Shown here piece by piece: positions 1-64,000 of a stretch of 64,000 nucleotides of DNA (position 1 is its first letter; the number at the start of each line of letters is the position of its first letter). This stretch comes from Bacteroidota bacterium. Its GTDB lineage: Bacteria > Bacteroidota > Bacteroidia > Cytophagales > ES-bin-26. The DNA lies in the NCBI GenBank assembly GCA_040385915.1, contig JAZKGK010000112.1, forward strand, positions 12,320 through 76,319, in the 5' to 3' direction. The position numbers and the translations under genes are program-made. The notes beneath the pieces are model-generated. The model was not told the origin of the DNA, made no database searches, and saw nothing but the letters and a program-made list of their open reading frames with translations.

Positions 1-233
1 GAAAAATAGGCTGCCGAAGGCGTATCCCATCGCCAGAACACCAGCCCACCTACCACAAGCAGACTTAATAAGGTACAGATAAACAACACCTTAATTGATA
101 ATTCCTGGTTAGAATTACGGGTTAAGAATAAGTCTAAGACAATAATAAACAGAAAGGCAATAGTCAGCCCAACTTCGGGAAGTATGCCTGGTAAGCTTCG
201 GAGAATAAGGTGGAGTTGTTCGGAAAGATTCAA
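1..233 (-). CDS. Partial CDS (5' end only, continues off the left edge): hydrophobic integral-membrane protein N-terminus
   Basis: The reverse strand is open from a TTG (231-233) to the window edge, about 77 codons: (M)NLSEQLHLILRSLPGILPEVGLTIAFLFIIVLDLFL...LFICTLLSLLVVGGLVFW. It has two TM-like hydrophobic stretches. It is absent from the ORF track because the window truncates it. Any resemblance to NuoN or antiporter-subunit N-termini is too weak to name. Confidence 0.3.
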   Translation of the reverse strand, partial: MNLSEQLHLILRSLPGILPEVGLTIAFLFIIVLDLFLTRNSNQELSIKVLFICTLLSLLVVGGLVFWRWDTPSAAYF

Positions 234-272
234 TTTGCCTAGGATAGAAGTAAGTAAATTAGGAGGCGGCCT

Positions 273-887
273 CTATTCAATAATCAGGTTGTACTTGGAC
301 ACCAATCCTCGCAAGCCGGCTAACGAAAATCGGGCCTTCTTCATCCTATTGGCTTCGGGGTCAATCGTAAAATTATAGGCAGTAGTAAAATCAGCGCCGC
401 CTAATTGGGTATTTCTGAAAACAGCTCCATCCAGGTTACAGTTATGAAAACAGCTCTCTGACAAGTCAGCCTCACTAAAATCCGTTTCTACGAGAGAACA
501 GTCGGTAAATATCGTTTTTTTCAACTTCTTCCGATGAAAAGACGCATAGTTCAAGATACATTTCTCAAACCGCACCTCAAACAAAAAATCATTGCAGTGA
601 TTAAATTCCAGCCCTAGCACTTTGCAATCTTTGAAGGAAACATTCTTTAAGCCGCTATTACCTAATTTCGTCATCGTTAGGTTGCACCGTTCGAAGGTAC
701 AATCAATAAACTCATTGCGGGAGAGATGGCTATTGGAAAAGTTGCAGCTTACAAAAACGGCTTGTTCAAATTCGCGGTTATGCATTTTCTGTTCCGCAAA
801 GTCGATATTTTCAAAAGTATTTCCTTCCGACAAATTGAATGCATTCATGGCAAAGGGAGTATAAAATTGCGGCTCGAAGGTATCCAT
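273..887 (-). CDS. Pentapeptide-repeat protein (Qnr/MfpA-like size and architecture)
   Basis: 204-aa ORF built almost entirely of tandem pentapeptide units, e.g. NFSNSHLSRNEFIDCTFERCNLTMTKL and DFSEADLSESCFHNCNLDGAVFRNTQLGGADF. Confidence 0.85.
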   Translation of the reverse strand: MDTFEPQFYTPFAMNAFNLSEGNTFENIDFAEQKMHNREFEQAVFVSCNFSNSHLSRNEFIDCTFERCNLTMTKLGNSGLKNVSFKDCKVLGLEFNHCNDFLFEVRFEKCILNYASFHRKKLKKTIFTDCSLVETDFSEADLSESCFHNCNLDGAVFRNTQLGGADFTTAYNFTIDPEANRMKKARFSLAGLRGLVSKYNLIIE

Positions 888-962
888 TTTTTTTCAAATC
901 TTCCTTTTGGAACCAGCCTTTGAACTTGCACAAGGAGGCACATACCCGCAAGAGATAATAAG

Positions 963-991
963 AAAGGGTAAGCTAATACAGCTTACCCTTT
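963..991. terminator. Isolated 12-bp-stem hairpin in a gene-poor spacer (possible terminator)
   Basis: aaagggtaagct / aatac / agcttacccttt forms a perfect 12-bp stem with a 5-nt loop. There is no strong T-run on either side, so the function is uncertain. Confidence 0.3.
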
Positions 992-1199
992 GAGATTCTA
1001 CCAGTATCGTCAGCTATGACTTGGGTTAATGCCAGGCGAAAAGTCTCCAACCCTACTATGTATCTATATACTTAGAACGGCATTTGGGTGGTGGCGTATT
1101 CGATGAAAATAACTTTTTCGTCGTTCAAGGCTTAAAATAAACATACGTGTATACCCTAACCCTAACACGACAACCCTAACATTCGACTGTTATGGGAAA

Positions 1200-1418
1200 C
1201 TAGTTGCCCTGGAATCCATATTTCTGCATTACTGGCAGCAGTTTATTGACTATCGCTGGCGTAAAGGTCATTTTGCCAAGGGCTATATTTTTCAGGTTGG
1301 GTAAGGGGATATTGCATTCGCGGGCGAAAGTATTCTTTGCCAGGGCTTCGGGCCCATTTGCAAGCTCGTTCTTATCGGGCAATGCGTCAAAAAACATTCT
1401 AAACTCAATATTAGTCAT
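1200..1418 (-). CDS. Hypothetical small protein (72 aa), coding status uncertain
   Basis: It is the only non-overlapped ORF in the 888-1701 spacer. I recognise no motif, and the antisense ORF 1204-1428 is equally long. Confidence 0.3.
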   Translation of the reverse strand: MTNIEFRMFFDALPDKNELANGPEALAKNTFARECNIPLPNLKNIALGKMTFTPAIVNKLLPVMQKYGFQGN

Positions 1419-1701
1419 ACAGGAATAGTTTTAATGTCTTTAAGCCAAAAACTGACTTTTCAGCCAAGCGGCTCTTGGCGCTTTCTAACATTAGTACTAT
1501 TTGTATCACAATAGGTAAATGCTCTATTCCAAATATTTATCGCACCTGTATCTATTACATTTTATTTTTCCCTCTCCATTACACTTCTACTCAATTTTAT
1601 CATGCTGCTCCTTACGTGCTAAAGCCATACAGTAGGCTAGGCAAATTATAAGGCCATGGGAAATGTCATAATGGTTCTATAATAACTCAAGCCAATTCAA
1701 C

Positions 1702-1986
1702 TTACTCCTTCTTCCCAAACCAGGCAATAAACTCATCCATTTTCTTCCGGTTTAGTTGCAGGTGGACGACCCTACCTATTTTACTGGCATCCACCAGTCC
1801 ACATTCCGTTAGCTGCTTGATATGGTGAGAAACCGAAGGCTGAGCCAGATTAGATAATTCTTGCGCCTGGGTGATGGTAACGCTGCCCTTGAGGAAGATT
1901 TCATGTAGAATAACTAAGCGATGACGATCTCCTAAGGCCTTCGCTACTTTCGCTATAAACTTTGCATTTTCCATTTTTTGAAGCAT
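1702..1986 (-). CDS. ArsR/SmtB-family winged-helix transcriptional regulator
   Basis: 94 aa. It carries LGDRHRLVILHEI followed by ITQAQELSNLAQPSVSHHIKQLTECGLV, the typical ArsR HTH with the SxHL/HHxKxL signature. Confidence 0.85.
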   Translation of the reverse strand: MLQKMENAKFIAKVAKALGDRHRLVILHEIFLKGSVTITQAQELSNLAQPSVSHHIKQLTECGLVDASKIGRVVHLQLNRKKMDEFIAWFGKKE

Positions 1987-2280
1987 TAAAGAGTTAAATT
2001 CTTATTATGGATTAGTCACGTAAGGTGATGTGCTCAGCAAAATGTCGAGCTTTCCTAGAAATATATCTCACTGTATATATGGGATTATTCGTAATAACAA
2101 CGACGAATAATTTGCCAAAAACACCTATAAACCGACAATGCAATAGAAACGTTACGTTTGAATATAGCTAAAAAAATAGTGGCATCAGGAATGCCTTGCG
2201 TTATGGATCCCGAACTTCTATTATGATTACCACAGAAGGTAAAACCTAGGACTCTGTCACCTTCATCCTTGGAGACGCTA

Positions 2281-2349
2281 GTGGTGCCACGACTCTAGCG
2301 AGGACTCTAGCGAGGACTCTAGCGAGGACGGCTATAGTCGTGGCACCAC
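2281..2349. repeat. 69-bp palindromic intergenic element, copy 1 (14-bp perfect terminal stem enclosing 3 x 12-nt tandem GACTCTAGCGAG)
   Basis: gtggtgccacgact ... agtcgtggcaccac are exact reverse complements. Three exact tandem 12-mers lie at 2291-2326. The element is 66/69 identical to 34274-34342. Confidence 0.85.
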
Positions 2350-2423
2350 TGTAACAACGAAGGTAACAACCACTAAGCTCTACTCCTGCATAATTAATCG
2401 GCTATATATCTGTTATCCAATTG

Positions 2424-4223
2424 CTACCGGGGAGCTAAGGCCACTGCGGCGGCTTTTCCGTTAACGGGCAATCGTTCGCCAATCTGCTGCCGCCACATGG
2501 CGTAGTATAGCCCTTTTTTCTCCAGCAATTCCTCGTGTCTGCCTGATTCAGCAATATTGCCTCTTTCGAGCACAAATATCCGGTCGGCGTGCATGACGGT
2601 AGAGAGGCGGTGGGCGATGAGGATAGTCAGGTGGTTGCTGCTTTGGGAAACATCCCGAACCGTTCTACCAATTTCCTCTTCCGTAAGGGAGTCCAGCGAC
2701 GAAGTGGCTTCATCGAATACGAGCAAGGTCGGTTTACGCAATAAGGCTCGAGCAATGGACAGGCGTTGTTTCTCTCCGCCGGAAACTTTCACGCCACCTT
2801 CTCCCAATACCGTATCCAAGCCCTTGTCGGCGCGCTCCAGCAGGTTATCAGCGGCGGCTTTCCGAAGCACGTCCAGGCATTCGGCATCCGTAGCGTGGGG
2901 CGCAACAAACGTGAGGTTTTCGCGAATGGTGCCGGCAAACAACTGGGTATCTTGCGTAACAAAGCCTATTTGTTCACGCAACTGGTTGAGATCGACCTCG
3001 CTGCCAGGAATTCCATTGTACAAAATGCGGCCAGATTCGGGTGTGTATAAGCCTACCAACAGCTTCACAAGCGTAGTTTTACCCGCGCCCGATGGTCCCA
3101 CGAAAGCAATGGTTTCTCCCATACTCATTTCAAAGGAAATGTTTTGTAGCGCCATTAACGAAGCAGTCTGATGTTTGAAACTCACTTGCTCGAAAGTAAG
3201 TTGGCTTATTCTGCCTACGGGAACTGGATGCTCGGGAATTTTCTCCTTCGGCATATTCAGTATGCGTTGGAAATTATCCAGCGATACCTGGGTTTCCCGA
3301 AACGTGTTAATGATATTTCCCAACTCCTGCAAAGGACCAAACACGAAGAAGGAATACAGAAAGAAGGTAAAAAACTGGCCTACGGTAAGGCTGCCAGTCA
3401 CTACCAGATACAGCATTAGCAAGAGCAGCGCATTGCGCAACAGGTTCACAAACGTACCTTGCACAAAGCTCAGGCTGCGGATATAACGCACCTTTTTCAG
3501 CTCTAGCTGTAGTATTTTTGCGGTGGTATCGTTCAGCCGCTTGGTTTCCTGTTCAGACAAACCCAGGCTTTTGATCAATTCGATATTACGCAAAGATTCC
3601 GTCGTGGAGCCTGCCAGCGAAGTAGTTTGCGCCACAATGGAAGTCTGGATAACCTTAATTCTTTTGCTTAATAGCGAACTAACCAGCGCCAGCAGTGGCA
3701 CTGACGAAAGGTAAATTATTCCTAACCAGGGATGTACCGTAACGGCATAGGTCATTACAAAGACAATACCTACGACCGAAGTAAACAGGATATTGACGAA
3801 GGCCGAAATCACCTTTTCAACGTCAGTCCTTACTTTTTGCAAAACGCTCAGTGTCTGTCCACTGCGTTGGTCTTCGAACACCGAATAGGGCATTTGCAGC
3901 GAGTGCCGTAGCCCATCCGAATAAATTTGAGCGCCTAAGCGCTGGGTAATCACATTGACGAAATAATCCTGGAAAGCCTTGGCTATTCGGGAAATCATAG
4001 CCACGCCCATTGCCGCCAGAATCAGCATCCCGGCACCTCGGATAAAAACGGAAAGATTGTCGTAAGACCGAACAGAGCCATCTTTACTGATGACGTAGCC
4101 ATCAATGATTTTTTGAAAAATCCAGGGGTCAAGAAAGGAGAAAATCTGGTTGATGGCGGCCAGCAGAAGCGCCAATAATACCAGTTGCCAATACTGCTTC
4201 AGATAAGAATAAAGTAATTGCAT
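2424..4223 (-). CDS. ABC exporter, fused permease/ATPase (MsbA/multidrug-type half transporter)
   Basis: 599 aa. N-terminal multi-TM domain plus a nucleotide-binding domain with Walker A GPSGAGKTT, signature VSGGEKQR, Walker B LLVFDEATS and H-loop IAHRLS. Confidence 0.9.
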   Translation of the reverse strand: MQLLYSYLKQYWQLVLLALLLAAINQIFSFLDPWIFQKIIDGYVISKDGSVRSYDNLSVFIRGAGMLILAAMGVAMISRIAKAFQDYFVNVITQRLGAQIYSDGLRHSLQMPYSVFEDQRSGQTLSVLQKVRTDVEKVISAFVNILFTSVVGIVFVMTYAVTVHPWLGIIYLSSVPLLALVSSLLSKRIKVIQTSIVAQTTSLAGSTTESLRNIELIKSLGLSEQETKRLNDTTAKILQLELKKVRYIRSLSFVQGTFVNLLRNALLLLMLYLVVTGSLTVGQFFTFFLYSFFVFGPLQELGNIINTFRETQVSLDNFQRILNMPKEKIPEHPVPVGRISQLTFEQVSFKHQTASLMALQNISFEMSMGETIAFVGPSGAGKTTLVKLLVGLYTPESGRILYNGIPGSEVDLNQLREQIGFVTQDTQLFAGTIRENLTFVAPHATDAECLDVLRKAAADNLLERADKGLDTVLGEGGVKVSGGEKQRLSIARALLRKPTLLVFDEATSSLDSLTEEEIGRTVRDVSQSSNHLTILIAHRLSTVMHADRIFVLERGNIAESGRHEELLEKKGLYYAMWRQQIGERLPVNGKAAAVALAPR

Positions 4224-4596
4224 AATTTGATGCGGTTCGCCGCTACGATGTTGATATGCTGATTGGGAGATGTGCTGATGGTAATCTATTCAGTTAATTG
4301 ATTAAGTCATTTTTTCTCAAATTTGTTCGGCTTACAACACATTTATCCATAACCCTGGGTATTTTTTTGATTGCCATTGCCAAACAGCGCTGCAATCGCT
4401 CCATATTAGGTTATCTTTTCTATGACCTGGGTGTAAGCAAACTAGCTTCCTCGAAGAAAGGGAAACGCCAAATAGGGTCGCTGGCGGGATTGCTTACAAG
4501 GCAAAAAACACTGTTGCCGAAACTGAGAATGTGCGTTCAGGTGAAATGAATAGCTTTGGCTATCAAAGCCGTTTTACCTCTTGAGCCACCTTCCCT

Positions 4597-6117
4597 ATGA
4601 AACCCTATTTGCTTGTTCTCTTTGCCCTGATCGTTGGAAATAGCAACCGATGTGTGGCTCAAACGCCCGCTTCTGAGCCCGAAAAACAACAAATACGCCA
4701 GCTATTGCGCACATACGAAAAAGATCTTCAACAGATGGCTGCGCCTCATATGCTTGCTGCCGAACGGAATGCCGGCAAACGTGAGCTGCTAACCGTGGTT
4801 GAAGACAAGGCCATTTGGGTAGCCAATGACCTGGATAGCCTGGCTGATTTTGCGCTCGTATCTATGCAAAAGTACGTGCAGGAATTATTACCAACACACT
4901 TTCCCTTGGGACTAAATACGAGCTTAGCGCTGGAAAAGCTCCAGTTTGGGATGGTGAAACGCGATAAGGTAAGGCATTACGATTACCTGGAAATCCGGGT
5001 TCCCAAGACCCTCACCTGGCAAACCCTCCAAAAAACCGACAGCAGCCAAGTAGATACAGTCTCAATGACTCGAACGGTGTCGCTCAGCTTCTTTATTCGC
5101 TTCAATCGCAGTATCTCTATTGAAAAATACAAAATAATGGCCATCAATCAGGCCGGACGTGCGCCCAAGCTGCTGCCTCTTCCTGAGTTGATCGCTTGGT
5201 GGACTGACTTGAGTGCCGATTGGAAAGCAGCCTTGCTGAAAAACTATCCAATGGAGGAATACCCGCGTGAAGACGAACTGGAAAACCTCCAGGGGATTGC
5301 CAAACTTTCCCTTGCCAAAACCCCGATTAAGGACGCTACACCACTAGCCAAATTCACCCAACTGAGGGAACTAGACTGCTCCCAAACGGCCATCGAAAAC
5401 CTACAACCACTGAGCAAGCTCACGTTGTTGGAAGACCTCAATCTTTCCAGAACCCAGATCAGCAGCCTAGCAGGCATCGATAGTCTGTTCAACCTGATTA
5501 AATTGAACGGAAGCTTTCTTAAGCTAAAGGATGTCGTTCCCATGGCTGGCCTGACGAAATTGGAAGAAGTTTACCTTACCGATAATGAGCTCACAGATCT
5601 GGCTCCCTTGACGGGCTTAACCCAGCTCAGAAAACTTAGCTTCAGCAATAATCTGGTCACTTCTCTTACGCCATTGGCCGCTTTGGTGAATATGGAAGAG
5701 CTTCGTTTTGGAAAAAACAAGGTCGACAACTTTGCCGTATTGTCGAATTTCCCCAACCTTATCATCCTGGATTGCTTCAGCTCGGGCTTAGACAGCGCCG
5801 AACCCTTGCGTAACCTGACTAAACTGGTCTATCTGAATTGTGGAGCCAATCCTATTCTCTCGCTTGACCCATTGGCCAATCATGTTTTTCTGTTGGAATT
5901 AAATGTGACCACCACCAAAATTGCCAGCCTTAATGCCTTGCGAAAGTTTAAGCTGCTGGAAATACTCGACTTTTCTAACACGACCGTAACAGAATTAGGC
6001 CCCGTACACGACCTGGATGGGATTCGGGTGCTGAAATGCCAGCTTACCAAAGTAGAAGTGCGGGATAAAGACCGTTTCAAGAAAAAACACCCGCGCTGCG
6101 AAATCACTTATTTTTAA
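4597..6117 (+). CDS. Secreted leucine-rich-repeat (internalin-like LRR) protein
   Basis: Signal peptide MKPYLLVLFALIVGNSNRCVAQ. The C-terminal half is about 12 tandem 22-residue LRRs, e.g. LxxLxxLDCSQTAIENLQPLSKLTLLEDLNLSRTQISSLAGI. Confidence 0.85.
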   Translation: MKPYLLVLFALIVGNSNRCVAQTPASEPEKQQIRQLLRTYEKDLQQMAAPHMLAAERNAGKRELLTVVEDKAIWVANDLDSLADFALVSMQKYVQELLPTHFPLGLNTSLALEKLQFGMVKRDKVRHYDYLEIRVPKTLTWQTLQKTDSSQVDTVSMTRTVSLSFFIRFNRSISIEKYKIMAINQAGRAPKLLPLPELIAWWTDLSADWKAALLKNYPMEEYPREDELENLQGIAKLSLAKTPIKDATPLAKFTQLRELDCSQTAIENLQPLSKLTLLEDLNLSRTQISSLAGIDSLFNLIKLNGSFLKLKDVVPMAGLTKLEEVYLTDNELTDLAPLTGLTQLRKLSFSNNLVTSLTPLAALVNMEELRFGKNKVDNFAVLSNFPNLIILDCFSSGLDSAEPLRNLTKLVYLNCGANPILSLDPLANHVFLLELNVTTTKIASLNALRKFKLLEILDFSNTTVTELGPVHDLDGIRVLKCQLTKVEVRDKDRFKKKHPRCEITYF

Positions 6118-6118
6118 A

Positions 6119-6151
6119 AAGGAAGGCTTCGCTTGGAGCGAAGCCTTCCTT
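6119..6151. terminator. Bidirectional rho-independent terminator between convergent genes
   Basis: aaggaaggcttcgc / ttgga / gcgaagccttcctt forms a 14-bp perfect stem. It is flanked by tttttaaaaa on the left and lies between the LRR gene stop (6117) and the YceI gene stop (6182). Confidence 0.75.
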
Positions 6152-6181
6152 CAATAAATGCATTCGTACTTCAACTGGTTG

Positions 6182-6829
6182 TTACTTACCAGCGACCACT
6201 TTCAGTTCGATAGTGAAATCGTCGTAGATAATTTTATCAGCAGCGGTACCAACCAGGCCAGAACCGTATTTGATGTCCCACTTGGTGCGGTTTACTTCAA
6301 ATTTAGCGGCTGCATCTACCTTGTTGCCTTCAATTTTTACTGTAGCAGGGAAAGTAACTGGATTGGTAATGCCTTTGATGGCCAGATCACCGGTCACTGT
6401 GTAGTTGGCTTCTCCAGCTTTAGCCCCTGCGATAGGCTCTACTTTCGTAATTTTGAAGGTAGACGTTGGGTATTTGTCCACTGAAAAGAAATCTTCTGAC
6501 TTCAGGTGTCCAATAAATTTAGCGTTGGAGCCAGCATCTGTCAAGTCTGTATTTACGATACTTTTCATGTCGATGTCAAAACTACCACCAACCAATTTTT
6601 TACCGTCTACGCTTAGCAAACCTTTAGCGATTTTTACGGTACCCGAATGTTCTCCAGTTACCTTCTTGCCCGTATAGTGCAACTCGCTCTTAGCCGGATC
6701 AACCGCAAGGGCAGTTTCTTTGGGAGTACTTTTCTTCTCTTTAACAGGAATTCCATCAGCCATTACTGCGGTAGTAGTGAACAAAACAGCCAAAGCCAAT
6801 GCATGGAAAGCAATTTTAATAGTTTTCAT
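6182..6829 (-). CDS. YceI-family periplasmic/secreted protein
   Basis: 215 aa. Signal peptide MKTIKIAFHALALAVLFTTTAVMA. YceI-like core: HYTGKKVTGEHSGTVKIAKG...GGSFDIDMKSI...FKITKVE. Confidence 0.8.
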   Translation of the reverse strand: MKTIKIAFHALALAVLFTTTAVMADGIPVKEKKSTPKETALAVDPAKSELHYTGKKVTGEHSGTVKIAKGLLSVDGKKLVGGSFDIDMKSIVNTDLTDAGSNAKFIGHLKSEDFFSVDKYPTSTFKITKVEPIAGAKAGEANYTVTGDLAIKGITNPVTFPATVKIEGNKVDAAAKFEVNRTKWDIKYGSGLVGTAADKIIYDDFTIELKVVAGK

Positions 6830-6917
6830 AAAAGATTGTTTTACAGAATATTAAATTAAAAAAAGAATAAAAAATCAGACACTCATAAACCTATAAACTC
6901 ATTTACAATAGATGGCC

Positions 6918-7631
6918 TCAATTCATTGGTAAGTCAATGACCAGGACTTTGGTATTGGGAGTAAGGGCAGTCAAATCAAAGTTGTCGAACTCAACAAGTC
7001 CCATAGCATCGCGTTTACCTAAATGGGTATCAGCTACTTCTACTTCTCCCTCAATTACAAAGATATACGCGCCATTACCTGCTTTCCGAGGTTGGTAAGA
7101 CAAGCTAACATGTTGGTCAAGCGAGGCCAGTGATAGATAGGCATCTTGATTAATCCAAACACCCTGGTCTTTTTCTTCTGGCGACACAACTGTTACAAAG
7201 GCATTGCGGCTGTTGTCCAGCGAGAACGTTTTTTGCTCGTAGCGGGGAGCGATATTTTCTTCTTTGGGCAAAATCCATATCTGAAGCAATTTTACTTCTT
7301 CTTTGGTAGAGTTATTTACCTCCGAATGCGTAAGGCCTGTACCCGCAGACATAATTTGCACATCGTTGGTTTCAATCACCGCCTGATTGCCCGTACTATC
7401 CTGGTGACGCAAAGCGCCTGACAGCGGGATAGTAATGATCTCCATATTGTCGTGTGGATGGGCACCAAAACCCATACTAGGGGCAATAATATCGTCGTTG
7501 AGGACACGGAGTAACCCAAACCCCATGCGGTCTGGATTGTAAAAACGAGCAAAACTAAATGAATGTTGTGCTTTAAGCCAGCCGTGGTTGGCTCCTCCTC
7601 TACTGCTGGCTTGATGGACTATCGTTTTCAT
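6918..7631 (-). CDS. Pirin-family cupin protein (YhhW/quercetinase-like)
   Basis: 237 aa. N-terminal RGGANHGWLKAQHSFSFARFYNP...GFGAHPHDNMEIITIPLSG matches the pirin metal-binding HxH...H...E cupin pattern. Confidence 0.9.
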   Translation of the reverse strand: MKTIVHQASSRGGANHGWLKAQHSFSFARFYNPDRMGFGLLRVLNDDIIAPSMGFGAHPHDNMEIITIPLSGALRHQDSTGNQAVIETNDVQIMSAGTGLTHSEVNNSTKEEVKLLQIWILPKEENIAPRYEQKTFSLDNSRNAFVTVVSPEEKDQGVWINQDAYLSLASLDQHVSLSYQPRKAGNGAYIFVIEGEVEVADTHLGKRDAMGLVEFDNFDLTALTPNTKVLVIDLPMN

Positions 7632-7653
7632 AGGATTGGCAAGTTAATTTTTT

Positions 7654-7680
7654 ATGTAAATACATTATATGTTTATACAT
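7654..7680. promoter_or_regulatory. Two adjacent 12-bp palindromes ATGTAaaTACAT / ATGTttaTACAT upstream of the pirin gene (candidate MarR operator)
   Basis: Palindromes at 7654-7665 and 7669-7680 lie 23-50 nt upstream of the pirin ATG (7631). The same ATGTA..TACAT half-sites recur at 8197-8216 upstream of marR. Confidence 0.35.
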
Positions 7681-7724
7681 TTATTTTATTAAAAAAAACC
7701 GGAAAGTTTCTTTGACGTCCCGGA

Positions 7725-8174
7725 CTAGGTTCTCATTTTATCCAATAAGTCGCTTAATTGACCCGCTTCTTGTTCGGAAAGGTGAGAAAAAGTTTTATCT
7801 AAATCTTCCTGCAAGACATCAATTTCTTGTAATAAGTTCAATCCTTCTTGGGTAATTAATACATCTACTGCCCGGCGGTCGTTGGGACACACGTGCCGCA
7901 CCACCAACTTTTTGACCAACAACTTATCTACTAGCCGTGAAGCGTTAGACATTTTATCAATCATCCGCTCAATAATAAGGTTGACCGTGGCTGGTTTGGG
8001 ATGCTGGCCACGCAAAATCCTTAACACATTATACTGAGCCGCGGTAATTCCAAAGGGCTTTAACAGTTGAGACTGCCGCGCAGAAAGCCAACTATGGGTA
8101 TACATCAGATTGATAATCACCTTCTGATAGGGATTTTTAAAACTCTTCTGCTGAATATCCTGCTCAATTGACAT
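7725..8174 (-). CDS. MarR-family transcriptional regulator
   Basis: Winged-helix MarR core LSARQSQLLKPFGITAAQYNVLRIL...VDKLLVKKLVVRHVCPNDRRAVDVLITQEGL. The ORF track starts at a TTG (8198) that overlaps the upstream palindrome, so the ATG at 8174 (MSIEQD...) is more plausible. Confidence 0.85.
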   Translation of the reverse strand: MSIEQDIQQKSFKNPYQKVIINLMYTHSWLSARQSQLLKPFGITAAQYNVLRILRGQHPKPATVNLIIERMIDKMSNASRLVDKLLVKKLVVRHVCPNDRRAVDVLITQEGLNLLQEIDVLQEDLDKTFSHLSEQEAGQLSDLLDKMRT

Positions 8175-8196
8175 ATCTTCTACAAATAACCTCCGC

Positions 8197-8216
8197 AAAT
8201 GTATGTATATACATTT
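8197..8216. promoter_or_regulatory. 20-bp palindrome AAATGTAT-gtat-ATACATTT upstream of marR (candidate autoregulatory operator)
   Basis: 8-nt arms are exact reverse complements with a 4-nt spacer. It lies 23 nt upstream of the ATG at 8174. Confidence 0.4.
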
Positions 8217-8261
8217 AATGTTGCAACATTTTTAAAAATTATTATTCAGCTAAAATAAAAA

Positions 8262-8307
8262 TTTCACTGAAATGGCACGACATCGGGGGCCGATATAGCC
8301 AAATCGG
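8262..8307. repeat. 46-bp direct repeat, left copy (displaced duplicate of the Omp85-like gene 3' end including its stop codon)
   Basis: tttcactgaaatggcacgacatcgggggccgatatagccaaatcgg is identical 46/46 to 10902-10947. The flanking bases differ on both sides. Confidence 0.95.
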
Positions 8308-10092
8308 TCAATCGTAAACCGGGGAGGAAAACATTGCGATTTGCCTATTGCTTACAGGAGTCATTTCGCTTATAAAACTGCTCCACCCACTCAAAGTTAA
8401 ATGTAATTTATACTTTTCATTCAGTCTGTCAAGTGCTGTTTGGAGCTCCGACTTGTTGATAAGTTTGGCTAATGCTAAAAGGTCAATTCTCATTAAGACA
8501 TCTTTTGTAAACGTCCTTTTAGCATCAGCAAAAGTTATTGATTGCAAAAACTGAACTGTTTTATCAGCATTTAAAAGAATTAACGAGTAAACAGCAAATT
8601 CAATTCTATCAAAACCTATCAAATAGCAAGTGTCGTCAAGCATAACAGGTTTGTTGTCTTGAGGCAGAATTAATGTAAAATGAAACGTCTTGTAAAGACC
8701 TGAAATGGCAACTTTAAAAGGTTTAAATGAATAGTCTCCAATTCCAAATATTGAAAATAAAGGTTTGTTATTATATATACTGGATTTTCTTGCATCAAAA
8801 TTGGCTTGGTGCGCTGTTAAATATTGATACGTTTTTGGATATTTAGTTTTGATATATTGCGTTTCCTGTCCAACCTTTTTTTGTGTAACAATGGTGAATT
8901 TTCTTGTTTGGGTAATTACGGTATTTTTAAGGTCTGAACTTTTAAGAATACCGTAAACCAATGCATCCTCCAATATCACTTCTTCATTCAATCCATTTAC
9001 ATAATGTCCATTTTCTTTAATTAATTCCATTACGGAGGAACAGTCGTGTTTTAAACCTTGTCGCCAAATAAACGGGCACTCGCCGTCAATTTCTTTTGTA
9101 TGAATGTACGTATCCCTATTTGACACAAATTTTCCTCCTAACCAACCAAATTTCAAATAAGAAGTTTTGTTGTCATAAAAATTAAATTCTGTACAGTCAA
9201 AAGTTGGGCTTGCATTGAATTGACAATAAAACAAAGCGGCTTCAACAGATACATTAAATTCTTTTTTACTATCAATACATTGCTTCTCTATGGATGCAAT
9301 GCTATATTGATTTTTATTTTGGTCAAAGATAATATTTTTGATTACCGAATTTTTCACCAATAACAGTAAATGCCCATTCGTGTTTTGAAAAGCTTCAATC
9401 ATTATCAAGGTGATGAATTCAGCAATATCAAAGTTTCCTTTTCCGGTCATAGCGTCTAATCCGCTATGGTTTTTAAAATTAGTTTTCTTTGGAAGATTAG
9501 TTGAATTAAGGCTTCCCAATTTCGAGTTGGTTACCCAAGGGGGATTTCCAATGATTAGAATATCTTTTTTTGAATATTCTGTGGCTATTTGTTTAAAATC
9601 AAAGTCAAAAATATTGAAGTGACAAATTGAAATTTCGGGCTTATGATCATTTGGATTAGAGAGAAAAAAATCAATTACACTAAATTTAGTTTCCCAAACA
9701 TAGGGCTTGTAAATTTCTATACCAAAAATATTTTTGATGGTCTTAAAGTTTTGCAAGGCAGCAATAATAAAATTCCCTTTACCACAAGTTGGCTCAATTA
9801 CAATTTCAGGTGAAATGTTTTTTGAAGCCAAGTGCAAAGCAACTTTATTGGCTAAGTCAGTATTGGTTTGAAAGTCACCATATTCAGCTCGGTCAGGTTC
9901 TTCAATATTAAAATGCGTGTCAGAAAGAATTTCTTTAAGTATTTCTAATTCCTCATTAGTATCAAAAAAATGTATAATGCCGAAGGCAACATGCATTTCT
10001 TGATTTGCCTTTTCAAAAGAGGTAATCTTTTTCAGGTGATCATTTAAAAAAACCGAAACCTGATTAGTAATATTTGCTTCAAATACTTTCAT
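8308..10092 (-). CDS. Type II N6-adenine DNA methyltransferase (gamma class, Eco57I/TaqI-like)
   Basis: 594 aa. Motif I EPTCGKGNFIIAA precedes motif IV IIGNPPWV (NPPW), which is the gamma-class order. A long C-terminal target-recognition region follows. The start overlaps the upstream endonuclease stop by ATGA. Confidence 0.9.
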   Translation of the reverse strand: MKVFEANITNQVSVFLNDHLKKITSFEKANQEMHVAFGIIHFFDTNEELEILKEILSDTHFNIEEPDRAEYGDFQTNTDLANKVALHLASKNISPEIVIEPTCGKGNFIIAALQNFKTIKNIFGIEIYKPYVWETKFSVIDFFLSNPNDHKPEISICHFNIFDFDFKQIATEYSKKDILIIGNPPWVTNSKLGSLNSTNLPKKTNFKNHSGLDAMTGKGNFDIAEFITLIMIEAFQNTNGHLLLLVKNSVIKNIIFDQNKNQYSIASIEKQCIDSKKEFNVSVEAALFYCQFNASPTFDCTEFNFYDNKTSYLKFGWLGGKFVSNRDTYIHTKEIDGECPFIWRQGLKHDCSSVMELIKENGHYVNGLNEEVILEDALVYGILKSSDLKNTVITQTRKFTIVTQKKVGQETQYIKTKYPKTYQYLTAHQANFDARKSSIYNNKPLFSIFGIGDYSFKPFKVAISGLYKTFHFTLILPQDNKPVMLDDTCYLIGFDRIEFAVYSLILLNADKTVQFLQSITFADAKRTFTKDVLMRIDLLALAKLINKSELQTALDRLNEKYKLHLTLSGWSSFISEMTPVSNRQIAMFSSPVYD

Positions 10093-10766
10093 CCTTTCGG
10101 TTTGTTATAGCTAATGATTTTGGAAATGCCTGGAATATAGTCAACCAAGGCAACAATTCTTTGATATTGCAGTCGCCATTGTAATGCATTGGAAATGGTT
10201 AGATAACCTTGTTCGGGTGGTGTCTGTAAAATTTGTTCAGCTAATTTTGATAAGGTTAGTTCGTCTGCGGGTATATTTTTGTCTTGCAAATAAGCAATTA
10301 TGTCCGCTTCATTTGCAGCATCCTTAACCATTTCTCTCAAACGGAAAGTTGTTGTATAATCGGCAGTTCGTTCTTTTGAAACAAATGAACAGCTTACAAA
10401 GTTGAGTATGGCCGTTTGAGTGGTCTGATCGTCCGTTTTATCATAAACAAACACAAGTAAATTATAGCCAAGCCCAAAAATTTTTTGCTTTGCATCTTTA
10501 AAAGGGCAGGAAGATTGCGGCTGTTTAATTGAAGTAACTTTGATGTCAGTTAAAATATCTGCAGACGGTAAATCAATACCGCTTGCAGAGGAGCCAATTA
10601 TTAGCTGGTATTTTTCGCGTAAATGTTTTTGAAATTTTTGTTCAATGAGTGTTCCAACAGCTTTTCCATCAGTAACACCAAATAGTTCCTTATGTCTAAA
10701 TGTAGATTCTGCAACACAAAAATGTTGAGCTTCCTCTATAAGTTTTGGTATTGTTAAATTTTCCAT
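10089..10766 (-). CDS. Candidate type II restriction endonuclease (PD-(D/E)xK-like)
   Basis: 225 aa, immediately upstream of and translationally overlapped (ATGA, 10089-10092) with the methyltransferase. It has a candidate catalytic motif GIDLPSADILTDIKVTS (D...DxK). It shares the cassette's low GC. I cannot assign a family or specificity by eye. Confidence 0.6.
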   Translation of the reverse strand: MENLTIPKLIEEAQHFCVAESTFRHKELFGVTDGKAVGTLIEQKFQKHLREKYQLIIGSSASGIDLPSADILTDIKVTSIKQPQSSCPFKDAKQKIFGLGYNLLVFVYDKTDDQTTQTAILNFVSCSFVSKERTADYTTTFRLREMVKDAANEADIIAYLQDKNIPADELTLSKLAEQILQTPPEQGYLTISNALQWRLQYQRIVALVDYIPGISKIISYNKPKG

Positions 10767-10901
10767 AATCTCAAAATTACAATCTAAACCGCATCTTATT
10801 GTTGATTGGTTAGTTTTTTTGTCAGCCGTTGAATTAGGCTTTGCAAATCACTTTTTTATGTTATTTATACTCCTCTTCTAGTGAGTAAATTCAAGTTCAC
10901 T

Positions 10902-10947
10902 TTTCACTGAAATGGCACGACATCGGGGGCCGATATAGCCAAATCGG
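10902..10947. repeat. 46-bp direct repeat, right copy (functional 3' end of the Omp85-like gene)
   Basis: Identical to 8262-8307. It encodes ...DLAISAPDVVPFQ plus the TGA at 10904-10906. Confidence 0.95.
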
Positions 10948-12847
10948 ACAATTGCAGGCTGGGGAGGCCGGCAACATCGCCTCGGAACAGCGTGCGGTTT
11001 CCGGGAATATTGGGATAATAGCCAATTCGGAACTGGAAAGTATTGAAAGCTAAATGCTCATTTCTTATCCGAATGCCAACGCCATACCCTTGATAAAGCG
11101 CCTGATTGAACAAGGTGCCCTCTTTTCGCGCTACCAAGCCTAGATCAATGTTGGCAAAAAAAGCCGCCCGAAATCCAAGCAAGTTGCCTGGTGTAAAAAA
11201 AACTGTTTCCAGGTTAATAATCAGGCTTTCGGTACCACGCAAGGCATCTCTGGAAATGCCCCGAATACCGCTATTGTTACTGATGTCAATGCCTTCGTTA
11301 TAGAATCGGTTGATTCCCCGGCGATACCGGGCCGTAATAAACTGTCGTATTTTGAGCTTATGTTCACCCAGCAACGGGCTGAAGTATTTAACTCCTACGT
11401 CTAAAGCACCTTGCTCCCAGTGGCTATTCCTAAAAAAAGAACCCACATTCACATTGCCATACAAATAGCCTAAACGCGTAAAATATTGCGCATACACCCA
11501 GTTGATACCGCCGTATGTCCGTCTGCCCAGAAATTTCCTTTCTTCCACACCCACTGTTAGGTTGATAAGGCCACCATAGGGCACGTCTTCTGTCCGGCCA
11601 AAGCCATAAATATATACATCGCGAAAGTAATTACGGCGGGAAAAACCCACGCTGAAAAGCCCAGTGGTGCGCCCCAGGTACTGATTAGTATCGGGCTTGA
11701 TTTCAGGCATTTGGGCATAATCGGTATATATACCTCGGGCAGCCACCACCACCCGAGCGCTTTTGTTGAAGGCTTGGCTACCTGAAAAAAACCGAAAGGA
11801 TCGACCCAACCACAAATCCCCTAACTTATAGTCGACTGGTAAAGTGAAGTTGATGGTATCGGTAGGAAAAAGCAGCGGAACCAAACGTTGGTTCTGACTT
11901 ATTTCCAGTCCACCCGCATATTTGATAGTGGCAGCCAGAAAGGGTTTGCGTAGCCGAATTGCATAGCTATGGTTATCCCATTCATTGATATATTCTGCTC
12001 CTGCACTAATGTACGTCTTACCCACGTAAGGAATGGTGTACTGCCCCCGATAGCCCCATTGCTGGTTTCGTATTTGTTCATAAGACACCCCCACGCGTAA
12101 GTCATGCCCCAGGCCAAGCAGATTCTTGTCGTCAAGATTTAGGTTGGCCGATTGAAAGCCACCCATGCCACCATCTACCGAAATAGACCAAACATCTTGC
12201 GTGAGCACCAATACATCCACAGTATCTTTATCGTTGAGACGGGGCACCACGAAAATACGGGCATCGAGCAAGTTGGGCAATGCCGTACGAAGAATCCGTT
12301 CGTTGTTGCTCAGCACCTGATGGTCTACGGTACTGCCTTCGGCAAAAAGCAGGTAATTGTTCTTGATGATGTATTTTCGGGTATCTACATGAAGGCGGTT
12401 GCCTGTGTATTCGAACCAGTTTTGCGGAGGCCGAAGCGTATCATTCACCGAAGGACCAAACACATCTACCCGCTTCACTTCAATACGTCCGATAATTTTG
12501 CCATCATACCGTATGTTAGGATTCACTATTTTCTTAGCAGCTACCTTTGCTTCTTCATTCAGTTTGTCTACGGGCTGCGCTGGCTCTCGAAACAACCACT
12601 CGTACATGCCTCTCATTACTTTGGTTCTGGAGAAAAAGTCTTTGATACTCCGATAAAATTGATTGGTAGATTTGGTGCGGGTGCTGGTTGGGTTGCCCTT
12701 CAGAATATCGTTTTGATTGGCAATATCCTTGGCACGGATTTCATTCAAACGAACTGTATCGATTTGTTGCGCCATAGCAATACTAGAAGGCAATAAAAGC
12801 CCTATGATTACCCAAATTATGCCAATTGCCAGATGTTTTACCCTCAA
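10904..12847 (-). CDS. Omp85/BamA-family outer-membrane protein (POTRA-like N-terminal region plus beta-barrel)
   Basis: 647 aa. Signal peptide ...LLLPSSIAMAQQ. POTRA-like segment GRIEVKRVDVFGPSV...ERILRTALPNLLDARIFVVP...VDVLVLTQDVWS. The rest is a long region of alternating aromatic/glycine beta-strands (YGFGRTEDVPYGG, GYGVGIRIRN). Confidence 0.55.
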   Translation of the reverse strand: MRVKHLAIGIIWVIIGLLLPSSIAMAQQIDTVRLNEIRAKDIANQNDILKGNPTSTRTKSTNQFYRSIKDFFSRTKVMRGMYEWLFREPAQPVDKLNEEAKVAAKKIVNPNIRYDGKIIGRIEVKRVDVFGPSVNDTLRPPQNWFEYTGNRLHVDTRKYIIKNNYLLFAEGSTVDHQVLSNNERILRTALPNLLDARIFVVPRLNDKDTVDVLVLTQDVWSISVDGGMGGFQSANLNLDDKNLLGLGHDLRVGVSYEQIRNQQWGYRGQYTIPYVGKTYISAGAEYINEWDNHSYAIRLRKPFLAATIKYAGGLEISQNQRLVPLLFPTDTINFTLPVDYKLGDLWLGRSFRFFSGSQAFNKSARVVVAARGIYTDYAQMPEIKPDTNQYLGRTTGLFSVGFSRRNYFRDVYIYGFGRTEDVPYGGLINLTVGVEERKFLGRRTYGGINWVYAQYFTRLGYLYGNVNVGSFFRNSHWEQGALDVGVKYFSPLLGEHKLKIRQFITARYRRGINRFYNEGIDISNNSGIRGISRDALRGTESLIINLETVFFTPGNLLGFRAAFFANIDLGLVARKEGTLFNQALYQGYGVGIRIRNEHLAFNTFQFRIGYYPNIPGNRTLFRGDVAGLPSLQLSDLAISAPDVVPFQ

Positions 12848-13011
12848 AACTTAATTTAAACTACAGTGTATGCGATCTTCTTGAATTGGCTCACCTATTG
12901 AGCCAGCATGCTTCGCTAGACTTCTTTTATCTCTCCTTACTCTATACGCCATTCTATCTACATAAGATATAGTAGACCAGGCGTTGGAAAGTAGACATTG
13001 TCGATGAGGCA

Positions 13012-13578
13012 CTACCGAAGGAATTTCCGAAAGAGCAAATCGGTCTGGTCTTCGTCGCCGAAGTGGAAAATATATGAGCTGAACTGTGCAAAACCCCAGC
13101 GTTGGTAAAAGGCAATAGCCGCCGGATTGTGTTCCCACACTCCTAGCCAGACCACTTCGAAGCCTTGGCTTTGGGCTGTATCGAGACAGGTTTGCATGAG
13201 CAATTTACCAATTTTACGCCCTTTCATCCGCTCCAACACGTAAATACGTTGAATTTCTATGGCTCGGTAGTCTGCCAGGGCTGGCTGCATTTTGCTGGTT
13301 CTAAGTTTGGCGTAACCAACCAGATTGCCTTCTTTTAATTCATTTCCAGAAAAAACCAGAAAAAAAGTCGACGCTTCGTCGCGCAATTCGGCAGCAAGTT
13401 GGGCTTCAGTAAAGGCGTCTTCCATATAAGCAGCCATATTTTCGGGCTTATTTTGGGCAGCAAAAGCCTCCATAAATGTTTGCCGACTCAATTGTAAAAG
13501 CGGCCCGACATCGGTTGGGGTGGCTTTACGGAGTAAAAGGGTAGCTGAATCCATTGAATAGAATACGTTTTCATTCAA
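13012..13578 (-). CDS. GNAT-family N-acetyltransferase
   Basis: 188 aa. Acetyl-CoA motif A is QRIYVLERMKGRKIGKLLMQ, and the C-terminal region has NPAAIAFYQRWGF. The start could be the ATG at 13554 (MDSATLLLRKATP). Confidence 0.85.
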   Translation of the reverse strand: MNENVFYSMDSATLLLRKATPTDVGPLLQLSRQTFMEAFAAQNKPENMAAYMEDAFTEAQLAAELRDEASTFFLVFSGNELKEGNLVGYAKLRTSKMQPALADYRAIEIQRIYVLERMKGRKIGKLLMQTCLDTAQSQGFEVVWLGVWEHNPAAIAFYQRWGFAQFSSYIFHFGDEDQTDLLFRKFLR

Positions 13579-13742
13579 AAATTATGTGCTGGCAAATGAA
13601 CCCAGGTTATTTTACAACAGCAAAAGAGAGCACGAAAAAAAGGAACAACTGAAGGAATTCCCTAATTTCAAAACCTTTCCGTGTACAGATTGCATATCTA
13701 CCGACATTGATAGACCTTTGCGTCAAACGAGAACGGATTGAT

Positions 13743-15038
13743 ATGGCCGAAATTAAACCCATCCGAGCCTGGCGATACAACCGGGAGCTTTCCCAAAACA
13801 TCGAACAACTGACTTCTCCCCTCTTTGATGTGGTATCGGATAGGCAGCGAGAAACGTTGTACAAAAACCCTTACAACAGCATCCATCTGTCTGTGCCGCT
13901 CCACGCCAATGGGGAAGTCCAAAAGTTGCTCAATCGTTGGAAATACGAAAATGTTATCGAACAAGACCAGTTGCCGGGCATTTACGTGTATTACCAATAC
14001 TTTTCACTAACGGGTAGCCCTGCAGCATACGTGCGCAAAGGCTTTATTTGCCACATAAAAGCCTATCACTGGGACGAAAAAGTAGTGCTACGCCACGAAA
14101 ACACGATGCCCGGCTCAGTGAATGATCGCACCGAACTGCTGGAAAAAACCCTGCTGAACGCAAGTCCCACGCACGGATTGTACACGGATACGGCTTTTGA
14201 ACTGGAGTCATACATGGACGAAAGTATACTTTCTCCCCTATACGAAACAGAAGATTATCAGGGCGTACGGGAAGTATTGAGCGTGATTCACGATGCGGAA
14301 GTGATCCGAAAGTTTATGGCCAGCCTAGCAGACAAAGCAATAATCCTAGCCGATGGACACCATCGTTACGAAGCGTCGCTGGCTTACCGCAGGCAGGAAA
14401 CAGCGAAAAACCCGCACCACACCGGACAGGAAGCCTATAATTACCACCTAATGTACCTGACCAATACCGAAGCCCATGATTTGCAGATATTGCCTACACA
14501 TAGGCTGGTACAAAACCTGCCTGCTTTTGATGCCGCCGCTTTTTTACAAAAGTTATCGACCTACTTTACTATCCAGGAAGTAGAAAACCCGTACGACGTT
14601 GCCGAGATTATTGCAGGAAAAAAGTGGGCGTTTGGTTTGCTACTGCCCGAAAGCGCCTACAAGCTCCGGCTAAAACCTGAGGTTTTTCCGACTATATCCT
14701 GGAAATTCCCGCCTGAAGTAAAAGACCTAGACCTAACAGTGCTGCACTATTTCGCCCTGTATTGTACGCTAGGCATTGCGGGCAAAGACCAGCGCAGCGA
14801 TGAACACCTGCGTTATTCGCGTAACTTTACTGAATGCATTACCCAAGTCAGGCAAGGGCAGGCTCAATGTGCCTTCGTTACCAATGCCGTCTCTATGGAA
14901 GAAATTAAGCAAGTGTGCGCCAGCGGTTACACTTTGCCCCCTAAATCGACTTATTTTTACCCAAAAGTTATCTGCGGATTCTTATTCAGTTCTATTCAAC
15001 CCGATGAATTTAAAGCACCCACTTATTCTGGCTTCTAA
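13743..15038 (+). CDS. DUF1015-family protein
   Basis: Starts MAEIKPIRAWRYN, the typical DUF1015 N-terminus, and has an internal ADGHHRYEASL motif. The ORF-track start at 13707 looks like a spurious upstream extension. Confidence 0.75.
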   Translation: MAEIKPIRAWRYNRELSQNIEQLTSPLFDVVSDRQRETLYKNPYNSIHLSVPLHANGEVQKLLNRWKYENVIEQDQLPGIYVYYQYFSLTGSPAAYVRKGFICHIKAYHWDEKVVLRHENTMPGSVNDRTELLEKTLLNASPTHGLYTDTAFELESYMDESILSPLYETEDYQGVREVLSVIHDAEVIRKFMASLADKAIILADGHHRYEASLAYRRQETAKNPHHTGQEAYNYHLMYLTNTEAHDLQILPTHRLVQNLPAFDAAAFLQKLSTYFTIQEVENPYDVAEIIAGKKWAFGLLLPESAYKLRLKPEVFPTISWKFPPEVKDLDLTVLHYFALYCTLGIAGKDQRSDEHLRYSRNFTECITQVRQGQAQCAFVTNAVSMEEIKQVCASGYTLPPKSTYFYPKVICGFLFSSIQPDEFKAPTYSGF

Positions 15039-15576
15039 CTCGCCCCGACGCCAGCAATTGTTGCGCGAAATGGGCATTCCATTTACCGTACAAGTAAAAG
15101 ATACCCCCGAAGACTTTCCCGAAGATATGCCCGTAGCCGAGGTGCCAGGCTACCTGGCCCGCAAAAAGGCAACTGCTTTTGCCAATGACCTGAGCAACGC
15201 TATTATCCTGACCGCTGACACAGTGGTGATTATTGACGGCAAAATTCTAAACAAGCCTGCCGATGCCGCCGAAGCCCGGTATATGCTCCGTACTTTATCA
15301 GGCCGTATGCACGAGGTCATTACGGGCGTATGTGTGCTGCGTGGCGAGCAAGTCCAGGTGTTTTCCGATAGCGTCTATGTGTATTTCGCTGCGCTCTCGG
15401 ACGAAGAAATCGGCTACTATATTACGCATCATCGTCCTTTCGACAAGGCTGGCGCTTATGGTGCGCAGGACTGGCTTGGTCTGGTAGGCATTGAGCGCAT
15501 CGAAGGTTCCTATTTCACGGTGATGGGGCTACCTACGCATAAAGTATACGCTGCCTTGCGGGAATTTAGCCATTAA
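15004..15576 (+). CDS. maf: Maf-like nucleoside-triphosphate pyrophosphatase (septum formation protein Maf)
   Basis: MNLKHPLILASNSPRRQQLL...TADTVV..DG.ILNKP...AGAYGAQ are canonical Maf motifs. The ORF-track start at 14776 lies inside the DUF1015 gene. The ATG at 15004 gives a 190-aa protein overlapping the DUF1015 3' end by 35 nt. Confidence 0.85.
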   Translation: MNLKHPLILASNSPRRQQLLREMGIPFTVQVKDTPEDFPEDMPVAEVPGYLARKKATAFANDLSNAIILTADTVVIIDGKILNKPADAAEARYMLRTLSGRMHEVITGVCVLRGEQVQVFSDSVYVYFAALSDEEIGYYITHHRPFDKAGAYGAQDWLGLVGIERIEGSYFTVMGLPTHKVYAALREFSH

Positions 15577-15595
15577 CCCATCAGCAAATCAACCT

Positions 15596-16345
15596 ATGCT
15601 TTCACAACTCAACGCGATATACCTCAGGCAACGCTTTTTTATCAATGGCTTGAGCTTGTTTATTAATCCTTTCTTCTTCATCCGGCGGGGTTTGCTTCGG
15701 GGCATTCGCAAATTTGCGCCCCAATTGAGTGGACGACTGCTTGATTTTGGCTGCGGTAGCAAACCTTATCGGGAATTATTTTCGGTGAATGAATACATTG
15801 GCGTAGATATGGAGCAAACGGGTCACGCCCACCTGAAAGAGGAATTGCTGACGATTGATGTGTTCTATGATGGCAAAACCATTCCCTTTCCCAACAACCA
15901 CTTCGACTCCGTCTTTTGCAGCGAAGTTTTCGAGCATATTTTCAACCTGGATGACATGCTGGTTGAAATCAATCGGGTGGTGAAACCTGGCGGAATGGCG
16001 CTGTTTACGGTTCCTTTCGTCTGGAATGAACACGAAGTACCTTATGATTTTGGGCGTTATTCTTCCTTCGGCATTACCCATTTGATGCAAAAGCACGGTT
16101 TTGAGTTAATAGAACTGCACAAAACCACCCATTTCGCCGAAGTGCTTTGCCAACTCTGGCTTCTGTACCTGCGTGACCTGCTCTATACCTCCAATAAGTA
16201 TTTGAACATCGGCATCAACCTGTTATTTATCGCTCCTTTCACCATTATCAGTCTATTGCTGACCGCAGTTTTGCCGAAGAACCACAGCCTATACCACAAT
16301 AATGTAGTGCTGGCTAGGAAAATGCAATTAACAATTAACAATTAA
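15596..16345 (+). CDS. Class I SAM-dependent methyltransferase with C-terminal hydrophobic tail
   Basis: SAM motif I LLDFGCGSKPY, an FDSVFCSEVFEH acidic-loop region and a VKPGG motif. The last 21 nt plus the stop codon lie inside the CAATTAA microsatellite. Confidence 0.75.
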   Translation: MLSQLNAIYLRQRFFINGLSLFINPFFFIRRGLLRGIRKFAPQLSGRLLDFGCGSKPYRELFSVNEYIGVDMEQTGHAHLKEELLTIDVFYDGKTIPFPNNHFDSVFCSEVFEHIFNLDDMLVEINRVVKPGGMALFTVPFVWNEHEVPYDFGRYSSFGITHLMQKHGFELIELHKTTHFAEVLCQLWLLYLRDLLYTSNKYLNIGINLLFIAPFTIISLLLTAVLPKNHSLYHNNVVLARKMQLTINN

Positions 16346-16384
16346 CAATTAACAATTAACAATTAACAATTAACAATTAACAAT
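16325..16384. repeat. Heptanucleotide microsatellite (CAATTAA) x 8 plus partial unit
   Basis: Eight perfect tandem 7-mers at 16325-16380 followed by caat. It spans the methyltransferase stop (16343-16345) and ends 70 nt upstream of the glycosyltransferase ATG (16454). Confidence 0.95.
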
Positions 16385-16453
16385 GTTTTTTGAAAAGCAT
16401 TGGTGGTGCTTCTTTAGCGGGCTTTGTCGAAGATCGATCAACTTATTCCTGAA

Positions 16454-17704
16454 ATGAAAATTACGCTCCTGAGCACTTCAGATACTTACGGTGGCGCTCC
16501 CATTGCTTGCCTCCGCTTGTCGAAAGCGTTACAGAAGCAGGGCGTGGATGCGAATTTGCTGGTGCAGGAAAAACGGAGCCAGGATCCGGCAATAACGACT
16601 ATTGCCTCTTCATTCTGGCAGCAAAAAGCTGCTTTTCTGCGTTTTGCGTGGGATCGGCTGACTTTCCTTCCGTATGAAAAATCGAAACAGGTGCGCTTTG
16701 CCTTTTCTACGGCACAGGTCGGCACCAGCCTTGTCAATCAGCCACTTATTCAGCAAGCCGATCTTCTGCACATGCATTGGATCAACTTCGGCTTTCTTTC
16801 CCTGGATTCTATTCGGGAGTTGGGTCGTTTGGGTAAGCCCATCGTCTGGACCTTGCACGATATGTGGGCGCTGACGGGCGGTTGTCATTACAGCGGCACC
16901 TGCAACCATTACCAAAGCCATTGCCACGACTGCCCCTTTCTGCGCAACCCGCAGCCGAGCGATTTGTCTTATCGGGGTTTTGAACAGAAACAGGCACTTT
17001 ATGCGCAAACAACCATGACGTTGGTGGCTTGTAGCGAGTGGCTGGCTAACCTGGCTCGACAAAGCGCCCTGACTCGTCACTTTGATATCCGTGCCATTCC
17101 CAACCCAATCGATACGCAGTTGTATCAGCCAATCAATAGACAAAAAGCCCGACTGGCATTGGGCTTGCCTCTGGATAAAAAGCTCCTCTTGTTCGGTGCG
17201 ATGAACACCCGCGATGTCCGGAAAGGCTTTACTTACCTGGTGGAGGCATTGGGAAAATTAAAAAAACATGAACTGGCAGCGGAATTGGTCGTATTTGGTA
17301 AGGCCGATGAAGCCACCTTGGCGCAATTGCCGTTTAAAGTGCATTACCTGGGCTCGATCAGCCAGCCCGAAAAGCTAGTCCAGGCCTATAACTCTGCCGA
17401 TGTATTTGTATTGCCCTCGCTGGAAGACAACCTGCCCAATACCGTCATGGAGTCGCTGGCTTGCGGTACGCCTGCCGTCGCATTCCGGCAAGGCGGCCTC
17501 CCCGAAATGATTGACCACCAGCAAAATGGCTACCTCGCCGAGTATCAATCGGCAAAAGATTTGGCTAGCGGAATCGCCTGGGTGCTGGAGCAGGCAGATG
17601 TTGAAGCCACCCGCCAACGCGCTAGGGAAAAGGTAATGAAGCAATATACGGAGGCGATTGTAGCGGCTAAGTATCAGCAGTTGTATGAGGAAGTAAGTAG
17701 ATGA
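16454..17704 (+). CDS. GT4-family (GT-B fold) glycosyltransferase
   Basis: MKITLLSTSDTYGGAPIACLRL N-terminus and a C-terminal E-x7-E region, PSLEDNLPNTVMESLACGTPAVAF. The ORF-track TTG start at 16424 is less likely than the ATG at 16454. Confidence 0.85.
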   Translation: MKITLLSTSDTYGGAPIACLRLSKALQKQGVDANLLVQEKRSQDPAITTIASSFWQQKAAFLRFAWDRLTFLPYEKSKQVRFAFSTAQVGTSLVNQPLIQQADLLHMHWINFGFLSLDSIRELGRLGKPIVWTLHDMWALTGGCHYSGTCNHYQSHCHDCPFLRNPQPSDLSYRGFEQKQALYAQTTMTLVACSEWLANLARQSALTRHFDIRAIPNPIDTQLYQPINRQKARLALGLPLDKKLLLFGAMNTRDVRKGFTYLVEALGKLKKHELAAELVVFGKADEATLAQLPFKVHYLGSISQPEKLVQAYNSADVFVLPSLEDNLPNTVMESLACGTPAVAFRQGGLPEMIDHQQNGYLAEYQSAKDLASGIAWVLEQADVEATRQRAREKVMKQYTEAIVAAKYQQLYEEVSR

Positions 17705-17721
17705 GGCCTGTAAAAACCAAT

Positions 17722-17752
17722 ACACCCGGCAGGTTCAAAACCTGCCGGGTGT
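17722..17752. terminator. Bidirectional rho-independent terminator between convergent genes
   Basis: acacccggcaggtt / caa / aacctgccgggtgt forms a 14-bp perfect GC-rich stem. It lies between the stops at 17704 (+) and 17769 (-). Confidence 0.8.
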
Positions 17753-17768
17753 ATCTTAATCTATCTAC

Positions 17769-19781
17769 TTAATTTCCAGCAACTTCAAATTCAGTGCGGC
17801 GATTCAGTTGGCGGCCTTCGTCGGTGGTATTATCGGCGACTGGGCGGGTAGTTCCGTAGCCTTTGTAGTTTAATCGGCGGTTGGGAATACCCCTGGAAAT
17901 CAGGTAGTCGATGACGGCTTTGGCTCTTCTTTCTGAAAGCTCCTGGTTGTAGCCTTCCGTACCAATGTTGTCCGTGTGACCAGAAATGACGATCTTCATG
18001 GTAGGAGAATCATTCAGCAGTTGAATTACCTGCTGTAATTCACCCTTCGATTCGTCTTTTAGTACCGATTTGTCGAAATCGAAGAAGATATTGTTCAGAG
18101 TGATTTTAGCGCCAACCGAAGATGTTTTTTTCAACTCTACATCCAATACCTGTTCCCGGTAACCAATGCTGGGCGGTACATTGTAGTTTTCGGAATGAAA
18201 CAAATAGCCTTTCTTTTCAACGGATAGGCCGTAGTTTCTGCCTGAAGGAATCGTGACCTTATACTTGCCTGTAACGGAGTCTGATTTCAGTTCCGAGACT
18301 AATTCATTGCGTTGGTTGTCGGTCAGTAAGATACGGGCTTCCAAAGGTTTTTTGGTGAGTGCATCCGAAATCGTACCCCGAAGAATGGTGATCGGATTCT
18401 GGCCTGGATTCATTTCTCCGGCAGAAGTTAACTTTACGTCCTTTCCGTCCGCTGTATTCACTGCATTAAAAAGCGGCATAGAGATGACATAGATGTCCTT
18501 TTCTCCGTAGCCTTCTTCATTGACTGAGGCATAATACCCATGTCGATTATCAGCAGACAACACAAAGTAGGTATTTTCATCGGCGGTATTGATCGGGAAC
18601 CCCAGGTTTTCGGGCGCCATCCAGACACCATTCTCTAACGAGGAGCGAAATATATCGTAGCCGCCCATGGTAGCGTGCCCGCGCGAACTGAAGTACAATG
18701 TCTGACCGTCGGGGTGAATAAAAGGCGCATCATCGTCTTCGGGGGTGTTGATGGGCTCGCCCAGGTTGGTGGCTTCGCCCCACTGGCCATCACTGGTTTT
18801 ACGACTCACGTAAATGTCCAGTCCGCCTTTGCCGCCAGGACGGTCGCTGGAGAAATAAATTACTTTCCCATCGGCAGTCATCGATACTGACGGCTCATGA
18901 AACTTAGTATTGACGTTGATGCCCAAGCTTTCCAGTTTAGACCATTGGTAGGTGGCAGAGTCGAGCAGGCTGGCCGAGTAAATGTCGCCGTTGTGGGTAT
19001 CCTTGTAGATAAACAGTTGCTTTCCATCAGGTGATACGGCTATACAAGCATCGTGGGTATTGGTATTAATGCTAGCACCAATGTTGCGCGCCGCGGTCCA
19101 TTTGCCATTGATATGAAAAGTGACGTAAATGTCTTCGTAGGGCAAGCCATCGTCGGAAGCCAGGAAGCCACCCGTAGTCCCTTCGCGCCGCGAAGTAAAG
19201 TACATAACCGATTCATTAGCCGAAATAACGGGGGCATAATCGGGGTATTTGCCATTGGCTTCTTCCCCAAAATTTTTGATTACTACGCGTACCGGACTCT
19301 TAATGTAGTTCAGACCATTTTTACATTCGGCCAGTTTTCGATCTACGATTAACCGCTCTTCGTCTTTATTTTTTCCCTGATAATTCTGTTTGAACAAGGT
19401 ATAAGACTGAATGGCTTCGTTAAACTTATTGTTGCATTGATACGCTTCGCCCAATAAGAACTCAATTTTTGGCTCAAGGGCCGGGTTTTTCTGGTAAACC
19501 TTCTGCAAGAAAGGCAACGACCGTCTACGGTAAAGCGTTTTTAAATAACACATACCAGTGTACAGATTAGCTTCCAGATTATCGGGCTCGCGCTCCAGTA
19601 TTTCCAGATACATGGGCAAGGCGGCTCCATAGTTTTCGACCTCATAATTGTCAGTCGCCTCTTTCATGAGTTTCTTAACACTCTGAGCATAAACAAATGA
19701 TGGGGCAGCCACCAGAAACAGCCCTAGAGCAAGGCAGGTAACCAGTAGTTTTTTTGTGCCTATTCTTAAGTGGATGTACAT
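17769..19781 (-). CDS. OmpA-family outer-membrane/peptidoglycan-associated protein with TPR and TolB-like beta-propeller regions
   Basis: 670 aa. Signal peptide, N-terminal TPR-like repeats, then repeated WD40-like 'YFSS.R.GG.GG.DIY' blades. C-terminal OmpA_C domain: HTDNIGTEGYNQELSERRAKAV...NRRTEFEV. Confidence 0.85.
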   Translation of the reverse strand: MYIHLRIGTKKLLVTCLALGLFLVAAPSFVYAQSVKKLMKEATDNYEVENYGAALPMYLEILEREPDNLEANLYTGMCYLKTLYRRRSLPFLQKVYQKNPALEPKIEFLLGEAYQCNNKFNEAIQSYTLFKQNYQGKNKDEERLIVDRKLAECKNGLNYIKSPVRVVIKNFGEEANGKYPDYAPVISANESVMYFTSRREGTTGGFLASDDGLPYEDIYVTFHINGKWTAARNIGASINTNTHDACIAVSPDGKQLFIYKDTHNGDIYSASLLDSATYQWSKLESLGINVNTKFHEPSVSMTADGKVIYFSSDRPGGKGGLDIYVSRKTSDGQWGEATNLGEPINTPEDDDAPFIHPDGQTLYFSSRGHATMGGYDIFRSSLENGVWMAPENLGFPINTADENTYFVLSADNRHGYYASVNEEGYGEKDIYVISMPLFNAVNTADGKDVKLTSAGEMNPGQNPITILRGTISDALTKKPLEARILLTDNQRNELVSELKSDSVTGKYKVTIPSGRNYGLSVEKKGYLFHSENYNVPPSIGYREQVLDVELKKTSSVGAKITLNNIFFDFDKSVLKDESKGELQQVIQLLNDSPTMKIVISGHTDNIGTEGYNQELSERRAKAVIDYLISRGIPNRRLNYKGYGTTRPVADNTTDEGRQLNRRTEFEVAGN

Positions 19782-19844
19782 ATAGATTAGGATTTACGGG
19801 ATGGTATATAGCACAAATCTAATCAAATATTGGATATACCAAAT

Positions 19845-20504
19845 TTAAATTAGTACAGAATCTACTGAATTAGCAATGCATACCCGTGAAGCACCCGCCG
19901 CCAATAGTCGTTTGGCTGCTTCGCCGGAGCGAATGTCGCCCACCGCTTTGATGCCTACCGATAGTGGTAATGATTGGCGGAATAAAGTGATTTGTTCAAC
20001 CAAGGAGGAAATGAGCAAATGCCCGGTGACAAATCCGGTAGCATTTTTGACAAAGTCCACTCCTGCATCGGCACTGATTTTACAACAAGTCCTGATTTGA
20101 TCGTCGTCCAATAATGAACCTTCTATAATAACGGTAAGCAGGGCCTGGTGCGTATGAGCGAGGATGGCACATTTGGCCAATTCAATTTTGATCCAAGAAG
20201 CCGTTGGAGAGAGTAAGGCAGAGGTATTCAGGGTCACTTCCAGGTCGGTGGCGCCATCTTGCAAGGCGATTTTCATTTCAGCCAGTTTGGTTTCTGTTCG
20301 TTGGTAGCCAAAAGGAAAACCTACGACAGTAGCCAGCGAAATAGGCAGATTGTCCAGGTCACGCTTTACTTTTTTTACCCAGAAAGGTGGTACGGATAAA
20401 CCTGCTAGTGGGTACTTTTTGGCTTCACCAATGGCATTTTCCAGGTTAGCTATACTGGCAGTAGGATGCAGAACAGTACGTTCTAAAGAGGAAGCTAAAT
20501 TCAT
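19845..20504 (-). CDS. deoC: Deoxyribose-phosphate aldolase-like (DeoC class I aldolase)
   Basis: 219 aa. Aligns by eye with short-form DeoC: VVGFPFGYQRTETK, GATDLEVTLN, LTVIIEG, GVDFVKNATGF (Schiff-base Lys retained), GIKAVGDIRS. Confidence 0.7.
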   Translation of the reverse strand: MNLASSLERTVLHPTASIANLENAIGEAKKYPLAGLSVPPFWVKKVKRDLDNLPISLATVVGFPFGYQRTETKLAEMKIALQDGATDLEVTLNTSALLSPTASWIKIELAKCAILAHTHQALLTVIIEGSLLDDDQIRTCCKISADAGVDFVKNATGFVTGHLLISSLVEQITLFRQSLPLSVGIKAVGDIRSGEAAKRLLAAGASRVCIANSVDSVLI

Positions 20505-20513
20505 ACACTTTAG

Positions 20514-23500
20514 TTAGTGTTTTACCAAAGCTTTTACGAAAGTGTTTTTATCATCCATTACGCGCACAAAGTACAAGCCGTTGGCAAGGCCAGCGATATC
20601 GAAAGTTTCCTTATAAATACCAGCATCGTTGCGTAGCTCCTGCGTTAGGATAATAGCTCCCTGGGCATTGTATATCGCTGCCATTACTTCTTTTGGCAAA
20701 TGTGTTGGAATATATTCTACTTTAAAATTATCAGTAGCCGGATTGGGGTAGAGTTGACAGGTGGGCTCGGCCAAGGGATTCATGGTAGCCGTAACAATCA
20801 CATTTATCTCATCGGAAACCTGATCGGGACAGCCCTTTTGTGAAGAGCGCACAGAGTAATGGCCACTTTGTAAAGCGGTATACGTTTGTTGGGTAGCCCC
20901 CGGAATGGCTACTTTGTTGAGAAGCCATTGATTATTGCTTGGCTGGCTAGAGGATAGTGCGGCCAAGTTCGCGGTAACAATAGGCTTTTCAAATACCGTT
21001 ACCGAAACCATATTAGACATGGCTAGACAATTGCCCCGGGCTATTTCTACCGTATAAATACCCGTTTCGCCAGCCTGATAGGTAGCCTGGATAGCGCCTG
21101 TCAGGTTGATTCCATTTTTTTTCCACTGGTAGGTTTGGCTTCCAATAGCGGTTGTTTTTATCGTTACGAGCTGGCCATTGCACAAAGTAGTATTGCCAGT
21201 TACTGCAATATGGGCTTCCAGTGTGGGTTCATTATTGATGGCTACGGCCGTTCTAAGGCTGGTACATCCAGCAGCTTTTATCCGCAGATCGTACAAGTAG
21301 TAATAGTAATTATTGGACGGCGGCCCACCAGAGGCGCTGGCCGTATTGCCTGTAATGGACACAATGCCAGGAATAAGGAAGGGATAACCAGCATTCGTAA
21401 TTTTTTTATTTCTGAAAATAGTAGCGCCATTTTGATAAGCTATGGCTATTTGGTAATTGCCAGGGGCAGGCACTGTTAAGTTCAGGTTATATATCGCCCC
21501 CATATCGTTAGGGTCATCGGGGGTTTCGCCCGTTTCAGGAGAGCTACGGGTGGCGCTTACGTCCAGTGTGGTACTGGAAACCACTGTCCCATCCAGTTTT
21601 TTTACGCTAAACAATATCTTTCCTGCATGACCAATGTATAGCCGGGCACTTTCAATCATCAAGGGGATTTGCGAAGTAAATAGCACCATTGGATTAAATT
21701 GGCCATAACTGCCTTCAGCAAATGCTTTTTTATTGACAGGTCCCACCGCAGCACTGAAGTCATTAAGGGCAGCGTAATAAGTACGGTCGGCAGGAATGAC
21801 AGTAGAAGAGGCAGCATTGCCTACTGCCAAAAGAGTACCACCTGTAGGGGCATCGTACCAGAAAAGGGTGCCATTGCCAGTACCTTTTAAGGTAGCAAGA
21901 TCGTCACCGCACTGGGCTGCGGTAGCCACAGGTGCCGGATTGATGCCGCTGATGGTACGGGTAGCTGTATGCTGGTTATTAGACGCCTTCAAATCGCCCG
22001 GCAAGTTGGTACTGGTCAGGAAAGTATAGGCGCTGCCTGCTACTGTGTTAAAGGTTCCGTTCATCGTTACACTTACCTGTTCGAAAGGGAGCAGGGTGCC
22101 CACAAACGTATTACTCAAGGTAGCCACTGTACCGTTGTCATCATGGACAACAGTAGTAACAGGAATATTGGTCTGGGCAGAAGAACCGAAATTTTGAATA
22201 ATGACTGAGATTGGCTGGGCTGTATTGGCACATACCCCTGTTTCGGGCGAATACAAGCCCACGGCGCCAACATCAACCTGGCGTCGAATGCAGCGGATCG
22301 TATAATCCTGGGTTTCGCCTCTGGTATAACTGCCACAAGAAGTGACCTGAGTCGGGTCGTTGGTCTCTACACATACGATTCGCATGCGGGTAATGTAACC
22401 CACGGCCAAGCCATCCGGTACGTTTATGGGGACAGTAAAGAGGTTATTTCCATTGATTACTGCCGAGGTGGCCACCAATTCATTGGCATCCGTAAAGTCT
22501 TTGTCAAGGTTCCAGTCAATAAATACTTTGGCTATTTTATTCGAAGAATTATCACACGTACCCAGGCTGATGCTAAGTGGAATGGGAGTTTCCTGGCCTA
22601 CACTAACACTTGCAGAAAGATAGGTAAAATCAGTATACGTGGTACAGCCTGCAGGAGGGGTATTATTAAAACCTCCCGTAGAAACCTGGCCAAAGGTGAC
22701 ATTATTGATGCGTGCGCCCGTGGCATTAATAGCCTTGGAGGTGCAATAAGTAGCTGTCCCTACCCCACTCACCCATAGAGAGTAGTTTTGTGGCCCTTGC
22801 TGTAAATCGCCTTTGTGTGCCACTTTAAGCGTATACATCTTGCCTGGAATCGTATTCTCTATAAGTACCTGCTCTACATTGTCGCGAATATTATTGCCTC
22901 TGGTGGCTGCATTACCAGGATTATTGGGATCTAATGTCCAGGGAAGCGTATAGGTAGAGCCGTCAGAAATGCGTAAGTCCAGGTCATTGACCAATCGGGG
23001 CGTACGGTTATTTAAGTTAGCAGCGGTAGCCGGCAAGGCAGTTCCTTCCGGGTCGGTCCAGCAGATGGTGGCTACCAGCGGCTCTTTGCCCGAGGCTATG
23101 ATGGGTAGCGTAAAGGTTTCGCCTTGCGCCAGCGTTCGTTCATAGAGCAGGTGGTTGTCTTCGGTATTGATAATGACTTTGGCCGCTTTTTCGGTATTGA
23201 GCAAGCCCCAACCATACATATAATCCGGCCCCGTGTTGGTGCCTGCTTCGTCGGCGGTATGGATTGCCAAGCCTTTCAGCGTAGAGGCCCACATGAAGTT
23301 TCCATTCTTCTGTTTGGCATATAATTCTTGCAATAGCAACAGGGAACCACTCACGTTGGGGGTAGCCATGGAAGTGCCGCTGAGCGCACCATAAGCATTA
23401 TCGGTGGAAGCAGTGCAGGAAGTTACCGCTATCCCGTCGCCCACAATATCGGGCTTTATCCGTCCGTCATCCGTAGGCCCCCAACTGCTAAATGGGGCAA

Positions 23501-24536
23501 TCCGCACGTTGGAAGCATTTTGATAGCCATTAGGAATAGGATACACAGCCCCCACCGTCAGAATATTTTTGGCGGTGCTAACCATAGCAATCAAATCGTA
23601 GCCATTCTGCGAATTTCGTGGGTCAGTACTGGTAGTAGTGCCTCCACCCAAACGGTAAGTAGTGCCCGAAGGAGGGCCGTTTGCGCCTCGGTTATTGCCA
23701 GCCGACTTCACCGGTAAATAAAAAGGCGCGTTGTAAACAATTTGATCCCATTGTTTGGCCTGCTCACTGTAAAAGCCAAATTTGTAGTCTTCAGTAGTAC
23801 TCACGTTCACGTCTCCATACCAGCGCCACTTGTCATTGTTGTCGCTGCCGGGCAAATCTGAGTCGAGATCCCAGCCAGCCAGTGTGCCATACGAATGGTT
23901 GGAAACCAGCAAATTATCGGCAGCGGCGGTCATTTCGCTAATATCGTTGTTGAAATCCCAGGCTTTTAGCTTAGCTCCGTAAGCCATTCCGCGTGCCACA
24001 GCATTGAGGCCAGTCGCTATCAAAGTACCCGATACGTGGGTAGAATGTTCATGAGTATCGGATGTTACGCCATCCATTTGCGTTACTCTATTGGCCAATT
24101 CCTGGTGCGTAATCCGGGGCGAACCATCATCCCACACGCCTAGCTTGGTAGATACGCTGAGACTATTGCCCGAGAGGTTGAGGCCAAGGGTACCGCCCGT
24201 GTAGAGTTGGTTGGTGCGGGTAGTGGCTGCCGCAAAGCTGTTATTGTAAGTGGTATAGTAAACTGGCATTCCCCACTCATTGAGGCCTTGCAAGGCTATG
24301 GTTCGTCCATCAGCAGTCGTTTTGCGAATAATCCATCCCTGCTGGCGAGCAAGTTTCATGGCTTTCGAATAACTAATTTGGTAAGCTGTTTTAGCCTGAA
24401 TTTGAAGCTGTTTTAATTCTTTTTGGTTGGTAAGCGAAGGAAGCTGGTTATGGGGAGGAGTGGATTGAGCCAGCAGAAAGTGATTGCCCCAGAGGCAAAT
24501 CCACAGACTCAGCATCGTTCCGAAATACTTTTTCAT
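20514..24536 (-). CDS. Secreted S8 (subtilisin/kexin-like) serine peptidase with P-domain-like, GEVED-like and Ig-like modules and a T9SS C-terminal sorting domain
   Basis: Catalytic His HSTHVSGT, catalytic Ser GTSMATPNVSG, Asp region GVWDDGSPRITHQEL. C-terminus LYPNPATDNFKVEY...GLYFVRVMDDKNTFVKALVKH is a T9SS type-A CTD. The likely start is MKKYFGTMLSLWICLW at 24536; the ORF track extends to 24641. Confidence 0.9.
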   Translation of the reverse strand: MKKYFGTMLSLWICLWGNHFLLAQSTPPHNQLPSLTNQKELKQLQIQAKTAYQISYSKAMKLARQQGWIIRKTTADGRTIALQGLNEWGMPVYYTTYNNSFAAATTRTNQLYTGGTLGLNLSGNSLSVSTKLGVWDDGSPRITHQELANRVTQMDGVTSDTHEHSTHVSGTLIATGLNAVARGMAYGAKLKAWDFNNDISEMTAAADNLLVSNHSYGTLAGWDLDSDLPGSDNNDKWRWYGDVNVSTTEDYKFGFYSEQAKQWDQIVYNAPFYLPVKSAGNNRGANGPPSGTTYRLGGGTTTSTDPRNSQNGYDLIAMVSTAKNILTVGAVYPIPNGYQNASNVRIAPFSSWGPTDDGRIKPDIVGDGIAVTSCTASTDNAYGALSGTSMATPNVSGSLLLLQELYAKQKNGNFMWASTLKGLAIHTADEAGTNTGPDYMYGWGLLNTEKAAKVIINTEDNHLLYERTLAQGETFTLPIIASGKEPLVATICWTDPEGTALPATAANLNNRTPRLVNDLDLRISDGSTYTLPWTLDPNNPGNAATRGNNIRDNVEQVLIENTIPGKMYTLKVAHKGDLQQGPQNYSLWVSGVGTATYCTSKAINATGARINNVTFGQVSTGGFNNTPPAGCTTYTDFTYLSASVSVGQETPIPLSISLGTCDNSSNKIAKVFIDWNLDKDFTDANELVATSAVINGNNLFTVPINVPDGLAVGYITRMRIVCVETNDPTQVTSCGSYTRGETQDYTIRCIRRQVDVGAVGLYSPETGVCANTAQPISVIIQNFGSSAQTNIPVTTVVHDDNGTVATLSNTFVGTLLPFEQVSVTMNGTFNTVAGSAYTFLTSTNLPGDLKASNNQHTATRTISGINPAPVATAAQCGDDLATLKGTGNGTLFWYDAPTGGTLLAVGNAASSTVIPADRTYYAALNDFSAAVGPVNKKAFAEGSYGQFNPMVLFTSQIPLMIESARLYIGHAGKILFSVKKLDGTVVSSTTLDVSATRSSPETGETPDDPNDMGAIYNLNLTVPAPGNYQIAIAYQNGATIFRNKKITNAGYPFLIPGIVSITGNTASASGGPPSNNYYYYLYDLRIKAAGCTSLRTAVAINNEPTLEAHIAVTGNTTLCNGQLVTIKTTAIGSQTYQWKKNGINLTGAIQATYQAGETGIYTVEIARGNCLAMSNMVSVTVFEKPIVTANLAALSSSQPSNNQWLLNKVAIPGATQQTYTALQSGHYSVRSSQKGCPDQVSDEINVIVTATMNPLAEPTCQLYPNPATDNFKVEYIPTHLPKEVMAAIYNAQGAIILTQELRNDAGIYKETFDIAGLANGLYFVRVMDDKNTFVKALVKH

Positions 24537-24716
24537 ACAACCAGTTGAAGGCACCCAAATATACCTGATGAATGTGAAATAAAACAGAGCAGAAGAAAAA
24601 GTCTGGTAACTCTTGCATTCAAGATCTATCCGTCGGGGCAATATACATATTTACTTTACACATATTCACATAAATAATTCATGATATAAGTAGATGCGCT
24701 TAAGTATATTAACAAA

Positions 24717-24749
24717 AAGGTCGGACGCGTTTGAAATGCGTCCGACCTT
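24717..24749 (-). terminator. Rho-independent terminator of the 1958-aa peptidase gene
   Basis: aaggtcggacgc / gtttgaaat / gcgtccgacctt forms a 12-bp stem. On the minus strand it is followed by TTTTTGTT and sits 22 nt after the stop at 24771. Confidence 0.8.
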
Positions 24750-24770
24750 ACCCACCTATTGCCGCACTTT

Positions 24771-27700
24771 TTACTCTTTTACCCAAGTACGGACGGCTAC
24801 TTTCCCATTCTCCATAATTTTGATAAAATATACCCCTTGAGACAGATGGGCTACTTCAAATATTCCGTGCCAGACCTGTTGTTCGGCTCGCAATTCCTGG
24901 GCGAACAGTTCCATTCCCATAGCATTATAGACGGTGGCTGTAACGCGGCTGGACGCTTGGCTAATCGGATATTTTACTACGAAACGTTGCTGGGCGGGGT
25001 TGGGATATAACTCGATACCATTGGCGGAAGTATTGTCGAGGTCGGTCACAATAATGGATACTTCATCTGACGTAATCTCGCAACCAGCTTGGTTAACTCT
25101 CACCATGTATTTACCTGTGGCTGAGACTGCATACGCTTGCTGGGTAGCTCCCGCAATGAGATGCCCGTCTTGGAACCATTGATTGCCGGTAGTGCTACTC
25201 GACATAAGCCTCAATCCCAGCGTGGCAACTTCTGGTTTGGGTGGCAAGTTATGGTTTACTTCTATGATAACCAGTTCTGAAACAGGCCCTGGACAGCCCA
25301 CATTCGCCACGGCCACCTTGAAACTACCACTTTCTTTCACTGTGATAGAAGGCGTGCTTTCGCCGGTAGACCAAAGATATTGATCATACGCTTTAGGGGC
25401 TGAAAGGGTAACGCTATCGCCTACACAAAAGCTGAGTGGCCCATTGGCAGTAATAATGGGTTGGTCGATTATGGGCTGCACCAGTACTTTGATTGAATCG
25501 GAAAGTGGGCCATAACAATTGGCTATGCTTCCGGAGACGGTGTACGTGCCACTTTGCTGTATAACAATAGAGTTACTGGTTTCGCCCGTAGACCAAAGGT
25601 AATGTTCGAAGCCAATAGAAGCCGTTAACTGGACACTTTCGCCCAGGCAGAAAGTAGTGGGTCCACTGACAATGATACTAGGATATTCGGTAGGCAATTC
25701 ATTGATGGAAACGGTCGCACTACCGCTTACCTGACCATTGACGCAGCTTTGTCCGTCATTTACAGAGACCAATGAATACGTAGCCGCTTGGCTCACCAAC
25801 AGAGAATAGGGGGAGCTAGGAATGCTGTCGATAGTGATGGGTATTTGTCCATTGGTATATGTAATGGACCACGGGGCTACTCCTTGCAGTGTTAAGGGCA
25901 GGCTAGCCAAGTCACCTCGGCAAATAACCTGATTTTCGCTGGACAGAATCGCTTGTGGTGGAGTAGAGGCAAGCACTTTCACTTTCACTTCAGAGCGGCT
26001 GGAAGTGGCACAACCCGTTGATTTCACTTTCCATTGATAGAGATACCCGTAGTAATTGGCTGGCGTCATTTGATTATTGCCCTTGATAGTAACAAGACCC
26101 GCTATTTCGTAAGGATAATGAATGGCACCAGGCGTAGTAATGATATACGCTTGGGTGGTTCCTACGAATTCAGATAGCTGGATGCCATAATCATCTCCAG
26201 CGGCTGGAATGAAAAGATCCAAGGGATATTCAGCTACTCCTGACGATACCTGGAGAACCGTAGAAGCTATCACATTATCACTCCGGTTTTTGTCAGTGAT
26301 GGTCACAGTAACTGTTGTCAATCCGCTTCCGGGTGCATTGATATTGAGCGTAGCTTTTTCCAGCATAAAAGGAACCTTGGCATCGAAGTAAAGTTTACTA
26401 CTGGTCTCAGACGAATACTCTCCTCCCGATGATACGGTTGGAGAAGGAACAATAGCGCTAAAATCATTTACAGTAGCATAATAGCTTTTGGTGGCGTTTA
26501 AAACCGGCGTAACAAAATGGTTGCCAATAGCTTGCAAATCACCTCCTGTAGGCGCATCGTACCAGGCTACTGTACCCACGTTACTCTGTGCGGTTAGTTC
26601 AGCCGCCCCTGTCCCTCCGCAAATAGTTGCGTTTGCTACGACAAGATCAACGGCTGCATGGCTAATTACCAAGGAGTCGGAAATGGAAACGCTGCAAGGA
26701 AGGCGGCCTATCCTCACGGTGTAGCTTCCCGGCTGGGTGGCCTGGTACTGTGCGTTGGTTGCATCTAGAATGTCTACTTTGTTTTTTTGCCATTGAAACC
26801 TGAGTAACGAAGGCGATAAGTCAGTCACAGCGGTCAGCAGTATATTTATGGCGTTGCCAGGGCAGACTTCGGGCGAAGAGTCAGCTATAACATTCACGGC
26901 TATAGAAGTATTAGGATCGACGGTGACAGCTATGGCGGTAGAGGTTTTACTGCATCCGTTGTCATTGGTAACGGTGACAGTGTAATTACCTGGCTCTGTC
27001 ACTTGCAGGCTATCCGTCGTAGCGCCTTCCAGGCCAAGCCCGTTTTTATTCCATTGGTAAGTAAGATCGGCGGCCACATTGGCTTTTAGTACCCAAGAGT
27101 CGCCTTGGCAAAAACTAATGGATGGAGCGGATGAGATGGTGGCTACTGCTTCGGGTGCTGCATCGGCGATCACGGGTATTCTTGGGCTGGGGCAACCGAC
27201 TGATTTTACGCGCAGGTCATACAAATAATTATAGGTACTGTTGCCCGCTGTAGTGCCAGTGATCGATACTATTTTGGGAATAGTAAAAGGATAACCAGAG
27301 ACGCCAGCATTGCTTCTGTATAGGGTAGCGCCATTGAAATAAGAAACAGTCAACCGATAATCGCCGGCTGCTGGTATTGGTAAGTTCAGGTAATAATCGG
27401 CTCCCTGGTCTGATGCATCATCGGCGGCCTCGCCGGTTGCTTCGGGCGTGCGGGTGGCCTCTACATTCAAGACAGTAGAGGAGATGGGATAGCCTTGCAG
27501 GTTTTCGACAGTGAACTTTATTTGGCCTGAATTTCCCACGTATAACCGTGCGCGTTCGAGCATGAGAGGCACTTGAGTAGTAAAGGTAACGGCAGCCGTA
27601 TGTTGTGCGTAGCTACCACCAGAGAAACCAGCTTTTTCGACCGCCCCTACTATACCTTTAAAATCATTCAGGGCCACATAATAAGTGTTGTTTGCTGGCT

Positions 27701-30503
27701 TAGTAGCGGTATACGTCAAGCTACCTGTTGCCAGTAACTGGCCATTTGTCGGACTGTCATACCAGAATGCCGTAGTACCCCCGCTGGTTATAAGAGCTGT
27801 GGGGTCATTGCCACACGTGGTGGCATTGGCCAGTGGAGGCGACACAAACCCACTCACGTAGCGAGTAGCCTCATAAACGTCGTTGGTGGGGTCAGCATCC
27901 TGTGCCAGGGTAGTACTGCTGGTAAAAGAATAGCGTTTCCCTGGCTCTGCATTGAAAGTGCCTTTCAACACAACAGATGCCTCATTTTCTGGAGGCAGCG
28001 ATCCCAGGTATGTGCCGTTTAAGGTAGCCACCACCGGGCCATTTTCTTCCCTTATCACAGTAGTCACTTGTACTTTGGTTTGCGTATCCTGCCCCATGTT
28101 CTTTATCAACACAGTCACGCCACCTGCCTCTGCATTAGCACAGAAATTCGTTTCAGGATAGGTTTGTTCTACTACGCCTACATCGTTGGCTGGGGTGCCA
28201 AAGGTAATGCGATAATCCTGGGTTTCTCCCTGCAGGTAATTACCACAGGCGGCTACCTGGCTTGCACTACTGGTTTCTGTACATACCACCCGTATAATCG
28301 AAGAGTGACCAGGAATAATACCCGGCGGAACGGTTACGGTGGTCTGGTATTGTTCGGTTCCGTTAATCAGGGGCGTAGTGGCCATCAACTCATTGCTATC
28401 ATCAAAGTCGGCATCACCATTCCAATCAATAAACACCTTCCCTATTTTATCGGTATTGGCTCCACAAGTACCTAAAGTAAGGCTCAAGGGAAGCGTCTGG
28501 TTAGCGGTAACGCTGGTAGTAAGGTAGGTGGCATTGGTATAGGTAGCACAATTGCCAGCCGAGGCATTTTGTATCGTACCAAACACAAACTCATTGATTT
28601 TTGAATCAGCCTCAGACGTGGCACCCGACGTGCAATAGGCTTTTCCACCAAGGCCACTAACGATAAGCGAATAAGCCTGTGGCCCCTTTTGCAAGGTTCC
28701 TTTGTGCAAGACACTCACCATATAGGTTTTCCCTGGCACGGCATTCGGAATAAATACTTTTTCTACGTTATCGCGGATATTGTCGCCAGGAACGGCAGCA
28801 TTGGCCGGATTGTCGGGGTCTAAAGTCCAGGGCAAATACGTATTTTGTCCCTCACTGATGCGTAAATCCAGGTCATTGACCAGTTTGGGCGTACGGTTGT
28901 TTACCGAGCTTGGCGTAAGCGGAGCAACGATCCCCTCGGGATCAGTCCAGCAAAGGGTTGCCTCCAAGGGTCCTTTGCCCGAAGCCACTATCTGAAATGT
29001 ATACGTTTGGTTTTGGGTTAGCTCTCGTTCCTGCATAAAATGATTGCCCCCAAAATTGGAAATAATGCTGGCCGCTTTTTCTGTATTGAGCAGCCCCCAG
29101 CCGTAAATATAATCTGGGCCGGGGCTATTGCCTGCTTCATTGGCTGTATGTAGGGCAAGTCCTTTCAGAGAAGCTGAACGCATAAAGTTGCCCTTGTTTA
29201 GCCGGGCATAGTGTTCTTGCAACAGCAACAGCGAACCAGTTACATTGGGCGAGGCCATAGAAGTGCCACTAGCAAAAAAATAGTTCTGGTCGCTGGCAAT
29301 ACCTGTAGAAAGTACATTGACGCCAATACCCACCAGATCGGGTTTAATCCGTCCATCGTCTGTAGGCCCCCAACTGCTGAAAGCGGAAATCACTACGTCA
29401 GAAGGTTTAGCATAACCATTGGGCATGCCATTGGCCGCTCCAACAGTCAGAATATTTTTTGCATTGCCATTGGTCGTCACAATATCGTATCCATCGTTGC
29501 GGCTACGGACAACCTCACTTTTGATATTGCTATTAGAGAGGAAGTAAGCGGTTCCCGCTGCCGGGCCGGTATCGGTGCGGTTGTTTCCGGCTGCTTTTAC
29601 AAGCAGGTAGTAAGGAGCGTTATAAGTAATTATATCCCAGTCGCGGCAAGTATTGGTATAAAAACCGAACTTCCAGTCGTACGTTTCACTGAGCGTCGGT
29701 TCGCCCCACCATTCCCAACCTCTCCCCGTGGCCCGCCAACCGCACAAACTGCCATAAGAGTGGTTAGAAACCAGTAATCCTGTCGCTGCGGTAGTTATTT
29801 CGGGAGTATCATTATTAAAATCCCACACTTTCAAATTAGCGGCATAAGCCATTCCTTTCGCAGCAGGATTCAAGCCGGAGGCCATCATCGTCCCCGCTAC
29901 ATGGGTGGCATGGTTTTCCAGCGAAAATGGATTGTCTTGATGCGTAATGCGGCCATTCAGTTCCAAGTGGGTAGATCGTACCCGGCCAGCATCCCAAATA
30001 CCTAGTCTTCCAGAAAGATTAATGCTGCCTCCGCTCAGGTTATAACCCGATCGGTTGCCTATCCAAAGGAGATTTGTGCGGGTATCGAAAGCTTCCAGGT
30101 TGTTGTAAGAGACATAATAATGGGCTTGCCCCATTTCGTCTAAGCCCTGTAGCGAAATGGTTGTGCCATTGGCATCCGTTTGTTGCAAAGGCCAATGGTA
30201 TTGTTTCGCTAACCGAAGTGCTTTTTCCCGGTTTAAAAAATCTTTGATACCAAAATTAGCTGCTAATGTTTGCAAAACCTGCGTTTGGGTACGCAACCGA
30301 TGGAGAGCCATGGTATCGATCGGAGCCGTATCTTTGGAAGTACGCTTAGCTGGAAAAAGGGAGAAAGATTTGGGCGCTGCCTTTGCCTGTTTCGTAGGGG
30401 CAATCCCTGGTATTTGTTGTAGGGAACGAATCAGCCTCTCCGCATCGGCAGAGCCACCTATGAACATCCCCATAAAAGCGAGCAAGAGTAGTTTTCTTTT
30501 CAC
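24771..30503 (-). CDS. Giant secreted S8 serine peptidase, paralog of 20514-24536, with many Ig-like modules and a T9SS C-terminal sorting domain
   Basis: HATHVAGT (His) and GTSMASPNVTG (Ser), with the same domain order as its neighbour plus extra Ig-like C..G modules. C-terminus LYPNPAQQRFVVKY...GVYFIKIMENGKVAVRTWVKE. The signal peptide KRKLLLLAFMGMFIGGSADA begins at an in-frame GTG (30503). The ATG at 30647 would add 48 non-signal residues. Confidence 0.85.
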   Translation of the reverse strand: MKRKLLLLAFMGMFIGGSADAERLIRSLQQIPGIAPTKQAKAAPKSFSLFPAKRTSKDTAPIDTMALHRLRTQTQVLQTLAANFGIKDFLNREKALRLAKQYHWPLQQTDANGTTISLQGLDEMGQAHYYVSYNNLEAFDTRTNLLWIGNRSGYNLSGGSINLSGRLGIWDAGRVRSTHLELNGRITHQDNPFSLENHATHVAGTMMASGLNPAAKGMAYAANLKVWDFNNDTPEITTAATGLLVSNHSYGSLCGWRATGRGWEWWGEPTLSETYDWKFGFYTNTCRDWDIITYNAPYYLLVKAAGNNRTDTGPAAGTAYFLSNSNIKSEVVRSRNDGYDIVTTNGNAKNILTVGAANGMPNGYAKPSDVVISAFSSWGPTDDGRIKPDLVGIGVNVLSTGIASDQNYFFASGTSMASPNVTGSLLLLQEHYARLNKGNFMRSASLKGLALHTANEAGNSPGPDYIYGWGLLNTEKAASIISNFGGNHFMQERELTQNQTYTFQIVASGKGPLEATLCWTDPEGIVAPLTPSSVNNRTPKLVNDLDLRISEGQNTYLPWTLDPDNPANAAVPGDNIRDNVEKVFIPNAVPGKTYMVSVLHKGTLQKGPQAYSLIVSGLGGKAYCTSGATSEADSKINEFVFGTIQNASAGNCATYTNATYLTTSVTANQTLPLSLTLGTCGANTDKIGKVFIDWNGDADFDDSNELMATTPLINGTEQYQTTVTVPPGIIPGHSSIIRVVCTETSSASQVAACGNYLQGETQDYRITFGTPANDVGVVEQTYPETNFCANAEAGGVTVLIKNMGQDTQTKVQVTTVIREENGPVVATLNGTYLGSLPPENEASVVLKGTFNAEPGKRYSFTSSTTLAQDADPTNDVYEATRYVSGFVSPPLANATTCGNDPTALITSGGTTAFWYDSPTNGQLLATGSLTYTATKPANNTYYVALNDFKGIVGAVEKAGFSGGSYAQHTAAVTFTTQVPLMLERARLYVGNSGQIKFTVENLQGYPISSTVLNVEATRTPEATGEAADDASDQGADYYLNLPIPAAGDYRLTVSYFNGATLYRSNAGVSGYPFTIPKIVSITGTTAGNSTYNYLYDLRVKSVGCPSPRIPVIADAAPEAVATISSAPSISFCQGDSWVLKANVAADLTYQWNKNGLGLEGATTDSLQVTEPGNYTVTVTNDNGCSKTSTAIAVTVDPNTSIAVNVIADSSPEVCPGNAINILLTAVTDLSPSLLRFQWQKNKVDILDATNAQYQATQPGSYTVRIGRLPCSVSISDSLVISHAAVDLVVANATICGGTGAAELTAQSNVGTVAWYDAPTGGDLQAIGNHFVTPVLNATKSYYATVNDFSAIVPSPTVSSGGEYSSETSSKLYFDAKVPFMLEKATLNINAPGSGLTTVTVTITDKNRSDNVIASTVLQVSSGVAEYPLDLFIPAAGDDYGIQLSEFVGTTQAYIITTPGAIHYPYEIAGLVTIKGNNQMTPANYYGYLYQWKVKSTGCATSSRSEVKVKVLASTPPQAILSSENQVICRGDLASLPLTLQGVAPWSITYTNGQIPITIDSIPSSPYSLLVSQAATYSLVSVNDGQSCVNGQVSGSATVSINELPTEYPSIIVSGPTTFCLGESVQLTASIGFEHYLWSTGETSNSIVIQQSGTYTVSGSIANCYGPLSDSIKVLVQPIIDQPIITANGPLSFCVGDSVTLSAPKAYDQYLWSTGESTPSITVKESGSFKVAVANVGCPGPVSELVIIEVNHNLPPKPEVATLGLRLMSSSTTGNQWFQDGHLIAGATQQAYAVSATGKYMVRVNQAGCEITSDEVSIIVTDLDNTSANGIELYPNPAQQRFVVKYPISQASSRVTATVYNAMGMELFAQELRAEQQVWHGIFEVAHLSQGVYFIKIMENGKVAVRTWVKE

Positions 30504-30674
30504 AAACCAGTTTGGTATTTTGAAAACTAAGGTAGAAAAACATTCCTTACTAAAGCGATGCAATACAGTAGGCTTCCCCTCTGTATGTAAGTAATTTCGC
30601 CACTTTGCCCCTATTGTCGCACAAGCACTTATAACCGCCCGCGACAAGTGTCCCTTTGGGAAATTATCAAATCG

Positions 30675-31421
30675 TTAATCGTTTTTATACGCCAGGGTAT
30701 AACGGGTAAAAAAGCTATTGATTTTCATTTGAATAACACCGATAATGGCTTCCCGAAATATGCCTTTGGACATTTTAGACTGACCTTTGGTACGGTCGGT
30801 GAAAATGATAGGCACCTCTACCAGACGGAAACCGTACTTCCAGGCGCGGAACTTCATTTCGATCTGGAAGGCATAACCCACAAAACGCATCTTGTCCAAT
30901 TCTATGTTTTCTAACACCCTGCGCCGGTAGCATTTGAACCCGGCAGTAGTATCATGAATGGGAAGGCCGGTAATGAACTGTACGTAACGACTGGCAAAAT
31001 AAGAGAGCAACACACGGCTCATAGGCCAGTTAATCACATTCACGCCGTTGCTGTAGCGGGAGCCAATAGCTACATCATTGCCGCCTTCGGCACAGGCGCG
31101 GTATAAATGAATCAAATCTTCGGGGTTGTGCGAAAAATCGGCATCCATTTCAAAAATATATTCGTAACCGTGCTGCAAAGCATAATTGAAGCCGTGGAGG
31201 TAAGCCGTACCTAAACCCATCTTGCCTTTCCGTTCCTGCAAATACAATTGATGGGGAAATTCCTCTTGCAGTTCTTTAATCCGAGTAGCCGTTCCGTCAG
31301 GAGAGCCATCATCAATAATGAGTAGGTCGAAGGGCAAAGGCAGCGAAAATACGGTACGAATAATCGCTTCTATATTTTCGATTTCATTATAGGTAGGGAT
31401 AATTACAAGACGAGCCTTCAA
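30675..31421 (-). CDS. GT2 polyprenol-phosphate mannosyl/glycosyltransferase (Dpm1-like)
   Basis: 248 aa. VIIPTYNEIENI...LLIIDDGSPDGT...FEMDADFSH are classic GT2/DPM1 motifs. Confidence 0.85.
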   Translation of the reverse strand: MKARLVIIPTYNEIENIEAIIRTVFSLPLPFDLLIIDDGSPDGTATRIKELQEEFPHQLYLQERKGKMGLGTAYLHGFNYALQHGYEYIFEMDADFSHNPEDLIHLYRACAEGGNDVAIGSRYSNGVNVINWPMSRVLLSYFASRYVQFITGLPIHDTTAGFKCYRRRVLENIELDKMRFVGYAFQIEMKFRAWKYGFRLVEVPIIFTDRTKGQSKMSKGIFREAIIGVIQMKINSFFTRYTLAYKND

Positions 31422-31596
31422 GAGTGAATGATTGGATGGATGAAAAAATAGACTTTTTAGCCCTTAGCAATTTACTCTGCCGTGATGCTTACTTTATGCC
31501 AAATGCAAATATGCTGATGTGCAGGGTAGAAAAGTAAAGACAAAGCAATAATTTAACAAAATTTAAGGATATTCTTCCTCAAGTAAGCTGAACTTC

Positions 31597-31950
31597 TCAG
31601 TCGATTTGCCCTAGTTTTTCCCTTACACTTAAACTATCCACTACTGCCTGGTAAATTTCATCCAGGTAATCGGTATTCTCCAGATAAAACTCAAAGCTTT
31701 TCCGATAGACAACAGAATCCACCTTATATTTCTTAAAAATCTTTGATTCGTAGGCTTTATATAACGCTTGCGTAGAATCGGGAGACCGAAAACTAACCCG
31801 ATCCGCTTTTGCCTCGGCAATGTGAACATTCATTAAGATTTTCGCCATTATTTCCTGGCTCAAAATGCCTGGCGGCGGCTGCGGACGTTCAACACAGGCT
31901 ACCACTACTAGGCAAAGAAAGAGGCAGGGCAATACATACTTTTTCATCAT
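31597..31950 (-). CDS. DUF4296-like small lipoprotein
   Basis: 117 aa. Lipoprotein signal MMKKYVLPCLFLCLVVVAC, then ILSQEIMAKILMNVHIAEAK, which is typical of Bacteroidota DUF4296. Confidence 0.55.
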   Translation of the reverse strand: MMKKYVLPCLFLCLVVVACVERPQPPPGILSQEIMAKILMNVHIAEAKADRVSFRSPDSTQALYKAYESKIFKKYKVDSVVYRKSFEFYLENTDYLDEIYQAVVDSLSVREKLGQID

Positions 31951-32241
31951 GAGAATGGGTAGTCGATTATCGATTATACACGCCTAATGGAAATGCCATA
32001 AGAGCAAAAAGCCTAACAACGGGATATGGGCATATGTATGTAAACAAAGATAAGCGTTTGGCTGCATACATTCTGTGTACTGTAGCCCATGAGGCCTTAA
32101 ATTAGCATTATTTAGCAAGCAATTATCGGCGCACTTTACTAAATGAGCAAAATTTTCGGGAAATAACTGCGAGGAAATTGCACTTGCGTGCGAACGAAAA
32201 AGAATATATTTGAAGCCTCTATTAATCTTATCTCTTCTTCC

Positions 32242-33393
32242 ATGATGAAAAAAATTAAAGTAGGTGTAGCTGGCCTGGGGTTTATTGGACCAGCCCACAT
32301 CGAAGCACTCCGGCGACTTCCTGACGTAGAAGTGGTGGCCATCAACGACTTTAGTGCCGAATATGCGAAAGCAAAAGCAGAAATTTTGGGTATTGACAAA
32401 TCGTATGGTGATTTCAATGAGTTATTAGCCGATCCGGAAATAGAATGCGTACACATTTGTACACCCAATTTCCTTCACTTTCCCATGGCCAAAAGTGCCT
32501 TGCTGGCAGGCAAGCACGTAGTGTGCGAAAAGCCCCTGGCCAATACCGTAGCCGAAGCAGCGGAATTAGTCGAACTGGCCAAAAAGTCGGGGCTGGTCAA
32601 TGCGCTTCATTTCAATATCCGGTATTATCCTTTGGTGCGCCAAATGAAGGCCATGCGCGAAAAAGGTGAACTGGGACAAGTACACTCCATCATTGGTACG
32701 TATTTGCAGGATTGGCTTTTTTACGAAACAGACTACAACTGGCGCCTGGAACCCGATAAGTCGGGCGAGTCGCGTGCCATTGCCGACATTGGCTCGCACC
32801 TCATGGACTTGATTGAATACATCTCTGGCCTGGAAATTACGGCGGTCATGGCTGATTTTGCTACCATCCATCCTCAGCGGAAAAAGCCAACCAAGCCCAT
32901 CGAAACCTATTCTGGCAAGATGATACAACCGGAAGATTATCAGGATGTTCCTATTACCACGGAAGACTACGCTACGGTGATGCTGAAGTTCAACGATGGC
33001 AGCAAGGGCGTAGTGACAGTAAGCCAGGTGTCGGCTGGTAGGAAAAACCGCATCGAACTGGAAATTTCGGGCTCGAAAGAAACCCTGAACTGGTGTTCAG
33101 AATCGCCCAATAATCTATGGATCGGTAAGCGCGAAAAAGCGAATGAAATGCTGATGCGTGACCCATCGCTGGTGCACCGCGAAACCGCCAGCCTGATTTC
33201 CTTCCCCGGCGGACATAACGAGGGCTTCCCCGATACTTCGAAACAATTATTCAAAGAGGTCTACAAGGCGGTTCACGAGGGCAAACAGCCGGAGAATCCG
33301 TCTTATCCCACCTTTGCCGATGGCTTGAGAGAATTAATCTTATGCGAAAAAATTATTGAAAGCAATCGCAAGCAAGCTTGGGTAAAAATCTAA
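32242..33393 (+). CDS. Gfo/Idh/MocA-family NAD(P)-dependent oxidoreductase
   Basis: MMKKIKVGVAGLGFIGPAH Rossmann N-terminus and the EKPLA motif (VVCEKPLANT). The ORF-track start at 32188 looks like a spurious extension. Confidence 0.85.
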   Translation: MMKKIKVGVAGLGFIGPAHIEALRRLPDVEVVAINDFSAEYAKAKAEILGIDKSYGDFNELLADPEIECVHICTPNFLHFPMAKSALLAGKHVVCEKPLANTVAEAAELVELAKKSGLVNALHFNIRYYPLVRQMKAMREKGELGQVHSIIGTYLQDWLFYETDYNWRLEPDKSGESRAIADIGSHLMDLIEYISGLEITAVMADFATIHPQRKKPTKPIETYSGKMIQPEDYQDVPITTEDYATVMLKFNDGSKGVVTVSQVSAGRKNRIELEISGSKETLNWCSESPNNLWIGKREKANEMLMRDPSLVHRETASLISFPGGHNEGFPDTSKQLFKEVYKAVHEGKQPENPSYPTFADGLRELILCEKIIESNRKQAWVKI

Positions 33394-33397
33394 AGCG

Positions 33398-33448
33398 AAT
33401 CCCTGAATAGCCTCGAAAGAACCTTGTATTTGAGCCTGTTCAGGGATT
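33398..33448 (+). terminator. Probable rho-independent terminator (10-bp stem, large loop, T-run)
   Basis: aatccctgaa (33398-33407) pairs with ttcagggatt (33439-33448) and is followed by ttt. It begins 5 nt after the stop at 33393. Confidence 0.5.
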
Positions 33449-33545
33449 TTTACAGAAAAGCTCGTAAAATAATGCCATTTATCACCATTCAATTGTGATA
33501 ATACCCGTATGCATGGGATATTGTTTTAAACTTATTCTAACGACG

Positions 33546-34253
33546 ATGAAAAAGCTAAAAACCTTTCTTTTCCTGATGACGGGTGTATTATTGGGGCAAC
33601 TCGGCTTTGCTCAACAAACCCGCGACGTACCGGTAGGCACCTTTCAAAAATTGACTTTGCAAGGAAGCATACAGGCAGAACTTGTCCATGGCGACAAGGC
33701 ACAAGTAAAAATTATCGGTTCGGAAGAGGACATCGATGAAGTGTCTATCATTACCACGGGTAACGAGTTGGCTATTAAGACCAAGAGCCTGGATTTCAGC
33801 AACCATGACAACAAAAATCGCAAGCGGATCAAGGTCATTGTCACGTTTGATGCCCTGAGCCAGCTTCATACAGGGCGCGGGGCTGAGGTGAAGGTAAAAA
33901 CGGTGGTAATGGCCGATGATTTAGAAGTAGAAGCCCATTCTGGTAGCATCGTAACGATGGACGTGCTCGCCACCAATTTACGCGTAGAAGTAGGCGAAGG
34001 AGCCTTAGCAACCCTTTCCGGCAAAGCGACCACTCAGAAAACGCTCGTGAGTACGGGCGGCCAATTGAATGCCAAGAACTTATCTAGTGAAACAGTAAAC
34101 ATTCGTACCAATACCGGAGGAAACGCGGAAGTGGCGGCTAGCAAAAGTCTGGAAGCCTCTGCGGGTACGGGCGGCAATATTCGCTACAAAGGCAATCCTG
34201 CCAAAAGCGACATCAATACCTCGCTGGGCGGCTCCATCAGTCAGTTACGGTAG
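33546..34253 (+). CDS. DUF2807/GIN-domain (putative adhesin head) secreted protein
   Basis: Signal peptide MKKLKTFLFLMTGVLLGQLGFAQ. Repetitive beta-solenoid-like segments end in GGNIRYKGNPAKSDINTSLGGSI, typical of GIN/DUF2807 proteins. Confidence 0.6.
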   Translation: MKKLKTFLFLMTGVLLGQLGFAQQTRDVPVGTFQKLTLQGSIQAELVHGDKAQVKIIGSEEDIDEVSIITTGNELAIKTKSLDFSNHDNKNRKRIKVIVTFDALSQLHTGRGAEVKVKTVVMADDLEVEAHSGSIVTMDVLATNLRVEVGEGALATLSGKATTQKTLVSTGGQLNAKNLSSETVNIRTNTGGNAEVAASKSLEASAGTGGNIRYKGNPAKSDINTSLGGSISQLR

Positions 34254-34273
34254 TACGCTGTAATCTCAATCTA

Positions 34274-34342
34274 GTGGTGCCACGACTCTAGCGAGGACTC
34301 TAGCGAGGACTCTAGCGATAACGGTTATAGTCGTGGCACCAC
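34274..34342. repeat. 69-bp palindromic intergenic element, copy 2
   Basis: It has the same 14-bp terminal stem and the same 12-mer tandem array as 2281-2349, with the third 12-mer carrying one substitution. It is 66/69 identical; the three substitutions are all in the inner right part. It starts 21 nt after the stop at 34253. Confidence 0.85.
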
Positions 34343-34441
34343 TTTATGACAAACCACTAGCACAATAGGCCACTGATTTCCTCTCGAGGGTTTTTCTCCT
34401 TACTTTCGTGGAAAACACGGTCAGGTGTGGCCAACCTTCTC

Positions 34442-35575
34442 ATGCTCAGTTTCTGGGAAAGCGAATCTTTTCTTTCTTACGATACCATTGTTATTGGCAG
34501 TGGCATCGTTGGGCTTTCTACGGCTATTTCTCTCAAAGAAAAAGCCCCTGAACGCTCCGTTTTGGTGCTGGAACGAGGGCTTTTCCCTACCGGAGCCAGC
34601 ACTCGGAATGCAGGTTTTGCCTGTTTTGGCTCACTTTCAGAGATCCTTTCCGACCTACAACAAGGCGGCATCGACAAAACGCTGGCCGTGATTGAAAAAC
34701 GGGTGTGTGGCCTGGCTCGGCTACGGGAACGCCTCGGCGATGCAGCCATAGATTACCAACCCGTAGGCGGATTTGAGCTTATCTTTGAACAAGCGTTGCC
34801 AGCACTCAGTCAGATTGAACTTGTTAATGAGCTGCTCCGAAAAGTTTATCCTGAAGGCGTGTATACAGACTGCCCCAAACTGGTGGCTCGCTTTGGCTTT
34901 CAACAGGCGTTGGTACGCAGTATGGTGTATAATCCGCACGAAGGCCACTTGCACACGGGCTTGCTGATGCGGGCGCTTCTGCGGCTGGCTCAGGAAAAAG
35001 GAGTGGAAATCCGTACTGGCGCTGAGGTAGTGGATATAGAGGAAAACGATTCGTGCATGAAAATACACGTGCAGGAGCTAACGCGAGGGCAAATTGCTTT
35101 TCGTGCCGAACAGGTCGCGGTCTGTACCAATGCTTTCACCCAAACTTTGCTGCCCCACACCACTATTTCTCCAGGACGCGGGCAGGTGATTATTACCAAA
35201 CCTGTACCCAATCTTCCCTGGGAAGGTGCTTTCCATTTCAACGAAGGATTTTATTATTTCCGCAATGTAGGCAATCGGGTACTGTTGGGTGGCGGCCGAA
35301 ACCTGGCATTTGAAGAAGAAACCTCCACGCAAATGCAGGCCAACCCCGTTATTCTGGCTGAACTGGAGCGTTTGCTGCGCGAAGTGATCTTACCGGGACA
35401 AGCCTGGGAATTAGCGCAACACTGGTCAGGCGTGATGGGTTTTTCGGACGACAAACAGCCAATCATGCAAAAAATATCGCCTCGATTGGTGCTGGGTTTT
35501 GCCTGCAATGGCATGGGCGTTTCGCTGGCCAGTACCGTGGGAGATGAAGTAGCCGACTTGCTTCTTGGCTCATAA
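34442..35575 (+). CDS. FAD-dependent oxidoreductase (DAO/glycine-oxidase-like)
   Basis: YDTIVIGSGIVGLSTAISL dinucleotide-binding motif near the N-terminus, about 378 aa. The ORF-track GTG at 34427 is an alternative to the ATG at 34442. Confidence 0.8.
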   Translation: MLSFWESESFLSYDTIVIGSGIVGLSTAISLKEKAPERSVLVLERGLFPTGASTRNAGFACFGSLSEILSDLQQGGIDKTLAVIEKRVCGLARLRERLGDAAIDYQPVGGFELIFEQALPALSQIELVNELLRKVYPEGVYTDCPKLVARFGFQQALVRSMVYNPHEGHLHTGLLMRALLRLAQEKGVEIRTGAEVVDIEENDSCMKIHVQELTRGQIAFRAEQVAVCTNAFTQTLLPHTTISPGRGQVIITKPVPNLPWEGAFHFNEGFYYFRNVGNRVLLGGGRNLAFEEETSTQMQANPVILAELERLLREVILPGQAWELAQHWSGVMGFSDDKQPIMQKISPRLVLGFACNGMGVSLASTVGDEVADLLLGS

Positions 35576-35586
35576 GGTTACCAAAA

Positions 35587-35620
35587 ATGGGTAGATGGGC
35601 TTATCCGCGCGTCTACCCAT
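35587..35620 (-). terminator. Rho-independent terminator of the M1 peptidase gene
   Basis: atgggtaga / 16-nt loop / tctacccat forms a 9-bp stem. On the minus strand it is followed by TTTTTGG. It sits 12 nt after the stop at 35632. Confidence 0.6.
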
Positions 35621-35631
35621 CCATCATCCAT

Positions 35632-38019
35632 CTATTTGTTTTGGTTGGTACTTCCGCCAGATTTTTGCGGGCTTTCCTGTTGCAATTGCATAGGGTTCTT
35701 CGGCGCAGCCCGTTGCTGTTTGTACAGTTGAATGCGGCTAGGCGTCGGTTTTCGGGGAAAAGAATTATTTTCTGTATTAATGTCGGCAGTCTCGAAGAAG
35801 GGATCTAACGTAAAAGAAACCACGGGCTTTTTAGTGGAAATAATCTTGGTTATCTTCTGATCATTGAAGCGCCAGATTTCGGCAGGAAAGCGCTGTATTT
35901 CACTAGTGCCATCTTCATAATCCATCTTGAGAATGATCGGGGAAACCAGCCCACCGTTGTTCTTGAATTCCAATGTATAGAAGTTCAGGCCAGCATCCAG
36001 CAGCTCTTTTTCCTCCTTGCTCAAGGAATTGTAATACGCGTCGTACTGCCGTTTGTCCGTGTCGGTGGCTTTATACTTATCGTAGGAATTGTAGAAGTCA
36101 GCCAGAGACGGGTCTTCTTCTAACAAGGTACTTTTCAACAGCGAGTCATTCCGCATTTTGCTCAGGGTCTGCAACTTGGTACTGGCTTCGGTTTTCGCCA
36201 GGGCATTTTCCACCTCCGGGTTCTGCGTATTTACCCGAGACCATTTGGCATCTTCCAATGAGACTTCTACGGGCTTGGTGCCATAAAACCAGCCACGCCA
36301 GAACCAATCTAAATCTACGCCAGAAGCATCTTCCAGGGTGCGAAACAGGTCTGCGGGTTGTGGGCTCTTAAAAGCCCAGCGCTGGGCGTATTCTTTAAAA
36401 GCATGATCGAACAGTTCGCGTCCCATGACAGTTTCACGCAGAATGTTAAGGGCAGTAGCTGGTTTGCCGTAAGCATTCGCGCCAAACTGCGTCACTTGCT
36501 CAGAATTGGTCATAATGGGCACTATCGTAGCCGGATCGCTGCTCATATAAGGCACTATCTTCTGCGGCTCGCCCCGCGTAGATGGATAATCGCGTTGCCA
36601 TTCCTGCTCGGACAGGTATTGGCAAAAGGTATTTAAACCTTCGTCCATCCAGGTCCACTGCCGCTCGTCGGAGTTGATGATCATGGGAAAAAAGTTATGC
36701 CCTACCTCGTGCATAATCACCGAAATCATTCCGTATTTGGTGCGCTCCGTATAGGTTCCGTCGGGCTCTGGCCGTCCGCCATTGAAGCAAATCATGGGAT
36801 ATTCCATGCCACCTACCGGCCCATGTACCGAAATAGCGACCGGATAAGGATAGTTAATGGTGTGCTTGGAATAAGATTTTAAGGTATGCTCTACTACCCG
36901 GGTAGAATATTTGCCCCACAAGGGATTCCCTTCCTTAGGATAGTATGACATGCACCAGATTCGCTTGCCTCCGATCTCGGTTTGCTTGGCATCCCAAATG
37001 AACTTGCGAGAGCTGGCGAAGGCAAAATCACGGACATTTTTTGCCACGTAAACCCAGGTTTTCTGGCCTTTGTTGCCCTCTCTTTTTTCCGCTTGTTGCG
37101 CCTCCTCCTGGGTTACAATCACCACCGGATCTTTGGTATTCTTGGCCTTTTCCAGCCTTTTTACTTGCGTAGAAGTCAATACCTGGCTTGAATTCTGCAA
37201 TTCTCCCGAAGCCGCAACTACGTGATCGCTGGGTACGGTAATGGCTACTTTGTAATCACCAAAAGGCAGAGTGAACTCGCCCTGACCCATAAACTGCTTG
37301 TGTTGCCAGCCATTCACATCATCATACACCGCCATTCGCGGGAAGAACTGAGCCACTTCGTACAGATTATTGCCATCTTTCTCGAAGTTTTCGAAGCCCA
37401 TTCGGTTGGTGCCGGGAACACCGTGCATGTTCACCTCGTCGTGTATGTTGTAATTCCATTCTACGGAGAAGGAATAGGTAGCACCCGGCTTGAGTGGTTG
37501 AGCGATGTCAAGCCGCATCATAGTCTGATTAATGACGTATTTAAGCGCATTCCCTGCCTTATCCTTGACCGAAGTAATGTTGAAACCGCCGTCAAATTTC
37601 TGGTTCATCACAAAACCGAGGGCCGTGAAGTTGGCTTTATTGCCTAGCTGACCAGTTTGCGACAGGTTTGCATTCGATTTTTTATCAAAAATATTCTGAT
37701 CCAACTGTAGCCACAGGTAGGTAAGCACATCGGGCGAGCGATTGGTGTAGGTAATTACTTCCGAACCCTTGATGTGCTGTTTGTCATCATCCAGTGTTAC
37801 TTTAATGTCGTAGTCGGCTCTTTGCTGCCAGTAAGCCGGGCCGGGTGCGCCCGAGGCGGTACGGTAGCTATTGGGCGTAGGTAGCTCGGTACCGAGCTGC
37901 TCAAATTGTCGGTTAGCATTGTACTCACTCATGGCGGGCGCTTGCGCTTGTAAACCGTTGGCAAGCAAGAGCAAGATGGCTGTATGCAAAAGAAATTTCT
38001 TCATTGTTAAGATCTTCAT
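35632..38019 (-). CDS. M1-family zinc aminopeptidase (aminopeptidase N-like), secreted
   Basis: HEVGHNFF...WMDEGLNTF is the gluzincin HExxH-x18-E motif, and VGGMEYP is a GxMEN-like exopeptidase motif. Signal peptide MKKFLLHTAILLLLANGLQAQ. Alternative starts are at 38004 and 38070. Confidence 0.9.
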   Translation of the reverse strand: MKILTMKKFLLHTAILLLLANGLQAQAPAMSEYNANRQFEQLGTELPTPNSYRTASGAPGPAYWQQRADYDIKVTLDDDKQHIKGSEVITYTNRSPDVLTYLWLQLDQNIFDKKSNANLSQTGQLGNKANFTALGFVMNQKFDGGFNITSVKDKAGNALKYVINQTMMRLDIAQPLKPGATYSFSVEWNYNIHDEVNMHGVPGTNRMGFENFEKDGNNLYEVAQFFPRMAVYDDVNGWQHKQFMGQGEFTLPFGDYKVAITVPSDHVVAASGELQNSSQVLTSTQVKRLEKAKNTKDPVVIVTQEEAQQAEKREGNKGQKTWVYVAKNVRDFAFASSRKFIWDAKQTEIGGKRIWCMSYYPKEGNPLWGKYSTRVVEHTLKSYSKHTINYPYPVAISVHGPVGGMEYPMICFNGGRPEPDGTYTERTKYGMISVIMHEVGHNFFPMIINSDERQWTWMDEGLNTFCQYLSEQEWQRDYPSTRGEPQKIVPYMSSDPATIVPIMTNSEQVTQFGANAYGKPATALNILRETVMGRELFDHAFKEYAQRWAFKSPQPADLFRTLEDASGVDLDWFWRGWFYGTKPVEVSLEDAKWSRVNTQNPEVENALAKTEASTKLQTLSKMRNDSLLKSTLLEEDPSLADFYNSYDKYKATDTDKRQYDAYYNSLSKEEKELLDAGLNFYTLEFKNNGGLVSPIILKMDYEDGTSEIQRFPAEIWRFNDQKITKIISTKKPVVSFTLDPFFETADINTENNSFPRKPTPSRIQLYKQQRAAPKNPMQLQQESPQKSGGSTNQNK

Positions 38020-38176
38020 TTTAGGAAAAGAATTGAATAACGGAAAGAGTAGGCGTTCTTTTAACAGCAAGAAGTATAGGCAATGTATGAATTTGAAAGT
38101 TAAAAATTGCTCGTTGATGGGTGATTGCGGACGTATGAGGCCACAAATTAATTAATTATTGATTAAACGTAACAAA

Positions 38177-38773
38177 CTACTGAAAAATGCTGGCGTGGAT
38201 AAGCAGCGAAATGGCCATGCCAGCTACAATACCCGAAATAGCCAGATTCCAGTCGTGCATTTTTACTTTACATGCATAAATAGCTACGAAAGCAAGCGAC
38301 AATACCATTCCCACAATGAATATCTGTCCAACTTCCAAGCCCACATTAAACGCCAGCAATTGGGTTACGATATTGGTAGACGTGCCTAGCAAACTTTTGA
38401 GATAACTGGAAAAGCCCAGCCCGTGAATAAACCCGAAAACCAGCGCTAGCAAATACCGCATATACGGCGGCTTGGTTTTTTCCAGGATACTAGTAGAAAT
38501 TTGGTAGAAAAAATTGCTGATGGCTGTCACCAAAATCGTCAGGGGAATCAGAAATTCGATTACGTCGCTGCGCACCACTACAATATTTAGGGTAGAAAGC
38601 ACCAGTGTAAAAGAATGGCCAAGCGTAAAAGCCGTAACTAAAACCAGTACCCGTTTCCAGTCCCGCAGGTGATACACAGCGCATAAGGCTACCACAAAAA
38701 GGATATGGTCGTATCCGCGTGGGTCAATGATATGGGTAAAACCCAACCGTAAATAAGCCTCAAATTCAGTCAT
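38177..38773 (-). CDS. HupE/UreJ-family membrane protein
   Basis: 198 aa, about 6 TM segments. N-terminal GFTHIIDPRGYDHILFVVAL...AFTLGHSFTL matches the HupE_UreJ_2 pattern with conserved His residues. Confidence 0.65.
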   Translation of the reverse strand: MTEFEAYLRLGFTHIIDPRGYDHILFVVALCAVYHLRDWKRVLVLVTAFTLGHSFTLVLSTLNIVVVRSDVIEFLIPLTILVTAISNFFYQISTSILEKTKPPYMRYLLALVFGFIHGLGFSSYLKSLLGTSTNIVTQLLAFNVGLEVGQIFIVGMVLSLAFVAIYACKVKMHDWNLAISGIVAGMAISLLIHASIFQ

Positions 38774-38901
38774 GACTGCTCATTTTTAGTGTAAAGCCAA
38801 AGCATTGGAAGGCAGTATGCACTAAAACTAAAGAAAAACGGGTAAAAATATTTTTCTTTGTAGCAAATTACCGATCTCTCTCTTTTCAGAGACTACCTCT
38901 T

Positions 38902-41574
38902 ATGAAGTTAAAATTACTCTTTTTACTTATTTTTTTGAGTCTTTTCTCTGGTTCAAGCTGGGCTGGACGAGTGAAACGCGGATTAAAACAATTGGAGAAA
39001 AAAAAGTTTGACCAAGCCGCAAAACTCTTTACCAAAGAACTGGCGAAGAATCCAGCCAGTGCCGGAGCCAAATATGGGTATGCCCTTTATTTTTTCCGGG
39101 TGCCAGCCCCCAAGCAAAATATAGATTCGGCGTACCAATATATACGGGCAGCTTTGGCTGATTACCCAAAAACAGCCGCCAACACCCGCAAGCAGTGGAA
39201 AAAGCTCCACATCAGCGATAGCACGATGCTGGTCTTAAAGCTACGCATCGATAGCCTGGGTTTCGCTGCCGCCCTCGACAGCAACCGTGTCAGTGCTTAT
39301 CAAACCTTCCTGAACAAATACCCTACTGCTTCACAAAACCCGGAAGCCACCCGACGGCGCGATGCCTTGGCCTTTGCCGAAGCCCGGCGTATCAACACCT
39401 ATGAAAGCTACAAGCACTTTCTTGACTTGTATCCCAATGCGGTGCAGGTGCGCGAAGTGACCGAAATATCCGAGTTGGTATTATACGAGTCGGAGACGCG
39501 GAATGGTACGGTAGAAAGCTACGTCCAGTTTGCCAATAGACACCCGCATAGCCCTTACCGCCCCAAGGCCGATCAAATGGCATTTGAGCTTTTTACGGCA
39601 CCGCATCGGCTGGAAACCTACGAGGCGTTCGTACAGCAACAACCGCAAAACATGTACGTGCCGCGTGCCTGGGCTTGGGCCTTGCAACTGTATAGCGAGC
39701 AGAAAAACTTGAATGGCTTTTTGTCCGAGCACCCGGATTGCCCCGATAAGTCTTATGTGGAAAAGCTTTTGAAAGCCCAGTCATTGGCCTATTTTCCTGT
39801 TTATGAAGAAGGTAAATATGGTTTTCTGGATTCGGATGGCAGCCTGCAAATTCCTATCGCGTATGACTCAACGGCAAGCGGCTATTTCTGTGAGGGCGTG
39901 AAAGATGATTTTATTCTAGCCTATAAAAATAGCAAGCTCGGTGCCTTAGACAAAACTGGTAAAGTAATTGCCGATTTTCAATACGAGTTGATGGATGAAC
40001 TGGAAAAGCCCCTGCTTCAGGTAACCCGCCAAGGCAAACAAGGCATTGTTCACACCGGAGGGTTTGAAATTTTGCCCGCTCAATTTGATTCGGTCGAAGT
40101 GCTGAATGATTTTTTTATCAAGACAATCCACAACGGCAAACATGGCCTGACAACCATGAACGGGCTACAGCTCTTCGAGCCTTCTTTCGACGAGATTGCT
40201 GGCCTTGGAACTACGTTCGTACGCTTGCGCCGAAATGGGCGCTATGCCCTGATGAATAGCACCCATTTACTGCCCCAAACTGCCCCAAAAGAATACACTG
40301 GTGCTCATCTCACCTTTCGCTACGACAAAGTAGAATGGGTAAAATCTGGCTTTGCAAGAGTATTTGCTGATAGCACCGAAACGATTGTAAATACCGATTT
40401 GCAAGCCATTATGCCACCGCAGAAAAAACCTATTATTCCTTTGCCTGCGGCGTGGCTTACCCAGGATTCCACCGGCTTCAGGCTCTGGTTTCTAAATGGT
40501 ACGCCTATGCTTGACTCTGCCGGGCGGGCACTGTCTTTCGAGCGGGTGGTGGCCAACGAAGGGTTTTATGGCGTAAAGTATCGCGGTCAGTGGGGCGTGC
40601 TGGATAAGGAAGGAAAAGCTTATTTGCCCTGTGCATATGATTCCCTATCGCTAATCTGCGGCAATCTTTTTCTGTTGATGAAGAAGAAACACATGTGGCT
40701 GCATACCACTAATCGGAAGCTGGTAAGCGTAGCCGATGTGCGCGACTTTCATTTACAACCTGCCGATCCAGAAAACCCGGCTAACACCGCAAAAATGTAC
40801 CTCACGCTGGGAAATAAAAGTGGCAAGCAGGCTTTGTACACCACTGCGGGACACCAATTACTGCCTTTCGGGTACGAATCTATCCGGGTACTGGGACCAA
40901 ACTTATTTCTGGTGGAGGCTAATCGGAAAGCCACGTTGAAAGATTCGCTCAACAAGCTACGGCTACCCTTACTATACGATGGGCTGAATCCCATGCGCAA
41001 AGGGTTCGTAGCCACCCTGAAAGCACAGAAGTTTGGCCTATTTCACGCCTCGGCAAAGAAGGTAGCCATTCCTCCACAATACGAATCTCTGCTGCAATTC
41101 TACGACAACGAAGGCTTGCTGTTCATAGCAAAAAAGAAAGGCAAGTTTGGTCTGATCGACCGAGCTAACAAAGAAAAAGCACCCTTCCAATTCGACGATA
41201 TTCGCTTCTGGCTGCAAAGTGTGGCTTTGGTGAAGGAAAATGAGCAATGGCGGCTGTACGATTTTGTCAACAAAGTGTATTACTTACAACCTTTCGATGA
41301 AATTACCTACATCCAGAATACGGAAACGGAAATCGTCCTGAAGGTGTATGTCAATCAGAAATACGGTATTTTAAGTAGCGTGCGCGGCCCCATCATCCCC
41401 GCCGAATACGACGACTTGGGCAATGCCGGCGACGAAAGGCTACCCTTCTACGTAGCTGACAAGCTGATAGACACCGCCTCCGTTTACCTCGTCTTCTACT
41501 TCGACCAAAGTGGAAAGCTCTTGCGAAAACAAATTTTCAGCGAAGAAGTATACGAGAAGATTGTGTGTGAATGA
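38902..41574 (+). CDS. Large secreted WG-repeat (KWG-type) protein
   Basis: 890 aa with a signal peptide. Many repeats of the K(Y/L/H/F)G(F/A/L/I)(L/I)D..G..(I/L)P..YD type: KYGFLDSDGSLQIPIAYD, KLGALDKTGKVIADFQYE, QWGVLDKEGKAYLPCAYD, KFGLIDRANKEKAPFQFD. Confidence 0.75.
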   Translation: MKLKLLFLLIFLSLFSGSSWAGRVKRGLKQLEKKKFDQAAKLFTKELAKNPASAGAKYGYALYFFRVPAPKQNIDSAYQYIRAALADYPKTAANTRKQWKKLHISDSTMLVLKLRIDSLGFAAALDSNRVSAYQTFLNKYPTASQNPEATRRRDALAFAEARRINTYESYKHFLDLYPNAVQVREVTEISELVLYESETRNGTVESYVQFANRHPHSPYRPKADQMAFELFTAPHRLETYEAFVQQQPQNMYVPRAWAWALQLYSEQKNLNGFLSEHPDCPDKSYVEKLLKAQSLAYFPVYEEGKYGFLDSDGSLQIPIAYDSTASGYFCEGVKDDFILAYKNSKLGALDKTGKVIADFQYELMDELEKPLLQVTRQGKQGIVHTGGFEILPAQFDSVEVLNDFFIKTIHNGKHGLTTMNGLQLFEPSFDEIAGLGTTFVRLRRNGRYALMNSTHLLPQTAPKEYTGAHLTFRYDKVEWVKSGFARVFADSTETIVNTDLQAIMPPQKKPIIPLPAAWLTQDSTGFRLWFLNGTPMLDSAGRALSFERVVANEGFYGVKYRGQWGVLDKEGKAYLPCAYDSLSLICGNLFLLMKKKHMWLHTTNRKLVSVADVRDFHLQPADPENPANTAKMYLTLGNKSGKQALYTTAGHQLLPFGYESIRVLGPNLFLVEANRKATLKDSLNKLRLPLLYDGLNPMRKGFVATLKAQKFGLFHASAKKVAIPPQYESLLQFYDNEGLLFIAKKKGKFGLIDRANKEKAPFQFDDIRFWLQSVALVKENEQWRLYDFVNKVYYLQPFDEITYIQNTETEIVLKVYVNQKYGILSSVRGPIIPAEYDDLGNAGDERLPFYVADKLIDTASVYLVFYFDQSGKLLRKQIFSEEVYEKIVCE

Positions 41575-41682
41575 GTTGGCAGGGCTATGGAGGTTTGAAT
41601 ACAAGGGTTGCATACTGCGCTTGATTTGCTTTCGTACAGTCCTGATTACTGGGGAATTAACAGACACCCTTCCACAAAAAAA

Positions 41683-41720
41683 GAGCCCCTGGATCGCTAT
41701 TGCTAGCTACCCAGGGGCTC
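41683..41720 (-). terminator. Rho-independent terminator of the GH26 gene
   Basis: gagcccctgg / 18-nt loop / ccaggggctc forms a 10-bp GC-rich stem. On the minus strand it is followed by TTTTTTT. It sits 22 nt after the stop at 41742. Confidence 0.7.
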
Positions 41721-41741
41721 CATTCAATCAATTGATTATGC

Positions 41742-44700
41742 TTACTTAGTTAGCATCACTTTGATGTGGCTAACTTGGTTACCATTGACCAGTTTTATCA
41801 GATAGAGACCGTTTTGCAAGGCATTAGCCTTAACGAATACCTTGTGCGACTCGCCCGCTTGTACTTCTTGCTCAAACAATGGCTGTACCCGTACGCCCCG
41901 TAGGTCATACAAATCCAAGCTAGCTTGGCCAGCGACAGTAGTGGTAAAGTTCACCGTTAATTCGCTAGTGAAAGGGTTAGGATACGCTTGTAGGCCAATC
42001 ACTTCTTCCAATGACGCTTCTCTAGCATTTGCTGCTTGGAAAGGAACCAAGTTAGCACCAGGAATGACAAAGAAAGTAGCAGAACCCGGCTGTTGCCAGC
42101 TCACTGACAGGTTGTCTCCACCAGTAGCTTCTTTATGCAAGGCTTCAATATAGTACTTCTGTCCTGCCTGTAAAGTTACTAAAGCTGACTTCTGAGTAGC
42201 ATATTTAGTCCACTCCCGTGGATTGGTATGACCACCACTAATGAAGGCGATTTTTTGTTTGCCTGCCGCGCTTTCGCTGGTAGACAACCACAACTCTACT
42301 TCATTGTCACCAGCAATAGCGAAACGATACTGACCAGAGATAGGCGCACAAAGGTAACCTCTGTAACGAGCAGCATATTTATCGGCTACATTAGTAGGTC
42401 CTTCAAAGGTAGTTACTAAGCTAGTGCTAGAGGGAGTCGTATTGACAGGAATGTTGCTGATAGCATCACCCTTCACATTAGCCCAGTATTCTCTCAGGAT
42501 ACTGCCCGAGCCCGCGCAAGCTGTTACGACAACAGGAACGAACGGCGAAAGCACGCTACCTGGAACAATCACAGGAGTAGCATTGGCTGCCGAAGCAGGG
42601 GTTCTCCAACCTATAATCAGGTTGTCTCCACCAAATTCTTCCTTATGAAGCGCTTCCAAATAGTAGCGTTGTCCAGCCACCAGGTTAACAGTAGCTGACT
42701 TCTGGCTTGGGTACTTGGTCCACTGACCAGGAAAAGCATAGCCATTTTTAATGAAGGCGATCGTCTGCTTGTGAGCCGGATCGGCGTCGGTACTCAGCGA
42801 AAGTTGAGCATCGTTATCAGATACGATCCAGAAGGTATAAGCACCCGTCTGAGGAGCACAGATATACCCACGCAGACGTTGGCCAAAGCGGTCGCCATAG
42901 TTGGCTGGTGCTTGCAAACTAGTAATTTGGTTAGTCAGGTTAGGTTGGCTAAGTACTGGAATGTCAGTAATTTGGCTACCATCTAGGTTAGTCCACACTT
43001 CACGCAAGATCGTACCACTAGCCTGACAAACGTAGGTTTTAAGGGTAAAGGTCACAGGAGCTGAAGTAGCCACGATGCCTTCGTTATCAGTGGCTTGAGC
43101 CATAATGGTATGAGCCCCAACTACAGCGCCAGTCCAGGAAATTTCCCAACCATCCTGCGCATCAGTATCCACACCTACTAGCTGTCCATCAATCCAGAAA
43201 GAAACTTTTTTCACAGTACCATCGGCATCTGTTGCGGTTGCTTTCAATGCCATTGGTTGGCCAGCATAGAAATTGCCTTGAGCAGTCGGTTCGGTAATGG
43301 CTACATTGGCTTGTCCATATATATACCAGTTAGGAAGTTCATCTCTGGTAAGGACATCTTCATCGTGATAAATGGCATTGAGTACATCGTCTGGTTGTTG
43401 TTTAACTAAACCAGCCCACTCAGTGAACCATGACCACCAGGTAGCAAAACCACGGATCTTGTCTGCATTGGGCACATTGCCAGTTTCAGAAAGCGTTACT
43501 AATTTATTACCGCCAAACAGGTTTTGCATGGCACCCCACTCGCCACTCATATTGGAGGTAGGATCAGTATAAATATCAAGACCAACAATATCTACGTATT
43601 GATCACCTGGGTACCAGTTCATATCAGTGGTAGCCGTGTAAACCCAGATCAGGTTATGCAGTTGGTGATAATTAGTCATCCGGTCGTACATGATATGCCA
43701 CAATTCCTTGAAAGCCTCAGGGCCTTTAGCACCCCACCAGAACCAGGTTCCAGCAGCTTCGTGCAAGGGACGCCACAATATCGGAATACCAGCAGTTTGA
43801 TATTTCTTCAACTGAACGGAAATCGAATCGATGTCACGGATAATCAGGTGATAACGTTCGCTGTTCTTGTCGGCCAAGGCAGCCGCCAAGTCAAAAGTAG
43901 TAGCGAAAGTATAGAAACCTCTCCACCATTCATATCCTACTGTGTCAATCAGGTCAGTTGGCGCATTCCAGTGCCACATCATGCTGACAATACCATTGCC
44001 ATTGCCTTTCTTAGCCCAATCAATGATGATTTCTGTTTCGTTTGAACTTGCACCGTGCTCCTGACGGGAAGGCGAGTAGTCCATAAAGTCAAAACCTCCA
44101 AGAGCCGGCTCCTTGCCTGTTTTCTCAAATACATACTCCATTTCTCCCTGCTGACCAGCTAACACTTTGTTACCGTACAAATCAACGAGGTAGGAGAATA
44201 ACGAGCGCGTAGCTGAACTAGCCAGAGAATCCACCAGGTGTTTCGGTGGTTTTACTGGCAGAGCGGCCGTAGTAGGCGTCAATTGGATGTAGTCAACCCC
44301 GTAGTAGCCCCAGCCTTTAGCGATAACGATGGTGTTAATGCCATCCTTCATCAGATATTTGCCCGCATTTACGGTTCCGTATACATCGCCAGTACCTGTA
44401 AACATTCCGCCACCTTTTTCATCATTCACCTGCAAATCGTAGCCCTTGTCACCCCAAGGAGAATGATAAGCGATGGTTATGTTGTACAAGCCAGGCGTAA
44501 TATTGAAGTTGAAAGTAACTTTGTCTGTGGCATTGTCGAAACCGACTACTTGGCCCGTTCCTGAATACCCAGCCGGGTTAGTATCCACCAGAACACCACT
44601 TAATACAGCATCTTCTGCTTCTGCTTTACCATCCACCATTGGCACCAATACGGGAGGCGAATCTATTACAGGCACCAACGCAATGAAGTCGATACCATAC

Positions 44701-45893
44701 CAGCCCCAACCATTGTTGATAACGATGGTATTTTGTCCTTCGACCAGGTCATACTGGCCTATCGTGAGAGAACCAAAATCCCAACCAGTATTCGTAAGTG
44801 TCTGGTCCGTAAATGCAGAGCCATTCACGCTCAAGTTAAAATGCTTCTCACCGAAGGGAGAATTATATTGCACAATCAGGTCATACTTGCCTGCCTTATC
44901 AACTGGAAAGTTGAAAACCAAGCTGTCAGCTACATCGTCAAATCCCCAAACGTAACCCGTTCCCGAGAAACCAGGAGTATTGGTGTCCAAGAATACACCA
45001 CGGAAGGAAGCATCTTCGCCTTCTAACTTGATGCCCGCAGGTGGTGGCACTGGTGTCAACAAAATATAATCGATGCCGTACCAGCCCCAACCTGCTTTAA
45101 ATGTGATGGTATTGTTACCATTCACTAAGTTAATCTCTCCTACTTCCAAGGTATCAAAAGCACTGCCTGTGTTCAGCATGTTTTGTTCGCTGAAAACGCC
45201 ATTGATAAACAGATTGCTTTTCTTATCTCCAAAAGGAGAGTAATACTTAATGCTGAGTTTATACTTTCCTGCCGTAGCTGGAACGGTAAAAACTAGGCTG
45301 TCAGTACCTTCATCGAAGCCCCAAACGAAGCCAGTACCAGAATATCCGGCTGGATCGGTGGCCACAAACAAACCGTTCATAGAGGCCGATTCTCCCTCCA
45401 GTTTCAGGTCTGTAGAAGGAGCAACCGGGGTCAGCGTGATCTTATCGATCCCATACCATCCCCAACCTGCTTTAATAGTGATGTTGTTATCTCCAGTCAC
45501 CAAATCAAACTCTCCTACTTCCAGGGTATCAAAAGCACTGCCTGTGTTCAACATGTTTTGTTCACTGAAAACACCGTTTACAAACAGATTGCTTTTCTTA
45601 TCTCCAAAAGGAGAGTAGTATTGAATGCTGAGTTTATACTTTCCTGCCGTAGCTGGAATCGTAAAAACCAGGCTATCAGCACCGTCGTCGAAGCCCCAGA
45701 CGAAGCCGGTACCAGAATACCCTGCCGGATCGGTGGCTACAAACACGCCATTCATGCTGGCGGCTTCTGCCTCTACCGTGATATCAGCCGCCCGCAGGCC
45801 GCTGGCTATCAGCAGTAGCGCAAGGCAGGTGAGTAATCGCAAGCGGGACCTCAGAAAGCTCCGTGCTTGGAAATTTAGAAAAGGTGTTTTCAT
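41742..45893 (-). CDS. Multimodular secreted GH26 beta-mannanase: 4 x CBM6/35-like + GH26 catalytic + Ig-like + 2 x PA14 + T9SS CTD
   Basis: GH26 signature ILWRPLHEAAGTWFWWG with WHWNAP upstream. Four N-terminal modules of about 125 aa (EAE.A...G....D.AGYSGTG.V.GFD...GWGWYGID). Two PA14-like modules (RGY.CAP.G.Y.F...D....L.LS). C-terminus AYPNPFTSELTVNF...GLYLIKLVNGNQVSHIKVMLTK. Confidence 0.85.
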   Translation of the reverse strand: MKTPFLNFQARSFLRSRLRLLTCLALLLIASGLRAADITVEAEAASMNGVFVATDPAGYSGTGFVWGFDDGADSLVFTIPATAGKYKLSIQYYSPFGDKKSNLFVNGVFSEQNMLNTGSAFDTLEVGEFDLVTGDNNITIKAGWGWYGIDKITLTPVAPSTDLKLEGESASMNGLFVATDPAGYSGTGFVWGFDEGTDSLVFTVPATAGKYKLSIKYYSPFGDKKSNLFINGVFSEQNMLNTGSAFDTLEVGEINLVNGNNTITFKAGWGWYGIDYILLTPVPPPAGIKLEGEDASFRGVFLDTNTPGFSGTGYVWGFDDVADSLVFNFPVDKAGKYDLIVQYNSPFGEKHFNLSVNGSAFTDQTLTNTGWDFGSLTIGQYDLVEGQNTIVINNGWGWYGIDFIALVPVIDSPPVLVPMVDGKAEAEDAVLSGVLVDTNPAGYSGTGQVVGFDNATDKVTFNFNITPGLYNITIAYHSPWGDKGYDLQVNDEKGGGMFTGTGDVYGTVNAGKYLMKDGINTIVIAKGWGYYGVDYIQLTPTTAALPVKPPKHLVDSLASSATRSLFSYLVDLYGNKVLAGQQGEMEYVFEKTGKEPALGGFDFMDYSPSRQEHGASSNETEIIIDWAKKGNGNGIVSMMWHWNAPTDLIDTVGYEWWRGFYTFATTFDLAAALADKNSERYHLIIRDIDSISVQLKKYQTAGIPILWRPLHEAAGTWFWWGAKGPEAFKELWHIMYDRMTNYHQLHNLIWVYTATTDMNWYPGDQYVDIVGLDIYTDPTSNMSGEWGAMQNLFGGNKLVTLSETGNVPNADKIRGFATWWSWFTEWAGLVKQQPDDVLNAIYHDEDVLTRDELPNWYIYGQANVAITEPTAQGNFYAGQPMALKATATDADGTVKKVSFWIDGQLVGVDTDAQDGWEISWTGAVVGAHTIMAQATDNEGIVATSAPVTFTLKTYVCQASGTILREVWTNLDGSQITDIPVLSQPNLTNQITSLQAPANYGDRFGQRLRGYICAPQTGAYTFWIVSDNDAQLSLSTDADPAHKQTIAFIKNGYAFPGQWTKYPSQKSATVNLVAGQRYYLEALHKEEFGGDNLIIGWRTPASAANATPVIVPGSVLSPFVPVVVTACAGSGSILREYWANVKGDAISNIPVNTTPSSTSLVTTFEGPTNVADKYAARYRGYLCAPISGQYRFAIAGDNEVELWLSTSESAAGKQKIAFISGGHTNPREWTKYATQKSALVTLQAGQKYYIEALHKEATGGDNLSVSWQQPGSATFFVIPGANLVPFQAANAREASLEEVIGLQAYPNPFTSELTVNFTTTVAGQASLDLYDLRGVRVQPLFEQEVQAGESHKVFVKANALQNGLYLIKLVNGNQVSHIKVMLTK
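45039..45788. repeat. Intragenic tandem duplication, 2 x about 375 bp (CBM modules 1 and 2 of the GH26 gene; approximate borders)
   Basis: The 125-aa period is visible in the protein and in near-identical antisense ORFs starting at 45250 and 45625 (MLSLYFPAVAGTVKTRLS... versus MLSLYFPAVAGIVKTRLS...). Modules 3 and 4 are much more diverged. Confidence 0.7.
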
Positions 45894-46000
45894 TGGAAAT
45901 GAATTGATTTATAGTTAATTGTAATAAAAAGGGAAAAGGATTGTATGCGTACGTATATAAATTCAAAAAAGGGAATGCAAATATATCCACTAAATTTCAT

Positions 46001-46035
46001 AAAAAGATAAAAGAATAATACTCTTTTATCTTTTT
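46001..46035. terminator. AT-rich 14-bp-stem hairpin between the beta-helix gene stop and the GH26 start (weak terminator candidate)
   Basis: aaaaagataaaaga / ataatac / tcttttatcttttt form perfect complementary arms. The stem is entirely A/T-rich, so stability is modest. Confidence 0.4.
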
Positions 46036-46109
46036 ATCATATAATTAGGTTAGCGTTCATTTCAAATCCCCCAGGCAGGCTGCTAACGTTGTTTTTTCGC
46101 ATGGGTGCG

Positions 46110-47954
46110 TCACTGCACTTTCGATCTCTGCCATATAATTAAGCGATTTTCTCCTTTTTTCAGCGTACTGAAAGGGCCTGCCAGGTTAGCTGCTTTAGTG
46201 CGACCCTTACCGAAGAAATCCTTATCTACCGTTGTTTCTATCCCTTGATTGCTCACAGGGTTTTTACCGATCAGTTCGGGCGTAATGATAGGCCCCATCA
46301 CTTTCCATAGGGCATCGTCTACGGTAAAACTGATCTGCACTTGTTGGGCATCAGAAATAACTTTAAAACCAGTCTGGAACGGGCTTTCCACGCTATGCTG
46401 GTCGTAACGGCTTTTGTGGGCTCCTTGCCAGTACACATTATAGTCGGCGGTATTATCAAACAGAAAGGTGGTATCTTTTGGAATGTAAAGTCCTTCTGCA
46501 ATAAACAGGTTATTGAACCATTGATTGTTGCTGATGTTAGCATCCACCCGCTTGGCTACTTTAGTGGAATGCGGAACAAATACGTTCGGCTTCCGTGGCG
46601 TGCCCCCTTCCAGGTAAAATTCAGTATCTACAAAAAGATTGTTGACAAAAATCTGTCCGTTGGTTCCGGTAATCTTGTTTACCTGGCAGTTGATAAAGAT
46701 ATTATTATCAATCAATAAAGGCCCTACCATTACCTCATATTCATTTCTGCGCCCGGCATTCATAATCACGTTGCCCGTCACGCGAGCGCCCTGATTCCCC
46801 CAGTCGAGCCAGATGCCTTGCCCATTGCGTATGTTTCTGATCAAATTTCCTTTGAACAAGGCATCGTTGGCATTGTGGGTTTTAATCCCCGTAGTTTCGT
46901 GCCCAATGAATTCGTTCTTGTAATTAATATCTTCAACCAGATTGTTTTCGATAATGCATTTGGGCGCAAAGGTGCCATATATACCGACTTCGCCGCATTT
47001 CTGAATAATGTTATTGCGAATGATATGGTGACCATAGGCGTTGATATCTTCCACATGGAGACCGGCAGGCTTGCCAGCATCAAGGATTTTGGCATCGAAA
47101 ATATCCCAGACAGATTTATCAGGATAGCTAAACCAGCCGATGTCGATACCCACGGTACGGGCATAGCGAACAAGGCAGTTTTCAATGATCCAGCTCTTGC
47201 CCATTTTCGTACTGACGGCTCCCCCCTGGTCGAACAAGCCGTAGGTATTGGCCGCGTGTTCAACCGTGAATCCACGGATGGTGATGTACTTCAGGTTCCA
47301 TTCGTCGGGGCAGATGACCTGCTTACGGACGTTGATTTCTGTCAATCCAGCGTTGGGGTCTTTTTCACCGAAGTTGGCGTAAAGGGTCGTTATTCCCTTG
47401 GTGGAATCAACTTTGGAATGCCAGGTATTGGAAATTCCCACGATACCCCATTCAAAATCCAATTGCTCCAGAAAGGCTTCGCCATTGAAATAAACGTCGC
47501 CTCGGGTGTGCTTATGTCCGGCTCCCATCCAAATATCTTCCACTGTAAGCGCGTACGGATTGTAGCCACCAAACCAAGTGTTTGGCACCTCGACAGTCCA
47601 GATATTGCCGTTGAATTTCTGCCAGTGCTTGACAACCTCGGAGCCTTTAATACTCACTTTTTCGCCTTTCGCCGCCTGGTAAACAATCCGTTTACTTTCG
47701 GACTCACCACTACGAATCGGCTTCAGCCATTCCCGGTATATACCCGCGTGTACGGTAATTTCATCGCCAGGTTGAGCCAGTTGAGCGGCCCGGTTGATCG
47801 TTAGCAAGGGTTTTTCCTTCGTGCCTGCATTCTGGTCATTGCCGGTTTTGGCCACGTGTATTTCCTTGGCATAAAGGCTAGTAGAAAGCCCAAGTGTCAA
47901 CACGAGGATGGCTAAAGACCGGATTTTGCTGCAATAAGGAAAGATCCTGCGCAT
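46110..47954 (-). CDS. Secreted right-handed parallel beta-helix repeat protein (putative polysaccharide lyase/hydrolase)
   Basis: Signal peptide. N-terminus IHVAKTGNDQNAGTKEKPLLTINRAAQLAQPGDEITVHAGIYRE is typical of pectate-lyase-fold proteins. Repeated beta-helix rungs: IIRNNIIQKCGEVGIYG, CIIENNLVEDI, FKGNLIRNI, VTGNVIMN, LLIDNNIFINC. Confidence 0.7.
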   Translation of the reverse strand: MRRIFPYCSKIRSLAILVLTLGLSTSLYAKEIHVAKTGNDQNAGTKEKPLLTINRAAQLAQPGDEITVHAGIYREWLKPIRSGESESKRIVYQAAKGEKVSIKGSEVVKHWQKFNGNIWTVEVPNTWFGGYNPYALTVEDIWMGAGHKHTRGDVYFNGEAFLEQLDFEWGIVGISNTWHSKVDSTKGITTLYANFGEKDPNAGLTEINVRKQVICPDEWNLKYITIRGFTVEHAANTYGLFDQGGAVSTKMGKSWIIENCLVRYARTVGIDIGWFSYPDKSVWDIFDAKILDAGKPAGLHVEDINAYGHHIIRNNIIQKCGEVGIYGTFAPKCIIENNLVEDINYKNEFIGHETTGIKTHNANDALFKGNLIRNIRNGQGIWLDWGNQGARVTGNVIMNAGRRNEYEVMVGPLLIDNNIFINCQVNKITGTNGQIFVNNLFVDTEFYLEGGTPRKPNVFVPHSTKVAKRVDANISNNQWFNNLFIAEGLYIPKDTTFLFDNTADYNVYWQGAHKSRYDQHSVESPFQTGFKVISDAQQVQISFTVDDALWKVMGPIITPELIGKNPVSNQGIETTVDKDFFGKGRTKAANLAGPFSTLKKGENRLIIWQRSKVQ

Positions 47955-48004
47955 GTAATGTAAATTAGATATTAGGCTTGTTTGTCCGTATATTCTTATT
48001 TCCC

Positions 48005-50554
48005 TTACCAGGTAACTACCGTCTGGTTAATTATTGGATTAGTTGGATAACGGAGCTTACCGGATTTTACCTGTACTTCTATGTAATACTCAATCGCTTG
48101 ACTTTTCCATTCTCCCGTAGAGAGCGCAGCGTTATAAACATTTTGCCCTACGTGCGCCAGCGGCTTGCTTTGATAAGCGCCTTTGCCCAATGGTCGCCAG
48201 AAAATAGTAGCCGACTGAATAGCATACGCAGTCAAAACGCGGATTTTTTGTGTGAAGGCTTCGCTTGGGAGCAACAGTGTTCGTTGCGTGGTCACGACCA
48301 ACCGCGATGCGCCCTGGTAGGTGTTGGACAAGTTCAGCACCGGAACAGATGCGCCCAAATGGGCGGTTAACAGACTGTCGTATTTGTTCAGCGATTGCAG
48401 GCTTCCCAGGCTGTGCTGCTCCAGATTGGCCACCGTTCCCAGTTCGCCCATCGTGCTAACCGTTTGCAACAGATAAGTGCCCATGGCAGTCCAGGCGGCG
48501 GCAGCTTCCTTTCGCTTGTCCAGCAGGTGGCTGGCTAGTTTGAGCTGGTTACCAGGCAGGGCTTTCTCTTTATCTATTTGTTTGGCAATCCCTTCCATTT
48601 CCCCTAACAGACAACCCACTTGCGCTTGCGAGCGGGCATAGTAAAAGGTATTTAACCAGTACTGATACCTTTCCAGATTGCCCACGCCGGCAATCATTGG
48701 TTGGCAGTTTTCATAGGCTGCAATAAAAGCGTAGGCTTTTTCCACTTCAGTCCAAGGCGTGGAATTTACCTTGATACGACCCGGCCCCTTCGCTCCCCAT
48801 TCAGACGAACGGAAGAAATTAGCAGTCCGGTCGCCTTTTCCTTTTTCATACAAAGGCCCACCGTCTAACTGAGCAAACAAGGTAGCCATTTTATCGGACG
48901 CTTTTGCACCAAATTCACTTTGTGCCCATTCATGGTATAAGTCATTCACCGCATAATCGCGCTTGCCTTCCGGTACTGACTGGGTATAGGTATTCGCTTC
49001 CCAACCCGCTTTAGCGAGCGCCAGAAAAGCCGTAGCTAAATTCCGGGTACGCCAATGAATGCCCATAAAACCCGTGCAGCCGTACTGATAGGCATCTTTG
49101 GCATCTTTCAATACCCGGCCTGCCCAGAATTGCGGCGTGGTCAGGGAATTGTCGTCTTCTACCCAGGTAATTTCCCACTTGGGCCTGCCCTGAATATTGC
49201 GGAAGCTGGATTCTACAGGGGTAAAACCGATTTCCCGGTTGATCACGCCAAAGGGCATTTCCTTAGGCAGCAGGCGATCAAATTCGGCACGATCACGCGA
49301 TGGCCCTAATACCCAGCCACAAGTGGCGAGGGTAAAGGGAGCCTCTACTTTTTTGGCGGCGGCTACGGCACTGAGTAAGTCTTTTCGGGTGCGTTCTACA
49401 GCCTCCTGCGATTCTCCTTCCCAAGTCCAGCCTTCGGGCGTCCAAAACCAGTAGTAGTTCAAGGGATAAGCGGCTTTGATGCGGGAAAACATGCCTTCGT
49501 ATAACTCCTGCCGGGTAGCATCCGATTCGGGATCTTTGTTCTGGGAACGCAGACGGGCTTTAACCTGACTAGGAATAGTAAGGGGCGTTTCGGTGCCTAG
49601 GCAAGTCTGAACGCCTAGTTTCTGCGCCAGGGCAAAAGTATGGTTCAACAGCGTGCCTACTTTATTGAAAATGGTTATGTTCTCCTGCGGACTATGCGGC
49701 CAGGGCGAACTATTTTGCATGTAGTCAGCTCCGAAGATATCCGTTTCAAATAGCTGTGAAGCGCCAAAATGGTAGTCGGAGGTCTTTTTCGCATAGTAAG
49801 CCCAGGTGCTATCGCCCGTATTGGCGTGCATGACCGGATACGCGCTTTTGACTGTTCCGTCAGCATTCATTTGATCTTTCGTACCAATCCAGGCCAAAGG
49901 TTCCGCTTTTTCCCAACCGCCAAAAGGGTTCTTTTCTGGATAATTATGGAAACCAATGAAATTCATACCCATTTTGGGAAGTTGGGTAACCGTCGCCTCG
50001 TATTCGTCTTCATTCCACCAATCAGGCCCTTCGGCAAAATCGTGGAAAGGCTGGATGCCGCGTAAGGCAAAGGCGGGTTGATAGGTTTGATTGAAACCAG
50101 TGAGGTTAATTGCCTTGGTTTGTTCATCGGGAATGATATCGCCGTGCAGAGAAAAACCAATGCTGGTACTTTCCAGAAATTTATACGCCCCATACAATGC
50201 AGCCACTTCGCTACCGCCTACAATCAGTAATTGATTCGAGCCGAATGATTTCAGGATATAACTATCCCCTGCCAGCGCCGGAAGAGCGGCTTTCTTGCCC
50301 GTTTCAGTAGAAATAATGTTTGCACGACTGGCTACTATAATACCTGGAGAAGGTAAAGCCTCAGTCGCGGTGATGGCTTTTAAGGCTGGCAACTCGCCAG
50401 TGCGCAGGTACAGATAACGCTGCAACTCTTTGGCAGCCAATAGTTCAGATCCTTTGGCCTGCTTGAAATAGCCGATGGAAGGAATTTTACTTTTCTGTCC
50501 AAAAGCGGGGGCAAAGGAGAACAGAACAAGCACCAAAAGTATTGTATTTTTCAT
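48005..50554 (-). CDS. Secreted putative glycoside hydrolase (family not assignable by eye)
   Basis: 849 aa. Signal peptide MKNTILLVLVLFSFAPAFGQ. The N-terminal module ...GDSYILKSFGSNQLLIVGGSEVAALYGAYKFLE resembles the N-domain found in GH20/GH67/GH115-type enzymes, followed by a Trp-rich TIM-barrel-like core. It sits within a CAZyme cluster. Confidence 0.45.
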   Translation of the reverse strand: MKNTILLVLVLFSFAPAFGQKSKIPSIGYFKQAKGSELLAAKELQRYLYLRTGELPALKAITATEALPSPGIIVASRANIISTETGKKAALPALAGDSYILKSFGSNQLLIVGGSEVAALYGAYKFLESTSIGFSLHGDIIPDEQTKAINLTGFNQTYQPAFALRGIQPFHDFAEGPDWWNEDEYEATVTQLPKMGMNFIGFHNYPEKNPFGGWEKAEPLAWIGTKDQMNADGTVKSAYPVMHANTGDSTWAYYAKKTSDYHFGASQLFETDIFGADYMQNSSPWPHSPQENITIFNKVGTLLNHTFALAQKLGVQTCLGTETPLTIPSQVKARLRSQNKDPESDATRQELYEGMFSRIKAAYPLNYYWFWTPEGWTWEGESQEAVERTRKDLLSAVAAAKKVEAPFTLATCGWVLGPSRDRAEFDRLLPKEMPFGVINREIGFTPVESSFRNIQGRPKWEITWVEDDNSLTTPQFWAGRVLKDAKDAYQYGCTGFMGIHWRTRNLATAFLALAKAGWEANTYTQSVPEGKRDYAVNDLYHEWAQSEFGAKASDKMATLFAQLDGGPLYEKGKGDRTANFFRSSEWGAKGPGRIKVNSTPWTEVEKAYAFIAAYENCQPMIAGVGNLERYQYWLNTFYYARSQAQVGCLLGEMEGIAKQIDKEKALPGNQLKLASHLLDKRKEAAAAWTAMGTYLLQTVSTMGELGTVANLEQHSLGSLQSLNKYDSLLTAHLGASVPVLNLSNTYQGASRLVVTTQRTLLLPSEAFTQKIRVLTAYAIQSATIFWRPLGKGAYQSKPLAHVGQNVYNAALSTGEWKSQAIEYYIEVQVKSGKLRYPTNPIINQTVVTW

Positions 50555-50640
50555 CTAAAAATTGTTGGCTGATGAGTAGCTAGGCTCTTTTAAGCTTAGG
50601 CAAAGTTGAAATATTTTCAATGAAAAGCGTACTACGTCTT

Positions 50641-51510
50641 TTAGTCAAAAGCCAATGACTGGTGACCAATAGCTGATGGCTGTCCACTGCTCGTATACCT
50701 TGCTTTCAAAAGGTTCATCATATATGCATTAACCTCCCACTGACTTGTAATAGGCTGGCGGGTGAAAGGCAAAGCGATCATATAGGGAGCTGGGCCGAAT
50801 TCGGGTGTAATGGTTAGCAAAGCGTTGGATCCTTCAGACCGCTTGCGCGCCACCACCTGATCCCACCAAGCCATGTGTACCTGTACGGCTTCCTGCCATT
50901 CGGGTACGCGGGGATCGGGAATTTGTGGCCCTTCGGGATAGCCTACCCGGGCATGGATATGCTCTGTACGCGAGATGGCGAGTGCCATAGCTTCGGCTTG
51001 GTCTTCCAGGTACGATTCGGCCACGCATACCCAATGAGAAGCATCCAGCGTAATTTTCAACTCTGGAATCTGTTGCAAATACATATGGGTAATGTGGGCG
51101 GCAAAAGGGAACTTATTTCGGTGAGTTTCGTGAAAAAGGTCTGTGCCCGTACTTTTGGTGAATTCCGAGGCCAAGTCAATCAAGGCTTTGTTCTGCTCGA
51201 AAGTAAAAAAGTCCTTGCCCGTTTGGGAGTCAATCCGCAGCATTGGGTAAGGCCGGACTTTCTCCAACCAAGCGGCATACCGGTCATGATGCAGGGGGAA
51301 ATGAGCATCGTAAGTACCGTAATGTTGGCCAATTACCTCCAAGCCGTATTTTTCGAACTTTTCCCAAACGTAATCCAGCTCACTTATCGGCGTTTCATTC
51401 GGAATGCCGTATTCTACTCCGTCGTATCCGGCGTCTTTGACTTGCTGAAGAAAAACGTCCCAACTCAATTGTTCACTTCCCCAACGGGGGCAAAAAAATT
51501 TAAGTATCAT
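50641..51510 (-). CDS. Sugar-phosphate isomerase/epimerase (xylose-isomerase-like TIM barrel)
   Basis: 289 aa. N-terminus WDVFLQQVKDAGYDGVEYGIP and the later HxxH/E-rich metal-site pattern (FHETHRN, DASHWVCV, HIHARVG) are typical of the AP_endonuc_2 TIM-barrel family. Confidence 0.75.
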   Translation of the reverse strand: MILKFFCPRWGSEQLSWDVFLQQVKDAGYDGVEYGIPNETPISELDYVWEKFEKYGLEVIGQHYGTYDAHFPLHHDRYAAWLEKVRPYPMLRIDSQTGKDFFTFEQNKALIDLASEFTKSTGTDLFHETHRNKFPFAAHITHMYLQQIPELKITLDASHWVCVAESYLEDQAEAMALAISRTEHIHARVGYPEGPQIPDPRVPEWQEAVQVHMAWWDQVVARKRSEGSNALLTITPEFGPAPYMIALPFTRQPITSQWEVNAYMMNLLKARYTSSGQPSAIGHQSLAFD

Positions 51511-51564
51511 AGGTTTTAGGGATGTAAAAGTAGGTCTTAGGATGTAGTAATTAGGTTTTAGGCG
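51510..51564. promoter_or_regulatory. Triple direct repeat TAGGTYTTAGG at exact 21-bp phasing immediately upstream of the isomerase gene
   Basis: taggttttagg at 51510, taggtcttagg at 51531 and taggttttagg at 51552. The 21-nt period equals two helical turns. The array abuts the start codon at 51508-51510. Confidence 0.4.
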
Positions 51565-51603
51565 TTAAATCTTTTATAAAACACATCATTTAACAGCTGA
51601 TTT

Positions 51604-52491
51604 CTAATCCATTAAACTCGTCTTGATCTTGAGTACTTCTGGACGCAAATAGGGTTTATTGACATCTATAACACCTTTGTAAGCATAAGGATCGGTGCCT
51701 GCTACCATTACAATATCCCGTAAATCTTCGGTTGCGGCCAATTTTCCGTCTTGATCCCAAGGCAACATCGACTCAGCACTCATATAATGATTGACTAATG
51801 CCGTCCGGAAATTATCGTGGGTTTTGTTGCGTAAAGAGCTATGCAGCGTATACCCATGAAAGAACACAACTGAGCCGCTCTTTACTTCTACGGGAATTAT
51901 TGCCTCTGCCGGATAATCAGCCACACTTACAGTATCTACATCTGCATATTCATTACTATGGCTAGGCACCCGCGAGCGGATATAGCTGGGTTTGTGCGAG
52001 CCAGGAATGATCCAGAGACAGCCATTTTCGATGGTTGCGTCATCAATAGCAATCCAGGCACCCACCAGGGAGCAGTCTCTGGTAGGAATGTAGTATTCAT
52101 CCTGGTGCCAGGATTGGCCGGCTTTTTCGGGTGCTTTCACAAAAAGCATTGACTGCATGCTCTTCACATTGGGACTCACAATGCCCGTCAGCACATTTAC
52201 AATGCCTGGGTGCGATAAAAAGTTATGAATAATCGGTGATATTTTGTGGGGAAAGTGAATCGCTACGTATTTCTTGAGTATCTCCGAATCTGGTTCGTCG
52301 GCCTCCACTTCTTGCAAGCCTTCTATCAGGCCACGGTTTCCGCGAAAAATCTGGTTTGTTTCTTTTTTGAGCGTATCTATCTCTTGCGACCTTACCAAAT
52401 CAGGGGCAATCAAATAGCCATATTCCTGGTAGAAAGCAATATTGTCGGGCGATAGCTGGCTGTTATTTACGTACGCGTGGCTTGGATTCAT
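51604..52491 (-). CDS. Phytanoyl-CoA dioxygenase (PhyH)-family Fe(II)/2-oxoglutarate oxygenase
   Basis: 295 aa. N-terminal FYQEYGYLIAPDLV, an HxD iron site within SWHQDEYY, a distal His in FFHGYTLHSS, and an R further downstream. Confidence 0.8.
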   Translation of the reverse strand: MNPSHAYVNNSQLSPDNIAFYQEYGYLIAPDLVRSQEIDTLKKETNQIFRGNRGLIEGLQEVEADEPDSEILKKYVAIHFPHKISPIIHNFLSHPGIVNVLTGIVSPNVKSMQSMLFVKAPEKAGQSWHQDEYYIPTRDCSLVGAWIAIDDATIENGCLWIIPGSHKPSYIRSRVPSHSNEYADVDTVSVADYPAEAIIPVEVKSGSVVFFHGYTLHSSLRNKTHDNFRTALVNHYMSAESMLPWDQDGKLAATEDLRDIVMVAGTDPYAYKGVIDVNKPYLRPEVLKIKTSLMD

Positions 52492-52538
52492 AGTGGTTGA
52501 ATGTTTAATTGTATAAGGGTCAATTGGGATGGGTGGAT

Positions 52539-53924
52539 TTATTTTACTACTAGTTTTTCAATTTCTTCCAACGTTTTTCCTTTCGTTTCTGGCACTTTCA
52601 CAAAGATGTAAACAAAGGCCACGGCACAGAAAAGGGCGTAGGTAAAGAGCGTTGCCGAGGTGCCTAGTTGCTGCGTCATGACCGGAAAGGTATAGGTGAC
52701 CACAAAGTCGGCTAGCCATAAGGCTAAAGTGGCTGCTGACATCGCCAAACCCCGAATCCGGTTGGGGAATATTTCTGACAAGTATACCCAGGTAACCGCA
52801 CCCAAGGTACAGCCGAACGCCGCCACGTATACCAGCGTAGCAATCAGCACAAGATAGTTTTCATAATACTTATATTGGAAGCAAAGCGCCACTGAAACAA
52901 GAGAAAGACCCATCAGTAAACTACCGATGAGGAGCAGTCGCTTTCTACCGATCCGGTCGACCAGCCCGATAGCAATGAAGGTTGATAAGACATTAACCAC
53001 TCCAATGCTGAGGGTTTGCAGCAGTGAGCCGGATGTATTGAGGCCGGTTTCCTTGAAAATTTCGGGAGCGTAGTACAGAATCGCATTGATGCCTGTGATT
53101 TGTTGAAATACTGCGATCAGCACGCCAATGCCTACGATACCTCGGTGCTGAGGCGAAAACAATTCGGATAGCGTAGATTGCTTCTCGTGCTGAAAACTGC
53201 TAACAATCGCAGTGAGTTCACTTCGGCTAAACGCTTCGCCTCCCGTTTTTTGCAGCACCAGACGAGCCTCTTCCGATCGTCCCTTTTTTACTAACCACCT
53301 AGGAGTTTCGGGCACCAAAAAAAGCAGGAGAAGAAATAGCACGGCTGGAAATGTTTGGGAAGCGAACATCCAACGCCAGTTATTTTCACCCAGGTCGGCC
53401 AGCGCATAGTTGGATAAGTACGCCAGTAAAATGCCCGTTACAATAGCCAATTGATACAAAGAAACCAAGCGCCCCCGCCACGATGCCGGAGCCATTTCGG
53501 CAATGTACATGGGAGACACCATGGCGGCAGCTCCCACGCCTAAGCCGCCCAGCAGACGGAAGGCAACGAAAACGTTCAGGCTCGTGGCCAGACCAGCACC
53601 CAGACCCGAAAGGGCAAACAAGATGGCGCAACCGATCAAGACGTATTTTCTGCCATAGGCTTCGGCTAACTTACCCGCCAGCAAAGCCCCAACGCCACAA
53701 CCAATCAGGATACAGCCTACGGCCCACCCCAGCATGTATTCATCCAGAGAAAAATAAGTTTTTAAATAAGGAATTGTGCCAGAGATAATGGCTGTATCAA
53801 ATCCGAAGAGTAAGCCACCCAAGGCGGCAACCCCGCTAACCAGGAGAATAAAGCCGGTCTGGATCTGAATTGGTGGAGGAGAAAGGGGCGGTTTGCTTTC
53901 TATGAAGGAAGGGCTAATAGCCAT
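52539..53924 (-). CDS. MFS sugar porter (sugar:H+ symporter family)
   Basis: 461 aa, 12 TM segments. Sugar-porter signatures GFDTAIISG, GRKYVLIGCAILF, PETPRWL and PETKGKTLEEIE. Confidence 0.9.
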   Translation of the reverse strand: MAISPSFIESKPPLSPPPIQIQTGFILLVSGVAALGGLLFGFDTAIISGTIPYLKTYFSLDEYMLGWAVGCILIGCGVGALLAGKLAEAYGRKYVLIGCAILFALSGLGAGLATSLNVFVAFRLLGGLGVGAAAMVSPMYIAEMAPASWRGRLVSLYQLAIVTGILLAYLSNYALADLGENNWRWMFASQTFPAVLFLLLLFLVPETPRWLVKKGRSEEARLVLQKTGGEAFSRSELTAIVSSFQHEKQSTLSELFSPQHRGIVGIGVLIAVFQQITGINAILYYAPEIFKETGLNTSGSLLQTLSIGVVNVLSTFIAIGLVDRIGRKRLLLIGSLLMGLSLVSVALCFQYKYYENYLVLIATLVYVAAFGCTLGAVTWVYLSEIFPNRIRGLAMSAATLALWLADFVVTYTFPVMTQQLGTSATLFTYALFCAVAFVYIFVKVPETKGKTLEEIEKLVVK

Positions 53925-54042
53925 GCAGCAGTATCGTTATGTTGATGAGCTGTCAAAGTTACATTTTGTTAGCCAGCGTTTCTACTACTTTATTTCTAAA
54001 TAACTAAAGTATATTCACAATAATACACCATCCCCAGCTGTT

Positions 54043-54079
54043 ATTTGCTTAATATAGTAAATCATTTGCTTAGTTATAG
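54043..54079. promoter_or_regulatory. Direct repeat ATTTGCTTA(a/g)T(-/t)ATAG x 2 with 21-bp phasing upstream of the AraC-family gene
   Basis: Copies at 54043-54057 and 54064-54079 lie 28-64 nt upstream of the ATG at 54107, in the divergent MFS/AraC intergenic region. They could be activator half-sites or simply -33/-7 TTTG promoter boxes. Confidence 0.3.
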
Positions 54080-54106
54080 CCAATAAATATATTTTAGACA
54101 ACTATT

Positions 54107-54970
54107 ATGAAGCCACTCATTCAAAAATTACCCCTTTCCGAAGATGCTTCTTTTGTTGCTCGCACCTACCGTACTCCAAACTTTGAAGTACCCTGGCACC
54201 AGCACATCGAGTATGAACTAATTTTGTTCACGGAAGGAGAAGGAATGAGTTTTGTTGGAAATTATGTGGGCGAATTTGAAGTTGGAGATATTTTCTTTTT
54301 GGGCTGCAATGTGCCACACACTTTTCAAAAAAGGCAGAAAGATTTGATTACAAGCGCAGTAGTAGTACAATTTGTGGAAGATTTTTGGGGAAAGGAATTT
54401 TTAAACATGCCCGAAGGCCGGGAAATTCGGCAACTCTTCAATACTTCGATGCAAGGGCTGAAGTTACACGGCGAAAGTAAGACGCTTCTGGAACCATTGG
54501 TCAAGCAATTGGAAGAAGCCAGAGGGTTTAAACGGATAACCATCTTGTGCGAATGTCTGTCAATTATAGCTCAAAAAGAAGAGTTTACGATGCTTTCCAC
54601 CCAGGAAGTAAAGCAGTTAAATGCTAAAGAAAAAGAACGGATTGATAAAGTGTTTCGGTATACGATTGATACCTTTCAAAAACCCATCACGTTGACGTAT
54701 GTAGCAGAAATTGCAGGCATGAGCGTTCCGGCATTTTGTAGCTATTTTAAGAAAAGCACTAAGAAGACCTACATCGATTTCCTGAATGAAGTCCGCATCG
54801 GATATGCCTGCAAGCTGCTGATTGATAGCAGTATGAATGTCTTGGAAATTTGCTATGAAAGTGGTTTTAATACCTTAGCCAATTTCAATAAACAATTCCT
54901 GAAAATAAAAAAGTTACCTCCCTCCCAGTATCGAAAACAATTTGCCAATAGTGTTGGTAACATCAGGTAA
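54107..54970 (+). CDS. AraC-family transcriptional regulator (cupin sensor plus HTH_18)
   Basis: 287 aa. N-terminal cupin-like WHQHIEYELILFTEGEG. The C-terminal double HTH is TLTYVAEIAGMSVPAFCSYFKK...FLNEVRIGYACKLL...ICYESGFNTLANFNKQF. Confidence 0.9.
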   Translation: MKPLIQKLPLSEDASFVARTYRTPNFEVPWHQHIEYELILFTEGEGMSFVGNYVGEFEVGDIFFLGCNVPHTFQKRQKDLITSAVVVQFVEDFWGKEFLNMPEGREIRQLFNTSMQGLKLHGESKTLLEPLVKQLEEARGFKRITILCECLSIIAQKEEFTMLSTQEVKQLNAKEKERIDKVFRYTIDTFQKPITLTYVAEIAGMSVPAFCSYFKKSTKKTYIDFLNEVRIGYACKLLIDSSMNVLEICYESGFNTLANFNKQFLKIKKLPPSQYRKQFANSVGNIR

Positions 54971-54989
54971 ACGCCCTAACGAGAAACGT

Positions 54990-56312
54990 ATGTGTAAGTA
55001 TCGTCTTTTTGCACTAGCGCTAAGCTTCTTTGCTTTTCAGACCGTAACGGTTTCAGCTCAAGTGGGCAACCCTTGCGCTACTGCTCAATATGATTCATTA
55101 ATGCAGCACAAAGACCCTACTTGGAAACGGGGGCGACAACTGCTGGAGAGCTTAATTCAAAAGGAAGTTAGCCATATAGCCGCTCGTACCTTTGAGGAAA
55201 CCATTTTCATTCCGGTAGTCGTTCACATTGTTCACCATAATGCTCTAGGTACCATTGGAGGAACGACAAATGCTAATATTACGGACGAGCAAATCCTTTC
55301 CCAAATTCACGTGCTCAATGAGGATTACCGCCGGAAAGAAGGTACGCCAGGATTCAATAAAAATCCAGTGGGAGCGGATGTCAATATTGAATTCTACTTG
55401 GCCAAACGCGATCCGAACGGCCATATTACCAATGGCATTACCCGAGCGTACAGTGAACAGGCAAGCTTCAATCCCGATAATTATCAGGATATTGATTTGC
55501 TCAAGTCTTTTGACTATTGGCCCTCGAACCGTTACCTAAACATCTGGGTAGCTACCTTATCAAACGACTATTTAGGGGCTGCTCAATTTCCCACCGTTCC
55601 CATCGATCCAGCTACCGGTGGAGCCGCGCCAATAGGATTGAGCGCCCGGCAGGCAGACGAAAGCGATGGTATTATGATTAATTCTAAGGCATTTGGTCGC
55701 CAGACCGGAACGGCTATTAGCCCGGTCTATGGCTATGGACGAACGCTCACGCACGAAATAGGGCATTGGTTGGGCTTACTTCATACCTGGGGTGACTATT
55801 TCTGCGGTGACGACTACTGCAATGACACGCCTCCTACCGAATCTGATAACAAAACTAAAGATATCTCCTGCCAAGCTAAATACTCCAATTGTACTGGTCA
55901 AAAAACGAGCAATATGATTGAAAACTACCTGGACTATTCTCCGGATATATGCATGAATATCTTTACGCAAGATCAAAAAGCGCGTATGCGAGCCGTGCTA
56001 GAACTGAGTCCCTTGCGTAAAGCGCTGGTAGAATCTACGCCGAAGGTTGTAGAAGCGGAGCATTTATCCGTCAACCTATTTCCCAACCCTACCGACGAAG
56101 CCATCCATATCAAACCCTTCTTTAAAGGCATTCAGGATGTGCAAGTAGACATCATCAGCTCACAGGGAAAAGCAGTCTCCACCATCGTATTTCCCAATAC
56201 CTACAGTAGTCAATTACTCTCCATTCAGCTTCCCACTTTGGCTAGTGGATTGTATTTTGTTAAGACCAGCACCTCTAAGGAATCGCACGTTAGCAAACTG
56301 GTGGTTCGCTAA
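54990..56312 (+). CDS. Secreted M43 (pappalysin/cytophagalysin-like) zinc metallopeptidase with T9SS C-terminal sorting domain
   Basis: Signal peptide MCKYRLFALALSFFAFQTVTVSAQ. Extended zinc motif HEIGHWLGLLHTW. C-terminus LFPNPTDEAIHIKP...GLYFVKTSTSKESHVSKLVVR. The ORF-track start at 54942 overlaps the AraC gene. Confidence 0.8.
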   Translation: MCKYRLFALALSFFAFQTVTVSAQVGNPCATAQYDSLMQHKDPTWKRGRQLLESLIQKEVSHIAARTFEETIFIPVVVHIVHHNALGTIGGTTNANITDEQILSQIHVLNEDYRRKEGTPGFNKNPVGADVNIEFYLAKRDPNGHITNGITRAYSEQASFNPDNYQDIDLLKSFDYWPSNRYLNIWVATLSNDYLGAAQFPTVPIDPATGGAAPIGLSARQADESDGIMINSKAFGRQTGTAISPVYGYGRTLTHEIGHWLGLLHTWGDYFCGDDYCNDTPPTESDNKTKDISCQAKYSNCTGQKTSNMIENYLDYSPDICMNIFTQDQKARMRAVLELSPLRKALVESTPKVVEAEHLSVNLFPNPTDEAIHIKPFFKGIQDVQVDIISSQGKAVSTIVFPNTYSSQLLSIQLPTLASGLYFVKTSTSKESHVSKLVVR

Positions 56313-56328
56313 AAGTGGTTGTGGCTGT

Positions 56329-57075
56329 TCACTCACTTACGGTCAGGCTATCGGCAACGGGCGGAGGAACCAGCGTGCCTTCCAGTACTTTCCACACGTT
56401 TTCCATGACAATCTTGTGTCCTTCGGCGGTGGGGTGAATACCGTCGGGCAAGTTTAAGGAAGGATGGCCGCCCACGCCTTCTAATAAAAACGGGATTAAA
56501 ATAAGCTGATTTTTTTCGGCCAATTCTCGATAAATGGCTCTGAATTCGGCTGTGTACTGCTGTCCCATATTAGGGGGTATTTGCATACCCGCCAGAATGA
56601 TTTTCACATCCGGATACTTCGCTTTTACCCGGTCAATCATGTCTTGCAGGTTACGCCGGGTAGATTTGGTATCAATGCCCCGCAAACCATCATTTCCCCC
56701 TAATTCCAGCACAAACACATCTATCTTTTGTTTTAACAGCCAATCAATCCGACCCTTACCTCCGGCAGTTGTTTCTCCACTCAAGCCGGCATTAATAACT
56801 CGGTAAGGTAATTTCAACGAATCGATACGCTGCTGAATGAGGGCAGGGAAGGCTTGCGAAAGCTCTAGGCCGTAACCAGCCGTCAGGCTATTGCCAAAGA
56901 AGACAATGGTTTTTTTATCAGAACTAGGGATATCGGTAGGCTTAGTCGCCGTAGTCACTTCTTTGGGAGCCACTTGGCTAATGGAATTAGCAGGCCGCTT
57001 AGGATCACTATTACAGCCACTGAGCAAGCCTATTGTCAGGCAGATAAGGTATTTCATCATTTTGTTAGTCATCAT
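56329..57075 (-). CDS. SGNH/GDSL hydrolase (TesA-like arylesterase/lysophospholipase), lipoprotein-type signal
   Basis: Block I FFGNSLTAGYG, block II/III ELGGNDG and GMQIPPN, block V DGIHP. It is divergent from an ABC ATPase/FtsX-permease pair, as in E. coli tesA-ybbA-ybbP. Confidence 0.85.
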   Translation of the reverse strand: MMTNKMMKYLICLTIGLLSGCNSDPKRPANSISQVAPKEVTTATKPTDIPSSDKKTIVFFGNSLTAGYGLELSQAFPALIQQRIDSLKLPYRVINAGLSGETTAGGKGRIDWLLKQKIDVFVLELGGNDGLRGIDTKSTRRNLQDMIDRVKAKYPDVKIILAGMQIPPNMGQQYTAEFRAIYRELAEKNQLILIPFLLEGVGGHPSLNLPDGIHPTAEGHKIVMENVWKVLEGTLVPPPVADSLTVSE

Positions 57076-57328
57076 CGGGAATCTTCTGATTAATTTCTGG
57101 GATCGAAACGAATGTTTATTTAGTCGGAGTCAATTATTGGAACAATTTTAGTGCCCGCCATCTCGTCTACCTAAACAAGTTCTATGGTTTTAAAGTTGTG
57201 AGATTGCTGGCAGTTTATCAAGTCCTTGGCAAATTTACTCATAAACTCATCTAAGTCGTAGGCAGGGGTTGCTCCCGGCGAACTGATCAAATCATTTACT
57301 TCACCAAGTCTTTCATCTCTTTTTTCGC

Positions 57329-58042
57329 ATGACCAACATCCTTCACGTCAGCAATTTAAGTAAGTCTTATCAGTCAGGAGGCCGAATGCTTACCGTGCTT
57401 CACGACGTCAATTTCACGCTCAATGCAGGCGATACCTTTGCTATTGTGGGGCCTTCGGGCAGCGGCAAAACTACATTGCTGGGGCTTTGCGCTGGTCTAG
57501 ACCGTGCTACGACGGGCAGTGTAGAACTCAACGGCGTAAAATTGGACAAGCTAAACGAAGACGAACGGGCGCGGGTGCGCAATCAGTATGTAGGGTTCAT
57601 TTTTCAGAATTTCCAACTTATTCCTACCCTAACGGCGCTGGAAAATGTGATGGTGCCGTTGGAGTTACGAGGGGAACGCAATGTAAAGAAGCAAGCCCTG
57701 GAACTGCTCGACCGTGTGGGTCTGGCCGACCGTCAGCACCACTATACCGTTCAGTTATCGGGCGGCGAACAGCAACGGGTATCGGTGGCGCGCGCTTTCT
57801 CCAATCGGCCCAAAATCCTCTTCGCCGACGAACCTACGGGCAACCTGGATGCCGAAACCAGTGAAAAAGTAGTGAACCTGATTTTTGACCTTAACCGGGA
57901 ATCGGGCACCACGCTCGTGCTGGTAACGCACGACCTGGAACTGGCCGAAAAAACCGGACGAATTATCCGCATCAAAGGCGGCGCTATTATCTCGGACACG
58001 GCTAAGTTTAGAAGTTTGGGAGTTGAGGAGTTTGGAAGTTGA
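57329..58042 (+). CDS. ABC transporter ATP-binding protein (YbbA/LolD/MacB-type)
   Basis: Walker A GPSGSGKTT, Q-loop, signature LSGGEQQR, Walker B ILFADEPTGNLD, H-loop VTHD. The last 12 codons (AKFRSLGVEEFGS) are supplied by the left arm of the inverted repeat at 58006-58035. Confidence 0.9.
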   Translation: MTNILHVSNLSKSYQSGGRMLTVLHDVNFTLNAGDTFAIVGPSGSGKTTLLGLCAGLDRATTGSVELNGVKLDKLNEDERARVRNQYVGFIFQNFQLIPTLTALENVMVPLELRGERNVKKQALELLDRVGLADRQHHYTVQLSGGEQQRVSVARAFSNRPKILFADEPTGNLDAETSEKVVNLIFDLNRESGTTLVLVTHDLELAEKTGRIIRIKGGAIISDTAKFRSLGVEEFGS

Positions 58043-58112
58043 AGCTTTTGGGGTTAACCTAACTTTCATAGATCCTCCACTCCCAAACTCCTCAACTCTC
58101 AAACTTCTAAAC
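58006..58112. repeat. 107-bp inverted-repeat element (30-bp arms, 46-nt spacer) bridging the ABC ATPase stop and the permease start
   Basis: The left arm gtttagaagtttgggagttgaggagtttgg (58006-58035) matches the reverse complement of 58083-58112 at 29/30 positions. The single mismatch is a G-U pair in RNA. Confidence 0.85.
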
Positions 58113-58127
58113 TCCTCAACTTAACTA

Positions 58128-60719
58128 ATGGATGCCATTATCCGCGTAGAACCTACTAAATTGAACCTTCCCTGGCTTTTTCGGATGGCTTGGCGCGATA
58201 GTCGCCGCAACCGTCCGCGCCTGATATTGTTTGTTTCATCCATCATCCTGGGTATTGCGGCACTGGTAGCCATCAATTCGTTTAGCGATAATCTCCGCCA
58301 TGATATGGAGGGTCAAGCCAAGGAGTTGCTTGGTGCTGACCTCGTTATTTATCAAAACCAGGCTGCTTCTACGACAGTCAAATCCTTGCTGGATTCGCTT
58401 AAAGAAAAGAATCCGGGCTCGCAGTTTTCTTCCGAAAACAGTTTTGCCTCCATGGCTCTTTTTCCAAAAAGCAAGAATCGGGTATCGGGTGGTACACGAT
58501 TGGTTCAGATAAAAGCATTGGAAGGTAATTTCCCTTATTATGGCGCCATTGAAACCATTCCCCGAAATGCCAGCAGACAGTTCAGAAACGGACAGAAAGC
58601 CTTGGTAGATCAGACGTTGATGCTTCAGTTCAATATGAAAGTAGGCGATTCGGTGAAGGTCGGCAACCTTAGTTTTCTGATTGCTGGGAGAGTAAATAAA
58701 GCCCCTGGACAGTCGGGCATTGCCGCCACGGTCGCTCCTTCGATATACATTCCAATGGATTACCTGAAGCAAACCGGCCTGATTCAGCCAGGCAGCCGGA
58801 TTAACTACAAGTATTATTTTAAGTTTGACAACAAAGTAGCAGTAGAGAAGTTGGCAAAGGACATGGAACCCCGTTTCGACAAAGAAGGAATGACCTATGA
58901 AACGGTGGAGGGGCGTAAAGCAACCATTGGTAATGCTTTTGCTAACCTAAGTCGCTTTCTGAACCTGGTAGGCTTCGTGGCCTTGTTGCTGGGTTGTGTG
59001 GGCGTGGCCAGTGCTGTACACATTTACATGAAAGAGAAACTCGCTACGGTAGCTATTCTCCGCTGTCTCGGTGCCAAAGGTTCGCAAGCCTTCATCATTT
59101 ATCTGATTCAGCTCACCACGATGGGATTCATCGGATCGGTGTTAGGCGCTTTGCTGGGTAGTGCTATTCAGTGGGTGCTGCCCCAGGTGCTGGGCGATTT
59201 CCTACCCATAGACATCAGTCTGTCTCTTTCCTGGCATGCGATTGGGGGAGGAATTTTGCTGGGCATGGTCGTTTCTTTGCTGTTTGCCTTATTGCCACTC
59301 CTTTCGGTTCGTAACATCTCTCCTTTAAATACCCTGCGTGCCTCCTACGAAACCATAACCACGCGCCGCGATCCGCTGCGATGGTTGGTATTCCTCGCCA
59401 TTGGACTATTTGTCATGGGCTTTGCTTACTGGCAAATCCGTAATTGGCGCGAATCACTCGCCTTTACCGTCGTGCTGTTGCTATCGTTTATGGTGCTGGC
59501 GGGCGTTGCTGCTTTGCTGATGTGGCTGGTCAGAAAGTTTTTTCCGGTATCGTGGAGTTTCTTATGGCGACAAAGCCTGGCTAACCTGTACCGACCCAAT
59601 AACCAAACGCTTATTCTGATCGTGGCTATTGGCCTGGGCACTACGCTGATTACAACGCTGTATTTTGTGCAAAGCCTGCTCATTAGTCAGGTAACCATTG
59701 CCGGAAGCAATAATCAGCCGAATATGATTTTGTTCGACATTCAAGCCTCTCAGAAAGAGCAGGTAGCCAAATTTGCCACGGATTACAAACTCCCACTCCT
59801 TCAACAAGTCCCCATCGTGACGATGCGGCTGGAGGAAATGAACGGAAAAACGGCAGAGGAAATTCGTGCGGATAGCACGTCCAAAATCCCGGATTGGGCA
59901 TTTAACCGCGAATACCGCGCAACCTACCGAGATACGCTCATTAGTTCAGAAACCGTTACGGAAGGAACCTGGCGCGGTTCCGTTCAATCGCCCAACGACA
60001 CGGTTTTCATTTCGCTGGAAGACCGCTACGCCACATCTTTGAAAGTGAAGCTGGGCGACCAACTTACGTTCAATGTGCAAGGCACCCGTGTAAATACCGT
60101 TGTCAGCAGTTTCCGAAAAGTGCAGTGGAATCGGGTACAAAGTAATTTTCTGGTGGTGTTTCCGAAAGGCGTATTAGAAGAAGCGCCGCAGTTTTATGTG
60201 CTAGTTACCCGCACGCCCTCCGACAAAGTATCGGCACAATTTCAGGAAGGATTAGTGATGAACTTCCCCAATATTTCCGTCATTGACCTAAAACTGATCC
60301 TGAGTACCTTAGACGAAATTCTGGACAAGGTATCATTCGTCATTCGCTTTATGGCCTTGTTCAGCATCCTGACGGGATTATTGGTCTTAGTAGGATCGGT
60401 CATTATCAGCAAATACCAACGCATTCAGGAGAGTGTACTGCTCCGAACCCTGGGTGCCAGTCGCCGGCAAATCCTGGTTATCACCGCGTTGGAATACTTT
60501 TTTCTGGGCAGCCTGGCAGCCGCTACCGGGATTTTGCTGTCCTTTGGTTGCAGTTGGGCTTTGGCTCGGTTCAGCTTCGAGAGCAGTTTTGCGCCTGCCA
60601 TGACCCCAGCACTGATTGTATTCGCTGCCGTCTCTTCCCTAACAGTCATCATTGGTCTGTTCAATAGCCGAAGCATCCTAAACCGCCCACCATTAGAGAT
60701 TCTGCGGACGGAGGTGTGA
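58128..60719 (+). CDS. ABC transporter permease with duplicated FtsX/MacB-type domains (YbbP-like)
   Basis: 863 aa. Two repeats of TM1, a large extracytoplasmic loop, then 3 TM segments, e.g. FLNLVGFVALLLGCVGVASA... and FMALFSILTGLLVLVGSVII... Conserved LR(C/T)LGA(K/S) motifs occur in both halves. Confidence 0.85.
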   Translation: MDAIIRVEPTKLNLPWLFRMAWRDSRRNRPRLILFVSSIILGIAALVAINSFSDNLRHDMEGQAKELLGADLVIYQNQAASTTVKSLLDSLKEKNPGSQFSSENSFASMALFPKSKNRVSGGTRLVQIKALEGNFPYYGAIETIPRNASRQFRNGQKALVDQTLMLQFNMKVGDSVKVGNLSFLIAGRVNKAPGQSGIAATVAPSIYIPMDYLKQTGLIQPGSRINYKYYFKFDNKVAVEKLAKDMEPRFDKEGMTYETVEGRKATIGNAFANLSRFLNLVGFVALLLGCVGVASAVHIYMKEKLATVAILRCLGAKGSQAFIIYLIQLTTMGFIGSVLGALLGSAIQWVLPQVLGDFLPIDISLSLSWHAIGGGILLGMVVSLLFALLPLLSVRNISPLNTLRASYETITTRRDPLRWLVFLAIGLFVMGFAYWQIRNWRESLAFTVVLLLSFMVLAGVAALLMWLVRKFFPVSWSFLWRQSLANLYRPNNQTLILIVAIGLGTTLITTLYFVQSLLISQVTIAGSNNQPNMILFDIQASQKEQVAKFATDYKLPLLQQVPIVTMRLEEMNGKTAEEIRADSTSKIPDWAFNREYRATYRDTLISSETVTEGTWRGSVQSPNDTVFISLEDRYATSLKVKLGDQLTFNVQGTRVNTVVSSFRKVQWNRVQSNFLVVFPKGVLEEAPQFYVLVTRTPSDKVSAQFQEGLVMNFPNISVIDLKLILSTLDEILDKVSFVIRFMALFSILTGLLVLVGSVIISKYQRIQESVLLRTLGASRRQILVITALEYFFLGSLAAATGILLSFGCSWALARFSFESSFAPAMTPALIVFAAVSSLTVIIGLFNSRSILNRPPLEILRTEV

Positions 60720-60869
60720 GGTAGGTAGTCAGTTGAAAACGCCGCTTGTATACTGATAGATAGGTACATTAGTGTGCAGCAAAAAGGCTAGAAATGTTAG
60801 AATGTTGGCAACTAAGATGGGTGTATTCATGGCTTTTGGATATACAAAGGTAGGGGGCAGGGCTTGACC

Positions 60870-61172
60870 CTACGAATTACGGAATAGCTTAACATCGGCA
60901 TAAAACGTTCCGAAGGGAATAAGGGAAGCCACAAAGGCTACTAAGGTTTTGGAGATCGACCACTGCATTTCCACCTTTACTTGAATGAGGTACAAAATAT
61001 AAAGTAGGAAAAGTAAGCCATGAACCATTCCGGTTACTTTAACGGCTTCTGGTTGCCCTGCCAGGTATTTCAAAGGCATAGCAATCCCTAACAAGAAAAG
61101 AAAGGAGGTGCCTTCCAGGAAACCAACGATCCGTAGCCGTCCAAGGGAAGTTTTAAGTAGATTGTCTTTCAT
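60870..61172 (-). CDS. DUF3817-family small membrane protein
   Basis: 100 aa, 3-4 TM segments. GRLRIVGFLEGTSFLFLLGIAMPLKY...GMVHGLLFLLY is typical of DUF3817. Confidence 0.65.
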   Translation of the reverse strand: MKDNLLKTSLGRLRIVGFLEGTSFLFLLGIAMPLKYLAGQPEAVKVTGMVHGLLFLLYILYLIQVKVEMQWSISKTLVAFVASLIPFGTFYADVKLFRNS

Positions 61173-61209
61173 GGATGCAAGATAATAAAGGTGGTGAATA
61201 GTAAAATTC

Positions 61210-61228
61210 GCCTTTTTTCTAAAAAGGC
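61210..61228 (-). terminator. Short hairpin terminator candidate after the McrB-like gene
   Basis: gccttttt / tct / aaaaaggc forms an 8-bp stem. On the minus strand it is followed by GAATTTTAC. It sits 33 nt after the stop at 61261. Confidence 0.4.
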
Positions 61229-61260
61229 CTGAAGAGAGGGAAAAGATATTGAGCTAACCA

Positions 61261-62874
61261 TTACTTTTCATAAATTTTAACGACTGCCTGTAAAAAGGCT
61301 TCATCGCTCATTTGCTGCATTTTATGCAGGGGCGCAGATTGATAATCAGTCCAGTCTTCCCGCACTTCGTAATGCGAGGGAGCCCAGTCCGATTCGGCGA
61401 AGAAAGAGGCATTCCGGTCTGGAGTCTCCATTTTCTTATCAAAAAACGCTTCTCCAATCACCAGCTCCATCTTGCCTTCGTGTCCGAAAAAATACTCTTG
61501 TAGCAGCGGAATAAGCCGATTCTGAAAAATGCTTTTCAGGCCCTGTATATCCGACGCATCCGCTAGGGTAAGAAAATAGGCATGGCCGATGGCATAGTCT
61601 TTCCCAAGCAGTTTGCTAATGCGTCGGTTCATGGCTTTCAACATCCGGGCAATGTTCGGCACTGTATGTAGACCAAATTTCTCTTCTAAAAGGGCGTAGT
61701 CAGGAGCCATTTCTACGAACACAAACCGGCGGCGCAGAGCAGTATCCAGCGATTCTACATTCCGATCCGCCGTGTTCATTGTGCCAATAATGTATAAGTT
61801 GGGTGGCACTGTGAAGGCCGTTTTGGAATACGGTAGCTGCACTGTTAGGGCTTCTGAACGGCCACCCCGTTTGTCTGCCTCAATCAGCGTGATCAGTTCG
61901 CCAAAGATTTGGGAAATGTTGCCCCGATTTATTTCGTCGATGACAAGCGCGTATCGGGTGGCATTTTCCAGGCTTTCCGGCTTCACTTTCGACCAATCCA
62001 AGCTTTCGGTAGCCTGAGCCATGGTAGCATAACTTAGCGCTTCTTGCGCTTCAATCACGCTTTGTTCGGCTTCGGCAAGTTGGCTGCCAGTAGCGATTTC
62101 AAGGCTTTTTTCAAATTCTTTCAGCTCATTAAAAGCGGTCCAATACAGTGTCGTATTCCCACCACCAATTACCTGGCTAATATCGGATGAAAGCCGGCGA
62201 ATTTCTTCAATGTGGGCATACATTTGGTACAGTTTGCGAAGCTTATTGCGCGTAACTACGTAACGGTTACCACGCAAGCCGGTAGCCATCAGCAAATTTC
62301 CTTTCGCATTTACCGACAGCAAAGCTACCTCCCGCTGCCGCTTGGACGGATAACTCACGTCCACTTTGCGCTTCAACAGGTTCATTTGCTCGGCCATAAA
62401 GGCTACGTACAATTCATCAAAATCAGGCTTATGGCGCTTTTCTGCCAACTCAGGCCAGGCTGACAACGGAGTTATTTCGGCCTGACAAATGGCATAGGTA
62501 GCCAGAATACACATCCGCTTAAAAATGCCGTCTTCCAACACGTAACGCAGTTGAGGAATATCACGCGGTTGCTTGCCTAAGGTAGTGCCAACTTCTGCCC
62601 GATCGTGACTAAGCTCGGGCTTGATGCCTTCAATAAAATCTTCGTAGGTAAATGATTGGTGAAACGTAACAAACTGAATACGACCTTCGTCCGACAGTTT
62701 TTGATAGGTCTGATTAATCTCTTCGCGGTCGGTTTCCAGCAGTACTTCCGGCTTTACTCCCCGAATGGCAGCCAGGGCGTAGTTTTTAGCATAATATGTT
62801 TTGCCGGTGCCGGGTGGCCCGTATAAAATCAGGTTGGTATGAGGATAAGTAAAGGAGTTTATCTGTTTAAGCGT
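61261..62874 (-). pseudogene. McrB-type AAA+ (GTPase) restriction-subunit homolog, 5'-truncated or lacking a canonical start; no McrC partner
   Basis: The frame is open from the TAA at 62875-62877 to 61261. Walker A NLILYGPPGTGKT is at about 62797-62835, followed by FHQSFTYEDFIEG, Walker B ALVIDEINRGN and the McrB signature IIGTMNTADRNVESLDTALRRRFVFVEM. The first ATG/GTG/TTG in frame is the GTG at 62541, which is downstream of Walker A. Only 16 codons precede the P-loop strand. Confidence 0.6.
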
Positions 62875-62925
62875 TTATGGGTACGTAACCTATTAAAAAA
62901 TACCCTATTAAAAAAATAAAAAATG

Positions 62926-63951
62926 TCAGAGTGAGTTTCTACGGATAAGCGTAAAAGGGTTTTTTAGCTTAGTTTTCTCTTTATCCATAATCATATGAGC
63001 AGCTGTTTCGCCCATTTTCTCGTGGTCAGTTGAAATAACCGTGATGCCATCGGCCAGAATTTCCTTCAGCGGCGTGTCATTATAAGACAGTAACCCAATA
63101 TCATGGCCCAATTTCATTCCATTCGTCCGGCACTTCTTCACTAGGTTGACCAGGTCCGACTCCTCAATCACAATATAGGCTTCTTTGGAACGCAGTTCAG
63201 TATTATTATTGATTTCGGGAATGATGGCGTAGTCGAAACAAGCCTCCTTGCAAAAATTATTGAAGCCGGCAACAATCTCGCGCGGGTACGGATTACTCGC
63301 AGAATAAGGATCGACCAGGATTAGCTTACTGTATTTTCGCAGCAAATCCATTCCCGAATGCAGTGCCTGATGAATATCAATTTCGAAATCCTGGTAAACC
63401 GCTGCGTATTCACCCTCCAGGCGTTTAAAGTCCTTGTCCAGCAACAGCAGCTTATCTTTCGGAATTTTATTGATGGTGCGGGCAACCAGATCCAGGGAAT
63501 CGTAGAAATGCGGCATGATAGCATAGTAATGGTAGTTACCCAAGTTATTGACAATCAGGCTTTCAAATACCTTGGGATTGCTATGATGGATGTGCAGGTC
63601 GACCACGCAACGATCGCCCAACGTGTTGACAAAGGTGTGGTAAATCGTTTTTTTGTACGCACTAAGTTTATTGAAAAGCAATAATACCCGGAAAGGATTT
63701 TTCAAATCAACCCGGTCAATATAATAGCCTTTGCCGCGCACGGAGGCCACAATGCCCCGTTCCCGCAACTCTGTATAGGCTTTTTCTACGGTATCTCTCG
63801 ACAAATAATACTCTTCGCTCAGTTCATTGATAGAAGGAATACGCTGGCCTCGTTTCAGGGTTCCTCCTTCTATTTCGGCAATGATCGAATTAATGACCTG
63901 CTTATATTTGGGCGTCTTGTCGTTGAATCGAATATTGATAAATGTTTCCAT
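62926..63951 (-). CDS. GntR-family regulator with LacI/periplasmic-binding-protein-type sugar-binding domain
   Basis: Winged HTH KYKQVINSIIAEIEGGTLKRGQRIPSINELSEEYYLSRDTVEKAYTELRERGIVASVRGKGYYI, followed by an alternating alpha/beta ligand-binding domain of about 250 aa. The likely start is METFINIRF at 63951; the ORF track gives 63990. Confidence 0.8.
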   Translation of the reverse strand: METFINIRFNDKTPKYKQVINSIIAEIEGGTLKRGQRIPSINELSEEYYLSRDTVEKAYTELRERGIVASVRGKGYYIDRVDLKNPFRVLLLFNKLSAYKKTIYHTFVNTLGDRCVVDLHIHHSNPKVFESLIVNNLGNYHYYAIMPHFYDSLDLVARTINKIPKDKLLLLDKDFKRLEGEYAAVYQDFEIDIHQALHSGMDLLRKYSKLILVDPYSASNPYPREIVAGFNNFCKEACFDYAIIPEINNNTELRSKEAYIVIEESDLVNLVKKCRTNGMKLGHDIGLLSYNDTPLKEILADGITVISTDHEKMGETAAHMIMDKEKTKLKNPFTLIRRNSL

Positions 63952-64000
63952 TGTTTTCACGAATGAAGTGTATAGCAAAAAGGCATTCAAACATAATGTC

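Follow-up and report, generated by a model that had tools for sequence, protein, structure and literature searches.

An NspV-family restriction-modification module bracketed by a duplicated outer-membrane gene end in a Bacteroidota genome

Genes and features of the locus

The window (the whole 64-kb stretch of DNA that was analysed) comes from a Bacteroidota bacterium, Cytophagales-like and so far represented only by a metagenome-assembled genome (MAG). Between a marR-family regulator gene and an outer-membrane protein gene, it carries a restriction-modification (R-M) module composed of a predicted restriction endonuclease (R) and a predicted DNA methyltransferase (M), bracketed by two copies of the end of the outer-membrane gene. 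The features of the locus are the following:

7725..8198, minus strand: marR-family regulator gene (Pfam MarR_2 and MarR), the original downstream neighbour of the outer-membrane gene
8199..8261, minus strand: native intergenic region between the outer-membrane gene and marR, with a conserved palindrome-containing sequence upstream of marR (ATGTATATACAT)
8262..8327, minus strand: repeat copy 2, a displaced pseudo-fragment of the outer-membrane gene end; 8262-8307 identical to copy 1
8308..10092, minus strand: M gene, predicted gamma-type N6-adenine DNA methyltransferase, 594 aa; its start overlaps the stop of R (ATGA)
8329..10782, minus strand: conserved R-M core, 2,454 bp, with 68-82% nucleotide identity to related loci from many taxa
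10089..10766, minus strand: R gene, predicted NspV-family type II restriction endonuclease, 225 aa; candidate PD...DxK motif D65, D74, K76
10783..10901, minus strand: AT-rich leader, 119 nt, between repeat copy 1 and the conserved R-M core
10902..10967, minus strand: repeat copy 1 (functional), the last 21 codons of the outer-membrane gene, TGA and 2 nt
10904..12847, minus strand: intact outer-membrane protein gene, 647 aa by longest ORF and 623 aa by NCBI, ending in ...DLAISAPDVVPFQ before the stop codon

The span between the two repeat copies (2,574-2,594 bp) contains two ORFs only, R and M, which overlap by ATGA at 10089-10092. There is no third gene in the insert, and this content, an endonuclease candidate and a gamma-class NPPW methyltransferase, had been read correctly from the ORFs and their motifs in the initial annotation. 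The composition of the insert is foreign, with a G+C content of 0.329 in 8308-10901 versus 0.467 in the rest of the window (32.9% versus 46.7%), in agreement with the AT-richness first noted for this segment. The absence of mobility features from the insert, also noted at that stage, was confirmed: transposase and integrase ORFs are missing from the insert and its neighbourhood (ORF list and Pfam), and no inverted repeat joining the insert ends was found. Neither tRNAs near the insert nor terminators were detected, and a sigma-70 promoter scan, which does not cover Bacteroidota promoters, remained at chance level. The flanking genes encode YceI, pirin, the MarR-family regulator, the outer-membrane protein, an acetyltransferase, DUF1015 and Maf; except for pirin (present in L003 only), they also flank the locus in two or all three of the relatives described below.

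BLASTN comparison of the cassette with about 100 related loci limits the shared homology to window positions 8329-10782, with no defined element ends, the homology always starting at cassette coordinate 268-330 (window 10783-10721). The 119-nt leader is absent upstream of R in all of these loci.

The R protein scores 330.9 bits against the NCBIfam model NF052465 (cut-off 290; residues 4-214 of 225), has a precomputed match to Pfam PF27258 ('NspV') and aligns along its entire length with PDLC03454, the PADLOC model for type II REases (280 bits). The PD-(D/E)xK-like motif initially proposed for this protein is present as D65...D74-I-K76, a candidate motif that is invariant in 26 homologues. R and M have at least 8000 candidate relatives each, the best 120 of which are 80-90% identical, and the close relatives of the pair span Bacteroidota and beyond, in different orders and phyla and in unrelated contexts. 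Homologues of R at 49-59% identity are found on plasmids, including in Nostoc (55% identical). The score above a curated cut-off, the Pfam NspV match and the many 80-90% identical relatives thus overturn the earlier suggestion that the enzyme pair may be new and its family unnameable: judging from sequence, the pair belongs to the very common and horizontally spread NspV family. It resembles type IIP R-M systems of the NspV/TTCGAA type (PF27258; NF052465) by its full-length R match and its adjacent gamma-type N6-adenine methyltransferase. A sequence search of the PDB retrieved no relative of R and none of M, and AlphaFold produced a poor model of R (pLDDT 51, pTM 0.43) from an alignment of 26 sequences with 85-90% identity.

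NspV recognises TTCGAA (PMC2779907), and the family name suggests that this is probably also the site of R. The window displays no marked avoidance of the site (12 observed versus 17.6 expected, unremarkable among 64 palindromes), and such avoidance was discarded as an uninformative gauge of specificity or of time since arrival.

The M protein matches the PADLOC MTase_II model PDLC03310 with 441 bits, and its N-terminus gives weak matches to TIGR02987 and MmeI_Mtase. In its translation, the motif-I-like EPTCGKGNF is followed by IIGNPPWV and about 400 more residues, an order that fits the gamma class. Homologues of M are 589-590 aa long and end in ...QMAMFA; M of the window ends in ...QIAMF followed by SSPVYD. 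Its natural end (...ATGTTTGCATAG) is cut after ATGTTT, and its last six codons and TGA (8308-8328) derive from outer-membrane gene DNA. Since the conserved core ends 6 nt before the natural stop of M, this gene uses six codons and the stop of the duplicated fragment. By this sequence comparison, the boundary of the truncated cassette on the M side lies at about 8328/8329, inside the last codons of M, and not at 8307/8308.

The direct repeat and the empty sites

The initial annotation described a perfect 46-bp direct repeat, with a right copy corresponding to the last 14 codons and TGA of a 647-aa gene and a left copy representing a displaced duplicate. We recovered the same arrangement: 8262-8307 and 10902-10947 are identical at 46 of 46 positions, sub-words of the 46-mer of at least 16 nt occur at these two sites only (both strands of the 64-kb window), and the outer 46 nt of copy 1 comprise the last 14 codons, the TGA (10904-10906) and 2 nt of the 647-aa ORF. 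The length of the repeat has to be revised, however. The duplicated segment is really 66 nt, as it extends inward with 14 of 20 positions identical in register between 8308-8327 and 10948-10967 (chance P ~3e-5), and likeness ends beyond this point (4-7/20 in the following blocks). Over the full 66 nt, 60 positions are identical and all six mismatches are confined to the inner 20 nt (P ~4e-4 under random placement); the displaced fragment is a mosaic, with 0/46 differences and then 6/20.

The six substitutions in 8308-8327 of copy 2 correspond to five transitions and one transversion, and one of them creates the stop codon of M. In the frame of the outer-membrane gene, copy 2 encodes LPGLRLTD versus LPSLQLSD in the resident gene, the relatives having PSLRL(S/T)D. 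At the codon level, one leucine is retained through two substitutions and the remaining changes (Ser/Gly, Gln/Arg and Ser/Thr) are conservative. The Arg codon of the displaced copy is that of all three relatives, whereas the resident gene encodes Gln at this position. Among relatives, the 46-mer shows no special conservation.

The outer-membrane protein is 100% identical to the NCBI protein V4714_08805 from a Bacteroidota MAG. It matches no Pfam or NCBIfam family at E<=0.01, bar one spurious weak match, and the putative 'Omp85-like' label initially given to it finds support only in the names that sources attach to homologues with 39-49% identity ('BamA/TamA family', 'surface antigen D15').

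Orthologues of this protein, 60-68% identical, are encoded in three relatives (L003, L004 and L005), and its C-terminus (...PFQ before the stop) aligns with the ...PFR or ...PFRW of these proteins. In all three relatives, the orthologue directly adjoins marR, its end occurs once, and neither a scar nor a second copy of this end is present at the locus. The empty site anticipated by the initial annotation (the end of the outer-membrane gene beside marR, in single copy) is thus seen, in distant relatives that are different species and for which gene order and C-terminal codons, rather than individual nucleotides, were compared. The intergenic region 8199..8261 aligns with that between the outer-membrane gene and marR in L003 and L005. 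No strain of the same species devoid of the insert was found, and the outer-membrane protein, used as query against GTDB species genomes, yielded a sole match, a 31% identical Bacteroidales relative that is unusable as an empty site.

The same R-M family at other loci

Among the related loci, a clear second case of target duplication was found in L052 only. At that locus, a member of this R-M family lies between two copies of the 5′ end of rsgA (172 nt, 95% identity), and the end points of the cassette differ from those in the window. Other flank-to-flank similarities (L047, L024, L032, L058, L063, L075 and L083) were rejected, corresponding mostly to an attC-like element or to other intergenic repeats.

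This attC-like element is a 128-nt hairpin with TAAC...GTTA ends and strong covariation, and 26 of the 80 metagenome loci have it 25-50 nt downstream of M. It is also present after M in most loci encoding the identical R protein P0324 and in L094-L105. The loci with this hairpin contain arrays of up to seven such sites, and close homologues of the R-M pair stand in co-oriented arrays beside defence genes (type I R-M, OLD-TOPRIM, GmrSD and Abi_2). At one array locus (L094), a divergent Xer/IntI-like tyrosine recombinase is encoded upstream; since it falls below the NCBIfam cut-offs (136.6 versus 265 for TIGR02249 and 176 versus 220 for NF040815), we refer to the array as 'integron-type' and not as 'integron'. 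Sedentary chromosomal integrons have been presented as defence 'biobanks' (bioRxiv 10.1101/2024.07.02.601686). The homologues of the window's R-M, located in arrays with 128-nt TAAC...GTTA hairpins, are similar to such defence cassettes, whereas the window copy has neither attC-like site nor array and is flanked by a long target duplication. We infer that the R-M module descends from an integron-type cassette.

A suspected likeness between the 119-nt leader and the centre of the attC-like element was not supported. The closest relatives of the R-M pair, P0253 (90%, for R) and P0122 (84%, for M), were considered as possible donors but are encoded in unrelated contexts, with neither an outer-membrane gene fragment nor a flanking repeat.

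Insertion history

We consider it probable (about 0.8) that the NspV-family module was inserted by illegitimate, recombinase-independent recombination, with duplication of its target. The incoming DNA would have consisted of the 2.45-kb R-M module and the 119-nt leader, landing between the stop codon of the outer-membrane gene and the promoter region of marR and leaving a second copy of the terminal 66 nt of the target, which cover 21 codons, the stop and 2 nt. Upstream, one copy of the repeat would keep the outer-membrane gene whole; the other, downstream, would be a dead fragment. The incoming DNA would have been broken 6 nt short of M's own stop, and M would now read six codons into the dead fragment to end at a TGA made by a T-to-A change. 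As in models of 'insertion with long target duplication', the route may have involved replication-repair or staggered breaks; alternatively, it may have been a single crossover with a circle carrying a fragment of the outer-membrane gene. Incoming DNA without fixed ends and an M gene that lost its stop and borrowed another argue for illegitimate or repair-type joining over a hidden site-specific system. This account retains the initial proposal of a horizontally acquired R-M unit located exactly after an outer-membrane gene that is kept intact by its duplicated end.

By analogy with its family, M would methylate an adenine in the recognition site, probably TTCGAA, and R would cut unmethylated sites. 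The R-then-M order with its ATGA overlap would couple the translation of the two genes, and cells that lose the unit through recombination between the repeats would suffer post-segregational cutting.

A simple history of duplication followed by decay leaves two aspects of the displaced copy unexplained, the clustering of its six differences in the inner 20 nt and its relative-like Arg versus the resident Gln; the distance of the empty-site relatives also counts against this account. The repeat could be read instead as the product of a Campbell-type re-integration, in which an R-M circle carrying a fragment of the outer-membrane gene entered the end of the resident gene by a RecA-type single crossover. 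The fragment would have been gained in a related lineage and the 2.6-kb circle released by recombination between the flanking repeats; the 46 identical nucleotides would be the tract of exchange or conversion, and the 20 diverged nucleotides beside M the donor allele. The mosaic itself is in line with this scenario, as are differences that resemble the divergence of a working gene (a Leu to Leu change, conservative replacements, five transitions out of six) and the Arg codon (LRL) shared with the three relatives. The joint between M and the fragment must be older than, or simultaneous with, the loss of the stop codon of M, and a circle would also fit the unitig graph discussed below. R-M units have been proposed to pass through a life cycle in which they insert, amplify and are released, with no evidence to date for the release and reinvasion steps (PMC2853133).

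However, a donor allele differing by 30% over 20 nt and yet identical over the adjoining 46 would be unlikely without heteroduplex repair, and, as noted, the 46-mer is not a particularly conserved stretch. The junction turned up in no second genome and no donor allele was found, selection cannot be demonstrated from as few as seven codons, and the scenario merely shifts the original insertion with duplication to another lineage. We regard it as unlikely, although it is the most serious rival of insertion with target duplication. More speculative still is the idea that the mosaic repeat is a fossil of R-M 'release and reinvasion', the carried fragment serving as a homing arm at the orthologous site. 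If this were true, reinvasion and the integron-cassette copies together would reveal one R-M family that switches between two kinds of mobility, one dependent on an integrase and the other guided by homology without a recombinase.

An assembly artefact, in which a 2.6-kb R-M circle or a foreign contig was threaded into the MAG contig through the shared 46-mer, seems very improbable. The source is indeed a metagenome-assembled genome, and a Logan unitig from run SRR26324626, exactly identical to window 8278-10931 and thus an independent confirmation of the insert sequence, breaks at both repeat copies, just where a unitig built with k=31 should end when it lies between two identical 46-mers. 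Such a unitig fits the integrated unit as well as an empty site plus a 2,640-bp circle, so that integration is read from the contig as assembled. Nevertheless, any such molecule must carry the 66-nt fragment fused in frame to M, which means that recombination with the outer-membrane gene occurred regardless. In addition, assembly at k above 46 tells the two arrangements apart, and the NCBI record annotates the three genes V4714_08795 to V4714_08805 consecutively.

The attC-like hairpins, the arrays and the single Xer/IntI-like recombinase of the related loci could suggest that an attC-bearing R-M cassette was placed at a secondary site by an integron integrase, a reading that is already contradicted for the window and that we consider highly unlikely. 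A search with the profile of the 128-nt element (nhmmer, filters off) gave no E-value better than 1.6 over the whole window or 2.1 within 7700-11300. The cassette breaks off within M, before the point where attC would be expected, integrase-mediated insertion makes no target duplication of 46-66 nt, and no integrase gene is present in the neighbourhood. It is just as unlikely that the R-M pair was at this locus from the start, or landed by chance between repeats that already existed, and that the relatives lost it by recombination between these repeats. Such a deletion would yield their single-copy arrangement, but the G+C content of the insert lies 14 points below that of the host, R-M proteins with 80-90% identity occur in different orders and phyla and in unrelated contexts, and all three relatives, from different lineages, lack the R-M pair, a scar and a second copy. 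The fusion of M to the displaced fragment further indicates that the repeat was created with the insertion. A transposon or insertion sequence was rejected, with no terminal inverted repeats, no transposase and duplications (66 nt in the window, 172 nt in L052) that are not short and of fixed length.

Under the preferred reading of illegitimate insertion with target duplication, the locus is a clean new example of a described mode of insertion for R-M units, with junctions resolved to the base; it represents neither a new enzyme nor a new mechanism, and we saw no sign of a new enzyme activity or of a new class of element. The occurrence of one R-M family both within long duplications (the window and L052) and in attC-bearing cassettes makes it a convenient system for studying the passage of R-M modules out of integron arrays and into ordinary chromosomal sites.

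Insertion of R-M units with long target duplication was described in Helicobacter pylori (Nobusato et al., 2000) and by Furuta, Abe and Kobayashi (2010; PMC2853133) well beyond Helicobacter; the Helicobacter precedent invoked initially was thus right for the mode of insertion and too narrow for its range. The cases in PMC2853133 are defined by an insert of less than 20 kb containing R and M and no mobility genes, a genome-unique direct repeat of more than 30 bp and a single copy at the uninterrupted site of a genome without the insert. All of these features are found here, the uniqueness of the repeat being judged in the 64-kb window and the empty site in other species. As in those cases, the insert is short, consists of R and M alone, lacks a mobility gene, has a lower G+C content than its host and is flanked by a direct duplication of more than 30 bp of unique host sequence that overlaps the 3′ end of a gene. 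The locus differs from them by its Cytophagales-like Bacteroidota host, which is not among the taxa named in the cited sections of PMC2853133, by comparison genomes that are distant relatives and not strains of one species, by a displaced copy that is mosaic and supplies the stop codon of the methyltransferase, and by an R-M family that also occurs as an integron-type cassette. Two of the cases reported in Haemophilus influenzae likewise have 46-bp repeats, whose overlap with gene ends amounts to 15 bp and 2 bp (PMC2853133).

Insertion beside an outer-membrane protein gene

The low-G+C segment carrying an NspV-family restriction endonuclease gene (R) and an N6-adenine methyltransferase gene (M) is probably (about 80%) foreign DNA that was inserted without a recombinase, with a 66-nt duplication of its target. 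Every gene of the region around the insert lies on the minus strand, and R and M overlap by ATGA (10089-10092):

12847-10904, minus, outer-membrane protein gene, 647 aa
10766-10089, minus, R gene, 225 aa
10092-8308, minus, M gene, 594 aa
8198-7725, minus, marR gene, 157 aa

The G+C content is 0.329 in 8308-10901 versus 0.467 in the rest of the window. Reading of the region 7600-11400 and a repeat search confirmed the perfect direct repeat reported in the initial annotation (8262-8307 and 10902-10947, 46/46 identical), and words of this 46-mer down to 16 nt occur only at these two positions on both strands of the 64-kb window. The repeat is longer than had been described: it extends inward with 14/20 matches in register (8308-8327 versus 10948-10967; binomial P ~3e-5), giving 66 nt, past which the next 20-nt blocks drop to 4-7/20 matches. 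The right copy is the resident end of the outer-membrane gene and the left one a displaced fragment. The repeat search detected no inverted repeat linking the insert ends; no tRNA was found in the locus region and no terminator-like site at the locus, where promoter-like sites were at chance level in a sigma-70 scan.

The outer-membrane protein is 100% identical to V4714_08805 of a Bacteroidota MAG, and its nearest orthologues share merely 60-68% identity. Three of these, from other species and located on long contigs (L003, L004 and L005), served for an empty-site comparison. In all three, marR directly follows the orthologue, 140-200 nt downstream, and the wider neighbourhood is largely common, with YceI, short-chain dehydrogenase and TPR histidine-kinase genes in 3/3 relatives and pirin, Maf and DUF1015 genes near the orthologue in some of them. 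A second copy of the gene end is absent from the 1.2 kb searched downstream. The segment between marR and the left repeat copy (8199-8261) aligns with the marR upstream region of L003 and L005, including the ATGTATATACAT palindrome. The C-terminus encoded in the window (...PFQ*) falls at the same position as the ...PFR* or ...PFRW* of the relatives, indicating that the outer-membrane gene is intact. Relatives without the insert, their single gene end and the intact target gene thus favour the insertion with target duplication proposed in the initial annotation; the empty site that it predicted, marR beside a single gene end, was observed in these distant species, and none of them presents the contrary arrangement it had named, two repeat copies without R-M genes.

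Two AT-rich sequences with palindromes, 8199-8240 (TATGTATATACATTTA) ahead of marR and 7660-7690 (TATGTTTATACATTTA) ahead of the pirin gene, probably serve as MarR operators; the former is conserved in L003 and L005. Between the convergent leucine-rich-repeat and YceI genes, two perfectly matching 15-bp arms around a 3-nt loop (6119-6151, AAGGAAGGCTTCGCT/AGCGAAGCCTTCCTT) form an inverted repeat that is probably a bidirectional terminator.

Identity of the R-M pair

R matches the NCBIfam model NF052465 (type II restriction-modification system restriction endonuclease) with 330.9 bits (cut-off 290), is assigned to Pfam PF27258 (NspV) in the precomputed annotation of the collection, and aligns over its full length with the PADLOC model REase_II PDLC03454 (280 bits), M being recognised by MTase_II PDLC03310 (441 bits). 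Homologue searches with R and M returned at least 8000 candidates each, the best 120 of which show 80-90% identity; their source names include Chitinophagales, Sphingobacteriales, Flavobacteriaceae, Bacteroidales, Ignavibacteriaceae and Candidatus Nomurabacteria. Homologues with 49-59% identity are carried by plasmids of Nostoc, Lactococcus, Lactiplantibacillus, Aeromonas and Klebsiella. By these sequence matches, the insert carries an R-M pair that is already known and extremely common. The earlier view that the family could not be named and that the pair might be new fails in the face of them; the mode of acquisition had been correctly interpreted, the novelty of this NspV-family pair had not. 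The insertion mode and the enzyme family are already known; this case adds the base-level junctions, the chimeric end of M, the mosaic character of the repeat and a connection with integron-type cassettes.

In M, a CGKGNF motif is followed by NPPW and then by a long C-terminal region, the gamma arrangement, in agreement with the class initially assigned. The recognition site of NspV is TTCGAA (PMC2779907), and the pair would presumably be active with the same specificity; TTCGAA shows no notable avoidance in the window (12 observed versus 17.6 expected). The motif D65...D74-I-K76, invariant among homologues, is the one feature that makes R a candidate PD-(D/E)XK nuclease. PDB sequence searches with R and M gave no match, and the AlphaFold model of R (pLDDT 51) was too poor for use. 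The resident pair would be a type IIP defence and addiction module of the ordinary kind, open to deletion or amplification by recombination between the repeats.

Ends of the insert and long target duplications

BLASTN alignments of the window cassette with about 100 related loci were always confined to 10782-8329, i.e., from ~16 nt ahead of the R start codon to just before the end of M. In 16 loci compared base by base, the M gene closes with ...CAAATGGCAATGTTTGCATAG (QMAMFA*) or a sequence very similar to it. The window departs from these loci after ATGTTT (8329), where TCCTCCCCGGTTTACGATTGA follows, so that the cassette has lost the last M codon and stop. The M frame then runs on for six codons (SSPVYD) within the displaced outer-membrane gene fragment and terminates at a TGA (8310-8308) where the resident copy has TGT; with an unmutated fragment, the tail of M would be 29 residues long. 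The sequence of the mosaic joint is CCTCCCCGGTTTACGATTGACCGATTTGG. A leader of 119 nt (10783-10901), located between the repeat and the conserved core, has no likeness to any other locus compared. A transposon or a site-specific cassette was rejected for this insert, whose ends are ragged and locus-specific.

The 20 nt on the insert side of the 66-nt repeat contain all six of its mismatches (P ~4e-4 under random placement). One of these changes is a transversion and the other five are transitions. Translation of both copies in the outer-membrane reading frame gives:

8262-8327, displaced copy, LPGLRLTDLAISAPDVVPFQ*
10902-10967, resident gene, LPSLQLSDLAISAPDVVPFQ*

At the protein level, two substitutions together change Leu to Leu, and the others produce conservative Ser/Gly, Gln/Arg and Ser/Thr exchanges. 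L003, L004 and L005 encode PSLRL(S/T)D; their conserved Arg is kept in the displaced copy, and Gln takes its place in the resident gene. A 66-nt duplicate that simply decayed does not account for 0/46 and then 6/20 differences. Two readings remain: the outer 46 nt could have been homogenised by later gene conversion, or the inner 20 nt could be another allele brought by the R-M unit, with homologous exchange within the 46-mer. Homology-guided re-integration, a variant nested within the main explanation, gives the best account of the mosaic displaced copy, but its basis is seven codons and it requires heteroduplex repair, and we consider it rather unlikely.

Scanning of metagenome contigs with R yielded 80 loci, 56 of them with at least 100 nt on each side. 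Direct flank-to-flank similarity was detected in 15 loci and includes one clear second case. In this locus (L052, on a contig of 504 kb), two copies of a 172-nt sequence with 95% identity (5773-5944 and 8586-8757) flank the R-M pair; they comprise 6 nt upstream and the first 55 codons of the GTPase gene rsgA (TIGR00157, 172 bits, cut-off 100). The complete rsgA is downstream of the insert, the 5′ fragment being on the upstream side; the cassette begins and ends differently from that of the window (leader of ~45 nt, trailer of ~130 nt). L052 provides this R-M family with another, independent case of long target duplication; the target gene is preserved intact in both cases, and the duplication length is variable, as it amounts to 66 nt in the window and 172 nt in L052. 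Both match the 'insertion with long and variable target duplication' of a survey (PMC2853133) in which type I-IV systems of several phyla are listed with insertions of this sort, including two 46-bp Haemophilus influenzae cases that overlap gene 3′ ends. As for the molecular route of the recombinase-independent insertion, candidates are staggered breaks that were filled in, repair associated with replication, and one crossover with a circular molecule that contained part of the outer-membrane gene.

Relatives in integron-type cassettes

The majority of the remaining flank similarities correspond to a conserved ~128-nt element, always on the R-M strand, with one copy 25-50 nt past M and another ahead of R, ~90-260 nt from the upstream end of the core, and often arrayed in three to seven copies. 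Its consensus is (A/C)TAACA-GCGGTTTGGCG...GGCGGG...CCGCCAC...CGCCAAGCCGC-AAA(A/C)CGTTA. A three-helix hairpin, whose pairing scheme was written down by hand and then scored on 22 copies, is 85% paired versus 33-40% with slid partners, presents compensatory changes at 17/22 pairs and lies above 500/500 shuffles on each measure.

Locations of the 128-nt element
L028: 3519-3644, 5767-5893, 8461-8588, 11234-11315
L095: seven copies between 2587 and 10585
Also in L021, L022, L024, L031-L035, L047, L057-L061, L067, L068, L082, L094, L096-L105

This element has TAAC...GTTA ends and separates co-oriented gene units, including close homologues of the window R-M pair. It looks like an attC family belonging to a chromosomal integron, or to an attC cluster, of Bacteroidota, with cassettes that would be largely defence genes; defence systems have already been described as integron cassettes (bioRxiv 10.1101/2024.07.02.601686). 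One R homologue, identical from locus to locus (P0324, 227 aa; L095-L104), is present in at least seven different arrays, with the element 29 nt after M and with type I R-M, OLD-TOPRIM, GmrSD, Abi_2 and other defence genes as neighbours. These neighbourhoods come from different samples and assemblies, and the attC-like site after M is apparently the same in L095-L104 (identical profile score in 8/10 loci). The same R and apparently the same site in at least seven neighbourhoods argue for very recent cassette shuffling. In L094, a 410-aa Xer/IntI-like tyrosine recombinase (1056-2288, minus) is encoded upstream of the array and divergently transcribed, with an IS21 element in between. It resembles XerA/integron integrases, and its C-terminal part is IS91-like (Y2_Tnp). 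Because it scores below the NCBIfam integron-integrase cut-offs, we speak of integron-type cassettes and claim no proven integron.

Insertion by an integron integrase is contradicted for the window, where searches with filters off detected no attC-like element (best E 2.1 in the 3.6-kb locus region and 1.6 in the whole window); without the 128-nt element, this insertion was not attC-mediated. The simplest reading is that such a cassette broke inside M and that a piece of it, without attC, was joined into the chromosome. An ancestral R-M pair at this locus, lost in the relatives, is likewise contradicted. So is an assembly artefact.

The Logan unitig L002 (run SRR26324626, 2,654 bp) corresponds exactly to 8278-10931, the bounds that two copies of the 46-mer set for a k=31 unitig between them. 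Among Logan contigs with M or R homologues, the R-M pair is very often an isolated unitig of ~2.65 kb (contigs of ~2.6-2.7 kb), suggesting that in many samples the assembly graph branches at its flanks, via repeats or multiple contexts. Two contigs carrying the pair have matching termini, L019 (3,577 bp; 95 nt at 99% identity) and L024 (3,916 bp; 33 nt at 100% identity), and may be circular molecules or assembly overlaps.
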